From NCBI GenBank assembly GCA_964016885.1, contig OZ024763.1, forward strand, positions 15,314,001-15,378,000: a stretch of DNA of 64,000 bases, written 5' to 3'. The DNA is from Eledone cirrhosa (Eukaryota). Made by a program: the position numbers and the translations under genes. Under the pieces are notes generated by a model that saw only the letters and a list, made by a program, of their open reading frames with translations, was not told the origin of the DNA and did no database searches. The first letter of the stretch is position 1, and every line of letters starts with the position of its first letter. Shown piece by piece: positions 1 to 64,000 of the stretch.

Positions 1-98
1 GATGCTGTGCTGAATAGGACCCATCCAACCCTTGCAAGCAGGGAAAAGCAGACGTAAAATGATGATGCCGATATATATAAATATAATATATATAATAT

Positions 99-149
<51 letters not shown>

Positions 150-183
150 TAATATATAATATATATAATATATATAATATATA

Positions 184-215
<32 letters not shown>

Positions 216-808
216 ATATATATAGGCATCATCATTTTACGTCTGCTTTTCCCTGCTTGCAATATATAATATATAATATATATATATATATAAATATATA
301 TAAAATATATATATATATATATAAATATATATATATAAAATATATATATATATAAAATATATATATATATATAAATATATATATAAAATATATATATATA
401 AAATATATATATATATATATAATATATATATATAAAATATATATATATATAAAATATATATATAAAATATATATATATATAATATATAATATATATAATA
501 TATATATAAAATATATATATATATAAAATATATATATAAAATATATATATATATAATATATATATATATAATATATATATATATAATTTATATTATATAT
601 ATAATATATATAATATATATATATATATATAATATATATATATAATATGGAGGAAGTTATAGTTTACTTGAAGCATTGTGTAATGAGGTATAAACGTTTG
701 TAGATGTATAATAAAGCCAAAACAATGCAGGTATGGGCATAGAATAAAGAATGCAAATGCAAAAGATATTGTTGACAATTAGTCTTTTACCTTAGATTTA
801 TTTAAATG

Positions 809-846
809 TTCTTAATTTTCGAGATAATATCTCTTCTTCAGAGGGA
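809..846 (-). ncRNA. Minimal type I hammerhead motif (degenerate stem I) in fold-back element 689-1044
   Basis: Minus strand: ccct-CTGAAGA-agagat/att/atctc-GAAA-at-TA-ag.., followed by aataaa. Arms 689-828 and 905-1044 are inverted copies. Confidence 0.55.
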
Positions 847-1629
847 AGTAAAGCGGTTAAACCAGTGTTCTAAATAGTTTTCCAAGGCATGACTTGGCAA
901 ACTAATTATCTCGAAAATTAAGGACATTTAAATAAATCTAAGGTAAAAGACTAATTGTCAACAATATCTTTTGCATTTGCATTCTTTATTCTATGTCCAT
1001 ACCTGCATTGTTTTGGCTTTATTATACATATACAAACGTTTATATATAATATAATATATATAATATATATATATATATAAAATATATATATATATAATAT
1101 ATATATAATATATATATATATAATATATATAATATATATATATATATATAATATATATATAATATATATAATATAAAATATATTCAGGTTTGAGGTTCAC
1201 CACTGTATAGAGCTGGTCTATTCCGTATGGTCAATCGTAATGCAATAATATAGAGAGTACTCAACGTAAAGCAGTTCAACCGTCTTTGTTTTTGTAGTTG
1301 GTGGTGCTATTACGGAGTTAAATATTATAATGGAATGACAGGAGGCTGGATTTGTGTAAATCCTTGAAAGGTTTATTATACTATGATCATTTCAATGACC
1401 GGGTTCCGTATGAATCCGGTGATATCATCAGGTATTCGAAATATAATACGTGAATGTAATAGGTAAAATCCATGGGGCTGAAAATCGAGACCCGAGGGCG
1501 ACCGCTATTCTGTTCCTTCACCCTCAGGGCGACCGGCTGAGGTTGAAGGAACAGAATAGCGGTCGCCCTCGGGTCCTCGATTTTCAGCCCCATGGATTTT
1601 ATCTATTACATTCACATATTATATTTCGA

Positions 1630-1687
1630 ATACCTGATGATATCACCGGATTCATACGGAACCCGGTCATTGAAATGATCATAGTAT
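1630..1687 (+). ncRNA. Type I hammerhead motif, family H1 (inverted copy at 1378-1435 on minus strand)
   Basis: atac-CTGATGA-(stem II ..accgg..ccggt..)-GAAA-t-gatc-a-TA-gtat, then aataaa. Palindromic GATC loop 3. Lies in a perfect-like fold-back, 1323-1527/1537-1742. Confidence 0.75.
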
Positions 1688-1908
1688 AATAAACCTTTCA
1701 AGGATTTACACAAATCCAGCCTCCTATCATTTTATTATAATATGATATATATATATAATATATATATATAATATAATATATATATAATATATATATATTA
1801 TATACAAATAAAAGACAGAGTTAATAACTCATATTGATACCCTGTAATTAACGTGGTATTTCAACCCTCGGAATTTTAGACACACGATTTACTGTGTTTA
1901 TTACTACA

Positions 1909-2045
1909 TATATATATATATTTAATATATATATATATAATATATATACATATATATATAATATATATATATATATATAATATATATATATATAATATAT
2001 ATATATATATATAATATATATATATATAATATATATATATATATG

Positions 2046-2085
<40 letters not shown>

Positions 2086-2162
2086 TATATATATATAATA
2101 TATATATATATATATAATATATATATATATATATAATATATATATATATATATAATATATAT

Positions 2163-2221
<59 letters not shown>

Positions 2222-2236
2222 ATATATATATATAAT

Positions 2237-2295
<59 letters not shown>

Positions 2296-2328
2296 TATAT
2301 ATAATATATATATATATGTAATATATAT

Positions 2329-2360
<32 letters not shown>

Positions 2361-3145
2361 ATATATATATATATATAATATATATATATATGTAATATAT
2401 ATATATATATATAATATATATATATATATATAATATATATATATAATATATATATATATATATAATATATATATATATAATATATATATATAATATATAT
2501 ATATAATATATATATATATAATATATATATATAATATATATATATATAATATATATATATAATATATATATATATAATATATATATATAATATATATAAT
2601 ACATATATATATAATATATAATATATATATATAATATATAATATATATATATAATATAAATATATAATATATATATAAAATATATATAATATATATATAA
2701 AATATATATAATATATATATATATATAATATATAATATATATATATATATATAATATATAATATATATAATATATATATAATATATAATATATATATATA
2801 TAATATATACATATATAATATATATATATATAATATATACATATATAATATATATATATAATATATAATATATATATATATATAATATATATATAATATA
2901 TAATATATATATATATATAATATATATATAATATATAATATATATATATATAATATATATATATATATAATATATATATATAATATATATATATATAATA
3001 TATATATATAATATATATATATATAATATAATATATATATATATAATATATATAATATATATATATATAATATATATATATATAATATATATATATATAA
3101 TATATATATATATAATATAATATATATATATATAATATATATATA
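1909..3145. repeat. (TA)n-derived microsatellite tract; similar tracts at 70-650, 14245-15085, 15245-15820, 61745-63187 and 63610-64000
   Basis: Interrupted TA, TA/CA and TA/TG compound repeats. Confidence 0.97.
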
Positions 3146-3332
3146 AAATGTTTAACCCCGATGGCAGAGCTCAAGGTGTTTCGACGGCTATTTCTGGACT
3201 AGAAATACCCTTCGAAATGGCTTGAGCTCTGCCGTCGGGGTTAAACATTTTCCTATTACACACTCTACTACCTTAAGTATTGAGTACTCTGGTGCATTAT
3301 GGTCCATCTGGTTCCTTACCACACCTCCTTCA
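3143..3332. mobile_element. Fold-back element with the 3' half of a hammerhead, family H5 (related copies 3920-4182, 16298-16450, 45965-46070)
   Basis: GAAA-(c/t)ggct/tgagctc/(a/t)gcc-GTC-gggg gives an extended stem III and GUC triplet. CUGAUGA is replaced by the reverse complement of the 3' arm. Confidence 0.55.
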
Positions 3333-3349
3333 TTATATATATATATAGT

Positions 3350-3690
3350 ATGGAGGCACATGGCGTAGTGGTTAGAGCATTGGCCTTGCAATCGAAAGGT
3401 TGTGAGTTCAATTCTCAGACTGGGTGATGTGTTGTTTCCTTGAGCAAGACACTTTATTTCACATTGCTCCAGTTTACTCAACTGTAGAAATGAGATGATA
3501 GGGACTGGGGTCCCTATCATTCCACTGCAAAGTGGACGTGTAGGCGCCACTGCAAAAAAGCACCCAGCACTCACTGTAAATGAGGTTGGTGTTAGGAAGG
3601 GCATCCAGCTGTAGAAATCAAGCCAAAATCAGTTCCCGTCCCACCCTTGCAAGCAGGGAAAAGCGGACGTAAAATGAAATGAAATGAAAT
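3350..3690 (+). mobile_element. SINE family A (tRNA-derived head, CORE-like body, RTE-derived tail). Other copies: 12981-13316+, 40435-41180+, 46078-46408-, 46460-46790+, 48500-48825+, 59405-59745+, 59881-60222-, partial 63198-63330+
   Basis: A box TGGC(G/T)TAGTGG, B box GAGTTCAATTC, CCTTGAGCAAGACACTT body and GGAAGGGCATCCAGC..GGACGTAAAA(TGA)n tail. Copies are near-identical. Confidence 0.9.
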
Positions 3691-3887
3691 GATAGTTATG
3701 TAATAAACAACATAAGATAATTATTTCATTTACCAGTGGTTTCTTGAAAGCAAACAAATCTGCTTTTAGTCATCAGAATGAAAAAATCCTGGTGTTTTTA
3801 TTGAATGTTGTTTATTACATAACTATTAAGCTCTGTAACCTACATAGAGCACTCTTTTTTCCTGGACCTTTCCGACGGAATTACTTC

Positions 3888-3918
<31 letters not shown>

Positions 3919-4179
3919 GCGAAGGAAATGTGGTAAGGAACCAGGTGGACCATAACGCACCAAAGTACTCAATACTTAGGGTAGTAGAGTGGGTAATAGG
4001 AACAAGTAAGACCCCGACGGCTGAGCTCAAGCCGTTTCGACGGCTAATTCTGTACAGAATTCGTTATATATATATATAGTATGGAGGCACATGGCATAGT
4101 GGTTAGAGCATTGGCTAATTCTGAGTACAGAATTAGCCGTCGAAACGGCTTGAGCTCAGCCGTCGGGGTCTTACTTATT

Positions 4180-4252
<73 letters not shown>

Positions 4253-4448
4253 TCATCATCACCGTTTTACGTCCATTTTTGTACGCTAGCATGCGCTAGA
4301 CAAGTTTTCTTGTTGTGGTCAGGTGACCATGTCTTGCTCATACAAGACTGATTTTATATATATAAAATTTATATATATATGTGTGTGTGTAAATGCATAT
4401 ATATGTGTGTGTGTGCACATGTATATGTATATATAAATATGTATATAC

Positions 4449-4572
4449 CTGGTCCCAGGAACATCCATTCATCCCCTGCTAATCTCTTTTTATTGTCCTC
4501 ATCAAGAAAGTCAATGTTTGCTGTCAACCTGAGTCCAGAGTTTGCCTTCACCACCTGTAGAGCTGTAATATT
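4449..4572 (-). CDS. MVP: Major vault protein, coding exon 3 (gene continues left of the window)
   Basis: ccttccAG acceptor and GTATAT donor. Reads NITALQVVKANSGLRLTANIDFLDEDNKKRLAGDEWMFLGPG, containing the MVP repeat signature AGDEW.F.GPG. Confidence 0.95.
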
Positions 4573-5276
4573 CTGGAAGGAATACAGAGAACAGAGAGTT
4601 ATATCTATATACTACTAAAACTCTGTGGTTGTGTGATTGTTTGTAATTTAATACAGCCAAAAGGGCGCATAATGGAAAAATACTTTGACAGGAAGTTGCC
4701 CCTGAAATGGGAATACAAATAGAATAAAACAAGTTTTGCGTAAATCGGACCACGGGTTCCTGAGATATGTGGTTTTGCTGGGTACCTTCATAAACAGAGA
4801 GAAAGAGACAAAGCAGTACACTGGCGCATAGAAGTGACTGGAGAAGGAAATAAAGGAAGCAGATGTACAAGACAAGTTTACATACACATCTTCACCTTCA
4901 TCAGCTCCCAAAACAGCAAAATAGTTTCACACAATTTAATTGAGAGTACCATTTTAAAAATACTGGTTTGTGTAATGGAAAAAAATAAATCTTTCTGCTA
5001 GTGTGATGTGTGTGTAATAAAACAAACAGGAGAGATAGACAGGCAGACTTATTAGGGGGCATTCAGGCCTTAGATAAAGGAGCCTGTTTGAAAAATATAT
5101 TGCAGTCTCTATCTCATGTTGTAATATCTGATGATGGGTCTACAATCTGTCCTGGGAGGTGTTGGATGGACACACAAAGATTGCATATCCTCTTTAAAAT
5201 GGCTAGTTTTGTTCTAAATAACCTGAGCTGGTTTTGTCCAGAGCTGGTCTGAAAATGGGTTATGTCTGTTATATAC

Positions 5277-5472
5277 CTGTTTAATTTTCTCTCCAGGGTA
5301 TAGAGGAAAAGGACTCTGTGTGAAGCGAATTTCTTCATCACCGTGAAGCAGCTCAGCTTGCCCATACTTATCATAGCAGACGATTTGATCTTTGTCATAT
5401 TTCACAGGGTTTATGATGATGCAGAAATGCCTTGGAGGAATAGTCATCATGTTAATTGGAGGTAGGACAATT
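5277..5472 (-). CDS. MVP: Major vault protein, coding exon 2
   Basis: tttgccAG acceptor and GTATAT donor. Reads (K)IVLPPINMMTIPPRHFCIIINPVKYDKDQIVCYDKYGQAELLHGDEEIRFTQSPFPLYPGEKIKQ, colinear with MVP (VPPRHYC..NPV...GQVRLRHAD.EIRL.QDPFPLYPGE). Phases 2/0 fit the neighbouring exons. Confidence 0.95.
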
Positions 5473-5924
5473 CTGGCAAAGAAAAAAAATATATATGTAT
5501 ATATTTATAGAGAATTATAGTAGTATTCAGTTTCCATTAGTGTAATCAATTATTTTAGAGTGATTATGTAACAAGAAACTGAAGCCGCTTACAATAGTGT
5601 TTTATTCAATGGTCAAATTATTTTGTTTCGTAAATCCTGTGGAAGTTCCGCTATAAGTTCCAGATGTAACAATTTACGAAGTATATAGAGAAATTTACAA
5701 ATCTTATTATTTATAACACCACATTCCAGAAGAGTGGGAATATCATTTATTGCATAACACTGACACATGTTTCTTTCTATGTGTTATATAATCAGTCTAG
5801 AATCGCTAATATTTGATTCCTTCAATCAAATTAAATCAAATCAAACTTCTCAAAAAATTATATGTAGACACAACAAATTTTCAAAGTTGAATATATTTAT
5901 ATATATTATGAAGGCACATGGCTT

Positions 5925-6480
5925 TGTGGTATTGGGTGTGTTTTATTGTAGCACCAGCACTACTACTTTACAGAGAGTACTGGGTGCATTTTATTGTAGC
6001 ACAAGCACTACCACATGACAGGTTTTATCACATCAACACTACCACTTAATAGAGTGTACTGTGTTTATTTTACTATAATACCAGCACAGCCATTTCATAG
6101 AGTGTATTGGGTGTATTTTACCATGATACCAGCACTAGCACTTTACAGGGTGTACTGGGTGCATTTTGTCACAGCACCAGTATTAATTACCACCTTACAA
6201 AATATACTGAGTATATTTTATAATGGCCCCAGCACTAGCACTTTACAGAGTGTACTGGGTGTATATTAACATGGCATCATGACTGCCAGTTTATAGAGTG
6301 TACTGTGTACATTTTATTATGGCACCAGCACTACCACTTTACAGAGTGTACAGGGTGTATTTTATCATGACACTAGCACTACCATTTTACAATGTGTACT
6401 GGGTATATTTTATTGTGATACCAGCACTAACACTTTACATAGTGTACCAGGTGTATTTTATCACAAACTAGCACTACAGA
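5925..6480. repeat. Degenerate ~45-bp tandem array in MVP intron, derived from the LINE/SINE tail module
   Basis: CTTTACAGAGTGTACTGGGTG(C/T)ATTTTATT.TGGCACCAGCACTACCA resembles the reverse complement of the 40610/52800 module. Confidence 0.7.
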
Positions 6481-6882
6481 TGTGGAAGGTTTTTAGATTA
6501 ATATAAATCTTTTAATACCATATTTCTAATGAAAACCATTGTCTGAAAATTTCAAATCATTTTGAATATACTCAAGAATTTAGAGGTATTTAGTAATATA
6601 ACTTTCTCAAAACCAACCCTTTAGCATTTACATTACTCTATATATATACTATTGTATTTTCATGGTAAAGGCTTTATATCTGAACTTCATTTGAATATAT
6701 AAAATTTAATTAGCGTAAAATTTTACTTATGTGATAGGGTCCGGGAGAGGGACCATAAGCAATTTATGCTCCTTTAAGAATCAACAAATGTTGGTCTGTC
6801 CCCGTCACACTTTTAAGGCAAACAAGGCCCCCCGCTTCTGCCCCACTCCAAAAAGTGTTAATAGAAAACATTCGGTACTTAC

Positions 6883-7043
6883 TTTTCATTTTCCTGTCGG
6901 ATATAGGTCTTTGGACCAATCACAACACGGGTTACATTGGTGTTTTGGTCAATTACATGAAGGTAAAAGTAAGGGGGAATTCGGTTGAGCATACAGTCTT
7001 CCATTCCTGAAGTTGTCTTGGCTTTCTTTTCTGCAGCAGACAT
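6883..7043 (-). CDS. MVP: Major vault protein, first coding exon (exon acceptor at 7068, ATG at 7043)
   Basis: Translates [53 protein letters not shown], matching the MVP N-terminal repeat (RIPPYHYIHVLDQN...[11 protein letters not shown]). Acceptor ttattccAG upstream, GTAAGT donor after 6883, phase 2. Confidence 0.95.
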
Positions 7044-7087
7044 ACCAGAGGGAGGTGAAAATCGTTTCCTGGAATAACAAACCAAAG

Positions 7088-7763
7088 AGTAGTAGTAGTA
7101 GTAGTAATGGTAGTGGTGGTGGTGGTGGTGGTGGTGGTGGTGGTGGTGGTGGTGGTGGTGGTAGTAGTGGTGGTGGTGGTGGTGGTGGTAGTAATGGTGG
7201 TGGGGGTGGTAGTAGTAGTGGTGGTGGTGGTGGTGGTGGTAGTAGTAGTGGTGGTGGTGGTGGTGGTGGTAGTAGTGGTGGTGGTGGTGGTGGTGGTAGT
7301 AGTGGTGGTGATAGTAGTAGTAGTAGTAGTAGCAGCAGCAGTGGTAATAATGGTGGTGTTAGTGGTAATAGTAGTGGTAGTGGTGGTGGTGGTGGTGGTG
7401 GTGGTAGTAGTAGTGGTGGTGGTGGTGGTGGTGGTAGTAATGGTGGTGGGGGTGGTAGTAGTAGTGGTGGTGGTGGTAGTAGTAGTGGTGGTGGTGGTGG
7501 TGGTGGTAGTGGTGGTGGTGGTGGTGGTAGTAGTGGTGGTGGTGGTGGTGGTGGTAGTAGTGGTGGTGATAGTAGTAGTAGTAGTAGTAGTAGCAGCAGC
7601 AGTGGTAATAATGGTGGTGTTAGTGGTAATAGTAGTGGTGGTGGTGGTGGTGGTAGTAGTAGTGGTGGTGGTGGTAGTAGTGGTGGTGGCGGTGGTAGTA
7701 GTAGTAGTAGTGGTGGTGGTGGTGGTGGTGGTAGTAGCGGTGGTGGTGGTGGTGGTAGTAGTG

Positions 7764-7821
<58 letters not shown>

Positions 7822-8040
7822 CAGTGGTAATAATGGTGGTGTTAGTGGTAATAGTAGTGGTAGTTTTGGTGGTAGTAACAGCTGTGGTATTGGTGGTAGT
7901 AGTGGTGGTGGTAGTAGTGGTGGTGGTGGTGCTGGTAGTAGTAGTGGTGGTGGTGATAGTAGTAGTAGTAGTAGCAGCAGCAGCAGTGGTAATAATGGTG
8001 GTGTTAGTGGAAGTTTTGGTGGTAGTAGCAGTTGTGGTAT

Positions 8041-8071
<31 letters not shown>

Positions 8072-8082
8072 GGCAGTAGTTA
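7088..8082. repeat. (GGT/AGT)n triplet low-complexity tract upstream of the MVP acceptor
   Basis: Nearly continuous GGT/AGT triplets with duplicated sub-blocks. Confidence 0.95.
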
Positions 8083-8529
8083 CTGAAAGGGTGTTGTTTG
8101 AGCTGAAATAGTTGCTATGTAAGTATATATATTTACAAACCACCGCTACCACCACCTACACACCCTAACCACACCACCACCTACACACCCTAACCACACC
8201 ACCACCTACACACCCTACGCACCATAACCACACCACCACCTACACACCATAACCACACCACCACCACCACCACCACTGCTGCTGCCACATCACCTCTCCG
8301 CCACCACTGCCACACCACCACCTACACACCCTAACCACACCACCACACCTCCATCACCCTGCCGCTGCCACCACCACCACCACCACGATATACACCCCAC
8401 CCCCGCCGCCACAACGTTATCCACCCCCTCCTCATCTCCATATTGTTTACAAGCTGATTTGTATCAGTTCAGACATGTTCCAGTGTCCATTGGCAACGCT
8501 TCACTGACTCGACCTACTGACAATATAAG

Positions 8530-9125
8530 TTATAACTATAGACAACAGATCCTATAACTATAGGCAATAGATCCAATAACTATAGGCAATAGATGCTATA
8601 ACTACAAGCAACAGATCCTATAACTATAGACAATAGATCCAATAACTATAGGCAATAGATCCAATAACTATAGGCAATAGATCCTATAACTATAGGCAAT
8701 AGATCCAATAACTATAGACAATAGATCCAATAACTATAGCCAATAGATGCTATAACTATAAGCAACAGATCCTATAACTATAGACAACAGATCCTATAAC
8801 TATAGACAACAGATCCTATAACTATAGGCAATAGATCCAATAACTATAGGCAATAGATGCTATAACTATAAGCAACAGATCCTATAACTATAGATAACAG
8901 ATCCTATAACTATAGGCAACAGATCCTATAACTATAGGCAATAGATCCAATAACTATAGGCAATAGATGCTATAACTATAAGCAACAGATCCTATAACTA
9001 TAAACAACAGATCCTATAACTACAGGTAATAGATAGGCATTATAAGCTAAAACTATAGGCCATATATTCTACAACTATAGGCAATAAATAGATCCTATAA
9101 CTATACGCAAAGGGACTTATAACTA
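8530..9125. repeat. 21-22 bp minisatellite
   Basis: AGATCCTATAACTATAGGCAAT and variants. Confidence 0.9.
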
Positions 9126-9355
9126 TTATGGAGCTTCAATGAGTGACAAGATTGCCCTATGAAATAGAGACAGTGTACCCTTAACATAAGTCATAAATGT
9201 CTATACATGCATATATATAACTACTTACATATATATATATATATATATATACATGCACACACATATATATGTGTATGTAAAAGGTAAACAGAAATAACAA
9301 AACACAGTACATGGAAGAAATATATTAGTTTAACACTTGAAATAGCAGCAAGAGA

Positions 9356-9392
9356 TTCTTAACGTTTTGGACACTAGTCCTTCATCAAAAGA
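9356..9392 (-). ncRNA. Decayed minimal hammerhead motif
   Basis: Minus strand: ..ct-TTGATGA-aggac/tagt/gtcc-AAAA-cg-TA-agaat. Two core substitutions, probably inactive. Confidence 0.45.
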
Positions 9393-9505
9393 TAGAGTTA
9401 GAAATAGAAGATAAATGGAAAGTAAAGAGTGATGAGTGGAAGAAACTGGGAAAATAAGAAAAAAATTGGGGAGAAAAAAAAACACGTGTATCCAGTCGGC
9501 CATAT

Positions 9506-9544
<39 letters not shown>

Positions 9545-9963
9545 CATTTCTGTGGGGAAACAAAATTGATTTGTATCAGCAAACTTATAGTTATAAGGTT
9601 GGTAATTTAAAACTCTACTTCAGAGATTTGATTCTGACTTAGTTTTTTTTCTATTTAATTGCTAAACCTGTAGATATTGTTCTCTATACAGTAACGGTAA
9701 AAAATCACTTGTAATAATTCTTTACACACATCTCACTGTGTAACACACTTCTATTTGTGTAATATATTTGTATCTGAGCTCAGAAGAAAATTCTCTATTC
9801 TTCTTTGAGCTAATATTATTATTATTACTGTGAACTGTGGAATACTTTTAATTCCAAACCTAGTATATATATATAATGGAAAAATTTGAACAGGAACAAA
9901 ACAGAGAGGCAGTACAACAAATGTTTATTAATTTCACGCTCTGGAGAGTGGGGTGTTGGTGGG

Positions 9964-9998
9964 GAACGACGTTTCGGGCATAAGCCCTTCCTCAGGTG
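9964..9998 (-). ncRNA. Minimal type I hammerhead motif
   Basis: Minus strand: cac-CTGAGGA-agggc/ttat/gccc-GAAA-cg-TC-gtt. Weak stem I; AATAAA downstream. Confidence 0.6.
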
Positions 9999-10119
9999 AG
10001 AAGTGTGTGGGAACAGAGTTCAAAGGGTGTGTAGGGGAGTGGTGGAGAGACATATAGCGAAAGGAAACGGTATATATATATATAAGAATAAATCAAAAGA
10101 TGGTTAGAAAAGTTCCATG

Positions 10120-10190
10120 TATTTTATTATGCGCATTTCAAAAACTAATATCATCCAAGGACGAAATTTGCGTTCTCATCAGATAAAATA
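10120..10190 (-). ncRNA. Type I hammerhead motif, family H2-related
   Basis: Minus strand: tattttat-CTGATGA-(stem II)-GAAA-t-gcgc-a-TA-ataaaata. Perfect 8-bp stem I and palindromic GCGC loop 3. Confidence 0.75.
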
Positions 10191-10311
10191 GGGAGGCATG
10201 ATATGAAGCTTAAAAAAGACACTTGTGAGTAAGGTAGTGTCTAAACAACATATTTTATGTTTTATTGTGCTACAATAAAACTCACCTCCTACATATATAT
10301 ATATATATATA

Positions 10312-10700
10312 TAGTTTCTACTTTTGACACAAGACGACCGATTACCCCAGTGCATGACCGGTACTTTATTTTATCGACCCCCGTAATGATGAAAGGCAAA
10401 GTTAACCTCGGCGGGATTTGAACTCAGAATGGAAAGGGCCGTAACTCTATGCTAGAAAGCATGGCGTCCGACCCTCTACCGATACTGCCAATCCACCGCA
10501 ATAATATAATAATATAATTGTTTCTACGTTAGGCACAAGGCCAACAATTACCCAGCACATTACTGGTACTTTATTTTATCGACCCCGTAAGGATGAAAGG
10601 CAAAGTTAACCTCGGCGGGATTTTGAACTCAGATCGTAAAGAGACGTAACTATGCTAGAAAGCATGGCGTCCAACCCTCTACCGATACTGCCAATTCACC
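10312..10700 (-). mobile_element. SINE family B, two tandem copies. Others at about 12296-12570-, 27045-27205+, 27980-28180-, 33550-33710+, 36828-37008+, 54030-54185-, 57575-57780+, 60788-61050+, 61452-61636+
   Basis: GGATTGGCAGTATCGGTAGAG head, B box GAGTTCAAATCC, body GGTTAACTTTGCCTTTCATCCTTACGGGGTCGATAAAATAAAGTACC, end GTAGAAACAATTA. Confidence 0.85.
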
Positions 10701-11769
10701 ATAATGTAATATAATATAGTGCATTATGGTACATTGTATATAGTATAGCGTATGATGTATCATAAAATATAAAATAGTAAATATTTTCAAGTGGGTCTAT
10801 GTATAAGTAATCAATCCCAGATAAATGCATGTTGACATATAGCCAAAACGCATAATTTTCTTAGATCACAAAAGTACATATACTCACATATATAGATAGA
10901 GGTATAATTACATAGATACTCCATTAAAAACTTACATACGCATACATAGATATATACATACACATATACATACATACACGCACACATACATATATATATA
11001 TACATACATATACATATATATATATATATACACAGACATACATATATATATATACATACACATACATGTACATACACATACACACACACATACACATATA
11101 CACACATATATATATATATTCTCTTATCATACATACATAGATACATGTATACCCATGCAATTACAGGTGGGTATGTACCTTGATTCCCTTAGTCAGTAAC
11201 GCATGAATAAATGGAAGCTAAAAAAATTAAAAGGTTGAAAAATTAACAGGAAGGCGTATAATTAGGAGAAGGGGATACTAACAAAAAGGTACGTCACATA
11301 GAACTATAGTGAGCTGCTATTTAGAATGTTTAATTAGGTTCATAGTACTTAAATTTTTTTCGTATACGGTGATTACAAGCTATAATCAGTTCTTATCTAT
11401 ATATATATATATATATATATGACGAATGCAAGAAAGTTTTCCAGGGAAGTTGGCCAGGATTTTTTTTAAATCTCCTCACCAAAGTTAACAAAGAACTTAC
11501 TAGATTTACAAAACCAAATTGTAAAATCATATTATAAAATTAAATTAAATTGTTTAGAACTATAAGTAAAGTCATTCTTTTCCTTTTTGTTTAATATATA
11601 TATATCATCATCATCATCGTTTAACGTCCATATTGTCCATATTCCACGCTTGCATGGGTTTGGACGGGAGTTTTCCCACTTGAGGCAAGAGTGGTTGTCT
11701 TGCTCGCATAGGACTGTCTGGCGGGTTTTCTACAGCTGGATGCCCTTCCTAACACCAACCACATTTACA

Positions 11770-11806
<37 letters not shown>

Positions 11807-26249: not shown

Positions 26250-27025
26250 TATTAAAAATGTATTTATCAAACTGCTGTTGATGTGAATGAATTTTGCTGG
26301 CTTGGCAGAGAGAGAGAGAGAGGGGGGGAGTCTGTGTAAAGCAGAGACTTCATATTAGCTGCTTGAATTAAATGCTCCAACTGACCTCCTGTTCTGAGAG
26401 CTGGCTATTTTATGAATAAGAGAGGGGGGGGGTCTGTGTAAAGCAGAGACTTCATATTAGCTGCTTGAATTAAATGCTCCAACTGACCTCCTGTTCTGAG
26501 AGCCGGCTATTTTATGAATATCGTTTTCTTTGTCTCCGAGATACAGAAAAGATGCAATGCTCAGGCAAATCACAGAGGCAACAAATATAAACAAACTCCA
26601 ACCAAAATTAAACAGAAACATGAGTGGAATCGCAACATCACAACTAGTAATTGAGGACAAAATGAAGGCATACACACACACACACAAAACCAAACTAACA
26701 AAACAAATCAGACACACACAGATAGAACAAATAACCAACTAGTGACAAATAAATAAATAAATAAATAAGCATACACACCTGGATGTAACATAGGCGCAAA
26801 CTAGCACACAACACACAACACACAAAAACAAGATCGTGTAGGAGAGAACAAAGGAGAGAGACACTAAAAAAACCTAGTCACTGAGGAGGTCACAGAATGT
26901 GTGACGAAAGAGTTTTGACAATATATATACAACTTTCCGGTTATCGAACCAACCGGAAATTTATAATAAATTGAAGTAAAAACGAACAGGTGCGTGTGTT
27001 TTTATTGGCAACATGACCCTTCCAA
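26250..27025 (+). mobile_element. Penelope-like element 3' fragment: GIY-YIG C-terminus plus hammerhead (26877-26919, family H3)
   Basis: 26530-26630 reads RYRKDAMLRQITEATNINKLQPKLNR (R.I.EA..I....P.LN, then HEW after a frameshift), typical of PLE endonuclease ends. Downstream: gtca-CTGAGGA-ggtcaca..tgtgac-GAAA-gagt-TT-tgac and aataaa. Confidence 0.7.
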
Positions 27026-28689
27026 TATATATATATATATATATTGGATTGGTAGAGGGTCGGACAATATGCTTTGCGGCATAGAGTTATAGCCCTTTAC
27101 GTTCTGAATTTAAATCTCGCCGAGGTTATTTTTACCTTTCATCCTTACGGGGTCGATGAAATAAAGTACCAAATTGCTGGACTTGTGCCTAAATAAGAAA
27201 CCATCATATAAGAACAAACACACTCCTCGATTTCAGTGGGGGAAATATTTTTTCCTCGTTTTCTTTTTTTCAGTGTACTATCAACTAATCTAACTTCCAA
27301 AATGCTAGCAATCAACTTTTTTCATAGAGAACGGAGGTGGTGGGATAGTTTCTACCGGATAACCCACTACTTCCTCGGGGTTTTCCCTACGATCTTTTTC
27401 TTTTTTTTTTTCGCGTGTTAATTAATGAATATAACCTCTAAAAAAAACAAAGGATCGAAAAGACGGCACAACAACGCTATTAGCTGTCAGTCGTGAAAGC
27501 AGCCAATGAAAGCAGGCGAAGGGACCATCAGAGATCCGCAGATCTACACACACGAGGAAGTACCCTACCTCTCCTTTCGCCGGGGAAAAAAATTGATTGC
27601 CAGCATCTTGGAAGTTACATTAGTTAATAGCACACGACAAAAAAGACGAAAAAAAAAGGTTGTTTTTTTCACACTAAAATCGAGGGACGGGGCTCGTTTT
27701 CTATAAATTTACCGTAAATACCATAAACATTTGAATTTACAAACCAGTTGTTAGGTTTTCTCTGCGAAGTTATTACAGGATGTTAAACGTTTATTTATTA
27801 TAATTTTCACATTAGTGTTGTTGTTGGCCGCGATATGGTAGATACCATCTGAAGTGCCCTCATTTCACATAAAATACTCACGCTGATACTAAATATACAC
27901 AAGATATGGAAAGGTTGGTTCAAACAAATAACTATTCTTCATTGTTTTAATTAATTGTTGTTACGAAATAAATATTACTACTGTTGGCACAATGTAAGGA
28001 TGAAAGGCAAAGTTACTCGTAATAATTGTTTCTACTTTTGACACAAGGCCTAAAACAGTTAATCGTAATAATTGTTTCTATTTTTGGCACAAGGCCAGCA
28101 ATGACTCAGTGTATAACTGGTACTTTGTTTTATCGACCCCCGTAAGGATGAAAGGCAAAGTTAACCTCGGCGGGATTTCGTAATAATGAAATGTTTATTG
28201 TGCCTTTACTAGTTGACACTTCACAAAATAGATGACCTACATGAAATGACAACCGTAAAGTTGACATTTTCCCCATCAGACAAATATGTTGACAACATAA
28301 ATCATAGATTAAAATTACGCACACAGGTGAAAAACATCCTGTAATTCACATTACAGGTGCAATGTGTCCTAACACGGAAGAGCCGAATTCCCACTGTCAT
28401 CGTCCCCATCTCTGTATTGTGAGCAAATGGGGACCCACGGGCTGGCCGCCTCACAGCCCCGACGGACAGAATGGAGAAGAAAATTATTTACTAATTTTCT
28501 TGTTATTACTACTCGCTATGTAATTAACATTTTTAGGTGTGGTAGAGTAAGAGATTTTAAGGGCATTTTTATTAATTAAATTATGGTATTTGTGATCAAG
28601 TGGGAATTTTGTTTCAATGTTAGAGAAGAATACTCTAGGTATATTAGTAGAAACATTTAAATTGAAGGGTGAATTAAAATACGAATTAA

Positions 28690-30484
28690 CATAACATTTA
28701 CATTACTCTATATATACTATTGTATTTTCATGGTAAAGACTTTACCTCACATAATATCTCACATAACATTTACATTACTCTATATATACTATTATATTTT
28801 CATGGTAAAGACTTTACCTCACATAATATCTCGCATAACATTCACATTACTCTATATATACTATTATATTTTCATGGTAAAGACTTTACCTCACATAATA
28901 TCTCACATAACATTTACATTACTCTATATATACTATTATATTTTCATGGTAAAGGCTTTACCTCACATAATATCTCACATAACATTTACATTACTCTATA
29001 TATACTATTATATTTTCATGGTAAAGGCTTTACCTCAGATAATATCTCACATAACATTTACATTACTTTATATATACTATTATATTTTCATGGTAAAGGC
29101 TTTACCTCACATAATATCTCACATAACATTTACATTACTCTATATATACTATTATATTTTCATGGTAAAGGCTTTACCTCACATAATATCTCACATAACA
29201 TTTACATTACTCTATATATACTATTATATTTTCATGGTAAAGGCTTTACCTCACATAATATCTCACATAACATTCACATTACTCTATATATACTATTATA
29301 TTTTCATGGTAAAGGCTTTACCTCACATAATATCTCACATAACATTTACATTACTCTATATATACTATTATATTTTCATGGTAAAGGCTTTACCTCACAT
29401 AATATCTCACATAACATTCACATTACTCTATATATACTATTATATTTTCATGGTAAAGGCTTTACGGCACATAATATCTCACATAACATTTACATTACTC
29501 TATATATACTATTATATTTTCATGGTAAAGGCTTTACCTCACATAATATCTCACATAACATTTACATTACTCTATATATACTATTATATTTTCATGGTAA
29601 AGGCTTTACCTCACATAATATCTCACATAACATTTACATTACTCTATATATACTATTATATTTTCATGGTAAAGGCTTTACCTCAGATAATATCTCACAT
29701 AACATTTACATTACTCTATATATACTATTATATTTTCATGGTAAAGGCTTTACCTCACATAATATCTCACATAACATTTACATTACTCTATATATACTAT
29801 TATATTTTCATGGTAAAGGCTTTACCTCACATAATATCTCACATAACATTCACATTACTCTATATATACTATTATATTTTCATGGTAAAGGCTTTACCTC
29901 ACATAATATCTCACATAACATTTACATTACTCTATATATACTATTATATTTTCATGGTAAAGGCTTTACCTCACATAATATCTCACATAACATTCACATT
30001 ACTCTATATATACTATTATATTTTCATGGTAAAGGCTTTACGGCACATAATATCTCACATAACATTTACATTACTCTATATATACTATTATATTTTCATG
30101 GTAAAGACTTTACCTCACATAATATCTCACATAACATTTACATTACTCTATATATACTATTATATTTTCATGGTAAAGGCTTTACCTCACATAATATCTC
30201 ACATAACATTTACATTACTCTATATATACTATTATATTTTCATGGTAAAGGCTTTACCTCACATAATATCTCACATAACATTTACATTACTCTATATATA
30301 CTATTATATTTTCATGGTAAAGGCTTTACCTCACATAATATCTCACATAACATTTACATTACTCTATATATACTATTATATTTTCACAGTAAAGGCTTTA
30401 CCTCACATAATATCTCACATAACATTTACATTACTCTATATATACTATTATATTTTCATGGCAAAGGCTTTACGGCACATAATA
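28690..30484. repeat. 72-bp minisatellite, about 25 copies, inside a TTAA-ended (piggyBac-like) MITE
   Basis: Unit CATGGTAAAGGCTTTACCTCACATAATATCTCACATAACATTTACATTACTCTATATATACTATTATATTTT. Right flank to 30616 ends AAGGGGTTAA and matches the unexpanded copy at 49230-49443 (minus). Confidence 0.95.
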
Positions 30485-30775
30485 TCGAATCTATGAGATT
30501 TTGAAAGTATTTATTTTGAGAACAATACCTTAACGTCAGTTTGAGCAACCAGTTACAGCCAGTTTCAACAGAAAGAGGTAGAGAATTCTGGCCGGTTTCA
30601 ACATTAAGGGGTTAAACCTATTTTTTTAATTTTTGTTACTAATAAATGTTTCCTTATAATTATTCCCTTCAATTTTATGTTTAGTACAAGACCACCCGTG
30701 ACACGTTGAATCACGTTCACTTCAAAATATTATTTTAAAAATCATGTTCACTTAAAAATAATTTTTAAATATACA

Positions 30776-31810
30776 CATCATCATCATCATCATCATCGTT
30801 TAACGTCCATCTTCCACGCTTACATGGGTTTGGACGGGAATTTTCCCACTTGAGGCAAGATTGGTTGACTTGCTCGTATAGGACTGTCTGGCGGGTTTTC
30901 TACAGCTGGATGCCCTTCCTAACACCAACCACGTTTACAGTGTGGAACTGGGAACTTATTACCGTGTTACCTACACGGCCACATTACAGCGTGGACTGTG
31001 TGTTTTTCTTTGTCGTGACACCTACACGACCTCATTTGTTTCGGACTGGATGTTGTGGTACCAACATAACTTTACATTGAAAGGGGTGGTGTGGATGGGG
31101 TGGGGGTAGTGGTACGGGGGTGTATTTTGTTAGAGGTGCCTACTGACTGTAGTAGGTTTCACTTTGTACTTAGGTAAGGCGGGTCTTCTCTATTACTGAG
31201 TACCGCCAAAGATCTCGGTCCAGTGACATTGTCTTGGAGAGGTGTAAGTGTGTGAGGTCGGAATTTATCAAGTTGTCCCGTGTTTTTCTGGGTCTGCCTA
31301 CTCCGTGGCTACCGTCTATTTTTATCACCCTGCACTTTTTTATACAGTTGTCGTCTTTCATGCACATCACGTGACCATACCAACGTAGTCTTCTCTCGAG
31401 TAAACAACATCTGATCCCTCTTATTCCTAATTTCTCCCTTAGTTCGTTTATGCTTTGCCGTTCACGTATATTACTATTACACATCCAGCGGAGCATGCAA
31501 GCTTCGTTCCTCTCCAGTCTGCGTATATCCTCTGCACACAATGCCCAAGTCTCACTGCCATGTAACATTGCTGTTCGTATGCAGGCATCATACAGCCTGC
31601 CTTTCATTTTTAGGGAGAACCCTTTAGCGGCCAATAGTGGTATAAGCTCTCTGAACTTTTTCCATCCCGTTCTGACTCTAGCTACTGTACTTTCAGAGCA
31701 CCCTCCCCCACTGCTGATTTTGTCACTCAGGTAACGGAAGGTGTCCACTATTTCTATAGAACCATCTGTGCAATAGAATGAGTTAGTATTCTGTGGGCAC
31801 TTGCAGACAT
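30776..31810 (-). mobile_element. RTE LINE 3' fragment with tail
   Basis: ORF 31170-31748 ..RVRTGWKKFREL..HGSETW..LRWYGHV..GRPRKT, followed by the (GAT)n tail. Confidence 0.9.
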
Positions 31811-31999
31811 GTATATAATAAGAAATGAAACTAGAAGGCCCATATATATACCTGTGTGTATGTATATATATAAATGAGTATGTTTGTATACATATATATG
31901 TGTGTGTGTGTGTATATATATATATATGCTATCCAAACTGAACCTGAACCAATATGGTCTGGTTCATCGGGTATGTCATTATTTATAAAACAAAGTTTG

Positions 32000-32066
32000 T
32001 ATTTTATCTGATGAGAGTGTACCAAAGTTGTTTTTTTGGTACCCTTGAAATATATGTAATAAAATA
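32000..32066 (+). ncRNA. Type I hammerhead motif, family H2-related
   Basis: tattttat-CTGATGA-gagtgtaccaaa..tttggtaccctt-GAAA-tatatg-TA-ataaaata. 8-bp stem I, GUA triplet. Confidence 0.75.
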
Positions 32067-33372
32067 AGTTAACTTGTCTAAGACTAAAGTTCTAGTATGT
32101 AGAAAGGAAAATAGGGCACAGGTGCCCTCTGGGAAATGGCCATGTTCAGTGTGTAGGAAATGAGTAGGTATAAATTCCATTCTATGCCCCAAATGCAAAC
32201 TATGTAGTGGGATTACAGGTTAGCTATCTAAGAATGTAGTAAGTAGCAAGGTGCAGTAAGTAGCAAGGACCCACTGGCTGCTATCACCTTCAACTGCACA
32301 GATGGTTCTATAGAAATAGTGGACACCTTGCGTTACCTGGGTGACAAAATCAGCAGTGGAGGAGGGTGCTCTGAAAGTACAGTAGCCAGAGTTAGAACGG
32401 GATGGAAAAAGTTCAGAGCTTATACCACTGTTGGCCACAAAAGGTTTCTCTCTAAAAATGAAAGGCAGATTGTATGATGCCTGTAAACGAACAGCAATGC
32501 TACATGGCAGTGAGACATGGGCATTGTGTGTAGAGGACCTATGCAGATTGGAAAAGAACGAAGCTCATGCATGCTCCGTTGGATGTGTAATAGTAATATA
32601 CGTGAACGGCAAAGCATAAATGAACTAAGTGAGAAATTCGGAATAAGACGGATCAGATACTGTTTACTTGAGAGAAGACTACGTTTGTATGGTCACGTGA
32701 TGCGCAGGAAAGACAGCTGTATAAAAAAGTGCAGGGCAATCAAAATTGATGGAAGTTACGGAGTAGGTAGACCCAGAAAAACCCGGGATGACATAATAAA
32801 ATCTGACCTTGCACACTTACACCTCTCTAAGACAATGTCACTGGATCGAGACCTTTGGCGCCATGCAGTAATACAGAAGACCCGCCTTGCCTATGTACAA
32901 AGTGAAACCTACAGTCGGTAGGCACCTCTTAACCAAATATACACCCAATCCACTACCCCTACCCTATCCTCCCATTCCCACCAACACCACCCTTTCTCTG
33001 TAAAGTTATGTTGGTACCACAACATCCAGTTCAAACTAAAGAGGTTGTGTAGGTGTCACGACAAAAAGCACCCAGTCCACACTATAATGTGGTCGTGTAG
33101 GAGACACGGTAAAAAGGCTCCCAGTCCACACTGTAATGTGGTCGTGTAGGAGACACGGTAAAAAGGCTCCCAGTCCACACTGTAAATAGGCTCCCAGTCC
33201 ACACTGTAAATGTGGTTGGTGTTAGGAAGGGCATCAAGTCGTAGAAAAACTGCCAGATACAGTCCGATATGAGCAACACACGGTCACCCAATTAATCTTG
33301 CCTCAAATGGGACAATTCCCATCTAACCCATGCTAGCATGGAAGATAGACGTTAAGCAATGATGATGATGAT
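32067..33372 (+). mobile_element. RTE LINE 3' fragment with tail, inverted relative to 30776-31810
   Basis: GKWPCSVCRK..HGSETW..GRPRKT remnants; tail ends gacgttaagcaat(gat)n. Confidence 0.9.
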
Positions 33373-33876
33373 ATACAGAATAAAAAGCAAGAAAGCTAAT
33401 CAGAAGTAGAGATTAGTTATGCAGATTACAAGCCGGTAGAGAGAAGGTTAGTGTGCTCAATACATATAGATTGCGACACTAGCGATCTATACGAGTAGAT
33501 GGAGAAAGAGATGGTTTAATAATCGTATTATAAGCAGAGCAATAAGCAGAGTCGGACGCGATGCTTACCAGCATAGTTACGTCCCTTTACGGTCTGAGTT
33601 CAAATCCCGCCGAGGTTAACTTTGCCTTTCATCCTTACGGGGTCGATAAAATAAAGTACCAGTAATGTACTGGGTAATTGGTGGCCTTGTGCCAAAAGTA
33701 GAAACAATTATAAGCAGAGCAAAAAATCATATTTAGAATGCTGGAGAGAACAACAAAGATTTAAGCGGACGTAAAATGATGATGATGATGTATATTTAAT
33801 GGCTATTAAATATATATGTATTCACAAATCTTTGTTGTTCTCTCCAGCATTCTAAATATCATCATCATCATCATCA

Positions 33877-34208
33877 TCTGGCGAAATGGACTCAACAATT
33901 GATTGCCACGTGGATCTGTCGTTCATTGCTGTTGCCAAGTCCTGGATTTCAATCCCAGAATCTCTGGAGATGACATCGGGATAGGAGAGCTTGTGCCTCT
34001 TGTTATTAGTGACTGCTTGTGGTTTCTATAGCACTAATGGGGACACAGCCTCATAGGTGGCACGATGGCAGTGGCCAGCAAATCTTACTCTCCTTTTACA
34101 TACAACAACAGATATGTGTGGGAGGCCGGCATATATCTCTCTCAAAGTCAGATGTCGCCAGTTTATGTTCTGAATGCGTTGAAGTAGGCGAGTGTAGGTG
34201 CCATCAAG

Positions 34209-34244
<36 letters not shown>

Positions 34245-34425
34245 AATAGTAGTAGGAGGTGCCATCAAGGTGCTTTTGTTGTTTGGATGAAAGCGTCCAT
34301 GTTTCACTTCCATATAGCAAGATTGGTTGAATTGTGACTTGGAAGAGTCTGATTTTGGTGTGGTTGGAAAGATTTGAGCGCCAAACTCAATCCATCTTGT
34401 TGCAAGCTGACTATGCTTGGGCCTT
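33877..34425 (-). mobile_element. Second RTE-type LINE family, 3' relic interrupted by a (TAC)n insertion
   Basis: ..ILLYGSETWTL..LDGTYTRLLQRIQNINW..RVRFAGHCHR..YPDVISRDSG..AMNDRSTW. Confidence 0.8.
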
Positions 34426-34582
34426 TCTGAGAGAGAGAGAGACTCTTGCTGTATGGTTTATACCCTCCCTATTGTATGGTATATATGACCCCCCCCCCCC
34501 CCCTCCTCCTCTTTTATGTTTTAGCTGTAGCTACCATTTTCCTCTGTACAATGAACATATTCTTTATCTTTTCATATTCCAG

Positions 34583-35409
34583 GGTTGTGGCAAGTGAGAT
34601 AGAACTGATCCCTAAAGACCACACTACTGAAACCTGTGCAATGCCAACTCCTAAAAAGGAAGACTGCAGTATTGATACCAGTTTATTACTGACCCCTGAA
34701 GAAGAAGAAGGCCACAGTATTGAAACCTCTGCTATGCCAACCCCTAAAAAAGAAGACCACAGTATTGAAACCTGTGCATCACTGACCTCTGAGGAAGAAT
34801 GTCGCAGTGTTAAAACCTCTGCCATGCCAACCCCTAAAAAAGAAGACCACACTACTGAAACCTGTGCAATGCCAACCCCTAAAAAGGAAGACTGCAGTAT
34901 TGATACCAGTTTATTACTGACCCCTGAAGAAGAAGAAGGCCACAGTATTGAAACCTCTGCCATGCCAACCCCTAAAAGGGAAGACCACAGTATTGAAACC
35001 TGTGTATCACTGACCTCTGAGGAAGAATTGCACAGTGTTAAAACCTTTGCAGAACCAACCCCTGAAACAAACCCTGGCATTAAAACTTGTGAAGTACTGA
35101 GTCCTAAAAAAGAAGACCACAGCATTAAAACTTGTGCAATACCGAGCTCCAAAAGTAACCCTGACATTAAAACTTGTGCAATACCGAGCTCCAAAAGTAA
35201 CCCTGACATTAAAACTTGTGCAATACCGAGCTCCAGGGTTCAAGAAAGTAATAATGTCCCTGCAAAACTCCTAACTAAAGATGATGACGACAACAACAAC
35301 GGTAAAATACCCAGCTCCAGAGAAGATCTTCGAAGTGAGATGCCCTCCCCAACCCCTCCTACCCACAGTTTACTACCCCCAGGGTTGACAAACCTGTTAC
35401 AAAATTGTA
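34583..35409 (+). CDS. RHIM + death-domain adaptor (IMD/RIPK1-like): repeat-rich exon; start codon or upstream exon not determined
   Basis: Polypyrimidine tract with ttccAG acceptor at 34581-82 and A|GTAAGT donor after 35409. Open frame VVASEIELIPKDHTTETCAMPTPKKED...PPGLTNLLQNC contains about 14 units of 14-16 aa. Phase 1 joins the next exon in frame. Confidence 0.8.
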
Positions 35410-35454
35410 GTAAGTTATAGCTCTTCTTTTTCTGTTTTTCATCACTAAGTCGTT

Positions 35455-35975
35455 AACTTTAAATCATCATCATTAAGTCATCATCCCTGAGTCATCACCT
35501 TTAAGTCATCATCACTGAGTCATCACCTTTAAGTCATCATCATTAAGTCATCACCACTCAGACATCATTACCTTTAAGTCATCATCACTGAGTCATCACC
35601 TTTAAGTCATCATCACTTAGTCATCACCTTTAAGTCATCACCTTTAAGTCATCATCATTAAGTCATCACCACTCAGTCATCATCACTGAGTCATCACTTT
35701 TAAGTCATCATCACTAAGTCATTACCTTTATGTCATCATCACCTTTAAGTCATTACCTTTAAGTTATCATCACTAAGTCATTACCTTTAAGTCAACATTA
35801 CTGAGTCATCATCACCTTTAAGTCATCATCACTAAGTCATCATCTTTAAGTCATCATCTTTAAGTCATCATCACTAAGTCGTCGTCTTTAAGTCATTACC
35901 TTTATGTCATCATCACTAAGCCATCATCATTATTAAGTCATTATTACGAAGTTATCACCTTTGAGTCTTCATCAC
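35455..35975. repeat. Degenerate ~14-bp tandem repeat in intron
   Basis: AGTCATCATCACT(A/G) and AGTCATCACCTTTA units. Confidence 0.85.
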
Positions 35976-36260
35976 TTGCACTTTAATACAAAACTGTTTA
36001 TATTTAAAAACCTTCCATCATAAATTTTATGCAAGAACCTATGTTAAGTTATGTTCCTAACACAGGCGCTGTTTTAAAGTGTTCATATTTATTCAAAAGC
36101 TTTCCATCATAAATTTTATGCAGGAACCTATGTTAAGTTATGCTCCTAACACTAAGGTAGTTGAGTGCTGAGGTTCAAAACATTTTTTTCCTTCTCATTG
36201 TATCTTTTCTCTTACTGGTTTCAGCAAATCAGAATTAAAAACCTTTATTTATTTCAACAG

Positions 36261-36371
36261 CTATTACTAGCAATCATGTTCAAATAGGTACCAGAAATAC
36301 TATGACTCTATATGGCAACCAACCTGAAAGAGATTATCAAACTGTTGCAAAAAATCACAGCTACGGTGTTG
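36261..36371 (+). CDS. RHIM-encoding exon of the RHIM/death-domain adaptor
   Basis: tttcaacAG acceptor and G|GTAAGT donor, 111 nt, phase 1-1. Reads (T)ITSNHVQIGTRNTMTLYGNQPERDYQTVAKNHSYGV; VQIGxxNxM matches the RHIM core consensus. Confidence 0.85.
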
Positions 36372-36400
36372 GTAAGTTAGTGTCAATTTCTATTGGTTTT

Positions 36401-36827
36401 ATACAAGAGTTGCTGAAAGGTTCATAGACAGACCAAGATATTCTCATGGAATAATCAAATGGAGGTTTATTTTTCGTCATAGTCCCTGGAAAGAAACAAT
36501 GCAGTTATTAATAAGAAGAGATGAAAATTTATGCATGCAAGATTTCACAGCGCTAGCATCACTCCTTCATAGGCTGATCAAGATACTCTCATGGAATGAC
36601 CATTGTTTCTTTCCAGAGACTATGATGAAAAATAAACCTCCATTTGGTCATTCCATGAGAGTATCTTGATCAGCCTATAAAGGGGTGATACTAGAGCTGT
36701 GAAATCTTGCATGCATTAATTTTCACCTCTTCTTATTAATAACTGCATTGTTTCTTTCAATGGGGCTATGTTGAAAAATAAACCTCATTTGGTCATTCCA
36801 TGAGAGTATCTTGGTCAGAACTATGAA
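36401..36827. mobile_element. Palindromic MITE built from both ends of the mariner at 54561-55800
   Basis: Joins the mariner left end (GCTGAAAGGTTCATAG..CTCATGGAA..GAGGTTTATTTTTC) to its right end (GGAAAGAAACAATGCAGTTATTAATAAG..GCATGCAAGATTTCACAGC), then repeats them inverted. Confidence 0.8.
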
Positions 36828-37069
36828 GCAGTATCGGTAGAGGGTCGGACACCATGCTTTGACGCATAGAGTTACGGCCCTTGCCATTCTGAGTTCGAAT
36901 CCTGCCGAGGTTAAATTTGCCTTTCATGCTTACGGGGTCGATAAAATAAGGAACCAGTAATGTACTGGGGTAATTGCTGGCCTTGTGCCAAAAGCAGAAA
37001 CAATTATTATTAGTATGGGAGTTTGTTTACAACAACCAATACCACCAAAGCAGCGTTTTTTTGTTGCTT

Positions 37070-38463
37070 GTTGTCATCGTGACCGAATTCATTACTAGTG
37101 TTGTTGTTGTTGTTACCGCTGCTTTGGTTAGGTGGTCATTGTATTGGCTATCTAGTGTTGATGTTGCTGTTGTCATCGTGACCAAATTCATTACTAGTGT
37201 TGTTGTTGTTGTTGTTGTTACCGCTGCTTTGCTTAGGTGGTCATTGTATTGGCTATCTAGTGTTGATGTTGCTGTTGTCATCGTGACTGAATTCATTACT
37301 AGTGTTGTTGTTGTTGTTGTTACCGTTGCTTTGGTTAGGTGGTCATTGTATTGGCTATCTAGTGTTGATGTTGCTGTTGTCATCGTGACCAAATTCATTA
37401 CTAGTGTTGTTGTTGTTGTTGTTGTTACCGCTGCTTTGCTTAGGTGGTCATTGTATTGGCTATCTAGTGTTGATGTTGCTGTTGTCATCGTGACCAAATT
37501 CATTACTAGTGTTGTTGTTGTTGTTGTTGTTACCGCTGCTTTGCTTAGGTGGTCATTGTATTGGCTATCTAGTGTTGATGTTGCTGTTGTCATCGTGACT
37601 GAATTCATTACTAGTGTTGTTGTTGTTGTTGTTGTTACCGCTGCTTTGCTTAGGTGGTCATTGTATTGGCTATCTAGTGTTGATGTTGCTGTTGTCATCG
37701 TGACTGAATTCATTACTAGTGTTGTTGTTGTTGTTGTTGTTACCGCTGCTTTGCTTAGGTGGTCATTGTATTGGCTATCTAGTGTTGATGTTGCTGTTGT
37801 CATCGTGACTGAATTCATTACTAGTGTTGTTGTTGTTGTTGTTGTTACCGCTGCTTTGCTTAGGTGGTCATTGTATTGGCTATCTAGTGTTGATGTTGCT
37901 GTTGTCATCGTGACTGAATTCATTACTAGTGTTGTTGTTGTTGTTGTTGTTACCGCTGCTTTGCTTAGGTGGTCATTGTATTGGCTATCTAGTGTTGATG
38001 TTGCTGTTGTCATCGTGACTGAATTCATTACTAGTGTTGTTGTTGTTGTTGTTGTTGTTACCGCTGCTTTGCTTAGGTGGTCATTGTATTGGCTATCTAG
38101 TGTTGATGTTGCTGTTGTCATCGTGACTGAATTCATTACTAGTGTTGTTGTTGTTGTTGTTGTTGTTACCGTTGCTTTGCTTAGGTGGTCATTGTATTGG
38201 CTATCTAGTGTTGATGTTGCTGTTGTCATCGTGACTGAATTCATTACTAGTGTTGTTGTTGTTGTTGTTGTTGTTGTTACCGCTGCTTTGCTTAGGTGGT
38301 CATTGTATTGGCTATCTAGTGTTGATGTTGCTGTTGTCATCGTGACTGAATTCATTACTAGTGTTGTTGTTGTTGTTGTTACCGCTGCTTTGCTTAGGTG
38401 GTCATTGTATTGGCTATCTAGTGTTGATGTTGCTGTTGTCATCGTGACCAAATTCATTACTAG

Positions 38464-38494
<31 letters not shown>

Positions 38495-38577
38495 ACCGCT
38501 GCTTTGCTTAGGTGGTCATTGTATTGGCTATCTCTTGTTGATGTTGCTGTTGTCATCGTGACCAAATTCATTACTAG

Positions 38578-38608
<31 letters not shown>

Positions 38609-40146
38609 ACCGCTGCTTTGCTTAGGTGGTCATTGTATTGGCTATCTAGTGTTGATGTTGCTGTTGTCATCGTGACTGAATTCATTACTAGTGTTGTTGT
38701 TGTTGTTGTTGTTGTTACCGCTGCTTTGCTTAGGTGGTCATTGTATTGGCTATCTAGTGTTGATGTTGCTGTTGTCATCGTGACTGAATTCATTACTAGT
38801 GTTGTTGTTGTTGTTGTTGTTGTTGTTACCGTTGCTTTGCTTAGGTGGTCATTGTATTGGCTATCTAGTGTTGATGTTGCTGTTGTCATCGTGACTGAAT
38901 TCATTACTAGTGTTGTTGTTGTTGTTGTTGTTACCGCTGCTTTGCTTAGGTGGTCATTGTATTGGCTATCTCTTGTTGATGTTGCTGTTGTCATCGTGAC
39001 CAAATTCATTACTAGTGTTGTTGTTGTTGTTGTTGTTGTTACCGCTGCTTTGCTTAGGTGGTCATTGTATTGGCTATCTAGTGTTGATGTTGCTGTTGTC
39101 ATCGTGACTGAATTCATTACTAGTGTTGTTGTTGTTGTTGTTGTTGTTACCGCTGCTTTGCTTAGGTGGTCATTGTATTGGCTATCTCTTGTTGATGTTG
39201 CTGTTGTTATCGTGACTGAATTCATTACTAGTGTTGTTGTTGTTGTTGTTACCGTTGCTTTGCTTAGGTGGTCATTGTATTGGCTATCTAGTGTTGATGT
39301 TGCTGTTGTCATCGTGACCAAATTCATTACTAGTGTTGTTGTTGTTGTTGTTGTTGTTACCGCTGCTTTGCTTAGGTGGTCATTGTATTGGCTATCTAGT
39401 GTTGATGTTGCTGTTGTCATCGTGACTGAATTCATTACTAGTGTTGTTGTTGTTGTTGTTGTTGTTACCGCTGCTTTGCTTAGGTGGTCATTGTATTGGC
39501 TATCTAGTGTTGATGTTGCTGTTGTCATCGTGACCAAATTCATTACTAGTGTTGTTGTTGTTGTTACCGCTGCTTTGGTTAGGTGGTCATTGTATTGGCT
39601 ATCTAGTGTTGATGTTGCTGTTGTTATCGTGACTGAATTCATTACTAGTGTTGTTGTTGTTGTTGTTACCGTTGCTTTGCTTAGGTGGTCATTGTATTGG
39701 CTATCTAGTGTTGATGTTGCTGTTGTCATCGTGACTGAATTCATTACTAGTGTTGTTGTTGTTGTTGTTGTTGTTGTTACCGTTGCTTTGCTTAGGTGGT
39801 CATTGTATTGGCTATCTAGTGTTGATGTTGCTGTTGTCATCGTGACTGAATTCATTACTAGTGTTGTTGTTGTTGTTGTTACCGCTGCTTTGCTTAGGTG
39901 GTCATTGTATTGGCTATCTAGTGTTGATGTTGCTGTTGTCATCGTGACTGAATTCATTACTAGTGTTGTTGTTGTTGTTGTTGTTGTTACCGCTGCTTTG
40001 CTTAGGTGGTCATTGTATTGGCTATCTAGTGTTGATGTTGCTGTTGTCATCGTGACTGAATTCATTACTAGTGTTGTTGTTGTTACCGTTGCTTTGCTTA
40101 GGTGGTCATTGTATTGGCTATCTAATGTTGATGTTGCTGTTGTCAT
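37070..40146. repeat. ~120-bp compound minisatellite (about 26 copies) with variable (GTT)n, intronic
   Basis: Constant GTTGTCATCGTGAC(TG/CA)AATTCATTACTAGT + (GTT)n + ACCG(C/T)TGCTTTGCTTAGGTGGTCATTGTATTGGCTATCTAGTGTTGATGTTGCT. Confidence 0.95.
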
Positions 40147-40434
40147 TAACAGTGTATGGTTATCACTGCTACTACAGTGGTCAGTGAAGGCGATGTGGTT
40201 GATGTTGTTGTTATTGATGTTGTCTTGAATATAGCTGTCATCACACTGGTTATATCGGCCACCCTCAGAATTCTTTTATTACTCCCACTACCTGTTGAAA
40301 TCTAGCTACGCATAGACTAATGTCTAGTACAGGTCCCCACCACACACTTGAAAGGTCATCCTTTTGGTAATTTAAGACCACAGTTCTGTGGTGGGTACAT
40401 GAGACCAGATTCACTATTTGACACATAGATAACA

Positions 40435-41180
40435 CGGAGGCACATGGCTTAGTGGTTAGAGCATTGGCCTTGCAATTGAAAGGTTGTGAGTTCAATTCTC
40501 AGACCGGGTGATGTGTTGTTTCCTTGAGCAAGACACTTTATTTCATATTGCTCCAGTTTACTCAGCTGTAGAAATGAGATGATAGGGACTGGGGTCCCTA
40601 TCATTCCACTGCAAAGTGGTCGTGGATGTGCCACGGCAAAAAAAGCACCCAGCACTCACTGTAAAGTGGATGTGGAGGTGCCACGGAGAAAAAAAGCACC
40701 CAGCACTCACTGTAAAGTGGACGTGGAGGTGCCACGGCAAAAAAGCACCCAGCACTCACTGTAAAGTGGATGTGGAGGTGCCACGGAGAAAAAAAGCACC
40801 CAGCACTCACTGTAAAGTGGACGTGGAGGTGCCACGGCAAAAAAGCACCCAGCACTCACTGTAAAGTGGATGTGGAGGTGCCACGGAGAAAAAAAGCACC
40901 CAGCACTCACTGTAAAGTGGACGTGGAGGTGCCACGGCAAAAAAAAGCACCCAGCACTCACTGTAAAGTGGACGTGGAGGTGCCACGGAGAAAAAAGCAC
41001 CCAGCCCACACTGTAAAGTGGACGTGTAGGTGCCACGGCAAAAAAAAGCACCCAGCACTCACTGTAAATGAGGTTGGTGTTAGGAAGGGCATCCAGCTGT
41101 AGAAATCAAGCCAGAATCAGTTCCCGTCCCACCCTTGCAAGCAGGGAAAAGCAGACGTAAAATTGATGATGATGATGATA
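40435..41180 (+). mobile_element. SINE family A copy with about 9 tandem copies of the internal ~50-bp module
   Basis: CACTGTAAAGTGGA(C/T)GTGGAGGTGCCACGG(C/AG)AAAAAAGCACCCAGCACT repeated over 40610-41065 with alternating variants. Confidence 0.9.
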
Positions 41181-42394
41181 ATACCTTGCTCCACTAATTA
41201 TAAACACAACAGCTGGGAAAGACCCTTTAGGAACTTATATGTCAGCTGGGCGCACAAATAGAAGGATGTGTTTTTTACCTGCAGCATATCACAAATTCGG
41301 ATTTTCATGTGAAGCTACCGTTCTCATAACAACAACAAATGCATAAATTGCATCTTGGATTGCACAAGAGAACTATTGAAATAATTATTATGAATAAACG
41401 ATTTATGTAACATCAGCATCTTTATTAATGTTATTCTTATATTGAATCTCCATTGTAACTACAAACTACGAATGTAGAGAGCTTTCTTCTGCTTGCTCCT
41501 GTTTTTACCAAAAGAATTTCTACTGAATATATATATATATACACCTCTAACAAAATACACCCCCGTCCCACTACCTCCACCCCATCCACACCATTCCCTT
41601 AAATGTGAAGTTATGTTGGTACCACAACATCCAGTCCGAAACAAATGAGGTCGTGTAGGTGTCACGACAAAAAAAAACACACAGTCCACGCTGTAATGTG
41701 GCCGTGTAGGTAACACGGTAATAAACCTCCCAGTTCCACACTGTAAACGTGGTTGGTGTTAGGAAAGGCATCCAGCCGTAGAAAACCCGCCAGACAGTCC
41801 TATACGAGCAGGACAACAAATCTTGTCTCAAGTGGGAAAACTCCCGTCCAAACCCATGCAAGCGTGGAAGATGGACGTTAAACGATGATGATGATGATTA
41901 TCATGATGATATATACATACACATATACACACACATACGAATGTACATATATATGTATGTGCCCATCCATTTCTGTGTTTATATCCTGTAACTTAGCAGT
42001 TCAACAAAAAGAGATCGATAACAGACTTGGTAATAAATACTGGGGTCACTATGTTCAAATAAATCCCTTTTTAAAGTGGTGCTCCAGCATGGCCACAATC
42101 TAATGACTTTCCTTTGTTAGTTAAAACTCTTAGTGTATAATTTGATGAGAGCAGAATAAACATATGTTTAGGGTATCAAGGGAAGAGGGACACTATCTTA
42201 TTCTAAATAAAGGTGTTTAGAGCATGAAGGGAATTAGGGACACCATTTTATTTTAACCTTCTGGAGGCTGAATTTTTTTATGAATTGTTCCCTTGATACT
42301 GTACTATGTATTAAGGGGAGGTTACTCTATTGGCGCATTATATCAAATTCTGGCCGGATATGACTGGATTAAATGTTAAAGGGTTAAAAGGTCT

Positions 42395-42543
42395 TACCGT
42401 ATTTCATGGTGTTGAAGACGCTACATTTTTCCTAAAATAAGTCTCAAAAATCTATCATGCATTATTTTTTTTCAAACTTTTGGTTATCAAAATTAGGGTG
42501 CGTCCCCAAGGGTAAAGCGTCTTCGGCGCCGGGAAATACGGTA
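42395..42543. mobile_element. Short Tc1/mariner-pogo-type MITE
   Basis: TA-CCGTATTTC...GAAATACGG-TA terminal inverted repeats, with internal GAAGACGC/GCGTCTTC. Confidence 0.7.
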
Positions 42544-42706
42544 ATTTGGTCTTGGATTTGAGGTCTAAGTTAGGACCTTAAAAAGGACTTAATCCAGCCT
42601 TGGATTGGAAGTTTCAGTTGTTATGGACTTAAAAAGGGCTTATCTGGCTCTGGATTTGAGGGAGATATTTTGGTTATTTCTAAACAAATATAACATGAAA
42701 CACTTA

Positions 42707-44521
42707 AATATGAATACTAAAGGAACATTATAAAACTTTAATATGAATACTAAAGTAACATTATAAAACTTTAATATGAATACTAAAGTAACGTTATAAA
42801 ACTTTAATATGAATACTAAAGGAACATTATAAAACTTTAATATGAATACTAAAGGAACATTATAAAACTTTAATATGAATACTAAAGTAACATTATAAAA
42901 CTTTAATATGAATACTAAAGTAACGTTATAAAACTTTAATATGAATACTAAAGGAACGTTATAAAACTTTAATATGAATACTAAAGGAACGTTATAAAAC
43001 TTTAATATGAATACTAAAGGAACATTATAAAACTTTAATATGAATACTAAAGTAACGTTATAAAACTTTAATATGAATACTAAAGGAACATTATAAAACT
43101 TTAATATGAATACTAAAGTAACATTATAAAACTTTAATATGAATACTAAAGGAACGTTATAAAACTTTAATATGAATACTAAAGGAACGTTATAAAACTT
43201 TAATATGAATACTAAAGCAACGTTATAAAACTTTAATATGAATACTAAAGGAACATTATAAAACTTTAATATGAATACTAAAGGAACATTATAAAACTTT
43301 AATATGAATACTAAAGGAACATTATAAAACTTTCATATGAATACTAAAGGAACATTATAAAACTTTCATATGAATACTAAAGGAACATTATAAAACTTTA
43401 ATATGAATACTAAAGTAACATTATAAAACTTTAATATGAATACTAAAGGAACATTATAAAACTTTCATATGAATACTAAAGGAACATTATAAAACTTTAA
43501 TATGAATACTAAAGGAACATTATAAAACTTTAATATGAATACTAAAGGAACATTATAAAACTTTAATATGAATACTAAAGTAACATTATAAAACTTTAAT
43601 ATGAATACTAAAGTAACGTTATAAAACTTTAATATGAATACTAAAGGAACATTATAAAACTTTAATATGAATACTAAAGGAACATTATAAAACTTTAATA
43701 TGAATACTAAAGTAACATTATAAAACTTTAATATGAATACTAAAGTAACGTTATAAAACTTTAATATGAATACTAAAGGAACGTTATAAAACTTTAATAT
43801 GAATACTAAAGGAACGTTATAAAACTTTAATATGAATACTAAAGGAACATTATAAAACTTTAATATGAATACTAAAGTAACGTTATAAAACTTTAATATG
43901 AATACTAAAGGAACATTATAAAACTTTAATATGAATACTAAAGTAACATTATAAAACTTTAATATGAATACTAAAGGAACGTTATAAAACTTTAATATGA
44001 ATACTAAAGCAACGTTATAAAACTTTAATATGAATACTAAAGGAACATTATAAAACTTTAATATGAATACTAAAGGAACATTATAAAACTTTAATATGAA
44101 TACTAAAGGAACATTATAAAACTTTCATATGAATACTAAAGGAACATTATAAAACTTTCATATGAATACTAAAGGAACATTATAAAACTTTAATATGAAT
44201 ACTAAAGTAACATTATAAAACTTTAATATGAATACTAAAGGAACATTATAAAACTTTCATATGAATACTAAAGGAACATTATAAAACTTTAATATGAATA
44301 CTAAAGGAACATTATAAAACTTTAATATGAATACTAAAGGAACATTATAAAACTTTCATATGAATACTAAAGGAACATTATAAAACTTTAATATGAATAC
44401 TAAAGGAACATTATAAAACTTTCATATGAATACTAAAGGAACATTATAAAACTTTAATATGAATACTAAAGGAACGTTATAAAACTTTAATATGAATACT
44501 AAAGGAACATTATAAAACTTT
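42707..44521. repeat. 33-bp minisatellite, about 55 copies, abutting the death-domain exon A acceptor
   Basis: Unit AATATGAATACTAAAGGAACATTATAAAACTTT. Confidence 0.95.
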
Positions 44522-44528
44522 GTTGCAG

Positions 44529-44603
44529 ACTCAAACAGAAATGTGACTGAGCTTGATTTGAACAGAATAGCTGAGTACCTTGGAAAGAGATGGAAAATAG
44601 TCG
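44529..44603 (+). CDS. Death domain exon A of the RHIM/death-domain adaptor
   Basis: tttgttgcAG acceptor and G|GTATGT donor, 75 nt, phase 1-1. Reads (D)SNRNVTELDLNRIAEYLGKRWKIV, a death-domain helix 1-2 pattern (L..IA..LG..WK.). Confidence 0.88.
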
Positions 44604-45107
44604 GTATGTTTAAACTATTATTTATCATCATCATCACCATTACCACCACCACCACATCATCATCATCATCATCACCACCACCACCACCATTATCATCACG
44701 GCCACCACCATTATCATCACCACTACTACCACCACCATTATCATCACCACCACCATCACAGCCACCACCATTATCATCACCCCTACTACCACCACCATTA
44801 TCATCACCACCACCATCACAGCCACCACCATTATCATCACCACTACTACCACCACCACCGTTATCATGACCACTACCACCACCATTATCATCACCACTAC
44901 TACTACCACCATTATCATCACCACTACCACCACCACCGCCACCACCGTTATCATGACCACTGCCACCACCATTATCATCACCACCACCATTACCGCCACC
45001 ACCATTATCATCACCCCCACCCCCACCAGCACCACCACCATTATCACCATCAACTCCACTATCACCATGATGATGATGATGATTTTTTCTTCTCGTTTGT
45101 GTTGCAG

Positions 45108-45304
45108 GTCGCTATTTAGGCATCCCGGACCATAAACTAAGCAATATAGAAGCTGATAACAGACTAGGAATAGTTGAACATAGTTTTCAGATGCTAAAGA
45201 TGTGGTCCCAGAATTGTGAGGAGGGCAGAGGTACGGTCAACACTCTCAGTAAAGCCCTTGTTGATGCGAATTGCAATGATGCCATTAAATTCCTAAATCC
45301 CTAA
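45108..45304 (+). CDS. Death domain exon B (terminal) of the RHIM/death-domain adaptor
   Basis: gtgttgcAG acceptor. Reads (G)RYLGIPDHKLSNIEADNRLGIVEHSFQMLKMWSQNCEEGRGTVNTLSKALVDANCNDAIKFLNP*, with death-domain motifs R.LG....L..I....E...QML..W......T...L..AL. Confidence 0.9.
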
Positions 45305-45308
45305 TAGG

Positions 45309-45314
45309 AATAAA
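45309..45314 (+). terminator. Candidate polyadenylation signal of the death-domain gene
   Basis: AATAAA starting 5 nt after the stop codon. Confidence 0.4.
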
Positions 45315-45419
45315 TTGGCTGGTACCAGCTGGAATTGGCTGTAGCTGTTACCCGGAGAATTACCCGTCTGCATTGTTGAGGCTTCCAAAACGACCTAATG
45401 AAAATTAAAACTCGAGAAT

Positions 45420-45899
45420 TACCCAAACTAATTTTTTTTCAAACTTTACGTGTGTATTACTTATGTTTCAGGGAGTGTTATGGACATAAAAAAATTCAAC
45501 TTTTTCATCCCCTAGGGCCCGCATTAGGTGAAAAACTGCCTTTTTTCCAATTTTTTAGGGTTTTTTTTGAGGCGTTACGTTTTTATGGCCTAGGGCCCGC
45601 ATTACGTAAAAAACTTCATTTTTTCAGACATTACATCTAGCCGATTTTGCCGAAATTTCAAGGTATATTATGCTCATAAAAAAAATTCATTTTCTTGATC
45701 TCCTAGGGCCCGCATTAGGTGAAAACCTGCATTTTTCCTGCTTCATCGAGGAAAATCTTAAAGATTATACAGCCATCAGAGTATTCGGTTTATTTTCTTT
45801 ACATATTGTCCGGGCATGCAGTTTTTCCACAATTAGGTCTGTTGGCGACCCGTGTTCCAAAATAACTTATCCCGTGCAACGCCGGGTACCACTGCTAGT
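45420..45899 (+). mobile_element. Non-autonomous Helitron-like element (3' end clear, 5' boundary approximate)
   Basis: Subterminal hairpin CCCG-TGCAACGC-CGGG at 45871-45886, CTAG at 45895-98 followed by T, internal repeats of CCTAGGGCCCGCATTA. Confidence 0.7.
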
Positions 45900-47106
45900 A
45901 TATATATATATAAATAAATCAGAATGGATGCAGTAAAACCAGTTAGACAATTACTAACCAGAGTAATATGAAAAATTCAGGACCGCAACGGGTTAGCAGC
46001 TATATCTGAACGCTCAGATCTAGCTGTTGAAACTGCAGGAGCTCAGCCATCAGGGTCCTGAATTTTTCATATATATATCATCATCATCATCATTTTACGT
46101 CTGCTTTTACCTGCTTGCAAGGGTGAGACGGGAACTGATTCTGGCTTGATTTCTACAGCTGGATGCCCTTCCTAACACCAACCTCATTTACAGTGAGTGC
46201 TGGGTGCTTTTTTTGCCGTGGCACCTCCATGACCACTTTGCAGTGGAATGTTAGGGACCCCAGTCCTTATCATCTCATTTCTACAGCTGAGTAAACTGGA
46301 ACAATGTGAAATAAAGTCTCTTGCTCAAGGAAACAACACATCACCCGGTCCGAGAATTGAACTCACAACCTTTCGATTGCAAGGCCAATGCTCTAACCAC
46401 TAAGCCATATATATATATATAAGTTGTTCCACAGCTGGTAGTACACCATTTTTGATTAATGGAGGCACATGGCTTAGTGGTTAGAGCATTGGCCTTGCAA
46501 TTGAAAGGTTGTGAGTTCAATTCTCAGACCGGCTGATGTGTTGTTTCCTTGAGCAAGACACTTTATTTCACATTGCTCCAGTTTACTCAGCTGTAGAAAT
46601 GAGATGATAGGGAGTGGGGTCCCTATCATTCCATTGTAAAGTGGTCGTGGATGTGCCACGGCAAAAAGGCACCCAGCACTCACTGGAAATGAGGTTGGTG
46701 TTAGGAAGGGCATCCAGCTGTAGAAATCAAGCCAGAAACAGTTCCCGTCCCACCCTTGCAAGCAGGGAAAAAGCGGATGTAAAATGAAAAATAACGTGAC
46801 TTGCCTCCCTTTTGAGAATTCTGCGCATGTTTATTTGTGACATGGTCTTTTTTTTTCAATTTAACTCATTTAAACTAAGCTGATGATCAATTGAGGTGAA
46901 ACAATTTTCCCTTGGAAATCGTGTACTAACTGTTGTGGAACTACTTTTACCAAACTCGTGCCCTGGACTGAGTGCTCTACTACTGCGGATATAACCCACC
47001 AGGTTCTGCCACCATATATATATAATTGAGATGAGCGGAACAAGCAAACATTAAACAATGCTTTAAATAAATTAAAATACGATTTAAATAATCACCTGTC
47101 CAAAAT

Positions 47107-47155
<49 letters not shown>

Positions 47156-48106
47156 GTAATTAAATATGTATAAGATGTAACACTGACTCTTTGTTCCTTT
47201 TTATTTTATTATTATTAATACTCTGCTCACCATGAGCATCCAGTGCTCATCTTGGCATACCGCCTATGGACGCAATTAATTTGCACCTTTAATAGCTATC
47301 TGCTATCCCTTCTCATTCACCTCCCTTAGTGGTAACCATACCCCCCTACTACCCTGTCCACATTTTTCCCCCAAGCCCCTCCACCCTCCCTAGTCTCCAC
47401 TGTGTTGTGTCGGTGACACAACAAAGGTGCCCAGTCCACACTGTAAAGAACATCCAGCCCCAACTGTAAAGTGATCGTGTAGGTGTCACGACAAAAAGTA
47501 CCCAGCACACACTGTAAATGTGGTTGGCATTAGGAAGGGAATCCAGCCCACACTGTAAAGTGAATGTGTAAAAGACACAGCAAAAAGCACCCACACTGTC
47601 AATGTGGTTGGCGTTAGGAAGAGGATCCAGCCTTAGAAAACAAGCCAGAAACTCTCCTATATGACCGAGACATGATCACCCAACCCAACTTGCTTCTAAA
47701 TGGGACAAACCCGTCTAATCCATGCTAGCGTGGAAGATAGACATTAATCGACGATGATGATGAATGCCTATATATATATCTATCTTCCACGCTTATATGG
47801 GTTAGAGAGGAATTGTCCCATTTGAGGCAAGATTCGTTGGGTGACCGTGTCTTGCTCGTATAGGACTATCTGGCAGGTTTTCTATGGTTGGATGCCCCTA
47901 CCTAACACCAACCTCATTTACAGTGTGGGCTGGGAGCTTTTAACACAATATAATTATTCCATTACCAAAGGTTTCACGAAGTCAGACAATCCTAACAGAA
48001 GAGTCTGAATCTGCTCATTAGATAGAAATCTTTATTTGGATATCTGTACTATACATAGAGAATTCTTCTTTCCTTTACCTTTTCCACGGAAATACTTAAC
48101 ACACAC

Positions 48107-48139
<33 letters not shown>

Positions 48140-49537
48140 CAGTCAGTAGGCACCTCTTAACAAAATACACCCCATCCACACCACCCCTTTTGATGTAAAG
48201 TTATGTTGGTACCACAACATCCAGTCCGAAATAAATGAGGTCGTGTAGGTGTCACGACAAAAAAACACACAGTCCACGCTGTAATGTGGCCGTGTAGGTA
48301 ACACGGTAAAAACCTCCCAGTCCACACTGTAAATGTGGTTGGTGTTAGGAAGGGCATCCAGCCGTAGAAAACCCGCCAGACAGTCCTATACGAGCAAGTC
48401 AACCAATCTTGCCTCAAGTGGGAAAATTCCCGTCCAAACGCATGCAAGCGTGGAAGATGGACGTTAAACGATGATGATGATGATATATATATATATTGCA
48501 GCGCATGGCTTAGTGGTTAGAGCATTGGCCTTGCAATCGAAAGGTTGTGAGTTCAATTCTCAGACCGGATGATGTGTTGTTTCCTTGAGCAAGACACTTT
48601 ATTTCACATTGCTCCAGTTTACTCAGCTGTAGAAATGAGATGATAGGGACTGGGGTCCATATCATTCCACTGCAAAGTGGTCGTGGAGGTGCCACTGCAA
48701 AAAAGCACCCAGCACTCACTGTAAATGATGTTAGTGTTAGGAAGGGCATCCAGCTGTAGAAATCAAGCCAGAATCAGTTCCCATCCCACCCTTGCAAGCA
48801 GGGAAAAGCGGACGTAAAATGATGATATATAATGATGAAAGCCTTTACTGTGAAAATATAATAGCATATATAGAGTAATATAAATACTAAATGGTTAAGG
48901 GGTTGATAAAATAAAGCACCAGTAATGCACCAGGGTCGATTTAATTGACTTTCCCCTTCTCCAAAATTGCTGGCCTTATGCCTAAATTAGAAACCATTTT
49001 TATTAAGACGCTGCCTCTTAAGGATACCAACTCCAGCGTAATACTGAACCTAGAATACCACTTCGGCTTTTCTCCTCTTCTCTATACCTTTCTCATTTCT
49101 CATCTCATGCTGCAGACTCTCTTAATTCCACTTCTCCCTCTCTCCGTCCATCCACTCCATATGTGGTTATATTTTAACTTGACTCTTACCCCAGGCTGAA
49201 ATTCCTACAATTTTATGAAAAAAAAAAAAAAAATCCAGCTGAATCCGGCCAGAACTATCTCACCTCTTTCTGTTCAAACCGGCTGTAACTGGCCACTCAT
49301 ACTGATGTTAAGGTATTGTTTTCAAAATAAATCTCATCAAAATCTCATAGATTTGATATTATATGAGATAATTATGTGAGATAAAGCCTTTACTGTGAAA
49401 ATAAAATAGTAATTATTGAGTAATGTAAACGCTAAAGAGTTAAACCTTGTGAGGTTGTTAGATCTCATTTATTCTATGTAAATTTCCTGAGGATATACGG
49501 TTTGCATATAACATGTATGATATTGTTAATTAATTGT

Positions 49538-50557
49538 TACCATATATGCCAGCATACAAGTCAACATTTGGAGCCTAAAAATATCTCTCGAAAAACAGGG
49601 GTCAACTTGTCTGCCGAATATAAAATGTGAACCTCAACCACTGACGGGTAAACAGTGAAACTACCTGCCTAACACTCGTACATCACTTACCATAACTCTT
49701 ACAACTCACCACAATCATCTCCTACTGAATCTCATATTTGTTAAGTCTATTTAACATAGAGATTATAATAGCAATGACTTGCTGTAGCTCATAGGGTAGG
49801 TTACCACAGGGTAGGTTACCATAGGTTTGTAGTGACCTACATTCCGCGGGCTCACATACATTCTCTGTGCGTGATTTGGCTCAGCTCAGCCAATCAGCGC
49901 CAGTAGAAGAGGATGTATCCCTACGCGTTCTGAGGGAGAAATAGCCCGCAAAGATTTGAGGACGCGATCACTTCCAGCTAGACCGTGCTAAGGTAAACAC
50001 CACTTGTTCTTTTGCTCCGTAAGCACAAACAATATGTAACGACAAAACATTACCTACGAGCCTGGCCAAACGCCTTCAGCCAGTCGCCCGTATTTTCTCT
50101 TGTAATCTTAATTGAATTATTTCATTTCTCTTGGCATGCCAGCCTAATTCACTTCTTAACCTTGGTTAATAAATAATGTAAAAACAAGCTAAAGTCGTTG
50201 TCGATATTCCTATCATATCTTTCTACCAAACCTGGTTCTTCGTGGCAACCTTACCAACTTCTAAATACTTCTCTGCTAAATTGGTGACTTATATTCAACA
50301 AAGAGAAACATTCCTTTTCTTTAGGTTCGTTAAGGCTGGTTTACTCAGTGAGTTTGAACTGACTTGTGACTGAAATGTTTTAGAAGTGTCGTAGCCTTTA
50401 GATGCCACTAAATATTTTGAATTATTTCATTTGCAACTGCCTTATTTTTTGGGGGGTCATCTCATTAGGCAAATATAGGCCTAAACCTGAATAACACCTC
50501 TGAATTTTAGGGGTTGATCTTTGTTCCAGATTGATTTGTACGCCGGCATATACGGTA
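49538..50557. mobile_element. Non-autonomous TA-flanked DNA transposon (pogo/Tigger-like ends)
   Basis: TA-CCATATATGCCAGCATACAAGTCAA ... TTGATTTGTACGCCGGCATATACGG-TA. Confidence 0.7.
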
Positions 50558-50869
50558 ACTAATAATTTCATATCCTTCATTTTTTTCTTCTAATATTGAA
50601 TTTTAATGCTCTGCTATGTGAACCGTCTTTAACAACAGGATATTTAATTCTTGATAACTTAATTGTCCATTTTAAACTCTTGATGAACTAAGGACTGTAA
50701 TGTGCAGAGAGCTTCTCTCATCTTACCATAGATAATTGTGAATTACTACACTATAATCACTTATTCTATATATATATATATATATACACACACTCATATA
50801 TGTGAGTTTATATATATATACATATGATGACTGCCCCCTCGTTATCAAGTATGGTCATTGCATGATTAA

Positions 50870-51270
50870 AAAAGAACAAAAAACATATATTGATAATTAA
50901 CGGTGCTGCGATTGAATGTGGCTTTTTAGCCCAGCCAATGATCTAAAAATTCTTGCACAGAGTTGGCAACCATAATAAAAACATTCACTGGCAATAGCCG
51001 GATGTGGTTGGTCTTCATGTACTTTTGCATGTCGTTGGAGCCCTCCTGCTGATCTACACTCACTCTTTTCCACATGCTTGACAGGTATGATGAGTAGCAT
51101 CTCTGACAGCAGCCTGGAAGGCAACCACTGGTCTTACTTTATGACTGTGAAGATGGCTTTCGAGTCCAGCTTTGCCGAGGTAGAGTCTTGCACAGACGCT
51201 GCATGTCAGCGACATAGGAGGACCTTCGCTGTCTGGAAATGTAACAGCAATGCCTTTCCTGACATTCCTT
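50870..51270 (-). mobile_element. RTE/BovB-like LINE 3' relic with C2H2-like finger
   Basis: ..CRSAGGLQRHAKVH..CQLCARIFRSLAGLKSHIQSQH. Confidence 0.65.
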
Positions 51271-51289
51271 TTTCAGTAAAGTTAAAATC

Positions 51290-64000: not shown

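Follow-up and report, generated by a model that had tools for sequence, protein, structure and literature searches.

A probable near-neutral coding minisatellite in the N-terminal tail of a likely kinase-less, IMD-like adaptor of Eledone cirrhosa

The closest described counterparts of the gene reported here are IMD, an adaptor of insects and crustaceans, and the C-terminal half of RIPK1. Insect IMD is cleaved at sites that read LEKD/A, LETD/A, LTTD/A and LKSD/A, in which the D and the A are conserved in the portion of the source available (PMC6626034), and the consensus of the IAP-binding motif (IBM) is set out in excerpts of a further paper as A(K,T,V,I)(P,A,E)(F,E,I,S,Y) (PMC3972657). The RHIM tetrad is given in excerpted literature as (V/I)-Q-(V/I/L/C)-G, with M547 of RIPK1 at the +8 position. 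The accessible text of a 2023 paper reports that the Imd adaptor had not been found in molluscs or brachiopods (PMC9835746), and RIPK1/3 are traced back to Mollusca in the accessible text of another (PMC13506858); other background comes from parts of 10.1101/010942, PMC13159474, PMC3308963, PMC5486846, 10.64898/2026.02.19.706818 and PMC6683665. Our literature search, which covered a minority of the subscription journals, found no paper on the gene or on the repeat array within it.

Here, we describe a single-copy, five-exon gene of Eledone cirrhosa that encodes a predicted protein of 405 aa and carries in its second exon an array of 14 repeat units. We consider the array to be, with a probability of about 70%, a recent, lineage-specific and near-neutral coding minisatellite that extends an N-terminal tail predicted to be disordered. 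The window, which is the whole 64,000-nucleotide stretch of DNA that was analysed, also includes an exon of the major vault protein (6882-7073, minus strand, E 7e-14); the major vault protein gene lies about 20 kb from the adaptor gene, is transcribed away from it, and is a useful synteny marker. A LINE-type element lies in pieces at 21385-24169 on the minus strand, with an endonuclease, a reverse transcriptase (E 1e-15) and a PHD-like finger, and further LINE-type fragments were recognised by eye at 31170-32921 and 50979-52303.

All introns of the gene are GT-AG, and its exons are as follows.

27473..27913, plus strand: exon 1, 5′ UTR and the first 8 coding bases, with the ATG at 27906
34583..35409, plus strand: exon 2, low-complexity N-terminal region; AG/GT ends, X1 contigs depart from the genomic sequence at both ends
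36261..36371, plus strand: exon 3, RHIM-like motif; join from 35409 seen in X1 contigs
44529..44603, plus strand: exon 4, first part of the death domain; AG/GT ends, open frame and alignment with relatives, joins predicted
45108..45304, plus strand: exon 5, coding part, remaining death domain and stop; PF00531, join predicted

Two contigs of sequencing run X1 exit the genomic sequence at exon ends, and because their loose ends correspond to 27882-27911 and to the sequence from 36261 on, X1 is spliced and the first two joins are established; the 3′ end of exon 1 and its join to 34583 lie in one such loose end. X1 is taken as a transcript run from its spliced contigs alone, and the contigs of runs X2-X4 continue through the flanking introns. 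The 5′ end of exon 1 is placed by the extent of the X1 contig and would hold if there is no further intron, and the last two joins are predicted from frame and the extent of the X1 contig. The ATG is preceded by an in-frame stop 12 codons upstream, and between this stop and the stretch covered by the transcript contig there is no AG acceptor; the transcript form seen, which is represented by one 5′ join in one run, therefore has no upstream kinase. Exon 2 encodes the array, a spacer rich in Asp/Asn and Pro, and the beginning of the RHIM-like stretch.

Several other features of the locus were recorded. Contigs of all four runs have C for G at 35337 (Glu to Gln), and those of X2-X4, unlike X1, have G for A at 36333. 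A 33-bp satellite of 55 copies (42702-44521) ends no more than 10 bases from the exon 4 acceptor, which keeps only a short pyrimidine tract beside it, and another satellite in that intron, with a 108-bp unit (37062-40146), yields two spurious open frames of more than 1080 aa. A site fitting a pattern that we take to be kappaB-like lies at 27377-27386, about 90 bp before the predicted transcript start, and is the only one in 26000-28000.

Exon 5 encodes a death domain (PF00531, E 5.9e-07). Among 42 PDB sequences, a profile of exon 5 and four relatives matched RIPK1 (E 4e-15) and FADD (E 7e-08); exon 5 alone gave TNFR1 at 0.025 and RIPK1 at 0.85. Exon 3 encodes the tetrad VQIG (36278-36289), which agrees with the RHIM pattern and has a Met at +8. 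Because Pfam and PDB searches, RHIM profiles included, did not detect the exon 3 motif, the element is regarded as RHIM-like by motif only. The RHIM-like stretch has a weak match in the Argonauta relative (p 0.014), and the O. sinensis relative lacks a clear RHIM tetrad (p 0.89). Both marks of a kinase-less RIP adaptor, a C-terminal, RIPK1-type death domain and, in the transcript form seen, the absence of a kinase, are found, and the protein is likely to be a kinase-less adaptor of IMD-like build. An earlier reading of the letters alone (the sequence-only reading) had assigned the repeats to an adaptor N-terminus, and this assignment stands: the array is N-terminal in a kinase-less protein with a RHIM-like VQIG and a RIPK1-type death domain.

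As in IMD and the C-terminal half of RIPK1, such a protein would polymerise through its RHIM-like motif. Its death domain would recruit FADD and a caspase-8-like protease, judging from the known families, with NF-kB or death signalling as the output. The array would be a flexible passenger tail that projects from the filament, adds at most Lys and Ser/Thr acceptors for ubiquitin and phosphate, and escapes caspase cleavage at the repeated site.

Relatives of the protein are few. Eight matches, all octopod, were found among 1.84 billion representatives, and a cluster look-up added two; four of the ten are kinase-less death-domain proteins or fragments, and six are RING- or ankyrin-linked or related death-domain proteins. 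The nearest four are from Argonauta (GAB1602126.1), O. sinensis (XP_029651593.2), O. bimaculoides (XP_014771873.1) and O. vulgaris (CAI9741231.1). Death-domain identity to these is 29-32 of 64 residues (44-50%) and the grouping of the Eledone gene with them has moderate support (81/86 and 82/83), so that true orthologues may be unseen; the gene is the best genome match of XP_014771873.1. Two relatives are already annotated as RIPK1-like in public records. Exon 5 searched against longer proteins gave none from eight candidates, and the Argonauta C-terminal part used as a query returned only itself (1 of 71 candidates). The Eledone genome contains at least ten related death-domain exons (G000 C18, 5.3-12.8 Mb, and C27, 13.7-15.0 Mb; loci L003-L012 and L016), and this expanded exon family is a strongly supported clade (99/98), some members of which adjoin RING-like exons.

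The array itself is laid out as follows.

34623..35246, plus strand: repeat array, 14 units of 42, 45 or 48 bp, by unit splitting and Tandem Repeats Finder
34623, 34668, 34716, 34761, 34806, 34851, 34896, plus strand: starts of units 1-7
34944, 34989, 35034, 35076, 35121, 35163, 35205, plus strand: starts of units 8-14
34620-34847 and 34848-35075, plus strand: two copies of a 228-bp five-unit block, Tandem Repeats Finder period 228
35121..35246, plus strand: three 42-bp units with AIPS, the only tetrapeptide meeting the published IBM consensus

The units (14-16 aa) are all in frame, with every length divisible by three, and the stretch 34620-35235 lies within a single open frame; as expected of a coding minisatellite, they run head to tail inside a spliced exon. 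At a score threshold of 50, Tandem Repeats Finder reports periods of 45, 93, 228 and 42 bp, with scores of 353 for period 45 and 809 for period 228 (1.9 copies, 95%). The two copies of the 228-bp block differ 5 times within their first 180 bp and 20 times over the full 228, and the fifth unit has thus diverged between them. Unit classes alternate along the array, with the higher-order periods of 93 bp and 228 bp. A-x-P follows xxT(C/S/F) in 9 of the 14 units (AMPT in five, AEPT in one, AIPS in three), a PK[KR]ED[HC] tail is present in six, and four have x-x-Leu plus an acidic tail without A-x-P. The sequence-only reading had reported about 14 units of 14-16 aa, nine of them with A-x-P in exactly these counts, and a five-unit duplication of 228 bp, all of which we recover; the consensus that it proposed for the unit, ending in PKKEDH, describes one unit class and fails elsewhere, as the tail counts show.

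Array DNA is single-copy, with one match in the 3.0-Gb genome, and is spanned by contigs from four runs, of which three are unspliced and one is spliced. Contig depth is about doubled over the parts that are identical between copies, in agreement with the assembled copy number; the four covering runs belong to one study with at most two samples and are possibly the source of the assembly itself. The 207 aa of the array include 20 Lys, 11 Cys, 56 Ser/Thr and a single aromatic residue, in a composition rich in T, E, S, P and K, and its charge-hydropathy value of 0.409 lies on the disordered side of the boundary of 0.445.

AlphaFold2 gives one beta-strand per unit (14 strands), as if the units stacked into a beta-solenoid or a second amyloid segment that aids or blocks RHIM assembly. 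The model has a pLDDT of 46.9, a pTM of 0.42 and no fold match, and Pro, Glu and Lys abound in the units. As a control we translated a 45-bp satellite that is unrelated to the array and presumably non-coding (L019:1082-1938, G000 C6); it produced the same strand-per-repeat model at pLDDT 83, so the strands drawn in the array are no evidence of a fold. On this control we reject the beta-solenoid as modelled, and we give next to no credence to the stacking idea. That AlphaFold2 folds the translated control satellite as a beta-solenoid at this pLDDT without an alignment is also a general caution for repeat open reading frames.

On the minisatellite reading, a single 45-bp unit would have been copied by slippage or unequal exchange, the copies would have split into two classes, and these would have been recopied as blocks, with constraint limited to keeping the frame and avoiding stops. 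Of 28 distinct variant bases counted in the 30-bp core, 8 are at first, 11 at second and 9 at third codon positions, with no third-position excess. Values of pN/pS are 0.288/0.368 over eight distinct units and 0.063/0.096 between the two copies of the 228-bp block; the ratio is below 1 (0.66-0.78), from small counts in units that are not independent, and for this reason weak selection on the array is possible. A Thr at the position corresponding to caspase P2 is kept in 14 of 14 units, synonymous change included.

Lineage specificity is suggested by the relatives. The array is absent from all ten octopod relatives, two of which have an N-terminus to inspect, one of these partial, and its absence from the four nearest death-domain relatives speaks for neutrality. 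Exon 2 searched against 5.8 billion proteins gave no array match (0 of 6698 candidates), and the Atlas held no usable match to the array. We considered and rejected the idea that the O. sinensis N-terminus holds a forerunner of the unit in single copy: the match looked collinear in one alignment but was not significant (p 0.07-0.31). An origin from a dispersed satellite was likewise rejected: the genome has 95 other six-frame matches, and at the six of nine fetched non-self loci that were checked there is no DNA likeness (best E 0.9).

Related genes show in-frame expansion as well. RING-like exons beside three of four related death-domain exons carry an unrelated in-frame unit of 36 bp in 1, 1, 2 and 4 copies, as counted within 160 kb upstream of the four death-domain exons, with linkage by position only and with a fifth RING-like exon, in L034, outside the count. 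Two O. sinensis RING/death-domain proteins have 17-aa linker repeats of their own, seen by eye; the linker repeat of an O. sinensis RING/death-domain protein aligns weakly with the array (p 0.01, against a shuffle that ignores periodicity). The window contains many minisatellites of 33-108 bp.

Against neutrality stands the likeness of the units to IMD cleavage sites, which is uncommon in shuffles. The sequence-only reading had seen in the unit an amplified IETD/AxP module whose P1 Asp was replaced by Cys or Ser. Seven of the 14 units match the insect-IMD-like pattern [LIV][EKT][KST]xAxP, which arises in 0.2-0.5% of shuffles per matching unit and in up to 1% with any one position left free; the pattern was chosen after the sequence had been seen, and its P4 was widened to Ile/Val where the insect sites have Leu. 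The sequences support a likeness at P4-P2 and P1′-P3′ beyond that of composition alone, yet one that would count as a single ancestral event, because the units all go back to one ancestor. What the sequences do not support is descent from an Asp site or function as a caspase or IBM array, and the outcomes that the sequence-only reading had itself named as refuting tell against both. P1 is Cys in eight units, Ser in five, Phe in one and Asp in none, and its codons (TGT, TCT, AGT, TTT) are in all 14 cases two substitutions from Asp, none of them beginning with G. The 405-aa model has 17 Asp before the death domain, of which none is followed by Ala and none precedes an A-x-P, and it has no N-terminal D/A-x-P site for DREDD as in a strict IMD.

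The same likeness could be an inert relic, if the unit descended from an IMD-type caspase site and IBM that lost its Asp before amplification. The seven matching units, the insect sites quoted above and the IMD-like architecture of the protein all fit such a history, which we nevertheless hold to be quite improbable: it has to accommodate the two-step distance of every P1 codon from Asp, the loss of any Asp-bearing copy from the protein, a P4 that had to be widened from the Leu of insect sites, and the absence of D-[AS]-x-[PA] from all ten relatives. The last is weak as a check on an ancestral xETD/AxP site, with two inspectable N-termini, one of them partial.

A working array was also proposed, as a caspase decoy, a redox- or phospho-gated cleavage array or a multi-IBM sensor, and would be cut after phosphoserine or oxidised Cys, or by another protease, exposing IAP-binding ends. 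Some caspases do cleave after phosphoserine, according to the accessible part of one review, which also describes native phosphoserine substrates of caspases as virtually unknown (PMC11253702), and P1 offers Ser in five units and Cys in eight. AIPS alone meets the IBM consensus; it occurs in 3 of 14 units, which are copies of one unit, and in 3% of shuffles. AMPT and AEPT fail it, AMPT at two positions, and AMPT is what the three Ser-Ala-x-Pro units would expose, whereas the AIPS units have Cys at P1, where cleavage after oxidation is an argument from chemistry alone. Nor is A-x-P kept better than the rest of the unit, with P2 Thr in 14, P4 Ile in 10, Ala in 10, Pro in 9 and P4′ Thr in 10 of the 14 units; after six near-copies are dropped, the eight distinct units have Ala in six, Pro in five and Thr in all eight. 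The Ala and Pro columns are no better conserved than neighbouring columns, and pN/pS there is 0.327/0.488 versus 0.288/0.368 across all ten. With no Asp at P1, no special retention of A-x-P and AIPS alone fitting the consensus, we find the proposal of a working decoy or gated array very hard to credit. The fuller version, in which a multivalent array has replaced the Asp cleavage/IBM switch, P1 Ser phosphorylation or Cys oxidation licenses cutting, and Ala-x-Pro recruits IAPs, strikes us as highly implausible; if true, it would place immune signalling under kinase or redox control and would be the first case in nature of an Asp mimic serving as a signalling switch.

A minisatellite by origin might still have been retained as a multisite tail that tunes ubiquitylation, phosphorylation, turnover or filament growth of the adaptor. 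Using [ST]Px[KR] and [PSAT]x[QE]E, which we take to be kinase-type and TRAF2-type motifs, six of 14 units carry the former and four the latter. The 20 lysines, the repeated T/S-P-K-K and acidic motifs, and a pN/pS below 1 are compatible with such a role, and IMD is K63-ubiquitylated according to a partly available source. However, the two motifs arise in 3-13% and 26-35%, respectively, of shuffles of the carrier units, CK2-type sites are at chance (9 versus 10.7), a TRAF6-type site is absent from the array, and relatives do without the array. We regard retention for this purpose as unlikely and prefer the near-neutral minisatellite, on which reading the array is of little weight, being one further coding minisatellite in a genome rich in repeats.

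The host adaptor gene is of more interest than the repeat. It is a spliced, kinase-less gene that appears to have a RHIM tetrad of canonical form and a death domain of RIPK1 type but no Asp/IBM switch, and it offers a test of cephalopod signalling through RHIM amyloids and of ubiquitin-ligase recruitment by an adaptor without caspase cleavage.

Compared with known systems, the predicted protein is close in architecture to insect and crustacean IMD, which likewise has no kinase, a low-complexity N-terminus, an amyloid-type motif and a RIPK1-type C-terminal death domain. IMD, however, has a D/A-x-P site and an exposed IBM, neither of which is present in the Eledone protein, and a cryptic VxxG core in place of the canonical VQIG; insect IMD is 240-280 aa long in the portion of the source available, as against 405 aa, and the likeness described here is one of architecture. 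The C-terminal half of RIPK1 shares the RHIM-like tetrad with Met at +8 followed by a death domain (family profile E 4e-15), but RIPK1 has a kinase domain that the transcript form seen lacks, the spacing before the tetrad differs, and the Pfam RHIM profile is blank on the Eledone protein. The four octopod kinase-less death-domain proteins resemble it in the death domain, and the Argonauta one also in the RHIM-like stretch, but they are without the array, and their N-termini either are missing or consist of unrelated low-complexity sequence. While copy-number polymorphism is typical of coding minisatellites (VNTRs) in disordered linkers and the array is known from four runs of one study, it resembles them in being in-frame, in its nested higher-order duplication, in its lineage specificity and in its apparently slight amino-acid constraint.
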